From Leptospiraceae bacterium (GTDB taxonomy: Bacteria > Spirochaetota > Leptospiria > Leptospirales > Leptonemataceae), in NCBI GenBank assembly GCA_040217195.1, contig JAVJNR010000005.1, positions 320,001-384,000 on the forward strand: a stretch of DNA of 64,000 bases, written 5' to 3'. The notes under the pieces are model-generated. The model made no database searches. It worked only from the letters and a program-made list of their open reading frames with translations, and was not told the DNA's origin. This document shows positions 1 to 64,000 of the stretch, piece after piece. The first letter of the stretch is position 1. Every line of letters starts with the position of its first letter. The position numbers and the translations under genes are program-made.

Positions 1-298
1 CATAGGCGAATGACGGAATGCCCGCCACGTATTCTAACGAAAGATTTCTAAACCCTGTAGTTCCAGGAGGCGCCTTGGCAACCAGCTGCTCCAGTACGAT
101 ACGTCCGTCAGGCTGTTCTGCGAACAAAGGAAACCAACGACAATCTTCGCCAGACAGTCTTGGACCTAAGTCCTGCTTTCCTTCTACTTTCTCAAGGGTA
201 ATTGTTCGATAGTTCCCAAAGTGCATCTCAGCGAACAATGAGCTGGAGCAGAGCAAGAGCCCTACAAAAATCATTAATGTAGCTTTCAAACCTTTCAT
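1..298 (-). CDS. Secreted hypothetical protein (runs off the window edge, 3' end missing)
   Basis: ATG at 298 preceded by GGAGAG; MKGLKATLMIFVGLLLCSSSLFA signal peptide; frame open to position 1; not in the ORF track. Confidence 0.7.
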   Translation of the reverse strand, partial: MKGLKATLMIFVGLLLCSSSLFAEMHFGNYRTITLEKVEGKQDLGPRLSGEDCRWFPLFAEQPDGRIVLEQLVAKAPPGTTGFRNLSLEYVAGIPSFAY

Positions 299-324
299 TT
301 GATCTCTCCATGCGGCGTTGCCGC

Positions 325-645
325 TTATTCTACAGGTGTTCCCTGAAATTTCATGCAGGCAGGCAAACCGGTTGCATCCCATACAATTCTGGCATTCTTC
401 CAGGTCGTAGTGCCCTGTTCCTTGCCCGATTTCCTCATTGCATCTACGATGAAGTTACTGAGCCCCGCAGCGCAATGTTTTGTCATCGGTGCAGATTCAT
501 CCGGCGTCATATTCCGAGGCGCGACCTCTACATAGGCTATATTACCCCAATTATACGTTATGCAGCTAATTCCGGACATCGCGATTACGAGAGAAATCAG
601 GATAAGCCGACAAAAACTTCGTCCATACAGCACTGACGTTATCAT
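325..645 (-). CDS. Small putative lipoprotein
   Basis: Hydrophobic N-terminal stretch ending ...SGISC; co-oriented with the neighbouring secreted ORF. Confidence 0.55.
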   Translation of the reverse strand: MITSVLYGRSFCRLILISLVIAMSGISCITYNWGNIAYVEVAPRNMTPDESAPMTKHCAAGLSNFIVDAMRKSGKEQGTTTWKNARIVWDATGLPACMKFQGTPVE

Positions 646-1177
646 CCCTTAATTTGTATTAGTGCGATATAACTGACAAGAAAGTTTCCCGGTACGCAGG
701 AATTATTTCGCGATAATCCCAGGGCGCCTGGAAGAAATACCGAAGATTGGTCGGTGGCGGCGGCTTACATCGATTCCCGCAGGGATTGGGTCCCCTGGAA
801 TGTCACTTCTGAAATTGAACGAGCATATTTCGCCATTGGGATTCTATCTTGATGGTGAGAAATCCTTCTGAAGACCTAGCGTTAGATACGGTCCCGATCT
901 CCATCGGGCAATCGCATATAAGGAAACTCTGGCACGCGCCCGAGGACATTCTCTGGAGGGAAGTCAACTTCGGCAATGGCTGGCTGGTCGCGCAATAATG
1001 AGAGCCCGGAAATCGGGCGCTCAGGTTGGAAATCCAAAATCCCGGTTCATTCCCGTTGCTTCCTGCAGGAAAGAGTCCCTGACATCCACACCATTTTCAA
1101 ATAAAGAGGTTGCAGTATGGAAGCCGATGGCCCAATGCTAGCCACTATTATTCACAGAGGATAGACATGAGGTACCA

Positions 1178-2287
1178 ATGATAAAAGCAGCTCTGCGGTC
1201 TACAGGCAGACGATTCATCCATTTCGTGGATATGTTTGCCTATCCCTTGCGTCTATCTCATTATCTCGAATTGATCAATCCATTGTGGACCAGGCATTCC
1301 CTGCAGGCCCGAGTTGTAAAGGTCTGGGATGAAACAAAAGATTCCCGGACTCTTACTTTACGTCCGGGACGGGGTTGGCGTACTCATCGACCGGGACAGC
1401 ATATCCGCGTTGGTGTCCCCATTGGTGGAATGCGTCATACCCGGACCTATTCCATTTCATCGGCTCCCGGAACCCTGGACGGATGTATTAACATAACAGT
1501 CAAAGCCATCACAGACGGCCGTGTTTCTGGCCATCTGGTACGGTATCTGAAGCCCGGCACTTATTTGCCCATTGGCGAACCCCAGGGTGAGTTTGTTCTA
1601 CCCTTCGCTATTCCAGTCCATCCGTTATTTATCACAGCCGGCAGTGGCATCACTCCCATAATGAGCATGCTTCGCAACTATATCAAGGAATACCGGGCAT
1701 TGCCAGACATTAGGCACATCCATTACGCGCCTCATTCCTACGACGTGATTTTCGGAAAGGAATTACAGCGACTGGTTGAGTCGCAAAAGCATTATAAGTT
1801 GCATCGAATATACACCCGCGAATTGGGAGAAACCGTTTCGCAAAAATTACACTTTAGTCCGGCGCAGCTGGAGCAACACTGCCCGGATTGGCGGCAGCGT
1901 GATGTCTGGGCCTGCGGGCCGGCGGCTCTTTTGGATGCTGTGGAAGAGCACTGGGCTCAGGCCGGACTTTCCGATCGGCTCAATGTAGAGCGCTTTCGCG
2001 CGAAACTAGCAGATACCCCGGCCGACGCAAAAGGCGGCACAATAAAATTTGCAACCAGTGGATTGGAATATCTGTCTGATGGAGAAACGAATATACTCCG
2101 GTTAGCCGAAGACGCCGGGCTCAATCCCGGGCACGGTTGCCGTATGGGTATATGTCATTCCTGTGATTGCGCTCTGGTAGCAGGATCCGTGCGAGACTTG
2201 AGAACAGGAGCAATAACCTCTGAGGCTGGCCAGACAGTACAGGTATGTGTGTCCGTTGCGGTCGGAGATGTAGAGGTGGAATTATGA
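1178..2287 (+). CDS. Ferredoxin reductase (FAD/NAD-binding + 2Fe-2S), desaturase electron-transfer partner
   Basis: RTYSISS, AGSGITP, CGP and CRMGICHSC motifs; ATGA overlap with the desaturase. Confidence 0.9.
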   Translation: MIKAALRSTGRRFIHFVDMFAYPLRLSHYLELINPLWTRHSLQARVVKVWDETKDSRTLTLRPGRGWRTHRPGQHIRVGVPIGGMRHTRTYSISSAPGTLDGCINITVKAITDGRVSGHLVRYLKPGTYLPIGEPQGEFVLPFAIPVHPLFITAGSGITPIMSMLRNYIKEYRALPDIRHIHYAPHSYDVIFGKELQRLVESQKHYKLHRIYTRELGETVSQKLHFSPAQLEQHCPDWRQRDVWACGPAALLDAVEEHWAQAGLSDRLNVERFRAKLADTPADAKGGTIKFATSGLEYLSDGETNILRLAEDAGLNPGHGCRMGICHSCDCALVAGSVRDLRTGAITSEAGQTVQVCVSVAVGDVEVEL

Positions 2288-3453
2288 GTAGAGCAACCAG
2301 TACACAAAAAGACAGAGCAACAGCCTTACCGATCAAACTTAACGATGCAGAGATTGAAGAGTTTGGCCGCGAAGTAGAACTGATTCGCAAAGATGTAATG
2401 GACAGTCGTGGCGACCGCGATGCTCGTTACATCTACAGGTTAATCAAAGTGCAGCGCTCATTTGCTCTCATTGGCCGATTAATCATTTTCGCAAGCCTGG
2501 GCTTCTTACCGGAATGGGGGCATAAATTTGCACAATGGATCTATTTCTGGCCAGTGATGTCTTTAGGCGTCCTGTTACTTGCAAGCGCGAAGATCCTGGA
2601 GAATATGGAAATCGGACACAATGTTTCCCATGCACAATGGGACTGGATGCGGGATCCAAATATACAATCAGGAAGCTGGGAATGGGACCATGTATGCCCA
2701 TCGGATCAATGGAAGCATTCGCATAATGTAAGGCATCATACCTGGACCAATGTATTTGGTAAAGATGCCGATGTGGGCGGCTACGGGCTTCTACGGATGT
2801 TTCCCGAGCAGCGCTGGTCAAAATTCAATCTGGGCAATCCGATCTACGCTTTTCTACTTGCAGTATTCTTCGAATGGGGCATTGCCATTCAGGAACTGGA
2901 GCTTGGTCTTGTACTTACAGGAAAACGTAAACTTTCGAGAATGAAACCAATGCTGAAACGAACCGGAGCGAAGATGCTGCGTCAGGTCTTAAAAGACTAT
3001 GTTCTATTCCCTGCCCTTGCCGGTCCGTTTTTTCTGTATGTAATGGCTGCCAACGCCACTGCCTGCATAATTCGGAACCTCTGGACCTACATGATTATCT
3101 TTTGCGGCCATTTTTCCAAAGACGTGCATGTATTTACAATCCGACAAGTTCAAAACGAAACCAGGGGACACTGGTATGTACGGCAAATCCTCGGATCCTG
3201 CAACATTGGCGGCGGTAAACTATTTCATATCATGAGCGGAAACCTCAGCCATCAAATCGAGCACCATATGTTTCCGGACATGCCCAGTAATCGATACCCG
3301 GAAATCGCGCCCCGCGTACGCGCTCTCTGCGATCGCTATCGGCTGCCATATAACACACGATCCCTCACACTTCAGTTCGGTTCCGCTGTGGGTCGGATTT
3401 TCCGGATGACCTTTCCAGGCTATACGCGGGCTCCAGCCGCATCCGTGCCCTGA
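2284..3453 (+). CDS. Acyl-CoA fatty acid desaturase (DesA3/DesB-like)
   Basis: His boxes HNVSH, HNVRHH, HQIEHH; start MSRATS overlaps the upstream stop. Confidence 0.9.
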   Translation: MSRATSTQKDRATALPIKLNDAEIEEFGREVELIRKDVMDSRGDRDARYIYRLIKVQRSFALIGRLIIFASLGFLPEWGHKFAQWIYFWPVMSLGVLLLASAKILENMEIGHNVSHAQWDWMRDPNIQSGSWEWDHVCPSDQWKHSHNVRHHTWTNVFGKDADVGGYGLLRMFPEQRWSKFNLGNPIYAFLLAVFFEWGIAIQELELGLVLTGKRKLSRMKPMLKRTGAKMLRQVLKDYVLFPALAGPFFLYVMAANATACIIRNLWTYMIIFCGHFSKDVHVFTIRQVQNETRGHWYVRQILGSCNIGGGKLFHIMSGNLSHQIEHHMFPDMPSNRYPEIAPRVRALCDRYRLPYNTRSLTLQFGSAVGRIFRMTFPGYTRAPAASVP

Positions 3454-3458
3454 GCATT

Positions 3459-3482
3459 GCCGGATCCCAACCGGCTTTTTTT
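3459..3482 (+). terminator. Rho-independent terminator
   Basis: GCCGG-N7-CCGGC followed by T7. Confidence 0.55.
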
Positions 3483-3526
3483 GTAGGTCGGGGTCCACGG
3501 TTGTGAGTACCATAGGCATAGTATCC

Positions 3527-4963
3527 ATGATTGCCTTCGACAATACCTATACCAGTCTTCCGGGGAAGTTCTATACAAATGGAAAGCCAGAGGTAGTTTC
3601 GCAACCTCAACTCTTTGCCTTCAATCATGAACTGGCCCGGGAACTGGGTCTTGATCTCTCGTCTGTTTCGGAGGGGGAGCGTGCCGCGCTGTTTACTGGC
3701 CAGTCATTACCCGAGCAGGCAAGCCCCATATCCTTTGCCTATGCCGGCCATCAGTTTGGACAGTTCAATCCACAACTTGGGGATGGACGGGCGCTGCTGT
3801 TGGGCGAGGTACTGGCGCCCAACGGTAATCGTTACGATATCCAGCTCAAGGGTTCCGGCGTCACACCCTGGTCCAGGGGCGGCGACGGAAAGTCCTGGGT
3901 CGGCCCGGTAATCCGGGAATACATACTCAGCGAAGCCATGCACAATCTGGGCGTACCCACCACACGGGCTCTGGCTGCAGCCACTACCGGCGATCCGGTT
4001 TATCGTGAATCCCCATTACCGGGGGGGATATTCACCCGGGTTGCTTCCAGCCATATCCGTATTGGCACCTTTGAATACTTTGCCGCCCGCCGGGACATAG
4101 AGAGCCTGAAACTTTTGGCGGACTATTCCATAGATCGCCACTACCCGCAATGCAATCAGGGCGAGAACCCGTATCTCGCTTTTCTAGAAGCAGTGGGCCG
4201 AAAGCATGCCGCACTTATCGCAAAGTGGATGTCTCTGGGCTTCATCCACGGTGTTATGAACACGGACAACATGGCCATCTCCGGGGAGACCATCGACTAC
4301 GGCCCGTGTGCATTCATGGATACCTTCTCGCAAAATAAAGTATTCAGCTCCATTGACCAGGGCGGGCGCTATGCCTACGGAAACCAAATAAGGATCGCCC
4401 AATGGAATCTGGTGCAGCTGGCCAATTGTCTGGTGCCTCTGGTGGATTCGGACAGCGACCGGTCCGTTAAGAAGCTCGAGGAGTGTCTCGGTCAATTGAT
4501 GGGGGTCTACGATGAAGAATGGCTAAAGGAAATGGCTTCCAAGTTTGGTATTTTCGAAGCGCGTCAGGAAGACATAAAGATCATTCAGGATTTCTTGAGC
4601 CATCTCGAAGAAGAACAGCTGGATTTCACCGTTGAGTTTCGCAGGATTACGGATAGCATGGATGCAGAGTGGGCCGCGGACAGCCAGGAGGAATTTCGCA
4701 GGACATGGCGCATACGCCTTGAGGATCAACCGCAGAGCTTTGGGAAGGCCGCCGAATTAATGAGTCAGAGCAACCCGGTGTATATCCCCCGTAATCACCA
4801 GGTAGAGCGCGCTATCCAGGCCGGAGCAGCGGGAGACTATTCACTTTTTGAACGCATGAACGAATGCCTGAAGACGCCTTTCGAAAAGCGCGAAGAGTTT
4901 GCCGAATTTGAGCTGCCGCCGGAGCCCCGGGAAGTTGTTACTGCAACTTTTTGCGGCACGTAG
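3527..4963 (+). CDS. selO: Protein adenylyltransferase SelO (YdiU family)
   Basis: YAGHQFG, LGDGRA, QLKGSG, RGGDG, HGVMNTDN, IDYGP, PRNH motifs; C-terminal TFCGT. Confidence 0.93.
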   Translation: MIAFDNTYTSLPGKFYTNGKPEVVSQPQLFAFNHELARELGLDLSSVSEGERAALFTGQSLPEQASPISFAYAGHQFGQFNPQLGDGRALLLGEVLAPNGNRYDIQLKGSGVTPWSRGGDGKSWVGPVIREYILSEAMHNLGVPTTRALAAATTGDPVYRESPLPGGIFTRVASSHIRIGTFEYFAARRDIESLKLLADYSIDRHYPQCNQGENPYLAFLEAVGRKHAALIAKWMSLGFIHGVMNTDNMAISGETIDYGPCAFMDTFSQNKVFSSIDQGGRYAYGNQIRIAQWNLVQLANCLVPLVDSDSDRSVKKLEECLGQLMGVYDEEWLKEMASKFGIFEARQEDIKIIQDFLSHLEEEQLDFTVEFRRITDSMDAEWAADSQEEFRRTWRIRLEDQPQSFGKAAELMSQSNPVYIPRNHQVERAIQAGAAGDYSLFERMNECLKTPFEKREEFAEFELPPEPREVVTATFCGT

Positions 4964-5156
4964 CGCGTTTGGAATCTGCGATGATTGGCCCGATCGAATT
5001 GCCAGAGTCAAGGTAATCGCATCAGCGAAGTATCCAAAGAAATCAAATTGGAACGTCGCAGCAAGATGCATGAGCAACCCAGTATGGAAATCGAACTTAG
5101 CATATAACCACATGGATACTCGGTCAGTGCGATGCTTGTTGTCTTCACCGGAGCTA

Positions 5157-5498
5157 TCCGCGCAGTTCTGAACCCGGAGTTTGCCTTAAAAGCACCGTCC
5201 GCACATTTCCGAACCCGGAGTTCGCTTTAAAAGCACCATCCGCGCATTTCTGAATCCGGAGTTCGCCTAAAAACCACCATCCGCGCATTTCTGAAACCGG
5301 AGTTCGCCTAAAAACCTCCATCCGCGCATTTCCGAACCCGGAGTTCGCCCTAAATCCGCCATCCGCACATTTCCGAACCCGGAGTTCACCTGATAAGCAC
5401 CGTCCGCGCATTTCTGAACCCGGAGTTCACCTGAGAAGCACCGTCCGCGCATTTCCGAAACCGGAGTTCGCCTTAAAAGCACCGTCCGCACATTTCTG
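5157..5498. repeat. 41-bp tandem repeat, 8 full copies + 1 partial
   Basis: Consensus TCCGCGCATTTCYGAAMCCGGAGTTCRCCTWAAAAGCACCR at an exact 41-bp period from 5157 to 5484, partial copy to 5498. Confidence 0.95.
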
Positions 5499-5837
5499 CT
5501 GAGCCTCCTTTCTCTGCCCCTATCCACAGAGCCGGGCCGCGGAAGCTAGAAACTGGTCTGCGGCGGAAGGGTCGACCCCGAGTTCAGGAAGGACGAGTGC
5601 AGCAAATCTGTCTACGGACAGACAGCTTGCTCCGAGAGCTGGCCCCCGCAGACCCTCGATATGCACGCGACCCAAACTGTGGAGAGTTATCCCCAATTTC
5701 TTGGAAAAAATGAATAGGCCGGGTCCCAGGGGTTTGAGCTCCCTTGTAAAAAATGTAAACCTCGATACTTTCTCTGCCCCCAATATCTGGTTGGCCGAAT
5801 AAGCCACCTGATCTCGGTTGTCGAGAAAGGAGAAAAA

Positions 5838-6602
5838 ATGAAACGAACTGTTGCTATAATCACTCTGGTAGCTCTGAGCGGAACCTTTGCCGCAAGATGC
5901 GCCACCCTGGACAAATTGGGATGGAACACGATCATCGGAACTGGTATTGGCTGTGGAGCCGGTCTGGCTCTGGGTGCCATCTACGATGAAGTCCAGCGCA
6001 AAAAAGAGAATAAGGACCGCAAGAAGCTGGAAAATGCCGTCTACGGTATCTTTAAAGAACGCAAGAAGCATAACCAGGGTAAGATCATTGGTCTGGCCAC
6101 TGGATGTCTGGCTGGCCTGGGAATCGGTGCCTATCTGGATATCATGAAAGAAGACATGGAAGATACCATGGGCGATAAAGGAATCTCCCTGGAATCTGTG
6201 AAAGGTCCGGATGGTGAAACCGATGAGCTCCTGGTTAAGATGGACGGAGATATTAGCTTTGATACCGGAAGCGCGGGCCTGAAGGGTGTTGCCAAAGACA
6301 ACGTAGACAAACTCTCCGAAGCTCTTGAAGCCTATCCAGAAACCAAAATCAAGATCTGGGGTCATACGGATTACACCGGTTCTCGTCCCGTTAATGATAG
6401 ACTGAGCCTATTAAGAGCTCAAAGTGTAGAGTCCGACCTCGGAATGCCTTCTTCTAGAATTGCAGAAGTTCGAGGATTTGCCTGGGATCGTCCTGTAAGT
6501 GGCGGAGCGCCTTCTCCAGGTGCCAATCGGGCCAATCGACGGGTTGAAGTGCGCATCGTTGCCGATAAGAGCGCTCTAAGCCCTGCAAGTCTCATACAAT
6601 AA
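5838..6602 (+). CDS. OmpA-family (peptidoglycan-binding) lipoprotein with glycine zipper
   Basis: Signal ending ARC; Gly-rich helices; FDTGS, GHTD, LSLLRA, NRRVE motifs; AGGAG RBS. Confidence 0.88.
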   Translation: MKRTVAIITLVALSGTFAARCATLDKLGWNTIIGTGIGCGAGLALGAIYDEVQRKKENKDRKKLENAVYGIFKERKKHNQGKIIGLATGCLAGLGIGAYLDIMKEDMEDTMGDKGISLESVKGPDGETDELLVKMDGDISFDTGSAGLKGVAKDNVDKLSEALEAYPETKIKIWGHTDYTGSRPVNDRLSLLRAQSVESDLGMPSSRIAEVRGFAWDRPVSGGAPSPGANRANRRVEVRIVADKSALSPASLIQ

Positions 6603-6617
6603 TCGCGCTGCCTCAAT

Positions 6618-6652
6618 CCGGGGGGGATTCGTCTCCCCCGGGTCCTTTTTTT
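6618..6652 (+). terminator. Rho-independent terminator
   Basis: CCGGGGG...CCCCCGG stem followed by a T tract. Confidence 0.7.
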
Positions 6653-6690
6653 ATTCGGTTGACCTCAGCCACCTTCCTCACAAGCCTGCA

Positions 6691-6717
6691 TTAGCAGACG
6701 GGAGCATTGATTGCTAA
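6691..6717 (+). promoter_or_regulatory. CIRCE element (HrcA operator)
   Basis: TTAGCAGAC-N9-GATTGCTAA versus consensus TTAGCACTC-N9-GAGTGCTAA; directly upstream of groES. Confidence 0.85.
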
Positions 6718-6808
6718 TCCCGGATACTTCTCCACCCGAGAAGAGCCCTCTGGGCAATAATTCAGACCGTTGAATTGTCTTTGGACAGTTCCAAATCAGG
6801 AGGAAGGA

Positions 6809-7093
6809 ATGGCAGTGAAGCCTTTAAGCGACCGAATCGTAATCGTTCCAAGAGAAGAAGCAGAGGAGAAAGTGGGATCCATTTATATCCCGGACTCTGC
6901 CCAGGAAAAGCCCCTGGAAGGCACCGTAGAAGCAGTAGGCCCCGGCCGAGTGGAAAACGGTGAACGTGTAACTCCAACTGTTAAGAAAGGGGATCGCGTA
7001 CTCTACGGAAAATACTCAGGTACAGAGATTAAAACCGATGGGAAGGAAATGCTGATCGTTCGCGAAGCAGACATCCTGGCCATCCTCGACTGA
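6809..7093 (+). CDS. groES: Co-chaperonin GroES
   Basis: KPLSDR, AVGPGR, VKKGDRV, KYSGTE; GGAGG RBS. Confidence 0.97.
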   Translation: MAVKPLSDRIVIVPREEAEEKVGSIYIPDSAQEKPLEGTVEAVGPGRVENGERVTPTVKKGDRVLYGKYSGTEIKTDGKEMLIVREADILAILD

Positions 7094-7106
7094 GCAATTT
7101 AATTAG

Positions 7107-8774
<1,668 letters not shown>

Positions 8775-8822
8775 GCCCTGCTACCGGAGCATTCGCTCTA
8801 CCTTTGCGATACATTTCGCAAG

Positions 8823-8852
8823 AAAGCCCGGCCATCTGGTCGGGCTTTTTTT
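8823..8852 (+). terminator. Rho-independent terminator of groESL
   Basis: AAAGCCCGGCCA-TC-TGGTCGGGCTTT followed by a T tract. Confidence 0.85.
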
Positions 8853-9057
8853 ATACGGTAGCTGATTTCCAGAATTCTCGGATAAGCAATAAAGGGGCAA
8901 GACAATACAATGCGTCAGAAGTATATGGATAATCTCTGAGCAACCAACTCCCGGATAGCGAATTGCTCGGTCAGTCCGGGGAGATTCGTAATCCCCGCCG
9001 CAGACGACATTCCTGGTCTGCCCTTTCCTGCTATCTGCAATCTAACGATCGAAAGAA

Positions 9058-9477
9058 TCAATTAGGACAGGCACCATCCGTAAAGCCCATCACTCGGGTA
9101 TCCACACATGCAAAACAGCTATTGGCGTAGGATTGACGACACTGAGGACTAAAGCATCTTGAGGGCTTCTCGGACCAACCGCAGACTGGTTTGTAAATCT
9201 GAATGCAATTATCCGCTTCCTTCTGCCGTGGTCCGCAGCTCTGGTAAGAAGTAATGGGTCGTTCCTTAACTCGCTCGCAACCGCAGCCACAATCATCGAA
9301 GAAGGGCCTGGAATAGGAATCGCATTTGAATTTGATTCGCTCGCAATTCTGGGGATCCTGATTTACATATTCCTTTCCGTCGGTATCGCATCCATCTCCC
9401 CCGGGTGTGCCGGTACCGCATCCGATGAAAAGACCAATAAGGATTATCGAAGCTGGCAACAGGCCCAGTCGATTCAT
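9058..9477 (-). CDS. Cys-rich lipoprotein with a Kazal-like C-terminal module
   Basis: Lipobox FIGC; CIQIYKPVCG...SYANSCFAC; additional CGCGC module. Confidence 0.7.
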   Translation of the reverse strand: MNRLGLLPASIILIGLFIGCGTGTPGGDGCDTDGKEYVNQDPQNCERIKFKCDSYSRPFFDDCGCGCERVKERPITSYQSCGPRQKEADNCIQIYKPVCGWSEKPSRCFSPQCRQSYANSCFACVDTRVMGFTDGACPN

Positions 9478-9495
9478 TGATTCACTCCTTTCCCA

Positions 9496-10572
9496 TTAAT
9501 TATTATGAGTAGAACAGAGCCGGTCCATATTTCGTAGATTCTCCATCAGGAGCTCCACAATCAAGGGGTCCAGGCTTATGAACGCATCTCTATAGGAAGG
9601 GGACGAATCATTCCAGCTTCTGCAGCCTCTTTTTTTCCCCTCCTGGTGAAATAAATGAAGAGAACGCAGAAGCTCATAGCGCTTCTGTCGCATGCTTGCA
9701 TTGTCTCCGGTTTTCCCCAGAAAGACCAGTTTTTCCAGTCCTGCGCGAATACTATCCGTATTGTTTGCACCCTCTTCTCCCGGTGGATGGATAGAGACTA
9801 TGACAGCCACCCGGTCCAGGGCAGCACGCCCCGGGGCAGGTAACAGGTAGGAAGAGAAGACCCGGAAAGGATTATTTCTCAGGCTGTGCGGATCGTCTGG
9901 AAGTATCCTGGTATCCACAAGAATTACATCATAGTGGATCTGAGAATAAGCATAGGACTGCCAGAATGTCAAAAAGCGATATTCTTCTATTTCCGGATCT
10001 CGGCTATCCAGCCCCGAGGAGCTCAGCCATTCCGATCGTAAAGCTTCAGCACCGGGCACAGCTGAAATTGGCTTTGCGGAGATCAGGGGCAGCGATCCAG
10101 AAGCCACACTGGCCGGAAACTCGGCTCCAATCAAAAGCACCGGCTCCAATTGAATCTGACGTAGATAGGATTCCTTGTCCTCTATAGAGAGACGCAAGGG
10201 ATAAGGACTTTCAATAGGCAATCTATTGCGTCTGACAGCTCGAGCCGTAATGAACTCAGTGTCCTGCGGCTGGTCGACGATGAAATGAAACCTGAGCTCG
10301 GGATAATCAGCATGTATCTCCTGACCAGCCCTCTCCAGCCATTGATCCAATTGTTCCCTTGCATAGAGCTTCTCTGATCGGCTGGTTAGTAAACCTACAT
10401 TCAAATACAGGTCCAGAGTTTCCCCGGGGCCCTTTTCAACTCCCTCGCCAAACATGGTACGCGGCCGAACATCTTCCAGAAGGTCGCAATTTGGCGAGCC
10501 AAGGAGCAGCAGGGCTGCAAGAATTAATGCAGGTCTAGCGTTCGCCGAATATCTCCTTTCGCTGCTCATCAA
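9496..10572 (-). CDS. Hypothetical lipoprotein/secreted protein
   Basis: 358-aa ORF; signal-like ALILAALLLLGSPNC; start uncertain. Confidence 0.7.
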   Translation of the reverse strand: MMSSERRYSANARPALILAALLLLGSPNCDLLEDVRPRTMFGEGVEKGPGETLDLYLNVGLLTSRSEKLYAREQLDQWLERAGQEIHADYPELRFHFIVDQPQDTEFITARAVRRNRLPIESPYPLRLSIEDKESYLRQIQLEPVLLIGAEFPASVASGSLPLISAKPISAVPGAEALRSEWLSSSGLDSRDPEIEEYRFLTFWQSYAYSQIHYDVILVDTRILPDDPHSLRNNPFRVFSSYLLPAPGRAALDRVAVIVSIHPPGEEGANNTDSIRAGLEKLVFLGKTGDNASMRQKRYELLRSLHLFHQEGKKRGCRSWNDSSPSYRDAFISLDPLIVELLMENLRNMDRLCSTHNN

Positions 10573-10804
10573 TAAAATCCTGAATACCCCTCATTTTCTT
10601 GGCGAGGCAGGCGCGACACATACTATACTGGAATGTCTTTACACCTTTTTGACCACAACTTGCACACCCTTCGGGCTCCTCCTGTTCATCCATAGCAACC
10701 ACCATTCGATTCCCTTTCTGATGCATAGTAATTCGTTCCACCGTTCCCTGGTTTCCTTTATTTTTTTTACTTTCGACAGTATCAGACTGTCCACCGTCTT
10801 CCAT
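10535..10804 (-). CDS. Small protein with CxxC...CxxC (putative Zn-binding)
   Basis: CASC-X13-CRAC; co-oriented with and overlapping the downstream ORF; start uncertain. Confidence 0.5.
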   Translation of the reverse strand: MEDGGQSDTVESKKNKGNQGTVERITMHQKGNRMVVAMDEQEEPEGCASCGQKGVKTFQYSMCRACLAKKMRGIQDFIDEQRKEIFGER

Positions 10805-11035
10805 TGAGTGAGCTACTCGCTCATCATTGCGGCCCGAGTCGACCTGAAAAGGCTTTCCAGAATGCAAGGCCCCAATGCGCAGCATCCCGGACCCGGCGCG
10901 CGCTTCTCCGGACTCGGCACAGCCCCCGTTTTCGACAAGGCCGGCCCAATTCGCTAATTTTTCTTTATTTTTCAGAATCAACATATATAATTTCCACTCT
11001 TCGCATCTCACCGACAGACTTCGCTGGTGTTCCAG

Positions 11036-11059
11036 GTTTATCCACGGCCGTGGATAAAC
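11036..11059. promoter_or_regulatory. Perfect 24-bp palindrome made of two inverted DnaA-box-like sites
   Basis: GTTTATCCACGGCCGTGGATAAAC; each arm matches TTATCCACA at 8/9 positions. Confidence 0.5.
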
Positions 11060-11268
11060 TCCCACATTGTTTTGAACCTGCTCGGCCGCTTCGCCCGGCA
11101 GGCAAGCTCCGGAGCAGGCTATATATCCTGTCCGGGCTTCGCGGTCAAAGCAAAAAAGCGAAACATCAAGGGAGGGCCGGATATTTTTATTACACTTGTA
11201 TATACATTCGCATCCAGGTGCTCAGGCTTTTTTTATTGCATCTACAGATGGAACAAAAACCCTGCATT

Positions 11269-12384
11269 ATGCCCTTAAAACAGACCCCCCTTCATTCCTG
11301 GCACAGGGAACATAATGGCCGAATGGTCCCTTTTGCGGGATGGGAGATGCCTGTGCAATATTCATCGATCATTGAGGAACATAAAACAGTTAGAGAATTT
11401 TGTGGATTATTCGATGTATCGCATATGGGTGAGCTTCGCATAAAGGGACCGGATGCAGCCAAATTGCTTGAGACAATGTGCTGTAACCACGTAGAAACCC
11501 TGAAAACAGGCAAAATCCGCTATAATGCGGTCCTAAACGAACAGGGAGGTCTACGGGATGATGTGACCATTTTTCGCATCGATGACCTGGAATACTTTAT
11601 TATTGTTAACGCTTCGAATTCGGATAAGGTTTTCGAAGCCATGGATAGCTATGCGAAAGGCCAAAACCTGGATGTGCAGGTAGTAAACGAAAGTGAAAAG
11701 TGGCACCTCATCGCCATACAGGGGCCAGAAGCAGAGACTATATTATCTCAAGAACTGGGCCAGGACCTCTCGGACATAGGTTATTTCGCATTCAAGGATC
11801 TTGAGTATTCCGGCAGTCCGGTAGTAGTCAGCCGCACCGGGTACACAGGCGAAGATGGTTTTGAAATACTAAGTGACTCTAAAGTAGGTGTTAAACTATG
11901 GGACAAGCTTCTCTCTATTGAGTTGCAGGGACGCAAAGCTCTTCCCATCGGCCTGGGAGCCCGGGACAGTCTGCGACTGGAGGCTCGATATCCATTGTAT
12001 GGTCATGAGCTTTCAGAAGATCTCACTCCGGTGGAAAGCGGTATCGGCTGGATCGTGAAGGAAAAGGACATCCCCTGCTTCGCAATGGAAAAACTACTGA
12101 AGCAGAAGACGGAAGGCACATCCAGAAGTGTTATTGGATTTGTATTAAAGGGCCCTGGAATCCCCCGGGAAGACTACAACGTCTATTCTAACGGAGAAAT
12201 CATCGGTAAGGTTGTGAGCGGCTCCCATTCACCGGTTCGCAAAGAAGGTATTGGAACTGCATTACTGGAAAGCCCGGCCTCGCAAGAGTTAACAGTGGAG
12301 ATCAGGCAGAAACAAGTCCCCATAGAAATCGTTGAAGGTCCCTTCGTTCAGGGGACTGCAGGCAAAAAAAGGAAAGACCGGTAA
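11269..12384 (+). CDS. gcvT: Glycine cleavage system aminomethyltransferase T
   Basis: FAGWEMPVQY, GLFDVSHMGE, RTGYTGEDGFE, GLGARDSLRLEA; the ORF-track start at 10804 is too far upstream. Confidence 0.97.
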   Translation: MPLKQTPLHSWHREHNGRMVPFAGWEMPVQYSSIIEEHKTVREFCGLFDVSHMGELRIKGPDAAKLLETMCCNHVETLKTGKIRYNAVLNEQGGLRDDVTIFRIDDLEYFIIVNASNSDKVFEAMDSYAKGQNLDVQVVNESEKWHLIAIQGPEAETILSQELGQDLSDIGYFAFKDLEYSGSPVVVSRTGYTGEDGFEILSDSKVGVKLWDKLLSIELQGRKALPIGLGARDSLRLEARYPLYGHELSEDLTPVESGIGWIVKEKDIPCFAMEKLLKQKTEGTSRSVIGFVLKGPGIPREDYNVYSNGEIIGKVVSGSHSPVRKEGIGTALLESPASQELTVEIRQKQVPIEIVEGPFVQGTAGKKRKDR

Positions 12385-12445
12385 CTGTATTTACAATAGA
12401 GACCTTCCTCTTAATCTGGATAAAAAGCACCAATCGGAGCGAAAT

Positions 12446-12835
12446 ATGTCTAATATTCCTGATAATCTTAAATATACAAAAGACCATGAATGGGCTCTCC
12501 AGGAAGGAGATTCAGTCAAGGTCGGAATTACGGACTATGCTCAGAACTCTCTCGGCGATATAGTCTATGTTGAGGTTCGAGAGCAAGGAAACGAGGTAAA
12601 TCAGGGCGATAGTTTTGGAACCATTGAGTCGGTGAAGGCCGCAGAGGATCTGTACGCTCCCATCAAAGGAAACGTGGCTGAAGTGAACGATGACGTACTA
12701 AATGGCCCGGAAAAAGTAAACTCGGACCCCTACGGATCGTGGCTAATCAAGATGACTGGAGTCGACCAGGGAGAATTGGATGCCCTGATGGATCCGGCCG
12801 CCTATAAAGAATTCGTAGCTTCTCTCGAAGAATAA
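12446..12835 (+). CDS. gcvH: Glycine cleavage system H protein
   Basis: YTKDHEW, GITDYAQ, IESVKAA lipoyl lysine. Confidence 0.97.
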   Translation: MSNIPDNLKYTKDHEWALQEGDSVKVGITDYAQNSLGDIVYVEVREQGNEVNQGDSFGTIESVKAAEDLYAPIKGNVAEVNDDVLNGPEKVNSDPYGSWLIKMTGVDQGELDALMDPAAYKEFVASLEE

Positions 12836-12871
12836 TCGCCGCCGGCAAAGTTGCGAGGCCAAAGGATCTGT

Positions 12872-13660
12872 ATTGTGTCTAACATTGCATGGCCACTGAA
12901 AGCTGGCCAGACACTAGTCCCTGAACCCGCATCCGCTCTAAATGGCATCCGAACCGCAACGGCCCGCATACCTTCTCGGACGACAGGAGCAAACCACCCT
13001 CGGGACGCAACTGAATGTGCCTAATCGCGGTGCTGAACCAGTGGCCGCTACTTAACCCTGGCGAATCCGGTGCTCACAACTGGCATGTTTTGTCATTACT
13101 ACTGCGACTCCCCCACTTCAGGATAGACAGAGGGGCCTGGCCTCAGCTCGTGCGGGCAGATTATGTCTCTTCCTCCAGAGAATGGCCTGCCCCATTGTTC
13201 GGTCCAGGCTAGTTTGCCCCCAATTATTATGTCACATCGTGCAACGGAGTGGCTCCTGAGCCGGCATCCGGGGCCCATCAAAGAGATGAAGCCCCGATTA
13301 TGTCACATCCCAACTCCAGCTTCTGGACCAGAAGCCAGTTTCGAGCCGAAGCGTAGCCGGGATTATGTCGCATTAGGCAGTGATATACTCCCGCATTCCC
13401 GGCGGATGTTGGGATGTTGATTCAGGACGGTTTGGCCGGATGATTGCCTGATCTGCGATAGATTGCATCGACACGCAGTCTCCAGTAAGCCCTGTGGGAC
13501 GGGATTATTTCGCATTACCGAATTAATTCCACTGGACTGCCCTCCAGGTGCAAAGCGGAGTCTTCAGCGCAAATTATGTCACATTGCAGAAAAAGGGTTC
13601 TCTCTTAAAAATTCGATCAGCTCAATTCGGCAGCGATCGACCCAGATTCTGTCACATTAG
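12872..13660. repeat. Interspaced array of an ATTATGTC[A/G]CAT motif at ~70-bp period
   Basis: Strong copies at 13160, 13226, 13297, 13362, 13504, 13573, 13646; weak in-phase copies at 12872, 13014, 13087; spacers unique. Confidence 0.8.
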
Positions 13661-14003
13661 TCAGAAATGCAACTCCCTGAAAGCGTAATCGAATAGTGCA
13701 ACCGGCGAACCGAATCAGGGGCCACTCTTACAGCGTATAGAGAGAGTGGGCGATTTTCCGAATCGATGGGCTCTCCCTACCCCCGGCGGCTCCGAACACT
13801 GGCATCCAGGGTCATCCGGGCGGATCCAGAGTCTCGGGAAGGGCGCCCCCCGGGCCTGAGTGTCTGATAAGCCCCCTCCTGTGCAGCATTCCAAGCATGT
13901 GACTTAAAATTTGCTGGCCAAGGTACGCCGTCCTGCAAAAATGCTTTTCATATCGAGACTTTTTGATATGTTGATATGACAGCCCCTTATCAGGAGAGCA
14001 AAA

Positions 14004-15329
14004 GTGAAATATTTTCCCATTTCCCCGGAACAGATGGAGGATCGGCTCCAATCCATAGGATTTTCGAGTACATCTGACCTATTTCGATCCATTCCCGAAG
14101 CGCTTCGAGTCCGTACTGATGCCAGGTTGCCAGCTCCGGCCTCTGAAATCGAAATCCGCCGGGAATACCAGCCTAAAGAAAGCGCCGCCATAGATCACAA
14201 CTTCATGGGAGGTAATGGTCATTACCATTATGTGCCTTCCATCATCGATCCTCTTATTTCCAGGGGAGAATTCCTCACAGCCTATACCCCGTATCAACCG
14301 GAGGTGAGCCAGGGCAGCCTCCAGGCAATGTTCGAGTTTCAGTCCATGATGGCAGACCTGATGGGCGTAGAGGTCTCCAATGCATCCCTCTATGACGGCT
14401 CCACAGCCATGATTGAAGCGGCCATGATGGCGGTCCGTGTTCGAAGGAAGAATCGAGTGGTATTCGCAGATTCCATCCATCCGGAGTATCTGGAGACAAT
14501 GCAGACCTACGCCAACAGCGGCGTGTTCGAAACTGCAATGATTAAAACCTCTCAGGATGGCCGGCTGGATATTGCTTCTCTAAAAGAGAATCTGAACGAT
14601 GACACAGCCGCTCTGGTAATCCAGTCCCCGAACTACTATGGAATCATCGAAGACGTTGCTGCTGTAAAAAAAGAACTGGAACAGCACAACATCCTGCTCA
14701 TCGTCACGGTAACCGAAGCACTGTCCATGGCTCTGGTCAAGTCCCCTGGAAGTCAGGGTGCTGACATCGTATGTGGTGAAGCTCAGTCTTTTGGAGTTCC
14801 ACTTTCCTATGGTGGACCCTGGCTTGGGTTTATTGGAACATCTCAGAAACATATGCGAAGCCTTCCCGGTCGATTGATTGGGGAAGCGAAAGATATGGAT
14901 GGTCGAAGAGCTTTTGTTGTGACTCTTGCAGCAAGAGAACAGCATATTCGCCGACAAAAGGCCACTTCCAATATCTGCACAAACCAGGGACTGATGGCCC
15001 TTCGTTGCACCATTTATCTGGAGTTGATGGGTAAGAAAGGACTTCGAAGGGCGGCCGAGCGTAGCGCCCGATTTGCCGCCCTGGGACGACAACTCTTACG
15101 GGAACAAACAGATCTCAAGCTAAAGTATCCGGATTCCCCCATATTTAACGAATTCATGATTGAAACTCCGGTGCCTGCAGAAACGGTCTTTGATCGATGC
15201 ATTAAAGGTTCGAAAATTGCCTGCGGTACGGTAGCCGGTCCAAATCAGTTGCTCATAGCATTTAATGAAACAATGAGCCCCGAGGCAGTGAAGCAATGGG
15301 TGCTATCTGTAAAGGCTGCCTCCAAATAG
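14004..15329 (+). CDS. gcvPA: Glycine dehydrogenase subunit 1
   Basis: TAYTPYQPEVSQG, NASLYDG, GGPWLG, REQHIRR.KATSNICTNQ; GTG start with GGAG RBS. Confidence 0.96.
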   Translation: MKYFPISPEQMEDRLQSIGFSSTSDLFRSIPEALRVRTDARLPAPASEIEIRREYQPKESAAIDHNFMGGNGHYHYVPSIIDPLISRGEFLTAYTPYQPEVSQGSLQAMFEFQSMMADLMGVEVSNASLYDGSTAMIEAAMMAVRVRRKNRVVFADSIHPEYLETMQTYANSGVFETAMIKTSQDGRLDIASLKENLNDDTAALVIQSPNYYGIIEDVAAVKKELEQHNILLIVTVTEALSMALVKSPGSQGADIVCGEAQSFGVPLSYGGPWLGFIGTSQKHMRSLPGRLIGEAKDMDGRRAFVVTLAAREQHIRRQKATSNICTNQGLMALRCTIYLELMGKKGLRRAAERSARFAALGRQLLREQTDLKLKYPDSPIFNEFMIETPVPAETVFDRCIKGSKIACGTVAGPNQLLIAFNETMSPEAVKQWVLSVKAASK

Positions 15330-15366
15330 GAACAATCTAAAGCAACAGACTGAAAGAGAGAGTATT

Positions 15367-16893
15367 ATGCTAACAGAAGAAAGAACTACTTCGCTAAATG
15401 CAAATTCAAACGGAAAAGATCAGATGCAACTTTCCGTAACCAGAAATGGCCAGATTTATGAGGAACCCTTGATCTTTGAAAGATCCATGGCAGGTCGAGT
15501 GGGATTTAGCTTTCCCGATGATGATGAAGGTCTGGAACATGAAGTGGCAGGCTTTTCGCGCGAAGAGGACTCACTGCATTTACCCGAGGTAAGCGAACCT
15601 GAAGTGGTAAGGCATTTCACCCGGCTATCAACCTGGAATTATGGCATTGATCTAAACCTTTATCCTCTGGGCTCTTGCAGCATGAAGTATAATCCTCGAA
15701 TTAATGAAGAGATTGCTGCTTTGCCCCACTTCAAAGATGCTCATCCTTCATTGCCAGTGGCCTACAGTCAGGATGTATTCAAAGTTGTGTACGAACTCCA
15801 GGATATGCTCTGCCAGCTCACAGATATGCCAGGGATTACTCTGCAGCCGGCGGCCGGGGCTCATGGCGAGTTAACAGGATTGTTTTTGATTCAAGCCTAT
15901 CACAGAAAGAAAGGCGAAGAAAGAAAAGTGATCCTGGTACCGGACAGTGCCCATGGTACCAATCCGGCAAGTTGCACTCTTGCCGGGTATGATGTGAAGG
16001 AACTGAAGTCCACCAAACAGGGATTGCTGGATCTGGAAGATCTAAAAGCCAACCTGACGGCCGAAGTTGCAGGCTTGATGATTACCAATCCAAACACAGT
16101 TGGTGTCTTCGAAACGAACATTCGGGCCATCGCGGACCTGCTGCATGAAAATGACTCCCTACTCTATATGGATGGCGCAAACTATAATGCCATTATTGGC
16201 CAGGCATCCCTGGGGGAAATGGGAGTGGATGTTAGTCACTTAAATTTGCACAAAACATTCTCCACACCCCATGGCGGTGGTGGTCCAGGCGGAGCCGCGG
16301 TTGTAGTTTCCGATCGACTGAAAGACTTTTTACCCGGGCCTCAAGTTGTGAAAACCGGCGAGGATAGCTATGACCTGGAATCGGCCAAATTCAGCATTGG
16401 TCGGATGAAGTCTGGGATTGGTCATTTTGGTGTCCTGCTCAGGGCCTGCATTTTTATTCGAAGTCATGGAAATCAAATGGGCGCCATTGCAGAGCACTCT
16501 GTATTGAATGCTAACATCGTTAGAAAGAACCTGGAAGAGCACTTTCAGTTAGCATCGGACAATGACTCCATGCATGAAGTGGTCTTCAGCGATGCACGGC
16601 AGAAAAAGACCGGGTTTTCGACCATGGATCTGGCCAAAGCTCTTATCGATTATGGCTATCATCCGCCCACCGTATACTTTCCTCTAAGTGTTCATGGAGC
16701 CATAATGATTGAGCCCACGGAATCGGAAAGTCCGGAGACTCTGGATCATTTTTCCGAAGTGATGAAAGACATTGCCAGCCGAATGCAGGCTGGAGATTCC
16801 GATCTGTCTGCAGCTCCGCATCGGGCCTATGTGACCCGAATCGATGAGGCATCTGCAGCAAGGAACCCGGTTCTAAATTACTTTACAAAATAA
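15367..16893 (+). CDS. gcvPB: Glycine dehydrogenase subunit 2
   Basis: YPLGSCSMKYN, SAHGTNPAS, HLNLHKTFSTPHGGGGPG, MIEPTESE. Confidence 0.97.
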   Translation: MLTEERTTSLNANSNGKDQMQLSVTRNGQIYEEPLIFERSMAGRVGFSFPDDDEGLEHEVAGFSREEDSLHLPEVSEPEVVRHFTRLSTWNYGIDLNLYPLGSCSMKYNPRINEEIAALPHFKDAHPSLPVAYSQDVFKVVYELQDMLCQLTDMPGITLQPAAGAHGELTGLFLIQAYHRKKGEERKVILVPDSAHGTNPASCTLAGYDVKELKSTKQGLLDLEDLKANLTAEVAGLMITNPNTVGVFETNIRAIADLLHENDSLLYMDGANYNAIIGQASLGEMGVDVSHLNLHKTFSTPHGGGGPGGAAVVVSDRLKDFLPGPQVVKTGEDSYDLESAKFSIGRMKSGIGHFGVLLRACIFIRSHGNQMGAIAEHSVLNANIVRKNLEEHFQLASDNDSMHEVVFSDARQKKTGFSTMDLAKALIDYGYHPPTVYFPLSVHGAIMIEPTESESPETLDHFSEVMKDIASRMQAGDSDLSAAPHRAYVTRIDEASAARNPVLNYFTK

Positions 16894-16919
16894 CAGCGCA
16901 AGGACCAGTGTGAACGGGT

Positions 16920-17201
16920 ATGGAATGGGAAAAGGTTCTACGGGACTCTGTAAAGAATGGTACAATACGAGAGCTCCATCTAAGGCATGTGCCGGTGCTA
17001 AAAACCTGCGAAAACTGGAATGCCGTAGAAGAAGTAGGACTGATTGACCATCAGACCCGTTTTGCTCATTACAAAGGCATAATCGTAAAATACGGGGAAC
17101 GTATTTTTTACGTTCCGGAAAAGCGCATGGAAGCCCTGGCGCCCTACAGGCCCTGGAAAACCAAGGTGCGATTAAAAGTTACCGATCTAGAAAAGAAATA
17201 A
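16920..17201 (+). CDS. Hypothetical protein
   Basis: 93-aa ORF fitting tightly between gcvPB and the Nudix gene. Confidence 0.75.
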   Translation: MEWEKVLRDSVKNGTIRELHLRHVPVLKTCENWNAVEEVGLIDHQTRFAHYKGIIVKYGERIFYVPEKRMEALAPYRPWKTKVRLKVTDLEKK

Positions 17202-17203
17202 GC

Positions 17204-17632
17204 ATGGAATACCGGAACCCGGTACCCACTGTGGATCTGATCATCCGTCTGCCAGACGGAGTTGTAATCATTGAAAGAAAAAATGAGCCTCTGGGATATG
17301 CACTTCCCGGTGGCTTTGTGGATGAATGGGAGCCTGTGGAAAAAGCGGCCGTTCGGGAAGCGCAGGAAGAAACCGGACTAACCGTTACACTGGATGAACT
17401 GTTCTACGTTTACTCCAATCCGGAAAGAGATCCCAGAAGACATACAATATCCGTTGTATTTCTGGCCCATGCAGATGCAAATCCAGTGGCCGGTGATGAT
17501 GCATCAGCGGTACACGTTGTGCCCGAAGCTGAACTCAGAAATTATGAAATGGCCTTCGACCATGGGACCATTGTCAGCGAATACCTGGAATTCAGACGAA
17601 GCGGCCAACGACCATTACACTCACCGACTTAA
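17204..17632 (+). CDS. Nudix hydrolase
   Basis: LPGGFVD...AAVREAQEETGL Nudix box; RDPR, AGDDA, AFDH. Confidence 0.93.
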   Translation: MEYRNPVPTVDLIIRLPDGVVIIERKNEPLGYALPGGFVDEWEPVEKAAVREAQEETGLTVTLDELFYVYSNPERDPRRHTISVVFLAHADANPVAGDDASAVHVVPEAELRNYEMAFDHGTIVSEYLEFRRSGQRPLHSPT

Positions 17633-17825
17633 TTTCGACTGAAAACCACGGGCACTAATAAGTAAAGCTCCGCAACGGCCGCAGCCAGCACTATATCCCG
17701 AAAACAGCCCGTTGCCCCTGATCCTTTGCCTGGATTCAAAGCCAGGCCAGAACTGACCGCAAATGATTCGAGCAAGTAGGACTCAGTCGGCAAAACTCGG
17801 ACTCTGGGATCCAGTTTATCTGGCA

Positions 17826-18848
17826 CTAACCTCCGGCGCCGTTTTGGGAAGCCTCCAGTTGCCTTAAGAAAAATGCCATGCTGGACACAACCTGATGCAC
17901 CCGAAGAGGAAGATCCAGTCCATACTGAACCGTTCCATGGGAAATCAACGGAGTAAGGCAAACCCTTGCTGGAACATGATCCCTTAGATGATCATAGAGC
18001 AGCCGGGACTCCCCCGGAGGAATAACATTGTCCCGGTCCCCATGGATCAAAGTAACCGATGCCTGAATATCTGGACAATGTTGAATAACATCAATTCTTG
18101 CTGCAATCTTGCGAATCTCTGGATGATTCAGGATTCTATCCTTGATGCTTCGCCTGTAAGATGCATCGTGCAATATACGATAGAACTCCTTGCGAACGGC
18201 AGGACTCACATTGGCCAGAACAACAGGCAGTTGACGCGGATTTCTGTTCAGGCCATTGTCCAGAGCAGCCTGTTCAAAGCAATGCCTGAGACTCTGCACC
18301 TTCTTGCTTTTACCCGGTAGAAAGTTTTTTAGTACAACAAAAAAGCCATAGGGATCCCTGTCTTCAGCATCGAAGAGATGTTCCACAACAGACATTACGT
18401 GTCCAAAGGGCCCCACAAAGAGCATTGCCTTCACACTTCCAGCTGCCTTTCCGGAAGCAGCCACCATAGCCAGTGATCCAGAAAAAGAAGCAGAAAAGAC
18501 TCCTACCGGCCCCCGATTGTCCAGTTTTGAAAGTGCCATTAGATCATCTTCCATATGATGGATGCTTTCCGGATTCACGGTAAGGTTGCGAATTTCACTG
18601 TAATCAGGTAGAATCACTTCATAGCCGTTCGCAGCAAAGGCGCTGGCCAGAACATGAATTCTGGGATCCTCATTTCCCCTGGCAGTCATTCCATGTACGG
18701 CCAGAAGGGTTCCTCTAAAAGAACCATCCTCCGGTAGCACCCGAATCGCCTGCCTGCCATTCAAAGTGATGCGGGAATGCTTGCCATAGGAACGGAGACC
18801 TCTGAACATGCGGAAAACAATGCTGAGGCCTCGGCTGTAGTATCCCAT
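17826..18848 (-). CDS. Alpha/beta hydrolase-fold protein
   Basis: VHGM, nucleophile-elbow-like SASFSG, IHGDRDNVIP, C-terminal ISH. Confidence 0.75.
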   Translation of the reverse strand: MGYYSRGLSIVFRMFRGLRSYGKHSRITLNGRQAIRVLPEDGSFRGTLLAVHGMTARGNEDPRIHVLASAFAANGYEVILPDYSEIRNLTVNPESIHHMEDDLMALSKLDNRGPVGVFSASFSGSLAMVAASGKAAGSVKAMLFVGPFGHVMSVVEHLFDAEDRDPYGFFVVLKNFLPGKSKKVQSLRHCFEQAALDNGLNRNPRQLPVVLANVSPAVRKEFYRILHDASYRRSIKDRILNHPEIRKIAARIDVIQHCPDIQASVTLIHGDRDNVIPPGESRLLYDHLRDHVPARVCLTPLISHGTVQYGLDLPLRVHQVVSSMAFFLRQLEASQNGAGG

Positions 18849-18896
18849 GGCCCCATCAGCTTATACCAAACTCAGGAAGCAATACAGATTTCAATT

Positions 18897-19907
18897 ATGG
18901 ACTTGCAGGAAACAGAACGAATGCCCAAATCCGAACGTCTGGGCTGTCTGTATTTGACCTTTCTGCAAAGGCCCGGCGGCTTGAGCTTTGAGGAGATCCG
19001 TACCCTTATGCCGCTAGCCTATACTGGCGAACCGGAATCTGCACGTCGGAAATTTGAAAGAGATAAAGAGGATCTTAAAAAACTTGGACTCACCCTGAAG
19101 CATTACTCACCAGGTGAAGCTCTTCCGGATCGAATTGGAATGGCAGACAGTCATCTGTATATTCCTGAAGATGTACCGGAGCAACTGGATAGCATTTCTC
19201 TATCATCGCGAGAAAGGGAATCACTGGCCTCCCTCCTGCTAAGATCCATTGAGTCCGAAAAAGACAATCAGAGAAAAGAGAATCTAACGTCCATCTACAT
19301 CAAACTATTCTATAACAATTTACCCGGAGAGCTACCCGGACGTAGTCCACTACTGCGGAGCGAAAGCCAATCTCATCTGTCCCCTCATTTAAATGTGGTG
19401 CAGGAATCCCTGATGAAATCCAGGGTGCTGGATGCCCGGTATGAACCCGCGGCTGGAGGTCTGGAAAAAAGGACCCTGGAAGGCCGGGGATTGATCTACT
19501 ACAGAGGTCGATGGTGTCTGGTGGCCCGATCCAGAGAAAGTGGTCAAATTCGTTTTTATTACCTGGAACGATTCAAGAGCCTGAAGCTGGGAGCGGGCAC
19601 TTTTAAGCCGGACCCTGGATTTAACCTGAAGTCCATGTCCTTGCATCCGCTGGGCATTGAAATCCATGAAGAACGAACCATCACCGTAGAAATTACCAGA
19701 GCCTTTGGTCCCATGTTCTCGAATTTCCTTTCCGGCAATGAAGAAAAGATCAGTCGGAATAAGGATGAATACAAAATCCAGACAACCAATGAGCGAGCCC
19801 TTTTCCGATGGATTCTTCAACGTCCAGAATCGTTGATTCGGATGGATTCGGAAGCGGCCAGCAGAATGGATGCTTTCCTGGCAGAAATTGAGGAGCTGTA
19901 TAAGTAA
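18897..19907 (+). CDS. WYL-domain transcriptional regulator, PafB-like
   Basis: N-terminal wHTH with ARRKFERDKEDLKKLG; WYL core GRWCLVA...RFYYLERF; start may be 18921. Confidence 0.85.
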   Translation: MDLQETERMPKSERLGCLYLTFLQRPGGLSFEEIRTLMPLAYTGEPESARRKFERDKEDLKKLGLTLKHYSPGEALPDRIGMADSHLYIPEDVPEQLDSISLSSRERESLASLLLRSIESEKDNQRKENLTSIYIKLFYNNLPGELPGRSPLLRSESQSHLSPHLNVVQESLMKSRVLDARYEPAAGGLEKRTLEGRGLIYYRGRWCLVARSRESGQIRFYYLERFKSLKLGAGTFKPDPGFNLKSMSLHPLGIEIHEERTITVEITRAFGPMFSNFLSGNEEKISRNKDEYKIQTTNERALFRWILQRPESLIRMDSEAASRMDAFLAEIEELYK

Positions 19908-19908
19908 G

Positions 19909-20865
19909 ATGCCAACTCCGGACAAATTGAAGAGATTGCTGTCTCTCATTCCTGTCATGCATGCCAATCCAGGAATCAAGATTGAAAAGCTCATGTCCCT
20001 GAGCGGGTACTCGGATCGAAAGAAGTTTACCGAGGACCTGGATAACCTCATTATGCTGGGTGTTCCCCCTTTCTCGCCCGGCGACTATGTAGACATTGCC
20101 ATCGAAGGAGATTCGGTGACTCTGGAGTTTCCCCAGGGGCTGGAAAGGCCGCTGGCCCTTTCTGCTCTGGAATGGTCCGAGCTCATAGATGCAATTCAAA
20201 AGGATATGTCTTTTCGCACAGATCAGGGATTGAATCAGGAAGAGCTCTCAGGACTGCTGGAAAGAGTGGGCAAAACTCCGGTACTATTTGAGAAGCCTCC
20301 TACGGCGGACCAGAGTCGAAGAACCATCGAACAAGCATTGAGTGAAAAACAGGCTGTGATTTTTTTATATCCGGATCGAAAGCAGCAGTCCATGGAAGAA
20401 CGTTTTGTGGATCCCTGGGCCGTAGTTACTCACCTGGGCTTAATCTATCTCGTAGGATGGGATCGAAACAAAGAGGCTCCCAGACATTTTCGTATGGACC
20501 GGGCCGGAGAGATCCGCATCAGCCCGGAAACTAGACTGGAGCCCCCTCCTGCTGACCTGGCTTCCATGATCGAGAACTCCTACATTAAGAATCCTCTGGA
20601 AACATCCGGAGATGCTAGCATTGCGTTTCGGGCATCGGTACAGAAGAACCTGCAGCGAATTCTATCTCTGTCATCTGTGAAGGACTATTCGGATCGGCCT
20701 GGCTGGAAGAAGGCTCGGTGCTCCATTAGAGATACTGCCTGGTTTAGAGAGGTGATTCGCTCCTTTGGAGAAACCATTGAGATTCTGTCCCCTGAGGAAT
20801 TGCGCCAGGAAATCCAGGAAGATGTTCATAACCTGAGGCAAAAACTTCAGGCCTACCAGAATTGA
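19909..20865 (+). CDS. WYL-domain transcriptional regulator, PafC-like
   Basis: RLLSLIP...MLGVPPFSPGDYVDI; ERFVDPW...YLVGWD...RHFRMDR; WCX tail EILSPEELR. Confidence 0.87.
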   Translation: MPTPDKLKRLLSLIPVMHANPGIKIEKLMSLSGYSDRKKFTEDLDNLIMLGVPPFSPGDYVDIAIEGDSVTLEFPQGLERPLALSALEWSELIDAIQKDMSFRTDQGLNQEELSGLLERVGKTPVLFEKPPTADQSRRTIEQALSEKQAVIFLYPDRKQQSMEERFVDPWAVVTHLGLIYLVGWDRNKEAPRHFRMDRAGEIRISPETRLEPPPADLASMIENSYIKNPLETSGDASIAFRASVQKNLQRILSLSSVKDYSDRPGWKKARCSIRDTAWFREVIRSFGETIEILSPEELRQEIQEDVHNLRQKLQAYQN

Positions 20866-20892
20866 ACTAAAATTCTATAAAGCCAGCCCGAA

Positions 20893-21975
20893 ATGGAGCC
20901 CAGCACCCCGGTCGGCTTTTTCGGGAATTTACATCCAGTCCTCCAGGGTACTAACGTACCTGCCGAAAATGTTACTGTGGCTGTTGCGGAAGAGTACCAG
21001 AGTTATTTACAAAGCTTTAGAACCAACCTTGAGGTAGAAAGAGATCTTTCTCCACACAGTGTCAGAGCCTATCTTTCGGACCTGGAAGAGTTTCTGCTAT
21101 TTCTGCAATCCGAAGATTTGCAACCCGAGCAATGTGATGCCAGGATACTTCGCTCCTTTTTTACAGCTCGCACCGGAGTTGATTTCTCTCGAAATCCTCT
21201 AAAGTCCGATCCACGGGCGGTAACCGGAAAAACAGGTCACAGAAAACTATCGGCCAGAAGTCAGGCCAGAAAACTATCCACACTACGATTGTTCTTTCGT
21301 CAGTTAATGAAGCAGGGTAAGATCAAATCCAATCCAGCCAGAGATTTGCCCTCTCCCAGATTTTATCGCGCTCTTCCTGGAGTACTGCGTCCTGGAGAAC
21401 TGGAAAATGTTCTGGAGGCACCCACATCCACTGAATCCATCGAGCCCAATCGAAGACTGCGCAAAGACGTAGGCGAAGCGGTTAAGTCCAGAGACAGGGC
21501 TATTTTTGAAACACTGTATTCCACAGGTATGCGAATCTCCGAATTATTGTCCCTCAATCTGGACGATGTAGAAAACCTTCCCGATCGAATCAAGATCACA
21601 GGTAAAGGAAGCAAGCAGCGAATTGTATTTGTGGGCGAAGAAGCCAGGCTTGCTCTTGCCCGATACATGAAATTAAGGCCTCAACTACGTCCGGAGAATG
21701 GTGCCCTATTTTGCAACGCCAGGGGCGGTCCACTTACTGATCGTGGAGTGCGCGACCGAATGCAGAAGTATGCCCGCCAGCTCGGTTTGAGCAAATTGCA
21801 TCCACATAAGCTTCGACATTCCTTTGCCACAGATCTATTGAATGAAGGCGCAGACATTCGAGCAGTGCAGGAGATGCTGGGACATAGCAGCCTTTCCACA
21901 ACGCAGATCTATACATCGGTCAGCAAGGACCGTCTCAGGGATATTTATCGCAACTGCCACCCCAGAGGGCATTGA
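20893..21975 (+). CDS. xerC: XerC/XerD-type tyrosine recombinase
   Basis: SAM-like N domain; TGMRISE, GKGSKQR, HPHKLRHSFAT, LGHSSLSTTQIYT; start uncertain. Confidence 0.8.
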   Translation: MEPSTPVGFFGNLHPVLQGTNVPAENVTVAVAEEYQSYLQSFRTNLEVERDLSPHSVRAYLSDLEEFLLFLQSEDLQPEQCDARILRSFFTARTGVDFSRNPLKSDPRAVTGKTGHRKLSARSQARKLSTLRLFFRQLMKQGKIKSNPARDLPSPRFYRALPGVLRPGELENVLEAPTSTESIEPNRRLRKDVGEAVKSRDRAIFETLYSTGMRISELLSLNLDDVENLPDRIKITGKGSKQRIVFVGEEARLALARYMKLRPQLRPENGALFCNARGGPLTDRGVRDRMQKYARQLGLSKLHPHKLRHSFATDLLNEGADIRAVQEMLGHSSLSTTQIYTSVSKDRLRDIYRNCHPRGH

Positions 21976-22235
21976 ATCCTTGCGCGAATAGCTACTCCTG
22001 GCCTGGCTGTCATGGCTTAGGAGGATCACAACCCTTGCTTTGCCCGGCCCGCTGCCAGATACAATCCCGGGCCATAAATAGACCGACCGGACAGAGTGCT
22101 GGGGCCATTAGCTAAGAGATTCCGGTATGAGCCCCGATACACCTGGAGTTACCAGGGCCAGGAGCACAGGACAAAGCCTTATTCTGCTTGTTTTCCTGTA
22201 GACTGTGGAAACTCTGACCTTTTGGAGGGTCCGGA

Positions 22236-22397
22236 ATGTCGGAAGCGGAAGAACAGAAGAAGAATAAGAAAGTCAATCGAATGACTTTGCAAGAGATCAA
22301 TGATGCTCTCAAGAAGACTGAAGAGCATATGAAGGGCAATACAAGTCAGTACGCCCAGGCTCTTCTGGCACGAAAAACAGAGCTAGAAGCGAAATAA
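22236..22397 (+). CDS. Small 53-aa helical protein (below the ORF-track cutoff)
   Basis: GGAGGG RBS; MSEAEEQKKNKKVNRMTLQEINDALKKTEEHMKGNTSQYAQALLARKTELEAK; followed by a hairpin. Confidence 0.75.
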   Translation: MSEAEEQKKNKKVNRMTLQEINDALKKTEEHMKGNTSQYAQALLARKTELEAK

Positions 22398-22398
22398 T

Positions 22399-22422
22399 GC
22401 CAGTGCCCTGAAGGCACTGGCC
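22399..22422 (+). terminator. Stem-loop after the small ORF
   Basis: GCCAGTGCC-CTGAA-GGCACTGGC inverted repeat; weak T tract. Confidence 0.55.
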
Positions 22423-22519
22423 GTTCATTTCTCCGGGGAACCATTTCCGGTCCCATTTTTCATAATATCGGAATGCTGTAGCGTATCTTATTCGAGAGCG
22501 CCCCGGGCTATTTCCCGAA

Positions 22520-22855
22520 CTATCCTAATACATCGAAAAGCTGGCCCGGTTCAGCCATTGTGTTTTCTGTCCTGGGTAGAGGTGCAGTCAAATACAGAAG
22601 CATCTTTATGTCCTGCTCGCTAAGAACCTGTTTCATCCGCTCTTCCAGGGTCGCTCTGGTATGATGCAGTAGAAATTCCGAATCCTTCTTAACCTTCTTG
22701 CTGCTTTCTTCGGCAGCCTCAGGACGTAGAGTCTCTTCTCCGGGACGCCGCATGGGCATTAAATCCGGCTGCTTATGGCTGGAAATCTCCGGACGAATAC
22801 GCTCGGAATTCTGTATATTTGCTGGATTCTGTGATGTTCCTACTGAGCCAACCAT
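22520..22855 (-). CDS. Hypothetical protein, possibly sigma28-dependent
   Basis: GGAGG RBS; 111 aa; C-terminal GQLFDVLG motif. Confidence 0.7.
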   Translation of the reverse strand: MVGSVGTSQNPANIQNSERIRPEISSHKQPDLMPMRRPGEETLRPEAAEESSKKVKKDSEFLLHHTRATLEERMKQVLSEQDIKMLLYLTAPLPRTENTMAEPGQLFDVLG

Positions 22856-23007
22856 ATCAGGCCTCCACTAAATCCTTCGGAAATGGGAGAAAAAACTTAA
22901 CTCGGGGCAAACTGGAATTCCGGCATTTTTGGCCTCTAGAAGCCGGGGTCAGGTATGCTACCTGGTTACTATAGAACACTGAAATTTAAGTTATGTCAAG
23001 TCCGGGA

Positions 23008-24252
23008 TTAGTGTCCGGGACGAAAATCCAGCATCTGAAACATCATATTGGCGCCCTGATCATCCGAGGAGAGTACCCGACCAAATACGGTAATATCCTG
23101 ACCTGCTTCCAGCTCCTTCAATCCATCCATGGTTCCGGTATCTGCTCCGCTGTAGCGCATCAAAACCGATTCATCTCGGTCCCGTAACCTGATCCGCAGA
23201 TCTGCTCCGGTGGATGATGGCCGGGAAGTCTCCACGGATCCCTGCCATAGAAATACAGCATCCCGGTAGCTATAGGGATCATTTTCGATTTCTGCAAGTG
23301 TAACGGAGTCGCTAAACCCATCCATTCTGGGAAGAGGAATGGACTGTCGCAATGTCTTGGCCCTTTCCTTGAATACAAAATCGATGTTCGACCGCTCCAG
23401 CCTTCCCAGGATTTTTCGAGCCTGGTTTACTCTACCATCCTCTATGGCCATCCTGGCTTTTTCGTAATCTTCTACGGCATTATCTTTGGATTCATAGAAA
23501 TACTGAAATTCGCCGGCAGCCTCCGGCAATACCGTGCTGTGACCCGGTGGCCTGGGCAGATCCGAATCCATAAGTGGATCCTCCGAACTACCCAGCATTT
23601 TCCATATCCCCAGAGACAGAAGTACCAGTGCAATAAGTATGGCTCCTCCCAGGGCCAGCCGGGGACCAACTTTACTGGTTGGCGTCGGGTATGGATCCTC
23701 CCCTTCTTTTCGCGCCGGCTTGCCAATTGGCTTCAGTCCTCCTTTACCAGAGGAACCCTGGCTTGCGGTAAGCTGATGATCATCGGACCAATCCGAGCCA
23801 TGACCCTTACGGTTTTCAGGAGCTATGCCTGGAAAGAAATCCAGGATGCCAGCTCTTTTGCGACTGTATTCTGCCAGAGAGTCCGGGGCTTCCTTTATTT
23901 GTTCTATTAATCCGTCGCATCGAGTATCGGATGGATCCAGCTCGAGAATGGAGGTAAGAGTTACCAGTGCTTCTTCCGGCTTTCTGGATTGGAGCTCCAG
24001 ATAGGCCTGGATATAGCGGCTACTCACTGAATCGCCACCCACATCCATCAGCTCCTGGTAGTATCTTCGAGCCTGTTGAATGTGTCCCAGACCAAAAAGA
24101 GAAATGCATGCGAAGTACAGGGACCATGCCCGCTTCTGTGGTATTGAGCTTTCGCTTTTCTGGCTTTCCAGTTCGCTTCTAATTTCGCGAAAGGCCTGAC
24201 TGTATTCGGCCTCTCGGATCAAATTGCGAACCCGCTCTCTATAGGATTCCAT
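23008..24252 (-). CDS. TPR-containing bitopic membrane protein with a C-terminal OB-like domain
   Basis: N-terminal TPR-like helices, one TM segment (LALGGAILIALVLLSLGIW), beta-rich C-terminus. Confidence 0.7.
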   Translation of the reverse strand: MESYRERVRNLIREAEYSQAFREIRSELESQKSESSIPQKRAWSLYFACISLFGLGHIQQARRYYQELMDVGGDSVSSRYIQAYLELQSRKPEEALVTLTSILELDPSDTRCDGLIEQIKEAPDSLAEYSRKRAGILDFFPGIAPENRKGHGSDWSDDHQLTASQGSSGKGGLKPIGKPARKEGEDPYPTPTSKVGPRLALGGAILIALVLLSLGIWKMLGSSEDPLMDSDLPRPPGHSTVLPEAAGEFQYFYESKDNAVEDYEKARMAIEDGRVNQARKILGRLERSNIDFVFKERAKTLRQSIPLPRMDGFSDSVTLAEIENDPYSYRDAVFLWQGSVETSRPSSTGADLRIRLRDRDESVLMRYSGADTGTMDGLKELEAGQDITVFGRVLSSDDQGANMMFQMLDFRPGH

Positions 24253-24273
24253 TCTAATGATTCCTGCTTTTGA

Positions 24274-24783
24274 TCAGGCCAGAGGATCCTTCACCGAAAG
24301 TATGCCTGCACGAACCAGCTGAGATACAAGGGCATCCATGGCCAGTCGATATCCTCCGGTGCCCAGCCCAACGATTATTCCAGAGGCAATATCGCTTAAA
24401 TAGGACTGATGTCTGAAGGATTCCCTGGCATATACATTCGATACATGGACTTCGATAAAAGGTAAGTTAACGGCCAGCAATGCATCTCGAATGGCCACTG
24501 AAGTATGAGTAAAGCCCGCTGCATTGATGAGAAAACCGGCCACCGGTTCCAGTCGGGCCTGCTGGATTCTATCCACAATTCTACCTTCATGGTTGGACTG
24601 AAAATAATCCAGCCTCACTCCCAGGGACCGTCCATGATCTTCCAGCTTCAGGTGAAGTGAGTCCAGAGTATCCGTGCCGTAAATTTCTGTCTCGCGCTCA
24701 CCCAGAAGATTCAGATTCGGGCCCTGCAATACAAGCAGCGTATTCTTTCCCTCTTCTGAATTTCTTGCAGTGAGCTTTTCCAT
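24274..24783 (-). CDS. aroQ: Type II 3-dehydroquinate dehydratase
   Basis: [34 protein letters not shown]. Confidence 0.96.
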
Positions 24784-24856
24784 ACCTACAGAGATGTGGC
24801 AAAAGGTCTAAAGATCAAGCGAGAATATGATGCCCGGCTCAGTTGCCTACCCGGGT

Positions 24857-25993
24857 TTAGTTCCATTTATCCTTCTGATCATTCCAGGCGGCCGCAAAAT
24901 CTTCGTAGGATACCGGAACCGAAAGATCCAGACCATCCTTTCCGAACAGAACAAATCGAATCTGACCCTCTACGTTCTTTTTATCATATTTCATATGCTG
25001 CCATAGATCCGATGCTTCCAGACCTGCCGTATCCATGGGAAGGTTCAGACTTTCCATCATTTCCAGGTTCTCCTGGACTAGCTTCGCATCGTAACCCCGG
25101 TTGCCGGACAGAAGAAGAGCCGTAACCAGGCCCCGGCTCACTGCCTGACCATGGGAAAACCGGCCATAATCGGTTAAAGATTCAATTCCATGAGCCGTGG
25201 TATGTCCCAGGTTCAAACAGGCTCTTAGTCCGGCTTCCTTCTCATCTCTGGCAACTACAAAGGCCTTCACTGCCATGGATTCAATGATTCTAGGAGCCAG
25301 AGTCTCTGGATCGCGCACATTACCGGCAGAATGGATCAATGCTTTCCTGAGCTTTCCGGAGGTCTCCAGAGCTGCATGTTTGGCCATCTCCGCCAGACCG
25401 CAGGACCATTCTGTATCGGGTAGAGTTTGAAGAGTATTCAGGTTACACCAGACCAGTCCCGGATGATAGAATGCACCCACCATATTTTTCCCCAGACCGG
25501 TATTTACGGCAACCTTGCCGCCCACGGAAGAATCCACCATGGCAAGCAATGTGGTGGGAATCTGAATAAAGGGAATTCCTCTGAGAATGGTTGCCGCTAC
25601 AAATCCTGCAAAGTCGCCCACAACTCCTCCTCCAAGAGCCAGAATGATACTTCTTCGATCCACACCTCTTTCTATGAGGGAATTATACACCGGACCCAGA
25701 TGATCCAGATGTTTGGACGATTCTCCACCGGGAAAAGATATGGTATGGCAGGGTACGGAAACCTCCAGTGCGGATTCCAGATTCCCGGCTATGTTCAAAA
25801 GCTTCTTTTCTGTCAGGATAAATACCCGGGACGGATTCATTGCCTGCAGCCGCTCTTTCAGAGTTGGCCCTCCCTGCAAAGGATTACAGAAGTCATGGGA
25901 TAGAATGATAGAGTATTCGCTGGAAACGGTTTCTTCGCTTCCGGGCTTTAGATGTAGACGATCCGACTCAAATGGTTCGGTGGAGATTTCCAT
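24857..25993 (-). CDS. aroB: 3-dehydroquinate synthase
   Basis: GGGVVGDFAGF, PTTLLAMVDSSVGGK, LNLGHT, HGQAV. Confidence 0.96.
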   Translation of the reverse strand: MEISTEPFESDRLHLKPGSEETVSSEYSIILSHDFCNPLQGGPTLKERLQAMNPSRVFILTEKKLLNIAGNLESALEVSVPCHTISFPGGESSKHLDHLGPVYNSLIERGVDRRSIILALGGGVVGDFAGFVAATILRGIPFIQIPTTLLAMVDSSVGGKVAVNTGLGKNMVGAFYHPGLVWCNLNTLQTLPDTEWSCGLAEMAKHAALETSGKLRKALIHSAGNVRDPETLAPRIIESMAVKAFVVARDEKEAGLRACLNLGHTTAHGIESLTDYGRFSHGQAVSRGLVTALLLSGNRGYDAKLVQENLEMMESLNLPMDTAGLEASDLWQHMKYDKKNVEGQIRFVLFGKDGLDLSVPVSYEDFAAAWNDQKDKWN

Positions 25994-26155
25994 GATTCCA
26001 TTTCGCAACCAGGGCCGGGCACTACAACAAAAACCTGTCCGAACATTGTCTGCCACCAAACTCTCTGACTTTGATAATCCAATCGATGGTCCACAGGTCT
26101 GACCTTTAACAAGCAGAAAGCGGCGGATATTCCAGCATCAGATCCCCTGAGCGGA

Positions 26156-26881
26156 TCAGGGATCGCGTAATTTTTCCAGCGCTCTCTGGGCCGCTTGCTG
26201 TTCCGCCCTTTTACGAGAGCTACCCTGCCCTCGAGCAATCTCCAGCCCCTGCACCATGACTCTGCAGGTGAATTCCCGTTTATGGTCCGGTCCACCCTGT
26301 CCTACAAGTTCGTAGACCGGTATGGTATGGCTTCGTTTTTGAATCATTTCCTGCAATGCAGACTTTGGATCCAGAGCTTTTCCAGGTTTGCTCAAGGACT
26401 CAATCTTTTTCTGTAACAGGTTCAGTACAAACTTTCGCGTGGTAGAAATCCCGCGATCCAGATAGATACCTGCGATTAATGCTTCAAATCCGTCTGCCAG
26501 ATTGGACGGTCTACGGGCCCCACCGCTGTTTCGCTCACCGCGACTCATTCTCAGAACGGATCCAAGACGAATAGCACGGGCCGCTCCGGAAAGAGTCTTT
26601 TCTGATACAGCTGCAGACTTGATTCTGGCCAGCATTCCTTCCTGATAATCCGGATATTTTCTATAAAGGAATTCGTTTACAATGAAACCAAGAACAGAGT
26701 CACCCAGGTACTCCAGTCTTTGATTATCTTTCTGGGATCGGCCTGGTTCTTTCGCAAATGAGCTGTGAGTGAGGGATTGGTTTAGTAGCTTGAGATCCTT
26801 AAATCTAATGCCGTTTCGCTCGCAGAACTCCTGCAATTCTTTGATTCTGGCGGGCTCGAGCGGCCCTTCAGAACGACTCAT
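26156..26881 (-). CDS. rnc: Ribonuclease III
   Basis: NQRLEYLGDSVL, DGFEALIAGIYLD, C-terminal dsRBD. Confidence 0.97.
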   Translation of the reverse strand: MSRSEGPLEPARIKELQEFCERNGIRFKDLKLLNQSLTHSSFAKEPGRSQKDNQRLEYLGDSVLGFIVNEFLYRKYPDYQEGMLARIKSAAVSEKTLSGAARAIRLGSVLRMSRGERNSGGARRPSNLADGFEALIAGIYLDRGISTTRKFVLNLLQKKIESLSKPGKALDPKSALQEMIQKRSHTIPVYELVGQGGPDHKREFTCRVMVQGLEIARGQGSSRKRAEQQAAQRALEKLRDP

Positions 26882-26971
26882 TACGGGGCTCCAGTTAGAT
26901 TGATAGGCGGGATATCAAACACTTTGTCAGTGAATTACAGAGCATTGCGCCTGCAAAGAGAGAAAAATAGT

Positions 26972-27051
26972 GAAGAAGGCCGGTTATCTTCTCAATTGTT
27001 CAATGGCCCGGAGGCTTAACTGAGAATTGAGGCGGATAAACGGCCTCCTTC
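26972..27051 (-). promoter_or_regulatory. Long imperfect stem-loop between acpP and rnc (candidate RNase III site or attenuator)
   Basis: GAAGAAGGCCGGTTATCTTCTCAATT pairs with AATTGAGGCGGATAAACGGCCTCCTTC. Confidence 0.6.
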
Positions 27052-27074
27052 CAAATGTTTTCCAGTTACCTGGA

Positions 27075-27311
27075 TTAGCTTTGATGTTCTTCGATGTATT
27101 TGATTACATCACCAACAGTCTGGATCTTTTCAGCGTCTTCGTCAGAGATTTCAACACCGAATTCTTCTTCTAGAGCCATTACCAGCTCTACAGTGTCCAG
27201 AGAGTCAGCACCAAGGTCATCGATGAAGTGAGCCTCGGGAGTAACTTCGCTTTCGTCAACTCCGAGCTGTTCTACGATGATACCTTTTACTTTTTCCAGC
27301 AAATCAGCCAT
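27075..27311 (-). CDS. acpP: Acyl carrier protein
   Basis: [27 protein letters not shown]. Confidence 0.98.
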
Positions 27312-27433
27312 GATTTTGCTCCATTCTTTAAGATTCTTTAGATTCGCTATGCGAATCGGCACTCGCAACCTTCACTGAGGCCATCTTCGACGCAAGTGGA
27401 AAAATGAAAAAATTTCCGAACCGGTGGTTTTTT

Positions 27434-28186
27434 TTACTCCGGACGGAAACCCCCTCCATTTATGTCGAGTACATGAGCCGTAATGAAAGATGCCATGTCC
27501 GAGCATAGAAAGGCTACACCGTTTGCTATGTCCAGAGGTTCTCCAGCGCGACCGAGAGGAATTTTCTTCACCATCTCATCACGGATTTTATCCGGAATGG
27601 CATCCGTCATATCGGTCTTTACAAATCCGGGGGCGATCGCATTGCATCGAATTCCCCGAGAAGAGCCTTCCAGGGCCACAGTCTTGGTAAAACCGATCAC
27701 ACCGGCCTTGGAGGCAGAATAATTGGCCTGCCCCGGATTTCCATTCTCACCAGCGATGGAGCTGATGTTAACAATGCTACCGGAACGAGCTTTCATCATT
27801 TGCTTGAAAGCTGCCTGGGTGCAGAGGTAGGTACCGGTCAGGTTTACGGCAATGACTGCATCCCATTGCTCCTTTTTCATTCTCATCAGCAGGGTATCTT
27901 TGGTGATTCCTGCATTGTTCACTAGAATATCGATCTTTCCCAGAGTGGAAATGCAAGTTTCGATAAGCTGCTCAGCAGGCTCTTGCTGTGAAATATCCCC
28001 GGCAAAATGCCCGGTTTTGACTCCGCGGGAAGATGCAATCTCTTCTGCTGCCTTTTTGGCTGCATCGTCATTGATATCGTTAATGATTATGTCGGCTCCA
28101 AGTTCAGCCAGTCGGTCTGCAATGGCATACCCAATTCCACGAGCAGATCCGGTTACCACAGCGGCTTTTCCTTTCAGATCAACCAT
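27434..28186 (-). CDS. fabG: 3-oxoacyl-ACP reductase
   Basis: TGSARGIG, NNAGITKD, YSASK; adjacent to acpP. Confidence 0.95.
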   Translation of the reverse strand: MVDLKGKAAVVTGSARGIGYAIADRLAELGADIIINDINDDAAKKAAEEIASSRGVKTGHFAGDISQQEPAEQLIETCISTLGKIDILVNNAGITKDTLLMRMKKEQWDAVIAVNLTGTYLCTQAAFKQMMKARSGSIVNISSIAGENGNPGQANYSASKAGVIGFTKTVALEGSSRGIRCNAIAPGFVKTDMTDAIPDKIRDEMVKKIPLGRAGEPLDIANGVAFLCSDMASFITAHVLDINGGGFRPE

Positions 28187-28486
28187 GATATTCTCCTATT
28201 TTTTGATTGGTCAGGGTTACCAGAGCGATTATTGGGTCAAGCAAGCAAAGAGTCGCATAATTGTAATTTCCCTCCATAGAATTGGAACCCTGCTCGTCCG
28301 ATAATAAATCTATCTGCCAGTGGGTCCTGGGTGTATCTTTCGCTACAGATACAAAAATCTGGGCAAAAGGACCGCCAGTCGAGAAAATGGTCATGCGCAC
28401 AGGCGGATTGCATTACCCGAGAAATATACAGGGGATGATCCGGAAGATCGTCAAATTTCTTCCGGTTAGAGCGAAAAGGTAGAAAA

Positions 28487-31096
28487 ATGAAAGTCATTGA
28501 GACCAGCGCTGGCGCCGTCTATATACAGTATAACCTCAGATTTCTTGCCCGGGACCCGGATTTCGCACTTCTACAGGAAATGCGTCGATGGAAGATGAAC
28601 GGTATTAAGAACGTCCTGATTCCTGAGTTCGAGCATTCTTCTCTGCCCGACCGATTGCAGATCATTCTAAAAGCTGAAGGCTTCCTGATTCGAGTTATTC
28701 CAGACAGCGAAAGATTCGAAACCATGGATCTATCCGTTCTGGATTCGGTGGATCATCGTCCTGCAATCTTCCTCTGTAACCCCGAAAGTTCTGAGCTTAT
28801 TGAACCGGCCGTGGCTGAACTTTTGCGCAGGCGCCAGGGAATCACAGTTCGGCAGGCTCTGGAATGGATGCATCCTGAATCGGAGCAGGAGGGGCATCGA
28901 GAAGAGGCGTCTGATTTTGACGGGACCGGCCAGCCAGCCCACCACACAAACGGCGTAGCTTCCGATACAATGGTCTCTAAAGAAGAAACTTCGAAAGAGC
29001 GACCTGTAAAACCTGTTTCAGTGGAACCTTCTGCCAGAACGAAAGAGCCGCCCGTTTCTGCTCCCGCAGAAGAGAAATCCGTAAAACCGGAGATTACCGG
29101 TAAGGCTACACCGGCTGCCATTCCGGAAAAAAAGACGGAAATTGCTGCCGCTCCAGAAATCACACCTCCACCGGCGGTAAATGAATCCAGAATCGGTATT
29201 CGAGTTAAGCTCATAGGAATCATAAGTGGATTGCTCATTGCCTCACTCACAGGTATGATTTTCCTGGCCACCTACTTCTTTCGCACAGATACAGAACGCA
29301 GAATTCAGGAGACTAACCTGAGTATTACTTCTGTAATCGGTCAGAAAATCGTTTCAGAAATCGATAACTTCAAGTATAGAGCTGTTCTGGCAGTTACCGG
29401 TGGGCAGACAGATGATACTGAGAATTCAGTGCAACTGGGTCCTATATCCAGTATTCGAGACGAAAGGCCCACTCAAGTTAGAAGCATTCCTCAAGACAGA
29501 AAGAATATTTTCCTGAGAAATAACGATTCGGTGCTATACCTGGCAGTCGTAAGCAGGGATAATCTCTCCCTAAAATACGAAGACGAAATCTTTAATGAAG
29601 TGGCCCTTCAAAACCGGGGGCTGGATAAGCAACAGATTCAATCTCAATTGCCCGTATATGCAGAAGAGTTCCTTCCGTCCACAGCCGGTGCTACACTTGT
29701 TAAGAATATTAGCCCGGCCCTGAGAACTCCTGTGGTGGCCCTCAGTTTCCCCCTGGAAGGGCATCAAGGACAGGCCGTAATTCTATTCATTGATTCTCGT
29801 AAGTTTACTGAAAGCTTCGAAGGCACTCAGAGCGAAGAAACTGAAATCTACATGGTGGATGGCGATGGTAAGATCATAGCCCATGGAGAAACGGATCTAA
29901 TTCTTTCCGCTCAGTCCATGCGCGACATCCCTATCGTGCAATATATGCTTGAAAGCAAGGTAAATAGTCAGGTTTCGCGCTACGAGTTCCAGAAAGAAAC
30001 CTACCTGGGCTCATTTCAGAAGCTGGCCGTGGGGAATCTGGGTATTATTTCCGTAGTTAAAGAAGAAGTGGCCATGGCCCAGGTAAACCAGACCCAGAGA
30101 AGAAACTTCATCATTATGGGAATCGTTCTGGTTCTTTCAGTTCTGGTAGTTTATTTCTATGCTCGTAGTCTTTCGATCCCCCTTCGTCAACTTGTAGGTG
30201 CAACTCAGCAAATTGAAGAGGGACAGTATGAATTCGCCCTGAAACCAAAAACTCGAGATGAGGTGGGCGTTCTAACCGCTTCCTTCCTGAAGATGGCCAG
30301 CGGTCTTCAAGAAAGGGAACGGATGAAAGATGCATTCGGTAAATTCGTAAACAAAGAGATCGCAGAGAAAGCACTGAAAGGTGAAATCAAGCTCGGTGGT
30401 GAAAAGAAGCATTCGGCTGTATTCTTCTCCGATCTCCGGGGCTTCACTGCTATGTCTGAAAGCATGGAGCCAGAAGAGGTGGTGGAATATCTTAACGATT
30501 ATTTCTCTGCCATGGTTGCCTGCGTGGATGAAACCAAAGGCGTGGTGGATAAATTCATCGGAGATGCCATTATGGCTACCTGGGGCGCGGTGGTTTCCCA
30601 TGGAAATGATACAGAGAATGCTGTAAACGGAGCTCTGCGAATGAGAGCGGCTCTAATCGAGCTCAATGTACGTAATCGGGAACGGGGCAAGCCCATCGCA
30701 CGATTTGGATGTGGTATCAATTCAGGACCTGTGATTTCGGGGCAGATCGGTTCCGAACAAAAGCTGGAGTTCACGGTTATCGGAGATACAGTGAATCTGG
30801 CCAGCCGAATCGAAGCATTGAACAAACCATTTGGCACGGATATTTTGATTTCTACAGATAGCTATGAAGAAGTGAAAGATGTCTTCAACGTGGAGAAGAT
30901 GCCGGCCATTAAAGTAAAAGGTAAGGAAAAGGCGCAAACAATCTACTTTGTTCTGGGGCGCAAGGATGATCCAAATTGCCCCACCTCTCTGGACGAAGTT
31001 CGCAAGATGGCTGATATTGAAGTAAAAGGAGTCGGCCCCACAGGCGACGTGGTGGCAACCGAAGGCGAAGAGAAGTATGAAATTCTCGAAGGGTGA
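28487..31096 (+). CDS. Membrane class III adenylate cyclase (N-terminal extra domain, 2 TM, Cache, HAMP, CHD)
   Basis: FSDLRGFT, DKFIGDAIMA, EFTVIGDTVNLASR, VKGK; HAMP PLRQL...RDEVGVL. Confidence 0.92.
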   Translation: MKVIETSAGAVYIQYNLRFLARDPDFALLQEMRRWKMNGIKNVLIPEFEHSSLPDRLQIILKAEGFLIRVIPDSERFETMDLSVLDSVDHRPAIFLCNPESSELIEPAVAELLRRRQGITVRQALEWMHPESEQEGHREEASDFDGTGQPAHHTNGVASDTMVSKEETSKERPVKPVSVEPSARTKEPPVSAPAEEKSVKPEITGKATPAAIPEKKTEIAAAPEITPPPAVNESRIGIRVKLIGIISGLLIASLTGMIFLATYFFRTDTERRIQETNLSITSVIGQKIVSEIDNFKYRAVLAVTGGQTDDTENSVQLGPISSIRDERPTQVRSIPQDRKNIFLRNNDSVLYLAVVSRDNLSLKYEDEIFNEVALQNRGLDKQQIQSQLPVYAEEFLPSTAGATLVKNISPALRTPVVALSFPLEGHQGQAVILFIDSRKFTESFEGTQSEETEIYMVDGDGKIIAHGETDLILSAQSMRDIPIVQYMLESKVNSQVSRYEFQKETYLGSFQKLAVGNLGIISVVKEEVAMAQVNQTQRRNFIIMGIVLVLSVLVVYFYARSLSIPLRQLVGATQQIEEGQYEFALKPKTRDEVGVLTASFLKMASGLQERERMKDAFGKFVNKEIAEKALKGEIKLGGEKKHSAVFFSDLRGFTAMSESMEPEEVVEYLNDYFSAMVACVDETKGVVDKFIGDAIMATWGAVVSHGNDTENAVNGALRMRAALIELNVRNRERGKPIARFGCGINSGPVISGQIGSEQKLEFTVIGDTVNLASRIEALNKPFGTDILISTDSYEEVKDVFNVEKMPAIKVKGKEKAQTIYFVLGRKDDPNCPTSLDEVRKMADIEVKGVGPTGDVVATEGEEKYEILEG

Positions 31097-33124
31097 TTGG
31101 ACATTCACCATCATTGCCATATTACTGCTTTTTCTACTGTCCGGAATTCTGTATCTGGACTTTACGGCCGGTTTGCAGGCTGGCGATCGCCAGCAGGTAG
31201 GTGTTCTGACGTTTAAGCGCCGGACCGCAGAGCGAAAGTACTCGGGCTCCACCTTATGGCAGGGTATGGAGCCCAGCGTAGCAGTCTATAATATGGAAAT
31301 ATGGACGCCATTCGAACTGCCGGTGATTCAGAAGCCACAATTACACTAAACGACGGCACCAGGATATCTCTGGAAGACAATACAATGATTGTCTTGAATT
31401 TTACAGAAGATCAACCGGCCATCGACTTCGGTTACGGTTCCATGCAGGCCGAAGCAACAGGCGATAGTGACCTTGAAATCAACTCCGGCGATAGCACCAT
31501 CAATCTATCGGATTCTGAAGCCCGCATCAGTGGTAGCGAAGGAGACCTGGAGCTTCAGGTGCAAAAAGGGGAAGCCAGGCTCAAGAAAGGAGATGAGGAA
31601 AAGACTGTAGGCGAAAATGAAATTGCTGGCATGGATGCCAACCAGGTCCGGGTAGAAAAGAATCCTTTATCTTTGATTTCGCCAGCAGACCAGAGTCGAT
31701 TCTACACTCGACAGAGTCGTGAAGCGGTGAACTTCCAGTGGAAGTCCGACGGCCCGGTTACTCTGCAGGTGGCCAGCGATCGAGGTTTTTCCAGCATCGT
31801 TGCCCAGGCCCCCCGGGGAGATGGAAATGCAAGTGCAGCAATAGGACCGGGAATCTATTACTGGCGTGTCCTGAAGAATGGTCAGGCTTCGCCTATTAGA
31901 CGTTTCGCAGTGTATCAGGAGCAGTCACCGGTATTGCAGATGCCTCTGGGCGGAAGTGAATTTACCTACCGCGACAGCCCTCCCCCGGTTCAGTTTCTAT
32001 GGTCCAGACTGGATGGGGTGACTTCCTACAGGATTGTAGTATCTCAAAGCCAGAATCTATCCAATCCAATTATCAATGAGCAGCTGGTAGTAAATAGCAT
32101 AACTCGAAACCTGAGTCCAGGAACCTATTACTGGCAGATTCAACCCATCAGTTCTGCAGAAGCCTCCGTTTCAAGTAGCGGCATAGGATCATTCTCTGTC
32201 TCTCAACAGGATAACGTGTCAGCTCCCATACCCTTGAGTCCTGTAAACTCCACGTTTGTCCAGGCATTGCTTGAAAAGAATGGATTGACCTTTAGCTGGA
32301 AACAGGACTCGGAAATTCGTTCGGTTAACTTTCAGCTCGCAGCGGATGGAAACTTTCAGAATGTTCTGACATCATCCACTGTGGGTAGCAATGTTTTTAG
32401 ATACACTGGCTCCCTGGAACCGGGCACCTATTACTGGCGACTGACCGGAGAAGGGTTTAACAGCTCTCGCATAGCTCAATTTCAGATAGCAGAAAAAGAA
32501 AGACTTCAGACCGTTTTACCAGCCCCTGGAAGCAGCCTCACATCCTTACAACAGGACGTTCAGGTTCGTTTCGCCTGGAAAGGTCCGGCGGGCAATTACA
32601 GACTTCTGGTCTCGAACAATGCAAACCTGGAAGGGGCCCGGACAGCCAGTACATCGGATCGATCTGCCATTGTGCCAGGACTGGACCAGGGCACCTTTTT
32701 CTGGAAAGTACAGAGACTCAGCTCCGATGGAGATGTGCTGGGAGAAAGCGCTATTTTGAACTTTAAGATAGAAAGAAAGCTGGATAAACCGGACCTGATC
32801 TATCCTGTACCTGGATCCACGGTGGATATGACCGAACTGGATAAGATTGTATTTCGGTGGAAACCTGTAGAAGGAGCCAGAAGCTATACCATTAAGCTGT
32901 ATATTATGGACGGAACCGGCCAGAGACAGCTAATTACCAGAAATGTTGTGGGCACTCAGTTTCAATTTGATGATTTGAGCCAGCTGGATACGGCTCTATT
33001 CCGGTACACGGTAGAAGCCAACGCCCCCGGGCTGGACGGCGAGCCAGCGCAGGCAGCATTTAGAATTTCTTTGCAACTGGACAAGAAACCAGAGTTTATT
33101 ACACCAGAGGTTATATTCAAATAG
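31077..33124 (+). pseudogene. FecR-domain protein with Ig/FN3-like repeats, frameshifted by an 8-bp duplication
   Basis: ORFs 31077-31349 and 31301-33124 join as ...VYNMDAIRT... if one AATATGGA copy (31290-31305) is removed; repeated PGxYYWR beta modules. Confidence 0.75.
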
Positions 33125-33126
33125 CC

Positions 33127-34485
33127 ATGATTTTTCGAGCGCCCCGAGCAAATATTGCCGCCTCAGATAAAATGAGCCGGAATGCCACAAATACCTGTCT
33201 GACAGACGGATATCGTGCAACCTTTGGCTTCCGGGCCTTCCTGATCTCAAAAAAGTATGCAGTGGGAGGTTCAGGCAATCTTAGATCTTTCATTTTGCTC
33301 ATTGCCTTACTGCTTTTTTCGATGCCCGCTCTGGCAGAAAGCCCCGGTGATGAGAAAATCATCGAAGGACGTCAGGAGAATCCCAACCTGGCCAGTCTGT
33401 CTGTTTTGATGGAATGGACTTCGGTCAAGATTGCCCAGGAATACGTATTCCAGGTGGCTGATTTACGAGGTCGGATACTGATCGATAAAAGCGGCCTGAA
33501 GGATCCAAATGTAGAAATCAAGCTCAAACCAGGCAGATACCAGCGCCGAATTGGTATCGTAAACAAATTTGGAAAGATATCATTCTGGTCTCCCTGGGAA
33601 ACCTTTCGCCTTGTAAAAACCGAAGACCCTCGTATGAAAGAACTGACTCTGGGAGATCATACCCCGGGGCAAAGTACACGAGTCATTGTATCTGGTGAAA
33701 ACCTGGATGAGTTCACCGAGTTCGAAGCAAGTTCTGGAAAAAAGAAAGTAAAAATATGGCGTAAAGAAGTCCTGCCCGATGGCAAGGTTGCCCTGGATGT
33801 AGATACAAGCTCTCTGGGTAATCAGGCCGAGGTAGACATCGAGGCCAAAAACCCGGGCCGGGATCCAGACACAGTAGAATCTGCACTTGTTATTGATGGA
33901 AACGAAGCCTCCGTGGGCCAACCGTCTCTGGCCAGCGCCTGGGGACTGGACCTGGATATGCCAGATGGCTACACCTGGTTAATTCCTGGCTACAACCAGT
34001 TCGAAAGAGGCGAAACCATGAAAGGCTACCTGATTTCAGGTGGTATTCTGTTCTTTGGGGCGGCCTCTCTTTATTTCGCAAATGAAGCCAATACAGTGGC
34101 ATCATCTACTACGGGTGATTTTTCCCAGCAAATATTCGCCAATCCTCTGATATACAATGCAGTGGTCCCCAATCTTTCCAACACAGAATTCAATGTTTTG
34201 CGATTCCAGCAAAATCAGACCTATAATGCCAACTCGGATTCTTATAACTTCAATAAGAATGCCAGCTACATGTCAGCCGGTATTGCACTTTTAATCTATG
34301 GCTACCACCTCTGGGATGTGATGAGCCATGATTCGCCGGATGGACTGGCCTTAATCGCAGAGCCTCGATCATTAAAACCGGATTCGGCAGCGCCTGCACA
34401 ATGGAATCCCACTTCCGCCTATTCGCCCCAGCAGCGCAGACTGACCGAAACCTATATGGGCGCCGGATATGCGATTCATTTCTGA
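33127..34485 (+). CDS. Secreted/membrane hypothetical protein (FN3-like domain, IPG-type C-terminal region)
   Basis: Signal SFILLIALLLFSMPALA (true start probably near 33261); PGRYQRRI..NKFGK..WSPW; ends YAIHF. Confidence 0.75.
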   Translation: MIFRAPRANIAASDKMSRNATNTCLTDGYRATFGFRAFLISKKYAVGGSGNLRSFILLIALLLFSMPALAESPGDEKIIEGRQENPNLASLSVLMEWTSVKIAQEYVFQVADLRGRILIDKSGLKDPNVEIKLKPGRYQRRIGIVNKFGKISFWSPWETFRLVKTEDPRMKELTLGDHTPGQSTRVIVSGENLDEFTEFEASSGKKKVKIWRKEVLPDGKVALDVDTSSLGNQAEVDIEAKNPGRDPDTVESALVIDGNEASVGQPSLASAWGLDLDMPDGYTWLIPGYNQFERGETMKGYLISGGILFFGAASLYFANEANTVASSTTGDFSQQIFANPLIYNAVVPNLSNTEFNVLRFQQNQTYNANSDSYNFNKNASYMSAGIALLIYGYHLWDVMSHDSPDGLALIAEPRSLKPDSAAPAQWNPTSAYSPQQRRLTETYMGAGYAIHF

Positions 34486-34487
34486 TT

Positions 34488-34928
34488 CTAGAGAATGGTT
34501 CTCAGATAGCCCCAGAATAGAACTGCAAAACCGCCCACTTCTCCGAGAATCAAAAGCACCATAGCTCCATGAATCATAAATGGTGGCATTCTCCAGGAAC
34601 CAAGTGTATAGGGTTTACGAAATTGATTGTCGGTATCGCCCAGGATAGCATGTATCAAGTAGGTAAACTGAGCGAATATGAAAAAAGTAATCACCGCAAG
34701 TACCGACAGGATCTCAGTGAAGTCCGATAAATTGCTTAGCTCCACAAATTGTGCCAGCAACAGGGATGCGAAACTATAAAGTAGCGCTGCCCGATGCAGA
34801 ATGTTTACGTACTCCGGCGCCTCTGCCTCAGCAGAGCGAAGAATTCCTCCGTACTTCCAGATTCCAGACAACAGACCTGCAAGAAAGAAAGAGCCCGCCG
34901 CCACGTAGCAAATGTGCATTGCATTCAT
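34488..34928 (-). CDS. Four-TM membrane protein
   Basis: Four hydrophobic segments; HRAALLYSFA, DTDNQF. Confidence 0.8.
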   Translation of the reverse strand: MNAMHICYVAAGSFFLAGLLSGIWKYGGILRSAEAEAPEYVNILHRAALLYSFASLLLAQFVELSNLSDFTEILSVLAVITFFIFAQFTYLIHAILGDTDNQFRKPYTLGSWRMPPFMIHGAMVLLILGEVGGFAVLFWGYLRTIL

Positions 34929-35100
34929 TTTATTATCCGTCCTTTTTGCGCGGCCACTTACTACTGGCCAACGCTATAGCAATCATGCCATGAAATGCAG
35001 TTAAAATCGACTGAAACTATAATCTGGGTCTCCCAATTCTGGAACTTCAGTGCAAATAAAGGCGGCAACGAAGTTTGGACAGGGATTTCAGTGGCAAAAG

Positions 35101-36198
35101 CTAAACAGAGCGATTCTCTCTTTGCCGGTATTGCCCGGGGGTAACTCCGGCAATTCCTTTGAATGCTCGGTTAAAAGAAGACTTTGAATTGAATCCCACA
35201 GCAAGTGCAACGGACAGTATACTTCTATCTTTTTGCTCCAGAAGCATATTGCAGGCAGCCTCCACCCGGTGCTGATTCACAAACTCTGCGAAGCTCATAT
35301 CCAGATGGGAATTTATCAACTCAGAGAGCTGATGGGGTGTTAAATCCACTGCATCAGCCAATCCTGCAAGTCGCAGATCCTCATCTGCATAGTAGGACTC
35401 CTCCCCCATCAATCGATTGAGCTTCTCCAGAATTCCTTCCACGTCCAGTCCAGATAGTTTACTTTTTGCGTAGCGCACCTTCTGGATTGCTTCGGAAAAC
35501 TCAAACATGGCCGAGGGCTGAACACGGGAGAAAAAGAACACAGCTACGGCTGCCAGTGTATGAGACCATACAGAAGCGCGAAACAGCCAGGTAATTGAGA
35601 ATAAGTATCCTGCTATATCCGCCAGAATCATTAGCCATACATATAGTAGAAGAATATGCGCGAATGGCTTGATTTCAGAAGGTAGACTTTGAAGAGCTCT
35701 TGCTCCCTCTCCGGAGCTTCGTAGTGGAATCCATAGCGAATAGGCAAGAATGAGAGCCTTGGGACCAATGACCCAGAGGACAAGAAACCATCCCTCCGTA
35801 CTGCGCTTTGATTCGAAGATTTCCAGGATCAATGCAATCAATGCTTCCGGCTCAGAAGAGACCCAGAACAACGGCAATGCAGCAAACACTGGAAAAAGAA
35901 AGTGCAGATATTCGAATCGCTTCCACTGTAATCCGGCCAGACGATCATAGTATGCCATGATCACAGGACCTATGGCATACATGATTGGCAAAAAAAGAAC
36001 ATAGTAAAAGGGAGATGGAACAAACAATCCGGAAAGAAAGAAGGCCTCCCATATCAAGCGCAGCCCGGACATACCTACAAAGGCCACGGCAATGAAGCTT
36101 CCTGCATTTCTTCCAGGAATTGCCAGACTCATAGCCCAGGTCAGACAGAACAATCCGCCAAAGCCAGCCACCGAATAATCGAATAAAGAACCGGGCAT
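35101..36198 (-). CDS. Membrane-anchored AraC-family regulator
   Basis: About 7 TM N-terminus; C-terminal HQLSELIN...VGFNSKSSFNRAFK...TPGQY. Confidence 0.9.
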   Translation of the reverse strand: MPGSLFDYSVAGFGGLFCLTWAMSLAIPGRNAGSFIAVAFVGMSGLRLIWEAFFLSGLFVPSPFYYVLFLPIMYAIGPVIMAYYDRLAGLQWKRFEYLHFLFPVFAALPLFWVSSEPEALIALILEIFESKRSTEGWFLVLWVIGPKALILAYSLWIPLRSSGEGARALQSLPSEIKPFAHILLLYVWLMILADIAGYLFSITWLFRASVWSHTLAAVAVFFFSRVQPSAMFEFSEAIQKVRYAKSKLSGLDVEGILEKLNRLMGEESYYADEDLRLAGLADAVDLTPHQLSELINSHLDMSFAEFVNQHRVEAACNMLLEQKDRSILSVALAVGFNSKSSFNRAFKGIAGVTPGQYRQRENRSV

Positions 36199-36359
36199 GG
36201 GATAACCTGGGTACAGGCAATGTATAGATGCAACTACAATGAAATATTTTTGGGAGCCAGCATGGGATTGGATGACCAATACAGACAAATGAGAGCCCTC
36301 AGAGTCACCATACGAGCAAGCAGCGTAGCTCAATCTGGCTGGATCATTCCCCGGGACAA

Positions 36360-36779
36360 TTAAAAGCCAGAATTTCCCGCATCTTCCGGGTCAATCTGTT
36401 TGAGAACCTTTGCCTTCCCTGTAAAATCCTCACCAATCAGTACATTCACTACTATGCCCTTTCCGCCCACAATGTCTCCATGTAGGACATTGATCTTGGC
36501 CTGTCCATCCAGGATATTTCCACGCATTACTTCTATTTGAAGGCCAAATGTTTTATGCCCTTTAATATCCCCTTCCAGGTAGCGAATACTTAGATTTCTA
36601 CAATCTTCCAGATCACCGCGGACATAGGTATAAGTCTGATTCTTATCTCTGTAAAGATCTTTGTTAACTACCAGTACTTGCGGATCTTCGGATTCAGACT
36701 GACAGCTGGATAGTATCGCAACTGTAACAAGTAGTGTTAGAAAAAAGTAGCAGGAACGTCGACAGAGGAGCATAAACAA
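36360..36779 (-). CDS. Putative lipoprotein with short beta-solenoid-like repeats
   Basis: ILSSC lipobox; recurring (V/L)xG(D/N)(I/L) units. Confidence 0.65.
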   Translation of the reverse strand: MFMLLCRRSCYFFLTLLVTVAILSSCQSESEDPQVLVVNKDLYRDKNQTYTYVRGDLEDCRNLSIRYLEGDIKGHKTFGLQIEVMRGNILDGQAKINVLHGDIVGGKGIVVNVLIGEDFTGKAKVLKQIDPEDAGNSGF

Positions 36780-36813
36780 TCTTTTAGAGAGTGATCCACA
36801 AGACTACCATTCT

Positions 36814-37818
36814 TCAGGCATGTTTGCGAACCAGGGTTTCAATTTTATGGTTCATCTCTTTTTCCGCATAGTCCCAGACCAGTCGCACCGCATTTTTATA
36901 GGCCTTGGCGTTCGAGTTTCCATGACCTATGACACAGGCACCATTCACGCCCAGTAGAGGTGCGCCGCCATATTCGGTGTAATCCATACGTCGTTTAATT
37001 TCTTCCAGAACAGGCTTCAATAAGTATGCTCCGGTTCTGGCCAGAGAAGAACCTGCAATCCCTCGCAGAAGGATGGTAAAAATGGAGCCTGCAAGACCTT
37101 CCGTGGCCTTCAATAATACGTTGCCCATGAATCCGTCGCAGACTACCACATCTGCTTTTCTTGGAGTCCCACCATATATATCCCTTCCTTCAATATTACC
37201 TATGAAGTCATAGGGAAGCTTGGCCAATCTCTGGTAGGCAGAAATGGAAAGTGCATTTCCTTTTTTCTCTTCTTCGCCGTTAGAAAGTAATGCTATTTTT
37301 GGAGATTCCACTCCCAGGATTTCCCGGGCATAGAGTTCTCCCATGATTGCGAATTGCACCATCCATTGTGGCTTTACATCCACATTTGCGCCGGAGTCCA
37401 CCAGTATGGTAGTACCTCCGTCTTCTCTTGGAATGGGTGATGCTATGCAGGGCCGACTGACTCCCCGAATTCGCCCCATCTCCATAAGAGCTGCCGCCAT
37501 GGTAGCTCCGGTATTGCCGGGCGAAAAGAAACCGATGGCTTTTTGCTCTCGCACCATGCGAGCGGCCACTACGACAGATGAGTCTTTTCTTGTGCGAACG
37601 GACTGAGAAGGAGAATCACTCATTCCAATTACATCGCTGGCTTCTTCAATTTCCACCATGTCCCGATCGTAGGAATGCTTTTCCAGGATGGCTTCCAGTT
37701 TTCCGGTATCGCCTACCAGAATAACTCTAGCCCCATATTCGCGGACCGCAGCCAGGGCTCCACTCACAGCAGGTTCCGGGCCCAGTTCCCCACTCATGGT
37801 ATCCACGGCTACGCTCAC
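36814..37818 (-). CDS. plsX: Phosphate acyltransferase
   Basis: VDTMSGE, SPGNTGA, DSGANVD, CDGFMGNVLLK, GGAPLLGVNG, HGNS. Confidence 0.96.
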   Translation of the reverse strand: MSVAVDTMSGELGPEPAVSGALAAVREYGARVILVGDTGKLEAILEKHSYDRDMVEIEEASDVIGMSDSPSQSVRTRKDSSVVVAARMVREQKAIGFFSPGNTGATMAAALMEMGRIRGVSRPCIASPIPREDGGTTILVDSGANVDVKPQWMVQFAIMGELYAREILGVESPKIALLSNGEEEKKGNALSISAYQRLAKLPYDFIGNIEGRDIYGGTPRKADVVVCDGFMGNVLLKATEGLAGSIFTILLRGIAGSSLARTGAYLLKPVLEEIKRRMDYTEYGGAPLLGVNGACVIGHGNSNAKAYKNAVRLVWDYAEKEMNHKIETLVRKHA

Positions 37819-38009
37819 GGACGTATAGAACGATGCCAGGCACAGGCGGTCAATCGCTTTCGACGGATAATCGGAAGGCTCAGTTGAGATTCGCCTGAGC
37901 GGCAGGTTTTTTCGGAAGGAAAGGTAAACCTAAAACACAAATAGGACATTGCCATTGCAACCGTATGGCCAGCAATGGCTTTGAAAGTATCTGAGTTGCT
38001 GAAGAACGG

Positions 38010-38204
38010 TTATGCGCCGGTCACAGGCGTGCGCGGTTCCAGGACTATACGATCCTTATACCAGCCGCAGGTGGGGCATACTCGATGCGGCATGATGAAG
38101 GAACCGCAATTCTTGCATGGAGCCAGGTTCGGCTTACCGATTGCGTGATGAGCTCTTCTGGAGCGGGTCTTCTGCTTGGATGTTTTTCTCTTAGGTACTG
38201 CCAT
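38010..38204 (-). CDS. rpmF: 50S ribosomal protein L32
   Basis: [10 protein letters not shown]...CKNCG...[11 protein letters not shown]. Confidence 0.97.
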
Positions 38205-38305
38205 ATGCTCCCCGAAAGGCCAAGAAATTCGCACCTGAGTGCCCATACAAGGCTTTTTCCAAAAAAACTGGACCGGACAGGGAGATTCTAGATCTCGTTT
38301 TAACA

Positions 38306-39340
38306 ATGTCCCTTCTACAACGCCTTGAGGCGCTAAATGATAGAGCCGCATCCGGCCTCAGCCAATGTGAGGACCCTACCCAACTGGAGTCTCTCTATCA
38401 TGAGATTCTGGGCAAAAAGGGAGAGCTCACAGAAATTCTAAAAGGCATCAAAGACCTGAGCCCGGAAGAAAAGAAGCATGCAGGCTCCAGAGCAAACGAA
38501 ATTCGATCTGAGCTGGAAAAGCGATTCAAGGAAGCACAGCAAGAATTGAAGGCTCGCGCCCTGCAGCAGGCCCTGGAGAACGAGACCTATGATGTTATGC
38601 GCCCAATTTCTTTCCATGCAGGCAGTCTACATCCGATTTCAGAGGTTCAGTACCAGGTGGAGGAAATCTTTTCCAGCATGGGATTTAGAATCATGGATGG
38701 GCCTGAAGTGGAAACCGATGAAAGCAATTTTGGAGCTTTGAACTTTTCCGATGATCATCCGGCCAGGGATATGCAAGATACGATCTGGGTGGAGGGCGGC
38801 AACCTGCTACGAACTCATACTTCTACAGTGCAGGTTCGCTCCATGAAAATGCTGGAGCCCCCTTTTCGCATTGTGGCGCCGGGCAGGGTCTTTCGCTTCG
38901 AACAAACGGATGCCAGTCATGAAACAACATTCCATCAGGTGGAAGGCATGATGGTGGATAAGGAAGTTTCCGTATCTCATCTTATCTATGTAATGAAGAC
39001 CTTTCTGCGCCGCTATTTTGAAAAGGATGTGGAAGTGAGACTACGACCGGGCTATTTTCCTTTTGTAGAACCGGGCTTTGAACTGGATTTTAGCTGTCTG
39101 GTATGCGATGGAAAAGGCTGCTCTGTATGCAAGCATTCCGGATGGGTTGAAATCATGCCCTGCGGGCTGGTGCATCCTAATGTACTTTCCGCCGGTGGAA
39201 TTGATCCAGACAAATGGCAGGGATTCGCATTTGGCCTTGGACTCAGTCGACTGGTCATGATGAGACACAAGATCGAAGACATTCGTCATCTATTGTCCGG
39301 GAACATGCGATTTTTAAAAGCGTTCAGCCAGGGACGTTAG
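38306..39340 (+). CDS. pheS: Phenylalanyl-tRNA synthetase alpha subunit
   Basis: [35 protein letters not shown]. Confidence 0.98.
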
Positions 39341-39392
39341 GAAGCCAGGAAATCAAAATCATAAAGCCGTCCTACTAGAGAAGAAGAAATCT

Positions 39393-42065
39393 ATGAAATT
39401 ATCATTAAACTGGATCAATCAATACATCAAAGTCGCAGACATTCCTCTCGATGACCTGGTCAAAAAACTGACCCTGTCTACCTGCGAAGTGGAAGAGGTA
39501 ATTCCTGCTTTTCCTGATCTGGATAAACTCATAGTAGCCCGGGTTGAATCTCTGGAAAAACATCCAGATGCGGACCGATTGAATGTCTGCCAGGTATTTG
39601 ATGGAAAGAACAGATTGCAGGTGATTTGCGGCGCTTCCAATGTTCGGGCCGGGATTCATGTAATGTTCGCGCCGGTGGGCATTACTCTTGAAAATTCTCA
39701 GGAACCCCTGAAAATAGAAAAGCGAAAGATTCGCGGAGTGGAATCCAGCGGCATGATCTGCGCTCCTTCGGAAGCGGGAGCTGAGCTACTATTTCCCAAC
39801 CGAGAAGGGATTCTAATTCTGGATGATGAAGAACTGATCCTGGAAAACGGACCAGCCAGACCGGAAAAATACATTGGCAAACCGGTTTCCAGTCTGCTTC
39901 CAGTCACCGATACAATTCTGGATATAGACAATAAGTCCATTACCCATCGTCCGGATCTCTGGTGCCATTTTGGATTCGCCCGGGAAGTGGCTGCGATCTA
40001 CAGGCGAGACCTGATCTTCGATCCCCTGCAGACTCAGGCGCCATCCTCTATTAAGGCTCTGGAAAGCTACAAGATTGAAATTCGAAGCGAAGCTGCCCTG
40101 GGCTACAGTGGACTGTCTGCCACAGGAATCAACGTAGGCCCTTCCCCGCTCTGGCTTAGAGCCAGGCTTGCAGCCGTAGGACAGAAATCCATCAACAACA
40201 TTGTGGATGCCTCGAACTACGTTATGCTGGAACTGGCGCAGCCCAACCATGCATTCGATCGTAAGAAGTTAAATTGCAGCACCATTGCAATAGATAAAGC
40301 GGGCAAGAATGTGAAAGTGGATACTCTGGACGATGAATCCACGGAAGTACCGGAGAACTCTGTTTTGATTCTAGCTGAGGGTGGCTCACAGAAGAAGTCA
40401 AAACCGGTGGCTGTAGGCGGAATCATTGGTGGATCGGAAACCGCCATTTCAGATGAAACCACGGAGATCTTTCTGGAATCGGCCACGTTCCCCCGGGAGT
40501 TAATACGACGAACTCTTTCCCGACTGTCCAACCGGACGGACTCTGCTGTAAGATTTGAAAAAGGTCAGGACCCGGCGAAAATGATTCCTGCTCTCTATCG
40601 TCTAAGCGAAATCATTTCCAGGGTCAGTCCGAAGGCTCGCTTTGGCTCTGTGGTGAAATCCGGAGATACCAGGGGGCAGAAAAATACCATCAAGACATCC
40701 CTGGGATTCTTACAGAGTCGACTGGGCTTTCCTATTTCTGTTCGGGAAGTATCAGAAACTATGCAACGGCTATTCTTCCAGGTGTCTATCAACGGTCAGC
40801 TCCAGGAGAATTCTGTGGGCTCAGCGAAGACCGGTAACTCTAAGCAGCCTGCGAAAAAGGCTACAAAAAAGAAAACTGCAAAAGGTAAAGCCTCGGTTAG
40901 CAGTTCGAAAAAGAAATCCGCTTCAGCAAGCGAAGATGTTCCGGAATCTGTAGAGCTTAAGTTCACCGCTCCCACTTTTCGATCCCAGTACGATGTTTCC
41001 ATCCCGGAAGATATCATAGAAGAACTGGGTCGGATCTACGGTTACGATAATATTCCTGAAAAGGGACCGGCACCGGAACTGATTTCAGTCCCTCTCAATG
41101 AAAAGAGAAATCTGGAAATACAAATCAAGAATACGTTTCGCAGCCATGGATTCTACGAAACCCTGAACTATTCCTTCTGCTCCCAAAAGGATAACCAGCC
41201 CTATGGAAACCCGGGCCTTCGTATTTTGAACCCTGTGAATGCTTCCCAGGATCGAATGAGGCTTTCGCAGATTCCCGGTATTCTCAGGCAAGCAGCGTTG
41301 AACCAGAACAGGTTTGACTCTGTGCGATTACTGGAGCTGGGTCGGATTTTTGAACCGCCGAAGGAGCTCACCAGGTCCGCAGAAAAGAACCTACCTCGGG
41401 AAAGAAATCGTCTTTCTTTTGTATCTCTACCGGACGAAGAAAAGAATGCTTCCGAATCGACCGCCTTTGATGAATTCCTGAGAATGCGTTCAATCCTGGA
41501 AGCATTCCTTGCCGGTTGCAATGTTCAATATGAACTGAAAATCCCGGAGCAGAAGCAATTCTATCTGCATCCTGGATGTCAGCTGGAGATTCGCCTGCCG
41601 GCAGACAAAGCTACATCCCAACCGCACGCAGAGACCCTGCTGGGCTACGGCGGATTGATCCATCCAGGGTATGCCGGTTCATTCGAGCTAAAGCGTCCTG
41701 GCACTCTGTTCGATCTGGATTTTGATGTTCTTCAGGACCGGGTCGCTTATCAAAGCAGACAATCGTTCTATCGCCCTCCGGGCAACCAGCCAGATTCTCT
41801 ATTTGAGTTTACCGTTGTTCTAAAGAAAGACGATTCCACGGCAAGACCGCTGGCAATTGTAGAGGCCCTGAAAATTCAAGAAATCCAGGATATCGCTTTA
41901 AAGACCATCTACCGGGGAGCCCCTCTGGAGGCGGATGAGATGGCCGTTAGCTACAGGGTACGAGCTTCAAGACACAATGAGACCCTGGCCGGCAAGGATA
42001 GTCAGAAGATTCTGGACTCGATAATCGCAGCCCTGGAATCAGAAAAAATACCGCTTAGAAGCTAA
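39393..42065 (+). CDS. pheT: Phenylalanyl-tRNA synthetase beta subunit
   Basis: HPDADRL, RGVESSGM, ITHRPDL, RFEKG, EDIIEELGRIYGY. Confidence 0.95.
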   Translation: MKLSLNWINQYIKVADIPLDDLVKKLTLSTCEVEEVIPAFPDLDKLIVARVESLEKHPDADRLNVCQVFDGKNRLQVICGASNVRAGIHVMFAPVGITLENSQEPLKIEKRKIRGVESSGMICAPSEAGAELLFPNREGILILDDEELILENGPARPEKYIGKPVSSLLPVTDTILDIDNKSITHRPDLWCHFGFAREVAAIYRRDLIFDPLQTQAPSSIKALESYKIEIRSEAALGYSGLSATGINVGPSPLWLRARLAAVGQKSINNIVDASNYVMLELAQPNHAFDRKKLNCSTIAIDKAGKNVKVDTLDDESTEVPENSVLILAEGGSQKKSKPVAVGGIIGGSETAISDETTEIFLESATFPRELIRRTLSRLSNRTDSAVRFEKGQDPAKMIPALYRLSEIISRVSPKARFGSVVKSGDTRGQKNTIKTSLGFLQSRLGFPISVREVSETMQRLFFQVSINGQLQENSVGSAKTGNSKQPAKKATKKKTAKGKASVSSSKKKSASASEDVPESVELKFTAPTFRSQYDVSIPEDIIEELGRIYGYDNIPEKGPAPELISVPLNEKRNLEIQIKNTFRSHGFYETLNYSFCSQKDNQPYGNPGLRILNPVNASQDRMRLSQIPGILRQAALNQNRFDSVRLLELGRIFEPPKELTRSAEKNLPRERNRLSFVSLPDEEKNASESTAFDEFLRMRSILEAFLAGCNVQYELKIPEQKQFYLHPGCQLEIRLPADKATSQPHAETLLGYGGLIHPGYAGSFELKRPGTLFDLDFDVLQDRVAYQSRQSFYRPPGNQPDSLFEFTVVLKKDDSTARPLAIVEALKIQEIQDIALKTIYRGAPLEADEMAVSYRVRASRHNETLAGKDSQKILDSIIAALESEKIPLRS

Positions 42066-42085
42066 TTTTATCTTATCTTTTCGAG

Positions 42086-42973
42086 ATGGAAATTGAGAAA
42101 CGGGAAAGTCCCATTGATCTTGTACTGGAGCCAAAGACCAGCGACATAGGAGGCGGCTTTCTGGTACGGCGAACCCTGCCTTCCAGATCCCGGCGAATGG
42201 TCGGTCCCTTCATTTTCTTTGATCATATGGGGCCGGTGGAATTTCCTCCGGGGAAAGGAATGAAAGTCTTGCCCCATCCACACATCGGACTGGCAACTGT
42301 GACCTATCTATTCGACGGAGAAATCTTACATCGAGACAGCGCTGGCTTTACGCAAGCCATTCGCCCTGGAGCCATCAACTGGATGGTGGCAGGTCGAGGG
42401 ATCGTTCATTCTGAGCGAGTCAGTCCTGAAATTGAAAGATCCGGCCAGACAATTCATGGTATTCAGCTCTGGGTGGCACTGCCTGAAGCCTCAGAAGATA
42501 TGGAGCCTGCATTTTTCCATCATTCAGCAGACTCCCTGCCCCGACTGAGTCCACAGCCCGGACTGGAAATTCGAATACTAATTGGCTCTGCCTTTGGAGT
42601 AACATCTCCGGTGCATACTTATTCCAGAATGTTGTATGCAGAAGCAAAACTCAGCAAAGGCTGCGAATGGACAGTGCCTGTCCTGGAAAAGGAGCAGGCA
42701 CTTTATGTGGCCACAGGCTCCATTGAAGCAGACTCTAGTTCATTTTCATCCGGTTCCATGCTAGTAATAAAAGAAGGACAGGAGCTGCGCCTGTCTACCA
42801 GTGAAGAAACCATTCTGATGATCCTGGGTGGCGATTCGCCGGGAAAAAGAAAAATCTACTGGAACTTTGTACATTCCAGACCCGAAGTGATAGAACAGGC
42901 AAAGCAACTCTGGAAGGACCAGAAATTTCCAGCCATTGAAGGCGAAACGGAATTTGTGCCTCTGCCCGAATAA
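42086..42973 (+). CDS. Pirin family protein
   Basis: GPFIFFDHMGP, PHPHIGL, AGRGIVHSE, QLWVALP, WNFV. Confidence 0.94.
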   Translation: MEIEKRESPIDLVLEPKTSDIGGGFLVRRTLPSRSRRMVGPFIFFDHMGPVEFPPGKGMKVLPHPHIGLATVTYLFDGEILHRDSAGFTQAIRPGAINWMVAGRGIVHSERVSPEIERSGQTIHGIQLWVALPEASEDMEPAFFHHSADSLPRLSPQPGLEIRILIGSAFGVTSPVHTYSRMLYAEAKLSKGCEWTVPVLEKEQALYVATGSIEADSSSFSSGSMLVIKEGQELRLSTSEETILMILGGDSPGKRKIYWNFVHSRPEVIEQAKQLWKDQKFPAIEGETEFVPLPE

Positions 42974-43006
42974 ACGTCCGCCTACTGTGCCAGACAAGAA
43001 CTCATC

Positions 43007-43441
43007 GTGCGAATTCGAAGGAAGATAAAGACCTATCTGCGATTTATCCGCGCCCGTTTTAATCGAAGCCTGGGAGCGTTGCTTTCTATTCTGGCGCTTG
43101 CAGCATGGGCGGCCGGTTGGATTCCAGGACTACATGCCTTTGTATTAATCTGCGTATCCATCGCCATTTTTCTGTATCGAAAGCCACCAGAACAAGATCT
43201 GGGCCTTGATATGCAGAAGAAGGAACCGGAGCCGGTTGTAGTAGCCCAGAGCGCAAACTATGCATTGATCCAAATCTGGGCAGAATCCCTGCACGATGAA
43301 GGCATACCCACAGAGACCAGGGATGAATTTATTGGAAGTATCCTTTCCCAGCCAGGAAGAAGCTACTCCGAGATCAAACTGCTGGTTCCTCCTGTATTCG
43401 AAAAAAGGGCCAGATTAATTCTTCAGGAAGGTAATTCCTGA
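43007..43441 (+). CDS. Membrane protein with a DUF2007-like C-terminal domain
   Basis: Two TM segments, then L.DEGI...DE...IKLLVP...RA..IL. Confidence 0.6.
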   Translation: MRIRRKIKTYLRFIRARFNRSLGALLSILALAAWAAGWIPGLHAFVLICVSIAIFLYRKPPEQDLGLDMQKKEPEPVVVAQSANYALIQIWAESLHDEGIPTETRDEFIGSILSQPGRSYSEIKLLVPPVFEKRARLILQEGNS

Positions 43442-43965
43442 TGCCTGAAATGGATAGATATATTCTTCGCACGGAACGCTTAATCCTTCGGCCGGTTACC
43501 GGATCTGATCTACCGGATTTGCATACAATTTTCGTGAACCCACATGTTCGAAAGTATCTGCTGGATGATACAATTATGGATGAGCAGTGGACTCAATCCA
43601 TCATTGATCGCAGCATTCTACGATTCGAAAAAGAGAAATGCGGCATCTGGATCATGGACTATAACAATGCAAAAGCTGGATTCGTTGGAATGCATACATT
43701 TCATGATCCGCCAGAGTTACAACTGCTCTATGGACTGTTACCAGAGTACTGTGGTCTTGGTCTTGCAACAGAAGCCGCCAGCAAAGTAATTGATTACTGC
43801 TTTGAACTGGGGCATGCAAAGGTTCTGGCAAGTACCGATGAACCGAACCAGAACTCAGAAAAGGTAATGCAACGTCTTGGAATGAAATTTGTAAAAAAAG
43901 AATCCCTGAGCACGGGCCTCACTTTGTTCTATGAAATCTATTTAGATCCGCATACTGGCCCCTAG
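43441..43965 (+). CDS. GNAT N-acetyltransferase (RimJ/RimL type)
   Basis: TERLILRP, GLGLATEA, N..S.KV..RLGM. Confidence 0.9.
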   Translation: MPEMDRYILRTERLILRPVTGSDLPDLHTIFVNPHVRKYLLDDTIMDEQWTQSIIDRSILRFEKEKCGIWIMDYNNAKAGFVGMHTFHDPPELQLLYGLLPEYCGLGLATEAASKVIDYCFELGHAKVLASTDEPNQNSEKVMQRLGMKFVKKESLSTGLTLFYEIYLDPHTGP

Positions 43966-44010
43966 CTTTATTTCATTGCAATTTGTAGCAGATGTTGGAA
44001 GCTTCATTTA

Positions 44011-45882
44011 ATGGAAGGAGTCAACCAGGAGAAGCAGAGGCTGGCCGCTTTGTACAGCTACGAAATTCTGGATACAGATGCGGAGCAGGCCTTCGATGAC
44101 CTGGTCGCAATGGCCTCTTTTATCTGTAAGACTCCTATTTCCCTGGTATCTCTGGTGGATTCTGGCCGGCAATGGTTCAAAGCCCGTGTTGGAATTGATA
44201 TCCAGGAAACTTCTAGAGACGTTTCCTTTTGTTCCTATGCTATTCAGGAAAGAGGGGTTTTTGAAATAGAAGATGCCAGTACCGATGAGCGATTCTATTT
44301 AAATCCTCTGGTGCAAGAAGATCCAAATATTAGATTCTATGCAGGCGCTCCACTACTAACTCCTGAAGGCGAAGCAATCGGCACTCTATGTGTCATAGAT
44401 AGACAGCCGGGAAAATTGAGTGAGGAGCAAAAAGATCTGCTGAAACGCATGGCAAACCAGGTCATGAATCAAATGGAGCTTCGAAAAAGGATCAAGGAAG
44501 AGAAAGCCATTCGTAGCGCTTTAAAACAAACCCTGGGATTACAGAAAGCCATTTTCGATAGCGCCAATTTTAGCATCATTTCCACAGATCTGGATGGAAT
44601 CATCCATACCTTCAACCACGGCGCTTCCAGGATGCTTGGCTACTCCGTAGATGAGATTGTAGGCAAAACAGATCCGGGTATTTTCCATGATTCCCATGAA
44701 ATAGTGAACCGGGCCATCGAACTGTCCAGGCAGATGGATAGAATGATTAACCCTGGCTTTGAAGTCTTTGTAACCACATGCCATGAAACGTTGAAACCGG
44801 ATGAAAGGGAGTGGACTTATATTCGAAAAGACGGCAGCCGATTTCCGGTGCTGCTTTCCATAACTCCGGTGCTACAGGACGGCCGAATTATAGGCTACCT
44901 GGGAATTGCACGAGATATCTCAGAAACGCGAAAACTTCAAATAGAACGAGAGGAGATGTCCGAAGAGATTGTCCGTGCAAATAAGCTGCTGGAAGCTGAA
45001 CTGGAAGAAGCCTCTGTAAGGTACAAGCATCTGGTTGAGGCTTCGCCGGAAATGATCTTTTCCATGGAACTGGATGGAACATTGCGTTCCATGAATCATC
45101 GAGTAAAAAGCCTTCTAGGCTATGCTCCGGAAGACGTGGTTGGAAAGAATATCATGGATCTTCTGGGAAAGGATTCCAGCGCCTTTAACTTTGAAGGAAG
45201 ACTCCTTCTCGATCGACTAAAGAACCTGACAGAAGATCGTCGCAGAATTGAGACCGACTTGCCTTTTCTGACTCGTGGAGGGAATACACTGGAGCTCCAT
45301 ATTACCCTGGACTATGTCCATCTTGGCTGGCCCATTGTATTTGGCCGGGCTGCACAAATTCATCATGATGTGTTGAGCCAGTATGTAATCTCCGCGTCCC
45401 GGGAACTGGAGCTAGGAAACGATATTCAGCTCATTGACTCCATAAGCAAAAGTATTGCAGAAACGGCATCTCGTTGTATGGATGAATCAGACCGAATGGG
45501 CGTGACTCTGGGGATCCGTGAGATGCTGATCAATGCAATTGAACACGGAAACCTGGGCATCTCTTTTGAAGAAAAAAGCCAGGCACTGGAAGAGGACAGA
45601 TACTTTGACCTGGTAAGGTACAGGCTGCAGGATCCGCAGGTTCGCAAAAAACGCATCCGGGTAGGATTTGATTTTAATCAGAATCAGCTTGAGGTCAGGA
45701 TTACCGATGAAGGCAGAGGCTTTAATACCGAGGAAATGCTATCCAGAGATATTCATTCAGACCAGGAGCGAAAAAGGATGCATGGGCGGGGCATTCGAAT
45801 TACACGTGAAATGTTCGACGAGATTCGCTACGATGGGAAAGGAAGTGAAGTGAAATTAAAGAAAATTTTCAGACCCTCCTGA
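44011..45882 (+). CDS. GAF-PAS-PAS protein with an RsbW-like HATPase (anti-sigma/Ser kinase) output
   Basis: GAF (RFYAGAPL), two PAS domains, EMLINAIEHGN, DEGRGF, GRGI; no HisKA visible. Confidence 0.85.
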   Translation: MEGVNQEKQRLAALYSYEILDTDAEQAFDDLVAMASFICKTPISLVSLVDSGRQWFKARVGIDIQETSRDVSFCSYAIQERGVFEIEDASTDERFYLNPLVQEDPNIRFYAGAPLLTPEGEAIGTLCVIDRQPGKLSEEQKDLLKRMANQVMNQMELRKRIKEEKAIRSALKQTLGLQKAIFDSANFSIISTDLDGIIHTFNHGASRMLGYSVDEIVGKTDPGIFHDSHEIVNRAIELSRQMDRMINPGFEVFVTTCHETLKPDEREWTYIRKDGSRFPVLLSITPVLQDGRIIGYLGIARDISETRKLQIEREEMSEEIVRANKLLEAELEEASVRYKHLVEASPEMIFSMELDGTLRSMNHRVKSLLGYAPEDVVGKNIMDLLGKDSSAFNFEGRLLLDRLKNLTEDRRRIETDLPFLTRGGNTLELHITLDYVHLGWPIVFGRAAQIHHDVLSQYVISASRELELGNDIQLIDSISKSIAETASRCMDESDRMGVTLGIREMLINAIEHGNLGISFEEKSQALEEDRYFDLVRYRLQDPQVRKKRIRVGFDFNQNQLEVRITDEGRGFNTEEMLSRDIHSDQERKRMHGRGIRITREMFDEIRYDGKGSEVKLKKIFRPS

Positions 45883-46026
45883 ATCAGTTTTTTAGTTTTA
45901 TTGGTTCTCGCACCACCGCCGCATTGCTTTATACCAATCCTTCGTGCCTGGCTTTTCATTAGTCAATATACATAAAACCTATAATAGGGAGCGCTGCCCA
46001 GGCCCATTTTAGCTTCAGACCGGAAG

Positions 46027-47016
46027 CTACTGATCTAGATTTTCAATGTATTTCAGATAGGCGGAATATCGTAGAGGCACTTCTTCATAGGAAAGACGAT
46101 CCTTGAGCAAGTCGAAGTAAAACATGGCCTGCTTCTTCTTACCTTTGCTATGTAGAATCTTTCCCGCCTCAAAGGCAGCTTCGTATACATTGCCGGATTG
46201 TGCGATCACATATGGGTTGTATCGATAGGGAGAGTCGTAGCTGGATACGATTCGCTGGAACATCGCTAGAGCTAAATCCTCCCGGCCCTCTTTAAGCAAT
46301 TCCATGGCCTTTTCAAAATCTGCACTGGTCTTACTACCCAGCGACGATTCCCCGGCAGGTTGAAACAAAGATTTCAAAACCGCTGGGCCGGGAGTGGAAT
46401 GGGGACGGTACCATTGAACCATTAACTTTCCGTTCTTTCCTTTTTTTCCGTATTCCAGTCGCAGCGATACCTTTTCCAGACCCAGAGATTCCAGATAGGA
46501 AATGAGTCCAGACAACTGCTGGTAATCTGGTGTTGCAGGCCCTTCGACTTCCGCAAATTCCAGAGAAAGAGTGGGATTTACCAGAGATGTCATCCCTTCC
46601 AGGCTGCGATCCACCGGAAATTGCATACTATTTGCAGAAAGAGAATTCTTTCTGGAGAGATGCAACTTCAAAGGCATTCCAGCCAGCTCCCGAAACCTGG
46701 ATTCAATTTTCTCAAGAAGCAGCGCTTCCCAGGTTTTCAGCAGATAGTTCTCATATATTACCTGGTCATTGGAATAGCTGTAGTTTAGTTGGAATTTTAG
46801 CCGAGGCTTCTTCTCAGGAGTTAGTTCCAGGCGGGCCATGCCCCAGTTTCCTTCATTACGCTGCATATCCAGCGATTCTACCTTGAAGGACTCCAGATAC
46901 CTGCTTTCCAGATATCGCAGCGACTCCTGGGCTACAGTTTCTGCAGACGTACACTGGAGCAGATACCCGGCGCAGAGTACCAGCAATACAAAGGGGAAGG
47001 TCTGGATCTCTTTCAT
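46027..47016 (-). CDS. Hypothetical lipoprotein with a TPR-like C-terminus
   Basis: Signal ending LLQC; helical-repeat C-terminus. Confidence 0.7.
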   Translation of the reverse strand: MKEIQTFPFVLLVLCAGYLLQCTSAETVAQESLRYLESRYLESFKVESLDMQRNEGNWGMARLELTPEKKPRLKFQLNYSYSNDQVIYENYLLKTWEALLLEKIESRFRELAGMPLKLHLSRKNSLSANSMQFPVDRSLEGMTSLVNPTLSLEFAEVEGPATPDYQQLSGLISYLESLGLEKVSLRLEYGKKGKNGKLMVQWYRPHSTPGPAVLKSLFQPAGESSLGSKTSADFEKAMELLKEGREDLALAMFQRIVSSYDSPYRYNPYVIAQSGNVYEAAFEAGKILHSKGKKKQAMFYFDLLKDRLSYEEVPLRYSAYLKYIENLDQ

Positions 47017-47119
47017 GTTATTCTGTGCGATTCTTTAACAACTGGATGCAAACCATGGATAGTAGCAGCCAGGGGCAGTTCCCCAGCCGAAGGGGGCCCG
47101 GCGGTTGCCATAAATTCAT

Positions 47120-47228
47120 TTATCTGATTAAAGGGATTTCTGGCCACCGATTCATCCTTTTGATGAAAGGGGTCTGCAATTACAGATCCCTTGTCTGATG
47201 AGGGATCTTCCGGCCGCCGGTTCATCCT
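47120..47228. repeat. Diverged two-copy ~38-bp direct repeat, ~70 bp apart
   Basis: TTATCTGATTAAAGGGATTTCTGGCCACCGATTCATCCT versus TTGTCTGATGAGGGATCTTCCGGCCGCCGGTTCATCCT. Confidence 0.65.
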
Positions 47229-47349
47229 ACGGGTAAAAGGCTTTCCGGCTGCCAATTGAACTATATTGATATCAACTGGCTACCGGAGCTCAATAAGAAG
47301 TCCATTCAGGCTGCTTCTGCGAAATGCAGTAGGCAGCCCTCCACCGGGA

Positions 47350-48282
47350 TTACTTCTTCGCTGGATCCCCGGGAGCAAAGTTGCTCAGGCCATCCAAAAC
47401 ATCATCGATGCGAGAAAGATCCATGGGGAGAATCACCTGATTGCCTTCGCTGGCAATCCCTTCAAGCTTTCGCAGATAGTCCTCTGCCAGAGTCAAATAA
47501 ACGGCCGAAGATCCCCCGGGCTGAATGATAGACTGAGCAATCTTTTCAATACCTATTGCTGTAGCCTGAGCCAGAGATTCGATTTCCCGGGCCCTACCTT
47601 CTGCTTCATTGATCAGTTTTTGCTTTTCACCTTCCGAACGATTAATCATTTCCTGCATTTGACCTTCGGATCGGTTAATCTTACTGCGCATATCCCCTTC
47701 GGATATAGCAATCACAGCTCTCTTCTCTCGCTCAGCAGTCATCTGCTTTTCCATAGCATCAATTACTGATTCTGGAGGACTGATGTTCTGAATCTCATAA
47801 CGAAGAATCTTGATACCCCAGAAATCTGCAGCTTCATCCACTACTTTAACAATCTGTGCATTAATCGCTTCTCGTTCCTCGAAAGTCTTATCCAGGTCCA
47901 TATGACCGAATACAGATCTCATTGTTGTCTGAGCCAGTTGAATCAATGCATATCGATAGTTGGTGACGTTGTAGCCGGCCTTATAGGGATCCACAACCTT
48001 CATATACACAACGCCATCAACAGAGATAAGAACATTATCTCTTGTAATGCAGAGCTGGGAAGGAACATCTATGGCTTCTTCTTTCAGAGTTAGCTTATAG
48101 GCTACCTGGTCGAAGAATGGAACCAGAGGATGAAAACCTGCATACAGGCTTTTTCTGTATTTACCCAGACGCTCTACAATGTAAACATCCTGGGCAGGGA
48201 CAATTCGAATGGCCTTTGCAAACTTATATAGTACAAAGAGACCGAAAATGATGTAAAAAATTAATCCAAGAGTATCTAACAT
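47350..48282 (-). CDS. SPFH/stomatin (QmcA-like) protein
   Basis: VERLGKY, ITRDNV, AQTTMRS, QMTAEREKRA. Confidence 0.93.
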   Translation of the reverse strand: MLDTLGLIFYIIFGLFVLYKFAKAIRIVPAQDVYIVERLGKYRKSLYAGFHPLVPFFDQVAYKLTLKEEAIDVPSQLCITRDNVLISVDGVVYMKVVDPYKAGYNVTNYRYALIQLAQTTMRSVFGHMDLDKTFEEREAINAQIVKVVDEAADFWGIKILRYEIQNISPPESVIDAMEKQMTAEREKRAVIAISEGDMRSKINRSEGQMQEMINRSEGEKQKLINEAEGRAREIESLAQATAIGIEKIAQSIIQPGGSSAVYLTLAEDYLRKLEGIASEGNQVILPMDLSRIDDVLDGLSNFAPGDPAKK

Positions 48283-48303
48283 AATCTTTCTCCAGACTCA
48301 GGC

Positions 48304-49245
48304 TCAGCCCTGTCTTCCTCCTGTAGTTTTTCCTGGACTTTCCAGGCCGCTCATCAGCCCTTTCAGACCTTCGAATGTGCTCTGGATGGTTGCAGGTCCC
48401 AGAGGCACTACCTGAGTTCTGGACTTTTCCACTACCTGGCCGAACCGCTTGATAAACTCTTCAGCGATTCGCAGTCTGACTGCATCATCGCCGCCGGGCT
48501 TCTGAATTGCGGAAGCCACCAGCTGAATGGAATTGGCCGTGGCAGCCGAGATAAGCTCAATTTGCCGCGCCTGGCCTTCAGCCACATTAATCCTTCGCTG
48601 TTTTTCACCTTCAGACATGTTAATCGCTTCTTGACGATCCCCTTCCGACCGGTTAATGGTAGCTGCCCGCTCCCCTTCGGAATGGAAAATTTCAGCCCGC
48701 TTATCTCGCTCGGCAGTCATTTGCTTTTCCATGGTGGCCAGCACTGAACGAGGAGGCATGATGTTCTTAATCTCATACCGAATTACCTTAACTCCCCAGG
48801 GATCGCTGGCCATATCCACTGCCTGAATAATATCTTCGTTGATTTTTTCCCTTTCCATGAAGGTGCGATCCATCTCTATCTTACCGATTTCAGATCGCAT
48901 ATTGGTCTGAGCCAACTGAATGGAAGCAAATCTGTAATCACTGATGCCATAGCTGGCTTTGGTGGGATCCAGTACCTTCAAATACAGGATTCCATCCACT
49001 TCCACCTGAACGTTGTCCCTGGTAATACATACCTGAGGAGGCACATCGATGGTTTGCTCTTTGAGGATATGCCGGTAGGCCACTCGATCCACAATAGGAA
49101 TCAGGAAATGAAATCCTGGCTCCAGTACCTTATTGAAGTTACCCAGTCGTTCCTTGACATAGGCATGTTGTTGAGGCACAATAACAAAGGTTTTAATCAC
49201 CAGTAGAATTATAACGACCAGTGCAACAGCGCTGTAAAATAGCAT
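48304..49245 (-). CDS. SPFH/stomatin (QmcA-like) protein, paralogue
   Basis: ERLGNF, ITRDNV, AQTNMRS, QMTAERDKRA; start MLFYSAV with GGAG RBS. Confidence 0.93.
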   Translation of the reverse strand: MLFYSAVALVVIILLVIKTFVIVPQQHAYVKERLGNFNKVLEPGFHFLIPIVDRVAYRHILKEQTIDVPPQVCITRDNVQVEVDGILYLKVLDPTKASYGISDYRFASIQLAQTNMRSEIGKIEMDRTFMEREKINEDIIQAVDMASDPWGVKVIRYEIKNIMPPRSVLATMEKQMTAERDKRAEIFHSEGERAATINRSEGDRQEAINMSEGEKQRRINVAEGQARQIELISAATANSIQLVASAIQKPGGDDAVRLRIAEEFIKRFGQVVEKSRTQVVPLGPATIQSTFEGLKGLMSGLESPGKTTGGRQG

Positions 49246-49246
49246 T

Positions 49247-49708
49247 TTAGTTCTCCTTGGGGGCTCCGTAAACGATAAGGGTGAGATTGTCCCGTCCAGC
49301 AATTTTTGCAAAACTACCTGCCGGAATCTGCTCGGCCGGGTCCTGACATCGGGCTTTCCAGGTAGTTCCCATGAAACGTACCCGTCCTCGATCCGATTTT
49401 CCATCCACCAGATTCACTACTTCCACGTCTCGATCCAGATATTCGGATTCATCACTGCCTTCGGTTTTTTCAAGGGAAGGAAAGATCTTACGTACCTGCT
49501 CGCGCAGAAGTCCAATCATGAGGCCCGAAGAGATGAGCCAGAAAAACATCTGACCTGCAAGACCGGGAATCAAATCAAAGAATACAATGGCTCCGGTCAG
49601 CAATGCACCGAAGCCAAGAAATATTACAACCAGCCCTGGAATGAAAGGCTCCAGGACTATCAAGGCCAGACCGATGGAAAGCCAGACCAGATAGGAAAAT
49701 CCACCCAT
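49247..49708 (-). CDS. NfeD-family protein
   Basis: TM N-terminus, OB-fold GRVRFMGTTWKA; precedes the SPFH genes. Confidence 0.88.
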   Translation of the reverse strand: MGGFSYLVWLSIGLALIVLEPFIPGLVVIFLGFGALLTGAIVFFDLIPGLAGQMFFWLISSGLMIGLLREQVRKIFPSLEKTEGSDESEYLDRDVEVVNLVDGKSDRGRVRFMGTTWKARCQDPAEQIPAGSFAKIAGRDNLTLIVYGAPKEN

Positions 49709-49710
49709 AG

Positions 49711-51132
49711 TTAGCCTTTACGGCGTAAATAGGCGGGGATGTCCAGATCATCCTCGCTCACAGTCCTTTTTTTCTCTGCAGATACCCGGTTTCTACCAGC
49801 AGTTCGATAATACTCCTCCGCATCCATAGGAGTGGCCATTCCATTGCCAAAATCGTCTCCAGATACCTTGCGAGCCGGCATGGACTGGCTTCTGGGCGCA
49901 GACTCTGCTTGCTCCAGGTCGAAATCGTCGTAAATTTCCTGCATTCTTGGAACTGCCTGCTCTTCATCGGAACGATAGAATTGACGCATACTTACCACCG
50001 GTGGTGCTTCTGGCTCGGTTTCTGCTTCAGGGAGAGAACTTCCGGAGCGCATTCCACCAGCCTTTCGGGGTCTGCCTTTGAGCTCCTGCTCTGCAGCTTC
50101 CTGCACAGGATGATAGGGCCGAACTCGTCCATCCTCCTGATAGCCCTTCCAGCCCACAGGTTTCTTCTTATTTCCAGACTTATCGAATCCAGTTGCAATT
50201 ACGGTCACTCTCATTCGATCTCTAAGACCTTCATCGATGGTAAGTCCGATGATGATATTTGCCTGAGGATCCACATGAGCTGTGACCAGCTCGGATACAT
50301 CCTTCCATTCAGCCATGCTCAGATCTTCTCCACCGCATACATTGATCAGAACTCCAGTAGCTCCTTCAATGTTCATATCTTCCAGAAGTGCATTGTTGAT
50401 GGCCAGGTTTACGGCATCCATAACACGGTTTTCTCCGATACCTTCTCCAGAACCCATAATTGCATCGCCGGTTTCTGCCATAATGCTTCGCACATCTGCA
50501 AAGTCCACATTCACCAGTCCTGCAGTGTTTATTAAATCAGAGATTCCGCGAACCGCACCTAGCAGGATTTCATCCACCATGCGAAAAGCCACATCAACAG
50601 GAGTGGTTCGATCCACTACTTTGAATATGTGGTCATTCTTGATCGTGATCAGTGTATCCACGTGATCCTTCATGGCCTCCATACCTTTTACAGCATGTTT
50701 CATTCGCCGGGCTCCTTCCATCTGAAATGGAAGTGTGATCACACCCACCGTGAGAGCACCTACGCTACGGGCCACTTCAGCTACGATAGGTGCAGCCCCG
50801 GTTCCGGTACCGCCGCCCATTCCGGCGGTAATAAATACCATATCTGCACCCTTGAGGGTTTGAGCCAGGCGATCCCTGTCTTCCTGGGCTGCTCGCAGAC
50901 CCACCTCTGGATCACCACCGGCACCCATGCCCCGGGTGGTCTTCTGACCGATGACTACCTTTTCTTCTGCGGCTGACAGACGAATCACCTGCTCATCCGT
51001 ATTCACCACTATAAATTCCACGCCTTTCAAATCCGCATCGATCATGCGATTAACGGCATTCATTCCGCCGCCGCCAACTCCCACGACTTTGATTTGCGTA
51101 GGTGAGGTCTTTTCTTCTTCAAGTTGTAACAT
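49711..51132 (-). CDS. ftsZ: Cell division protein FtsZ
   Basis: [37 protein letters not shown] tail. Confidence 0.99.
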
Positions 51133-51266
51133 AGCAAGCTTCCTTTATCTATATTTAGCGCCTCTGTGAATACTCATCTGAGTTTTTATCCAGAAGCGAT
51201 GCAGCCTTCCCGGACTACAGCCCCACCATTCCCATAATGTATGCGCATTGCGCTTTTCTTTCCCAG

Positions 51267-52487
51267 TTAAAGGTTTTCCTGAAACCAGGTCTTTAGCCTG
51301 GATATCAAACCGCCCTGATTTTCTATTTGTTGTGGGGCGGTACCTTCATCTCCCAGACGAGCAGCAAATCGAAGCAGGCCTACTGAAGTAGCATACTCCG
51401 GACTATCCACTCGATCTGAAAATCCTCCCACTTGCGCAGGAGAAGCAACCGTTGCATTTAATCCCAGAATTTCTTCTGCCAGACTCACTGTACCGTCCAG
51501 TAAAGAGGCTCCACCGGTAAGCACCAGGCCTCCAGCCAGAGCATTCTTTTTCCCGGATCGCACAAGTTGCTCATCTATGAATTCGAATATTTCAGTCATT
51601 CTTGGCTCTATGATAGCCGCTATATCCTTGACCAGAACCCAGCGCGGTGGACGACCACTAACTGCTGGAAGCTCAACCTTATCCGTTGGATCCACAAGAT
51701 TGGTCCTTGCGCAACCCATGGTCTTTTTTACAATCTCTGCCTGTTCCAGAGGAAGCTTCAATCCAATGGAGAGATCTTGAGTTACATGAATCCCGCCCAG
51801 AGGTATAACAGAGGAAAAGAATAGTCCACCTTCCAGGTAGATGGCAATGTCGCAAACGCCGCCACCCATATCTACAACTACGGTGCCCAGGTCCTTCTCG
51901 CCGGCAGAAAGACTGGACTCGGAAGAAGCCAGGGAGCTCATTATTCCATCCACCATTCGGATCCCGGCACCATTTACCGCTTTGTTTAGATTCGTAAGAG
52001 CCGTTTTGGCAGCCATTACAATGTGCACTTCCCCTTCCAGCCGCACTCCGGTCATCCCGATGGGGTCTTTGATGCCTGTCTGATCATCCACGCTGAATTC
52101 GCGGGCCAGAACATGAAGGATTTCCTGATCTGCCGGGATGCGAACATACTGGGCTCCTTCGATCACTCGATAGACATCATTTTCGGTTACAACTCTCTCC
52201 CGGTTGGTTATTGCAACTACGCCGCGAGAATTCTCTCCATGCAGATGCTTTCCAGAAACGTTTACATAAGCATCCTGCACCATCATTCCGCTCATGAGCT
52301 CCGCTTCCCGGGCTGCATCAGCTATGGATTGCACAACGTTTTCAATATTGACGACTACCCCTCCGCGAACGCCCCGGGAAGGGACGGCCCCAACGCCTAC
52401 CACTTCCATACCTTCGTCCGCAAGTCGACCAACCACTACTCTCGTAAGGCTGGATCCGATATCTATGGCGCTTAAAAATTCCTTCAT
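51267..52487 (-). CDS. ftsA: Cell division protein FtsA
   Basis: IDIGSS, DPIGMTGVRLE, DMGGG, VLTGGAS. Confidence 0.97.
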   Translation of the reverse strand: MKEFLSAIDIGSSLTRVVVGRLADEGMEVVGVGAVPSRGVRGGVVVNIENVVQSIADAAREAELMSGMMVQDAYVNVSGKHLHGENSRGVVAITNRERVVTENDVYRVIEGAQYVRIPADQEILHVLAREFSVDDQTGIKDPIGMTGVRLEGEVHIVMAAKTALTNLNKAVNGAGIRMVDGIMSSLASSESSLSAGEKDLGTVVVDMGGGVCDIAIYLEGGLFFSSVIPLGGIHVTQDLSIGLKLPLEQAEIVKKTMGCARTNLVDPTDKVELPAVSGRPPRWVLVKDIAAIIEPRMTEIFEFIDEQLVRSGKKNALAGGLVLTGGASLLDGTVSLAEEILGLNATVASPAQVGGFSDRVDSPEYATSVGLLRFAARLGDEGTAPQQIENQGGLISRLKTWFQENL

Positions 52488-53224
52488 TTTCCGGGTAGTA
52501 CCAGAGCGTCGGAACCGCGTAAATCCACAAGTCCTCGACGAATATTTTGATCCTCAAGAAAGGCCACAGTAGCATAAAGCCTGGTAGCCCCGGCAGGACC
52601 GGGAGATTCGGGCAATTCTATGCGAATCCCTGGTTTCCGTGAGTATAGTGTCAATCCACCGGAACGGGTCACTCGCACTTCTGAAATGCGGCCCACCAAT
52701 TCCGGATACTGATTATACACGAATGACCAGAACTGAAAGAAGCCTCGCAGGCGCGGTTGACTGAGACTTAAATCAGTGGGTACATCCGTGCGAAGCAGCG
52801 GAACTCCTCTACATCGCGGAAATTCCCGGGACAGGATTACTGGCCCGGAACCTATGTCAAATACGCCTCCAGATGTTTCCAGAATTGCCAGACATTGCGC
52901 TTCGTTCAATGTCAGAGACAATTCCTGGCCGTCAAAGTCTACATCCACATCCATGATGTACGGATGAGCCTTCAAACGAGCCCGGGCATCATCTAGAAGA
53001 TCTTCATTTAGCTGTTGTCCCAGGCGAAGACCAGAGAGCTCCAGCAACTCTTCCTGCGAAAACAGACGATTGCCTTGAAGATTCAGGCTTTCAATCTTGC
53101 CATCCGGCACCGGAGGAAATAATAATAGCAGAATTCCGGCTATCAAGAATGCAGCCGAGGACAGGGAGAGAAACAGATACAGGTCTCTTTCCCTCCTTTC
53201 CATATGTTCAGGAAAGATTTTCAC
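52484..53224 (-). CDS. ftsQ: Cell division protein FtsQ/DivIB
   Basis: TM, POTRA (GNRLFSQEEL), C-terminal VDLR; directly upstream of ftsA. Confidence 0.8.
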   Translation of the reverse strand: MKIFPEHMERRERDLYLFLSLSSAAFLIAGILLLLFPPVPDGKIESLNLQGNRLFSQEELLELSGLRLGQQLNEDLLDDARARLKAHPYIMDVDVDFDGQELSLTLNEAQCLAILETSGGVFDIGSGPVILSREFPRCRGVPLLRTDVPTDLSLSQPRLRGFFQFWSFVYNQYPELVGRISEVRVTRSGGLTLYSRKPGIRIELPESPGPAGATRLYATVAFLEDQNIRRGLVDLRGSDALVLPGK

Positions 53225-53390
53225 AGCGCGCCTGTGTGCCTTCTTTATTATGTCGCATTAAAAAGAGCAATCAAAAAAAGACCGAAGGCATTTCGGGTCA
53301 GGCCTAAAAAGACTACCGTCGCATGTATAGCATATCATTAGTAATTCGAGGGTTAAAAAAGAGAGATTCGCTTAACATACAATAAGCGAA

Positions 53391-54770
53391 TTATGAAAAA
53401 AGGGCACGGGCCTTCTGCGATACATCCCCGGCGCCTAGAAAAAGTACGATGGACGGTCCATCTATTTCGGTTTCGAATACCTGCCCCGGGTCGTCCAGCA
53501 ACGTTGCGGTGCAGTTCTCGGGCATTTGATTTGCTATCAAAGAAGAGTCCACTCCGTCCAGGGGCTCTTCGCCAGCGCTATAAAGAGGCAGTAAATACAC
53601 TCGATCCGCATGGGCCAGGCTGGAAGCAAATTCAGTGGCAAGCTCTCTGGTTCTAGTGTAGCGATGAGGTTGAAAGATTACCCGAATTTCATGACCGGGA
53701 AATCTCTGTGCCAGGGCATCCAGTACGGCAACGATTTCGGACGGATGATGACCGTAATCATCATACACCGGAATCCCTTTATATTCTCCCAGACATTCCA
53801 GTCTTCGCTCGGTTCCAGGAAAACTGCCCATGGCCTCAATACAATCATCTATATCTAGATCAGGAAATGCCAGGAGCAATAGTCCCAGAACGCCCAGGGC
53901 ATTGGATGCAAAATGTCGTCCAGGAACACTCAGGCGAAAGCGATAGAAATCCATCTCTTGCATCCGGGATTCTGGCCAGCGAATTCTAAATTCAAGGGTA
54001 TCATCGGAGTCGGGAAAATAGCCCGCCAGAAACACCTGGCTTTGCAGGCACTGTTCTTTATTTTCGTAGATTCTATATCCGGCAAGCCCCGTAGAATTTC
54101 TCAATGGAACTAAACCGGAATCGCCGGCATTGAAGATTACGCCAGTGCCCGATCCTTTGACTGCGAATTCCAGAAATGCATTTTGTAGGTTTTCGAAATT
54201 TCCATAGAAATTCAGATGGTCCTGGTCAGCATTCAGAATCAGCCGATGAGTTGCATTGGACTTTAAAAAAGATCCATCCGATTCATCGGTTTCAAAAACA
54301 GCCACAGTCTGGCCGTTTCGAATGGCCCGATCCAGATAGAGTGGACGCCCGCCAGCTATGATGAGTGGCTCCTTTTGCAACTGAATTAGCATCCAGCCTG
54401 CCAGGGCTGTACTGGAAGTCTTTCCATGGGTACCGGCCATGCCCAGCCTCATCGAACAGTGACTCACAAGTTTGTTTAGAAAATCCATTCGGTGCAGAAG
54501 TTCCACTCTGCCCTGCTTTTCCAGTTCCACGGCACGCTGCCTCTCCGGATGAGTCTCGGAGATCGCAGTACTGTATACCACAAGGCCATCTTCAATCCGT
54601 GTCGAATCCGGAGGACCGAATGCCTGAATTCCCTGGCCACGTAATTCTTCCAGGGCAGCACTGCTCAGCTTAGCATCGGAACCAGAGACTAGATACCCGC
54701 GAGTCAATGCCAGACGCGCCAGGGGCAGCATTCCTGATCCGCCAATTCCAACGAAATACACCTTTTTCAT
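53391..54770 (-). CDS. murC: UDP-N-acetylmuramate--L-alanine ligase
   Basis: GIGGSGM, AGTHGKTS, ETDESDGSF, DDYGHHPSE, FQPHRYTR; start may be 54782. Confidence 0.95.
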   Translation of the reverse strand: MKKVYFVGIGGSGMLPLARLALTRGYLVSGSDAKLSSAALEELRGQGIQAFGPPDSTRIEDGLVVYSTAISETHPERQRAVELEKQGRVELLHRMDFLNKLVSHCSMRLGMAGTHGKTSSTALAGWMLIQLQKEPLIIAGGRPLYLDRAIRNGQTVAVFETDESDGSFLKSNATHRLILNADQDHLNFYGNFENLQNAFLEFAVKGSGTGVIFNAGDSGLVPLRNSTGLAGYRIYENKEQCLQSQVFLAGYFPDSDDTLEFRIRWPESRMQEMDFYRFRLSVPGRHFASNALGVLGLLLLAFPDLDIDDCIEAMGSFPGTERRLECLGEYKGIPVYDDYGHHPSEIVAVLDALAQRFPGHEIRVIFQPHRYTRTRELATEFASSLAHADRVYLLPLYSAGEEPLDGVDSSLIANQMPENCTATLLDDPGQVFETEIDGPSIVLFLGAGDVSQKARALFS

Positions 54771-54879
54771 TTCGGATTCCATGGTCCCCGGATAGGTCCG
54801 CAGGCCAGCTTCACAACACCACTCTTTTTCCTGGGAATTGCTTGATCCTGAAAGGGGAACGTACAGAATCCAACGCAAT

Positions 54880-55584
54880 ATGAGAAATTGGAAACTTACT
54901 GCGGCGATATTTATGCTGCTTAGCGCCACACCAGCCATGGCCATTGGCACCTATGCTGAAGGATGGATGGTTGTGAAAAAACTAACCAAGCTGGAAAGCC
55001 AGGGCATTATGTTCGACTCATTCGAAGGGGAACTGATAGCCACCAGTTACAATGACGATGAGCAATGCTCACGCGAAGACTATGAGTGCTATACGCCCAT
55101 TGATCGCACTATCCACTTCAGTGTCCGTCCAGAAAACACAGAAGTAGTCAATTTTTTGCAGCAGAATAAAGATGGAAGTTTTCTGATTCAATATCGCATT
55201 CATAGAATCGAAAACCTGGGTTTGAATACTGACTTCGAAATCGTAAAGGCTATGAAACCAGGAACTTCTGAAACGAAACCTGCTGAAAAGATGATGGTGG
55301 ATAAAACCGGCTCCAGACAATTTTCATTCAAAGGTCGCTTTCTTCAGCTGGATGAGCAGGGAACCTTTATAGGCACCCATGAAGGGCTTTATCTGGATGA
55401 AAAAACCGGCAAAGTGCATCCCTTCTCTGTAACCAACGAAGGCATGGCCAAGCATATTTATGATGTAATGAAATCCGGAAAATCTGTATACATTGGCATT
55501 TCAGATGCAATTGTTACCGGCTTTCGCAAATCGGATTACGACGTTTATGAAGTAAACGAACAGGAACCTGCAGGAATGCAGTAA
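54880..55584 (+). CDS. Secreted protein resembling leptospiral surface adhesin Lsa26
   Basis: Signal ending AMA; GTYAEGW, FSVRPEN, GLYLDE..GKVHPFS, RKSDYD (similarity recalled, not searched). Confidence 0.65.
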   Translation: MRNWKLTAAIFMLLSATPAMAIGTYAEGWMVVKKLTKLESQGIMFDSFEGELIATSYNDDEQCSREDYECYTPIDRTIHFSVRPENTEVVNFLQQNKDGSFLIQYRIHRIENLGLNTDFEIVKAMKPGTSETKPAEKMMVDKTGSRQFSFKGRFLQLDEQGTFIGTHEGLYLDEKTGKVHPFSVTNEGMAKHIYDVMKSGKSVYIGISDAIVTGFRKSDYDVYEVNEQEPAGMQ

Positions 55585-55817
55585 ATTCTTTTGACCCCGG
55601 GCAGTTCGCGATCGCGGCTGCCCTACCTCTATCAATCTATAGAATTTAAAGGCCATTTAGTAGTACACTGTAAGCAGGTATCATGCCAGTGAACTTTAAT
55701 GCCTTTCCTTTCACCGACCGGACCTGGATCAGGAATTTCCTGACCTTTATGCGCTTTCATCAGTACAGAAGCACTCTGAGCTTTAATAGAATCGAGATCA
55801 GGTTTAATGACGCTTTA

Positions 55818-56972
55818 TTATTCCGACTGAAAATCCGCCAGAATTCTATCTAGAATCTTCTGCGAAGCATCCGGTCGGGCCAGTGATTTGCTAATGCCGG
55901 CCATTTCTTTGAGCTTCTTACCTTCCAGTGAAGCCAGGCTTTCATACAGGAGGTCTCCTGCGCTGCCGGTTGTGTCGATCATTAAAGCCGCACCGGCCAG
56001 TTGAACATAACTTGCATTTTCCTTTTGATGCGAATCTGTAGCAAAAGGGTAAGGTATAAGAACCATGGGCAATCCAAACAAGAAGGCTTCTGTAAGCACT
56101 CCGGCGCCTGCTCTACAGACGATTAGATCTGCTTCGCGATAAAATCGATGTATATCCGGATCAAATCCGATTACTTGAATATTTCTCTTACCAGAGAATG
56201 ATTCTTTCATGGACTGTTCATTCCTTAGTCCTGCCTGCAATACCCAGCGATACCTGTTAAAAAAGGCGGATTCTCGCTGACAGAGATCCAGAATCATCTC
56301 ATTGATTTGCGTGGCGCCCTGACTTCCGCCGGCAACTAGAATTCGCAATCCCTTGCCGGAAGGAAAACTTGCAGATCGGTTGCCGGAGCTGGTATCCTTT
56401 CCAGTCTCTTTGCCGGATACTGAGGATTTGGATCTTTCTGAACCTTTCTTTTTCCCGGACAAAGAAGAGTGACTGATTTTGCCCAGAAAGGACTGGCGTA
56501 GCGGATTGCCCACCACCGGCCAACCCGGACTATGACTTCTCCCGGACAATGGAATATTCAGAAATACGGTTCTGGCGAATCGAGCAAATAGCCTGTTGGC
56601 GCGACCCAGGACGGCATTTTGCTCACAGAGATATATGGGTATGCGAAACAATACAGCAGCCAGTCCGGCAGGCAGGCAGGGAAACCCGCCCATTAGAATG
56701 ATAACATCTTTCTTTCGCACCAGGGGAATTGCGCGAAACATTGCAGTTAGCAGTCTGATAGGGAAAATCAAAATCTTGCGAAGGTTTAAAGTGGGTGCAT
56801 TGTAGAAATGCACCGGATAAGACGCAGAAAGCAAGTCCGGGTAATTGGAGTTTTTATTCAGACTTAGAAAATCGACAGCCAGGCCGGCATTCTGTAAATG
56901 GGCCGCTAGAGCAGTTCCAGGGGAAAGATGACCACCGGTTCCTCCGGCTACTACCAGTATTCCAGGTTTCAT
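55818..56972 (-). CDS. murG: Lipid I GlcNAc transferase
   Basis: GGTGGH, EQNA..GRAN, GNPLR, GGSQGA, RAGA, HQKENA. Confidence 0.95.
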   Translation of the reverse strand: MKPGILVVAGGTGGHLSPGTALAAHLQNAGLAVDFLSLNKNSNYPDLLSASYPVHFYNAPTLNLRKILIFPIRLLTAMFRAIPLVRKKDVIILMGGFPCLPAGLAAVLFRIPIYLCEQNAVLGRANRLFARFARTVFLNIPLSGRSHSPGWPVVGNPLRQSFLGKISHSSLSGKKKGSERSKSSVSGKETGKDTSSGNRSASFPSGKGLRILVAGGSQGATQINEMILDLCQRESAFFNRYRWVLQAGLRNEQSMKESFSGKRNIQVIGFDPDIHRFYREADLIVCRAGAGVLTEAFLFGLPMVLIPYPFATDSHQKENASYVQLAGAALMIDTTGSAGDLLYESLASLEGKKLKEMAGISKSLARPDASQKILDRILADFQSE

Positions 56973-56978
56973 GCCAGT

Positions 56979-58355
56979 TCAAAGTCTCCTGGCGCGGCCC
57001 AGAGGCAAGGTCTTCTCCTGGCCGGACAGTCTTGACTTTGCGGCTGAATAGGATCCCTCCGGAGGAGGACCGCCTGGAACATTCATTTCAAAGGATACCG
57101 AATTCTTTGAGGCCGGCTCCGATGCAGGCGCAGAAATAGCTGGCTCAGCCATACCCTCCATGTGCTGAGCCTCGGTTCGGTTCTTTTCAGGTTTTATTCT
57201 GGAAGGAACTGTAACTGGCCTGGCATCGTCCGGAAGCGCGGTGGCCTGCCAGAGCAATCCGCAAAGTGCATAAGATACAATTAATGAAGATCCTCCGTAA
57301 CTTACAAAAGGTAAACTAATACCGGTGGTGGGAATCAGCCCGGTAACGACGGATAGATTGACTACCACCTGCAAAAACAGGATGGTTACCGCAGAACAAC
57401 CCAGCAAGAACAGATACTCATCTTTCTGCCTGCGAAGAAGAATAATGGAGCGCCAGAGCAAACAAAAATAGAGTCCCAGAAGAACGAAGACTCCTGCAAA
57501 GCCAAAATCCTCAGAGAAAAGTGCCAGTACAAAGTCCGTATGGCCAAAAGTGAGATACCTGTGACCAAAGCCCGATGCCAGTTCCTGACCGAACCAGCCA
57601 CCTTCGCCAAAAGCACGAAATGCTGTAACCAGCTGATACCCTCCTGAGTATCGATATTCATAGGGATTTAGCCAGACCTGAAATCGTTCAAACCGATACT
57701 CCCAGAGTACAAGTAGCATGGCAAGGAGAGGCAATAGAGATAGTCCCAGAAGGACCAGGCGCAGTACAGGAAAGCCGGCCACAAATATGAGAACCGAAAT
57801 TACGGAAATCAGAGTTAACGTAGTACCATACTGAGGTTCCAGAAGAATGGCAGCCAGTACAGAACCCACCAGAACAAGGGAGCGAAGCAACTCCTTCAAC
57901 GAGAATTGCTCGAATTGACCTTTGCGATCCAGAAGAATAACTGAAACGTAGAGCACCAGTGCAACCTTGGCAAATTCCGAGGGCTGAAAGGAAAAGAATC
58001 CCAGGTCAATCCATCGATGAAAACTGTCCCGGGAGGATGCTACAGACCGACCAACGCCAGGAACAAATACCAGAAGCAAAAGTGCAAGTGCTACTAGCAT
58101 GGAAGGCAGAGCCAGCTTGCGCAGCATCCCGGGAGAAAAAGATGCTATGATAAAAAATCCAACAATCCCGGCAACGGAGAAGACTGCCTGACGTTTCGCA
58201 TAGAAGTACGGATCATCAAGATCCAGGTTGGCCTGCAGCGCAGAGGCAGAGAGCAAAATCATCAGACCCACGCCGCCCAGTACAAGTGTATTCAGGAAAA
58301 TCCAGAAATCTGGCTTTCTTACCTGACTACTGTCTGCTGCAGCCGGGCCAATCAT
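56979..58355 (-). CDS. ftsW: SEDS peptidoglycan polymerase FtsW
   Basis: RWI..FQPSEFAK, HTDF, GISLPFVSYGGSS; position in the dcw cluster. Confidence 0.93.
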   Translation of the reverse strand: MIGPAAADSSQVRKPDFWIFLNTLVLGGVGLMILLSASALQANLDLDDPYFYAKRQAVFSVAGIVGFFIIASFSPGMLRKLALPSMLVALALLLLVFVPGVGRSVASSRDSFHRWIDLGFFSFQPSEFAKVALVLYVSVILLDRKGQFEQFSLKELLRSLVLVGSVLAAILLEPQYGTTLTLISVISVLIFVAGFPVLRLVLLGLSLLPLLAMLLVLWEYRFERFQVWLNPYEYRYSGGYQLVTAFRAFGEGGWFGQELASGFGHRYLTFGHTDFVLALFSEDFGFAGVFVLLGLYFCLLWRSIILLRRQKDEYLFLLGCSAVTILFLQVVVNLSVVTGLIPTTGISLPFVSYGGSSLIVSYALCGLLWQATALPDDARPVTVPSRIKPEKNRTEAQHMEGMAEPAISAPASEPASKNSVSFEMNVPGGPPPEGSYSAAKSRLSGQEKTLPLGRARRL

Positions 58356-59701
58356 GACTTGTACTCCTCTACAAGTTTACGAAAATGATCACCTCTCTGC
58401 TCGTAGTTTCTGTATTGGTCCTGGGAGGGGCATCCAGGACTTAGAAGTACTACAGGAAGTTCATCTGGCACAGCTGCCAGCGAAGGAGTTTGCCTGGAAG
58501 CTGCAGCGCAAGCCGCCGAAAAAGCAGAGGGAAGATCTGCGAAGCAGTCGCTGGTTCCAACCTGGCGCTGGATTGCCGGTCCTGCCTGGCCAAAAGGGTA
58601 TATGGAATGCCCCGCATCCGGCTGAAACGATGCAAAGTCCGCCTTCTTATCCAGCCCTCCCATTAGTATATGCAATGGTCGGCCGGAAAAGGAGTCCAGG
58701 GCCATACGAGCAGATTGAGCAGTCGTAGCTTTGCTATCGTTTATAAAAAGAATGCCCGCTTTTTGAGCCACAACTTCCATTCTATGCGGTAAGCCCCGAA
58801 ATGTTGAAATGGCGGTTTTAATGGATTCCAGCTGTTCATCCCAGGAAATTCTATTTCGTATAAAATAATCCTGGATCATGCGAAGCGAAAATAGGAGGTT
58901 CCACTGGTTATGTTTTCCGGGTATGGTCAATGAATCCAGACAGTCTTCGTAACCCTGAGCGAAACTGCTCACATCCAGCCTTTCCAGTCTGCCATGAAGC
59001 TGATCAAATTCAGCAAGGAAGGGAAATTCATCTGCGATAATCAGTAAATCCTCTGTTCCCTGCATTTTTCCTATGTTAGATTTTGCAATTGCATAATCAT
59101 CGATGGATTCATACCGATCCAGGTGAGCAGAAGCCAGGTTCAGAATGCAGGCAGTATTCGGATGAAAATAATGGATGGATTCCAGTTGAAAGCTGGAGCA
59201 TTCCACAACCAGGATGTCAGGAACTCCGTCCAGAACCACCTGCGAAAGTGGAAGACCAATGTTTCCGCAGGCCACTACCGACGGAGCGAAGGGAAGGCCC
59301 CTTAATATGTGCTCGGTCAAACTTACGGTGGTGGATTTTCCGTCGGTACCGGTCACCGCGAATACGTAAGGTTTTTTTCCCTGCTCTTCCATAATATGAA
59401 AAGCCAGGTCCAGCTCACCAAATACAGGTATACCCCGGCTGCTTGCCGCTTCAAAAATGGGCAGCGAAAGTGGAACCCCGGGAGCAGTAATCAAATACTC
59501 GGCTTCGAACTGATCCAGAATCGAAGAACCTTGCTCGGGACGAAAATCAGCATCCACCGGTACCGATGGTTTTCCTTCCTGACTTTGATCGGTTATGGCA
59601 ATAGAAGCGCCCAGCTCATGAAGCAATTCCTGAAGGCTTCTGCCGGATTTGCCCATGGCACCCATAATGAGTACCCTTTTTCTTTCCAGAAAAGAGGCCA
59701 T
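58352..59701 (-). CDS. murD: UDP-MurNAc-L-Ala--D-Glu ligase
   Basis: TGTDGKSTT, GNIG, ECSSFQL, HLDRY, NDSKAT, LSPGC. Confidence 0.96.
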   Translation of the reverse strand: MASFLERKRVLIMGAMGKSGRSLQELLHELGASIAITDQSQEGKPSVPVDADFRPEQGSSILDQFEAEYLITAPGVPLSLPIFEAASSRGIPVFGELDLAFHIMEEQGKKPYVFAVTGTDGKSTTVSLTEHILRGLPFAPSVVACGNIGLPLSQVVLDGVPDILVVECSSFQLESIHYFHPNTACILNLASAHLDRYESIDDYAIAKSNIGKMQGTEDLLIIADEFPFLAEFDQLHGRLERLDVSSFAQGYEDCLDSLTIPGKHNQWNLLFSLRMIQDYFIRNRISWDEQLESIKTAISTFRGLPHRMEVVAQKAGILFINDSKATTAQSARMALDSFSGRPLHILMGGLDKKADFASFQPDAGHSIYPFGQAGPAIQRQVGTSDCFADLPSAFSAACAAASRQTPSLAAVPDELPVVLLSPGCPSQDQYRNYEQRGDHFRKLVEEYKS

Positions 59702-59703
59702 AC

Positions 59704-60813
59704 TTATTGGATGCGAAGAGTGGAAAGAGACACAAGACTCAGAATCAGTCCTATGAGCCAGAATCGTACCACGATGCGTGTCTCGGGCCAGCCCAGTTCC
59801 TCAAAATGATGATGTAAAGGGGCCATCTTAAAGATTCGTTTCTTGCGCAGTTTGTAGCTAGCTACCTGAAGAATTACGGAAAGAGCTTCCATTACAAAAA
59901 CCCCTCCAGCAACAAGAAGCAAGATCTCTTTCTTTAAAACAATGGCTGTCATCCCAAGAGCTCCACCCAGTGAGAGGGAACCGGTGTCTCCCATGAACAC
60001 TCGGGCAGGCGCCGCATTGAACCATAGAAAACCAATACCTGCACCGGCCAGAGCGGCCAGAAATACACTAATTTCTACAGCTCCGGTTACTGTGGGGATG
60101 TTCAGATAATCTGCCAGCCGGGGGGAACCGGTTAGATAGGCCAGGACTCCAAAGGTTACAGTCACAATGGAAACGTTTCCAATGGCAAGTCCATCCAGCC
60201 CATCCGTGAGATTCACTCCATGAACGGTACCCAGAATTACGCAGAGCCAGAAAGCAACGCCCAGAAGCAAAGGCATGGTCCAGGCAGGTCCCTTAATAAA
60301 TGGAATGAACAGGTCAGTGGTTTCGTAGTTGATTCCTTCAACCCTGGCCACTTCTGCAGGAGTGAAACGAATGTACATGAACAGGAAGAATGCCGCTACA
60401 AGAATGGACAATATCATCTTGGTTCTGGCGCTCATCCCTCCTTTCTTTTTCAGTACGACTTTGGAGTAGTCATCCCAGAAACCAATGGCGCCAAGCAAAA
60501 GAGTGCAGTAAAGAATCAGGTTAAAGTGGAGGTTAGAAAAGTTACCGAACAGTACGCAGGAAACGGTCAGACTGAGAAGTATTAGAATTCCGCCCATGGT
60601 AGGAGTCCCTGCTTTGGAAGCATGGGAGGATGGGCCATCGTCTCGGATCGTTTCTCTAAACTTCAGGCCGGTAAGCCATCGGATGATTCCGTCGCCTACC
60701 ACAAAGGAAAGGGTCATGGAAAACAACCCTGCAAGCAGAGCTCGAAAGCTTACAAAGCCAAAGAGACGGAAAAAACCCGGCATATCGTAATTGGTGTACA
60801 GATATTCAAACAT
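59704..60813 (-). CDS. mraY: Phospho-MurNAc-pentapeptide transferase
   Basis: KAGTPTMGG, NLTDGLDGL, FMGDTGS, MAPLHHHFE. Confidence 0.98.
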   Translation of the reverse strand: MFEYLYTNYDMPGFFRLFGFVSFRALLAGLFSMTLSFVVGDGIIRWLTGLKFRETIRDDGPSSHASKAGTPTMGGILILLSLTVSCVLFGNFSNLHFNLILYCTLLLGAIGFWDDYSKVVLKKKGGMSARTKMILSILVAAFFLFMYIRFTPAEVARVEGINYETTDLFIPFIKGPAWTMPLLLGVAFWLCVILGTVHGVNLTDGLDGLAIGNVSIVTVTFGVLAYLTGSPRLADYLNIPTVTGAVEISVFLAALAGAGIGFLWFNAAPARVFMGDTGSLSLGGALGMTAIVLKKEILLLVAGGVFVMEALSVILQVASYKLRKKRIFKMAPLHHHFEELGWPETRIVVRFWLIGLILSLVSLSTLRIQ

Positions 60814-62356
60814 AACCGATTCGCTTCAGTGCATCGCAGGCTTTCTCCATACGAGCGCTTCTAGATCCCTTTGCCAGGATACCATCATACGATAGATAGA
60901 GTTGCGGATGCCTTTCTATATGATCGGCAAGCTCGCTACTGTTCGAAAAGAAAAACCCGACCTCAGGCTCCACTCCAGAGCCCCGAAGGTATTCCATGGC
61001 TCCCTGATTTCCGATGGCCTGTATTTGATATCCATTTCGGTTCAAGTCAGCCCCCACCTCTCTGTGTCCGGAGGCAGATGACTGGCCCAGTTCTGCCATT
61101 TCACCGGCCAGACAGAGCAATTTTCCTTCGGGGAGCATTTTTCGCAAAGAAGCAATGGCCGCCAGAAATGAATCTGGATTGGCATTGTAGGTATCATCCA
61201 CAAGAATTCGATCATCCTTTCGAAGAACATGGAAACGACCTCCGGACACGGGCGCCGCATGAGCCGCCGAATCGACTATCTGCTGCGCCAAAAAACCGGC
61301 CATCCATAAAGTAGTAACACAGCCCAGGAGGTTTTCTGCCTGAACCCGGGAGAAATAATGAGAATTCTCAATCCTGCAGGAGCTTCCCTCAAGATTCAAA
61401 TCGAAGGAATTTCCTTTCGGTCCAAATTCAACACCGTGGGCCCTGATCATTTTCCATTCCGGGTTTTGCCTGGCCGCAGCCGGCACCGAGTTCCAGCCTG
61501 AATCGCCATCGAAGCCAAACAATGCAATGGCCGGCTTGAGCTCCTGGCCGGTCCTATTGCCTTTCAAACGAGTCTTTCTTCTATATAACCGGCCCTTGCC
61601 GATGGCGGAGGCAGGATAGGTCAGACTCTGATTGCAATGATCTGCCAGTTCCTGTTTGGCTCGAACAATCCCTCTTCTACTATAGAAGAATTCAATATGT
61701 GCCCTTCCAACCGAGGTGATTAATCCATGATCGGGCTGCGCAATGGAAGACAGTAGATCGATCTCCCCGGCATGATTCATCCCGAGTTCCAGGATGGCAT
61801 GACTAATACCTGGTTTGAAATTCAGGATCGTAAGCGGCAATCCGATGTGATTGTTCAGATTACCTGTGGTGGCATCCACTGAATCTGCTCCCAGAATATG
61901 CGAAAGCATACCAAGAAGCATTTCCTTGGCCGAGGTCTTTCCGTTAGATCCGGTTATTGCAAAAACACAGTAACCCTCTCTTCTGCGATGAAGCCGGGCC
62001 AGGTTTTGCATGGCTTCCAGGGGCTCATCGCATTCGAAAATTGGCTGAGATTTATCTGAAGGTTTGCTCTTTTCCAGCAATTCCAGAACTGCTGGTCGCT
62101 TTCTTTTCTGAATAACCACAGCTGCCGCACCCTTTTGCAGAGCTACGTCTACAAAGTTATGTGCATCAAAGTTTGGTCCCTGAAGGCAGAAAAAAATCTG
62201 ACCTGGATGGATCTTTCGCGTATCTGTACTGGCTCCCGTGAATTCTTTCGGTAAATTCGAAAGTTGATCGGGCAGCTCTAGCCCCGGTTGGCCGGAGTTT
62301 TCTTTATGAGAAAGCGCAACAATACCTGATTGAAGAAAGTCTTCTACGGATATCAA
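60806..62356 (-). CDS. murF: UDP-MurNAc-tripeptide--D-Ala-D-Ala ligase
   Basis: TGSNGKT, GNLNNHIG, ELGMNHAGEI, DDTYNANP, KGSR. Confidence 0.95.
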   Translation of the reverse strand: MISVEDFLQSGIVALSHKENSGQPGLELPDQLSNLPKEFTGASTDTRKIHPGQIFFCLQGPNFDAHNFVDVALQKGAAAVVIQKRKRPAVLELLEKSKPSDKSQPIFECDEPLEAMQNLARLHRRREGYCVFAITGSNGKTSAKEMLLGMLSHILGADSVDATTGNLNNHIGLPLTILNFKPGISHAILELGMNHAGEIDLLSSIAQPDHGLITSVGRAHIEFFYSRRGIVRAKQELADHCNQSLTYPASAIGKGRLYRRKTRLKGNRTGQELKPAIALFGFDGDSGWNSVPAAARQNPEWKMIRAHGVEFGPKGNSFDLNLEGSSCRIENSHYFSRVQAENLLGCVTTLWMAGFLAQQIVDSAAHAAPVSGGRFHVLRKDDRILVDDTYNANPDSFLAAIASLRKMLPEGKLLCLAGEMAELGQSSASGHREVGADLNRNGYQIQAIGNQGAMEYLRGSGVEPEVGFFFSNSSELADHIERHPQLYLSYDGILAKGSRSARMEKACDALKRIGYV

Positions 62357-63816
62357 TTGCTCAACTCCTGCTTCAGTTCCATCACAACTTCCTGGTCCGA
62401 GAAGTGCCTTTTCTCTGTACCGTAGATCTGATAGTCTTCATGTCCTTTTCCGGCGATAAGCACGCAATAATGTCCCTTCTGGCTTTTCTGCGCAGACAAC
62501 AATGCATGACGAATTGCCTGGCGGCGATCTGCTATTTCTTGAATCTCTGCCGAACTAATCAGATCGGGCAGATCTCTGGCTTTCAGAATTGCCTGACGAA
62601 TCGAGGATGGGTCCTCTTTTCTCGGATTATCATCGGTAACAATTACATGTGTGGAAAGTTCCAGGGCAGCTCGACCCATCATCACCCTTTTGGAAGGGTC
62701 CCGATTCCCTCCACATCCGAAAACACAATACAGTCGATCATAGCCTCTGGCTCTCAGTTGCCACAGGATTCTATACAGTGCATCCGGAGTATGCGCATAG
62801 TCAATAATTGCATCCACTGAATCCGAAAACTGGATTCGATTCATTCTGCCTGGAACATCGGGCATGGATTCGAAAAGCGAATCGTCGAAAGGTAAGCCGC
62901 TGGCCTTCCAGGCAAGATTGGCATTCCTTTGATTGAAATCCACAGGAACGTTCAGTCTGAATTGCTGGAATTCATCCACTACCTGTATCTTTGTTCCATT
63001 TCTCTTAATGTATCTCTGAAGTTTCCTGGAATAGGCATCGTTTTCCGTTTTGGAAAGATCCTGAATAATTGCCTGGCCCTGGCTGCGAGCCAGCAACGTA
63101 AAAAGATGCACCTTGGCCATAAAGTACCGCTGCATGGTTCGATGATAGTCCAGATGATCCACGGATAGACCACAGAAAAGTGCCTGATGTAGTTGAATGG
63201 TTTCCAGCCGGCCAAGCGCCAGCGCCTCAGAACTTGCTTCCAGGGCCACCTTCTCAATACCCGCATCTTTCATCTTGCGAAGAAGTGCCAATAATTGATA
63301 ACTTCTGGGAGTGGTATAGCCGGTCTGAATCTGGGTTTCCATTCCGTTCTGAAATAATGTGGCGCCCAGAGTACCTATCACTCCACAGCTGAGCCCTGAC
63401 TGCTTCCAGGCATGATAAATCATTCTGGATATGCTGGTCTTACCGTTTGTACCTGTGACTGCGGTAATCTGGAGTTCATGATCCGGATGTTCATAGAAAA
63501 TTCCAGCAATTCTGGCAAGAATCCATTCCGGTAAGCTGCGAGCCGGCTTACTTCCGCAGAGTATGGCACTATGACTGGATTTTCGCAATTCCGGACTATC
63601 CAACATGGAGCGAGGTGCGATGATTAGTGCAGGTTTCCGCACAATGGCCGATTCCAGATGCTGAATCGATAGAGCCGTAATTGCAAAAACACTATTCTCG
63701 GTTAAATCCCGGCTATCATCCGTGATACAATCTACAGTTACATCTTCAATGGGGCCAACAACCTCAAAGAGGACTCCTTCCTGGCCCAGCCGATCCAGTA
63801 GATCTGCAAGTTTCAT
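62353..63816 (-). CDS. murE: UDP-MurNAc-dipeptide--meso-DAP ligase
   Basis: TGTNGKT, DHLDYH, DYAHTPD, GCGGNRD, DDNPR (DAP-type motif), AGKGHE. Confidence 0.95.
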   Translation of the reverse strand: MKLADLLDRLGQEGVLFEVVGPIEDVTVDCITDDSRDLTENSVFAITALSIQHLESAIVRKPALIIAPRSMLDSPELRKSSHSAILCGSKPARSLPEWILARIAGIFYEHPDHELQITAVTGTNGKTSISRMIYHAWKQSGLSCGVIGTLGATLFQNGMETQIQTGYTTPRSYQLLALLRKMKDAGIEKVALEASSEALALGRLETIQLHQALFCGLSVDHLDYHRTMQRYFMAKVHLFTLLARSQGQAIIQDLSKTENDAYSRKLQRYIKRNGTKIQVVDEFQQFRLNVPVDFNQRNANLAWKASGLPFDDSLFESMPDVPGRMNRIQFSDSVDAIIDYAHTPDALYRILWQLRARGYDRLYCVFGCGGNRDPSKRVMMGRAALELSTHVIVTDDNPRKEDPSSIRQAILKARDLPDLISSAEIQEIADRRQAIRHALLSAQKSQKGHYCVLIAGKGHEDYQIYGTEKRHFSDQEVVMELKQELSN

Positions 63817-64000
63817 TCAAACCAATCCTTAAAATGCGAATCCTCTATACTCTGAGAGTCGATCGCCTCATCGGGTTTTATCTCGGATTCGTCGGATGAG
63901 GTGGTTGTAGAGTCCTGTCCAGAGTAGGACTTATCTTCTTCCGGCAAAAATTTGTAAAAATTTGAACCAGGTTCCAGCGCTTCCAAGTCTACATAGATGA
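63813..64000 (-). CDS. C-terminal part of the upstream dcw gene (possibly FtsL-like), acidic tail
   Basis: Open frame ...IYVDLEALEPG...HFKDWFE* whose TGA overlaps the murE ATG. Confidence 0.55.
   Translation of the reverse strand, partial: IYVDLEALEPGSNFYKFLPEEDKSYSGQDSTTTSSDESEIKPDEAIDSQSIEDSHFKDWFE

Follow-up and report, generated by a model that had tools for sequence, protein, structure and literature searches.

Between gcvH and gcvPA, genome G000 (4.61 Mb in 10 contigs) carries a non-coding gap in which a short word returns about every 70 bp between spacers that look unrelated. What is this word, which protein would read it, and how did the row arise? We addressed these questions in the window, which is the whole 64,000-nucleotide stretch analyzed (G000:C4:320001-384000), and by comparison with other genomes. 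The initial annotation had listed four options for the locus, namely a guide or ncRNA cassette array, a stack of tyrosine-recombinase integration scars, a protein-binding array and a heavily decayed tandem repeat.

The repeated word between gcvH and gcvPA

The gcvH-gcvPA gap measures 1168 bp and holds seven copies of ATTATGTCNCAT with 0-1 mismatch, at the starts that had been reported (13160, 13226, 13297, 13362, 13504, 13573 and 13646). None of 2000 dinucleotide shuffles of the gap contained more than one such copy. The proposed periodicity was also confirmed, with a best period of 69.5 bp and a phase coherence of 0.98, and this phasing was matched by 0 of 5000 random placements in which the two end copies were held fixed. 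Weaker in-phase copies had been suggested upstream; those at 12872 and 13014 were recovered, and the third sits best at 13085 instead of 13087. The copy at 12872 has 3 mismatches (chance of about 0.005 per 9-bp window), and those at 13014 and 13085 have 4 each (chance of about 0.04 for 13085). At the in-phase slots near 12943, 13438 and 13717, matches were at chance level only. The inverted copy that had been placed just before gcvPA is present at 13897-13908 with 2 mismatches and is retained by 4 of 6 genomes in the genus, where its sole change falls on the degenerate position (A, T, G, T). The features are collected in Table 1.

Table 1. Positions of the array, its flanks and other features within the window
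Feature	Position	Strand	Basis
gcvH, left flank	12446..12835	+	Pfam GCV_H
Decayed in-phase upstream copies (12872, 13014, 13085)	12872..13096	+	Mismatch scan
Core array of seven XerD-arm words ATTATGTCNCAT, slot near 13438 decayed, without XerC arm	13160..13657	+	Word match, phasing
Inverted XerD-arm variant, 5' edge of the conserved block before gcvPA	13897..13908	-	Cross-genome comparison
Conserved non-coding block before gcvPA, 85-95% identity in six genomes	13897..14003	+	Alignment
gcvPA, right flank	14004..15329	+	Pfam GDC-P
xerC-like recombinase gene	20893..21975	+	Best match to the XerC family, with 296.9 bits against a cut-off of 335
One exact copy of the word, 23 bp ahead of a minus-strand gene	53247..53258	+	Word match

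The gap cannot be aligned between species, and Tandem Repeats Finder did not detect the array. Three short ORFs (60-85 aa) overlap it. A sigma-70 scan returned 0 promoters, and terminator-like matches numbered 4 versus 1.2+/-1.3 in shuffles. We also considered that the 70-bp period might represent two 35-bp units with alternate copies decayed, which was ruled out, as neither a half-phase residue nor a half-phase copy was found. The conserved block before gcvPA is probably a promoter or operator together with a ribosome-binding site. Within it, positions 13942-13990 are near-invariant in six genomes and hold an inverted repeat, CATATC-N10-GATATG, and a direct repeat, TTGATATG; this part is likely the operator of some regulator. 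The single exact copy of the word elsewhere in the window recurs at a similar distance from gcv in three relatives (G005, G004 and G002).

Spacers and the RNA readings

The spacers are mutually unrelated, as the initial annotation had stated: their alignment was no better than that of shuffles (24 of 300 were as good), and 0 of 10 pairs reached z>4. The four inverted repeats quoted from them all exist as written, but hairpins are no commoner than chance, with 5 stems in the gap versus 4.9 in shuffles and 283 of 500 shuffles holding as many. When individual units were folded, 0 of 24 reached z<-2. Searches with the spacers returned no match in phages and only chance 15-19-mers in the genome itself.

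At the gcv locus alone, the period of about 70 bp and the unique spacers resemble a CRISPR array, and a row of guide-RNA or ncRNA cassettes processed at the short repeat would account for both. However, this reading meets no fold signal, no Rfam family (neither the window nor the gap gave anything at the gathering threshold or at E<=1) and no Cas1, which is absent from 7 of 7 genomes of the genus. The repeat is a 12-15-bp word that corresponds to a known DNA-binding site, in contrast to CRISPR repeats of 20-50 bp with accompanying cas genes, and the spacers of sister arrays come from duplication. Additionally, units at the orthologous locus measure 34 and 37 bp in two other species, and this two-fold variation of unit length at the same locus counts against RNA cassettes and integration scars alike. 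We therefore regard an RNA cassette array as scarcely credible.

The word is the XerD arm of dif

A resemblance of the word to the E. coli XerD arm had been noticed before, and it proved to be more than a resemblance: the array word is identical to the right arm in the genome's own dif sites, which supports the protein-binding option. Genome G000 holds three complete Xer-type sites, each composed of TTCCGATAA, six bases and TTATGTCTCA(T/A), with one each on contigs C5, C8 and C9. Those on C5 and C8 sit at GC-skew switches, and KOPS-like words are polarised accordingly. The word itself occurs in 44 exact copies in the genome versus 2.5 expected, and 0 of 200 control words were as frequent. A dif-like site with this arm was found in 40 of 41 related genomes, and Supplementary Data 2c of PMC13342612 gives the dif of Leptospira biflexa chromosome 1 with the same arm as the copy at 13362. 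Passages in PMC5357621 and PMC3025954 assign the right dif arm to XerD and describe it as the more conserved one.

The likeness to chromosomal dif, the site of XerC, XerD and FtsK, extends beyond the identical 11-bp right arm into the adjoining spacer bases: the array-unit consensus, CYGGATTATGTCRCATT, also reproduces the end of the dif spacer and its flank. The units differ from dif in that they lack the left (XerC) arm, occur in many copies and lie away from the skew switch. At the canonical offset, a XerC arm was seen in 1 of 117 array units, which is the background level, and the units do not show the two 11-bp arms around a 6-8-bp core that define dif and pdif; half-sites of this kind cannot form a normal Xer synapse. 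An inverted partial arm stands at one fixed offset, one base wider than in dif, in 27 of the 117 units; the gcv array is without this element, which some of its sister arrays carry (1-3 of 7 matches). According to the published excerpts available on them, the pdif/dif modules of Acinetobacter plasmids are similar in having several Xer-type sites outside dif, and there too an inverted copy closes the row, but pdif are complete two-arm sites flanking genes, whereas here half-sites alternate with 20-60 bp of non-coding DNA.

The XerD gene lies outside the window (G000:C10:700548-701408; 373.5 bits against a cut-off of 329.6), and its product is the likely binder of the array. That XerD binds the orphan arms appears quite probable. 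As a candidate of a different kind, parS was rejected for the word: a canonical parS, searched for with what we take to be the parS pattern, was found near the origin.

Directly before the xerC-like gene of the window, a PafB/PafC-like WYL gene pair occupies positions 18777-20865, and a PafC-type domain is present in 7 of 7 Leptospirales genomes tested. Could this WYL pair or a LexA-type repressor be the reader, with the match to dif being secondary? The core of the word, ATGTCACAT, is palindromic, arrays precede lexA and an imuA/polB-like operon, and the WYL pair lies 5 kb away. Against such a reader, the whole 11-bp arm and the dif flanks are matched, 8 of 18 word-rich genomes (the richest included) yielded no PafC-type gene, and any copy in the 500 bp before recA has at least 3 mismatches. 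We thus consider a WYL or LexA reader very unlikely.

Arrays elsewhere in the genome and the genus

The system is not confined to the gcv locus; a genome-wide motif scan returned at least four further arrays. In this position-weight-matrix scan only clusters were used, because shuffled-column controls were equally frequent below a score of 14. The four further arrays of G000 have periods of about 29-31, 33, 36 and 40 bp, and a pair lies on a plasmid-like contig. Arrays exist in all 7 genomes of the genus, as natural tandem rows of 4-14 copies with unrelated spacers and periods of 27-73 bp, and they occupy common intergenic loci. These loci include gcv, rpsD, groES, pth/M23 peptidase, lexA and an imuA-like gene (names read from translations, except gcv), and the units differ among them.

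All 7 genomes of the genus have close direct pairs of the word. Such pairs were seen in 1 of 9 further genomes from the family and in 0 of 9 from Leptospiraceae, and pairs with wider spacing occurred in 10 of 121 genomes across the class. Among 185,579 genomes, a strict pattern matched 17 stretches, 15 of them titled Leptospirales, Turneriella or Spirochaetaceae and 2 Caldithrix. Of 9 loci returned by a metagenome search, the 3 that were close proved identical to genomes already in the set, and a viral scan gave 3 stretches, two of them duplicates.

At the gcv locus of six genomes, the gap measures 1168, 718, 463, 953, 365 and 288 bp and holds, in the same order, 7, 6, 0, 4-6, 1 and 1 forward copies, with periods of 70, 34 and 37 bp. 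The gcv array is thus dispensable, as G004 has 0 forward copies and G003 and G001 have a single one each. The gap is shorter than 100 bp in all 8 further family members examined.

Two groES-groEL operons exist, at 7116-8774 of the window and at G000:C10:397682-399609, and an array precedes only the copy on C10. A second dnaA near the terminus has a single XerD arm before it, and parAB of the second replicon has a XerD-arm word on either side, at G000:C8:201483 and 203124. In two Leptospiraceae genomes, two arms form an inverted pair around a 6-bp core; this pair is located after parB, between boxes resembling -35 and -10.

Origin and turnover of the arrays

Twenty arrays together span a series in which units range from identical to unrelated. 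Related spacers made up 16 of 259 pairs within arrays versus 10 of 2390 between arrays, and young homogeneous arrays in other lineages are plain tandem duplications. Homology along the whole unit was seen in the rpsD array of G000 and in the gcv arrays of G002 and G005; it is not detectable among the gcv-array units of G000. In six arrays, word identity was 0.81-1.0 and spacer identity 0.37-0.57 (0.39-0.45 when shuffled), a comparison with some circularity, since the word itself was used to find the units. The period stays uniform within an array even where the spacers are randomised.

These data suggest a course of events in which a unit with one XerD arm would have been duplicated in tandem, after which the spacers would have drifted to randomness while selection kept each arm. 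For the gcv array, we infer the duplication step from its relatives. Since old arrays have randomised spacers and a preserved arm, selection for binding is implied. The option of a heavily decayed tandem repeat therefore describes the origin of the array, but it does not explain the persistence of the word.

The gcv array is also present, with substitutions and 1-bp indels, on contigs from four marine studies, and the parts that these contigs cover reveal none of the gain or loss of units between strains for which a comparison had been proposed. In one run, 16 of 508 and 7 of 151 bases of the array were substituted versus 0 of 359 and 0 of 267 in the flanking genes.

If the array were a record of Xer-mediated insertion or capture, each unit would be a scar or a short DNA captured at the XerD cleavage point, and the mutually unrelated gcv-array spacers of near-equal length could be read in this way. 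However, there is no XerC arm, and the spacers of 50-60 bp hold no passenger genes or other passenger DNA. Identical neighbouring units in sister arrays indicate duplication, the spacers match neither phages nor the rest of the genome beyond chance 15-19-mers, and the strain contigs, over the parts they cover, differ by substitutions and 1-bp indels but neither gain nor lose units. We find the integration-scar option, which the initial annotation had entertained, barely plausible.

A further reading is that a selfish or neutral REP/BIME-like repeat carrying the XerD arm was amplified locally and that the gcv array is a decayed remnant with no present role. BIMEs are short repeats tied to nucleoid-protein sites. 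The genome is rich in tandem repeats (100 rows with periods of 20-120 bp), the word lies inside a dispersed repeat in G040 and a 31/39-bp unit occurs at 11 fetched loci in G235, and the inverted partial arm found in 27 of 117 units could be a relic hairpin. Nevertheless, the oldest arrays keep the word at 81-91% with spacers at random identity, whereas neutral decay would erode both. None of the 7 genomes of the genus yielded a Y1/RAYT transposase. Different species keep arrays of unrelated units at the same loci, and no palindromic unit is shared, as units differ between loci. A remnant without function is therefore unlikely. The arrays do share with REP/BIME and with matS, which a passage of PMC11894783 describes as the terminus-limited word of MatP, the principle of short repeated words recruiting a chromosome-organising protein; the word and the protein are different here, and no RAYT was found in the genus.

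A second repeat family was observed in the same genome. A 41-bp tandem repeat of 8.3 copies at 5156-5496 of the window belongs to a palindromic family with the core GTTCGC[AC]T[AT]A, which is often terminated 27 bp further on by its reverse complement. This family has 91 matches and 15 clusters, and all clusters lie at 110-257 degrees, in the terminus half; its word resembles a XerC-type arm or a REP.

A putative XerD landing pad

Returning to binding of the arms by XerD, we propose that the gcv array is probably a row of XerD half-sites that serves as a non-recombining landing pad. There is no XerC arm and no normal synapse can form; therefore, binding rather than recombination is the likely use. 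Several XerD monomers would bind without XerC and without recombination, and the bound XerD would unload or stall SMC-ScpAB travelling from parS, producing a boundary on the chromosome arm. The halting or unloading of SMC by bound XerD, taken alone, is possible but more doubtful than the binding, and we suggest it by analogy with Bacillus. Genome G000 encodes SMC, ScpA and a canonical origin-proximal parS (the search covered SMC and ScpA).

Karaboja et al. 2021 (Mol Cell 81:756) reportedly introduced XDS as XerD-bound dif-like sites of Bacillus subtilis. Passages in PMC11840125, PMC11894783, PMC8357415 and PMC12322038 describe XerD unloading Smc-ScpAB at such dif-like sites in the Bacillus terminus, and PMC11840125 includes an account of an artificial XDS array that blocks Smc-ScpAB and makes a boundary. 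The present arrays are similar in that dif-like words lie away from dif and would be read by XerD, that SMC-ScpA and parS are encoded, and that the sequence is the XerD arm of the genome's own dif without a XerC arm. They differ in being natural tandem arrays on both chromosome arms, far from the terminus and in Spirochaetota, at loci that are common across the genus despite a complete turnover of units; XerD binding and unloading are predictions here.

With the contig order inferred from synteny with G005, dif lies at 186 degrees and the gcv array, 529 kb away, at 230 degrees; the other arrays lie at 59, 75, 103 and 302 degrees. None of these five arrays is located at the terminus, as XDS are. 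An array that works like an XDS yet lies elsewhere is a variant, not a member, of that class. All five G000 arrays point towards the origin. Over all loci, strand polarity was 16 lagging versus 7 leading (p=0.09, not significant); the lexA arrays of relatives point the opposite way, and two Leptospiraceae genomes lean opposite. ScpA was also found in 2 of 3 tested genomes without orphan half-sites, so the presence of SMC does not predict orphans. The landing-pad reading, SMC role included, is weakened by the non-terminal arrays, by the dispensable gcv array and by ScpA in genomes without orphans. Recruitment of Topo IV was considered separately and not favoured, since in E. coli it depends on XerC and not on the XerD box, according to a passage of PMC4865107.

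The main rival to the SMC role is that XerD acts as a transcription regulator or roadblock, with the arrays being amplified operators, here of a separate gcvPA promoter. Most of 28 loci are intergenic, many of them 15-350 bp before a start codon, and conserved single words precede the second-replicon parA, the second dnaA, rpsB and a ribonucleotide reductase gene. The Leptospiraceae inverted pair between promoter-like boxes after parAB, and the inverted copy adjoining the conserved block before gcvPA, also agree with an operator. However, the distances to starts range over 15-500 bp in both orientations, the neighbouring genes have no common pathway, and the forward array stops 350 bp before gcvPA and is missing in some species. 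Moreover, intergenic DNA is where any such site would be tolerated. Operator action as the explanation of the arrays is, in our judgment, rather unlikely.

We further speculate, tentatively, that XerD is a genome-wide insulator here, with arrays acting as copy-number-tuned SMC barriers that make domains and single words acting as operators at replication and partition genes. Were this so, the arrays would be a bacterial parallel to CTCF sites.

What has been known so far is a non-recombining role of XerD at the Bacillus terminus, with arm-located arrays as engineered constructs only. The mostly open-access literature searched, to which the original XDS paper did not belong, describes neither such arrays nor orphan XerD arms in Leptospirales. 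Natural arm arrays, renewed by duplication in each species, would mean that XerD places SMC barriers or roadblocks outside the terminus. This idea is directly testable, as the same word occurs as dispersed single copies in culturable Leptospira, for which a passage of PMC13342612 indicates existing Hi-C data.

Orphan words and XerD across the phylum

Among 201 genomes of the phylum, the word was enriched in ten families, and the enrichment was modest in f13. The dif of the ten enriched families carries the same arm, except for one genome (G172) without a dif match. In an alignment of 21 of about 200 XerD proteins, the motif RKS(V/A)WRLL, which we take to be part of the XerD recognition helix, was present in 12 of 12 proteins of enriched lineages versus 0 of 9 of unenriched lineages; this co-variation of XerD and word is confounded by kinship.

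Orphan words are missing from lineages whose arm differs and from one lineage that has the same arm, and five genomes with the arm TTATGTCTACT have no orphans of that arm. The notion that orphans follow automatically from the arm was rejected, as five f15 genomes whose dif-like site ends in this XerD arm have 7-13 copies versus 14-28 for controls. A dif-like 24-mer recurs in f15 genomes G118, G136, G144, G163, G173, G198 and G203; it pairs an unusual left arm, TTCCACAA, with the same right arm and is probably their dif. In G040 (L035-L053), most sampled copies of the word lie inside a dispersed repeat that starts with a GTGGGAACTCC-type word. In G235 and G240 (L185-L200), young tandem units of 31, 39 and 43-44 bp form dispersed families, at 11 and 5 fetched loci, respectively, and each of these units combines one XerD arm with a second small palindrome.
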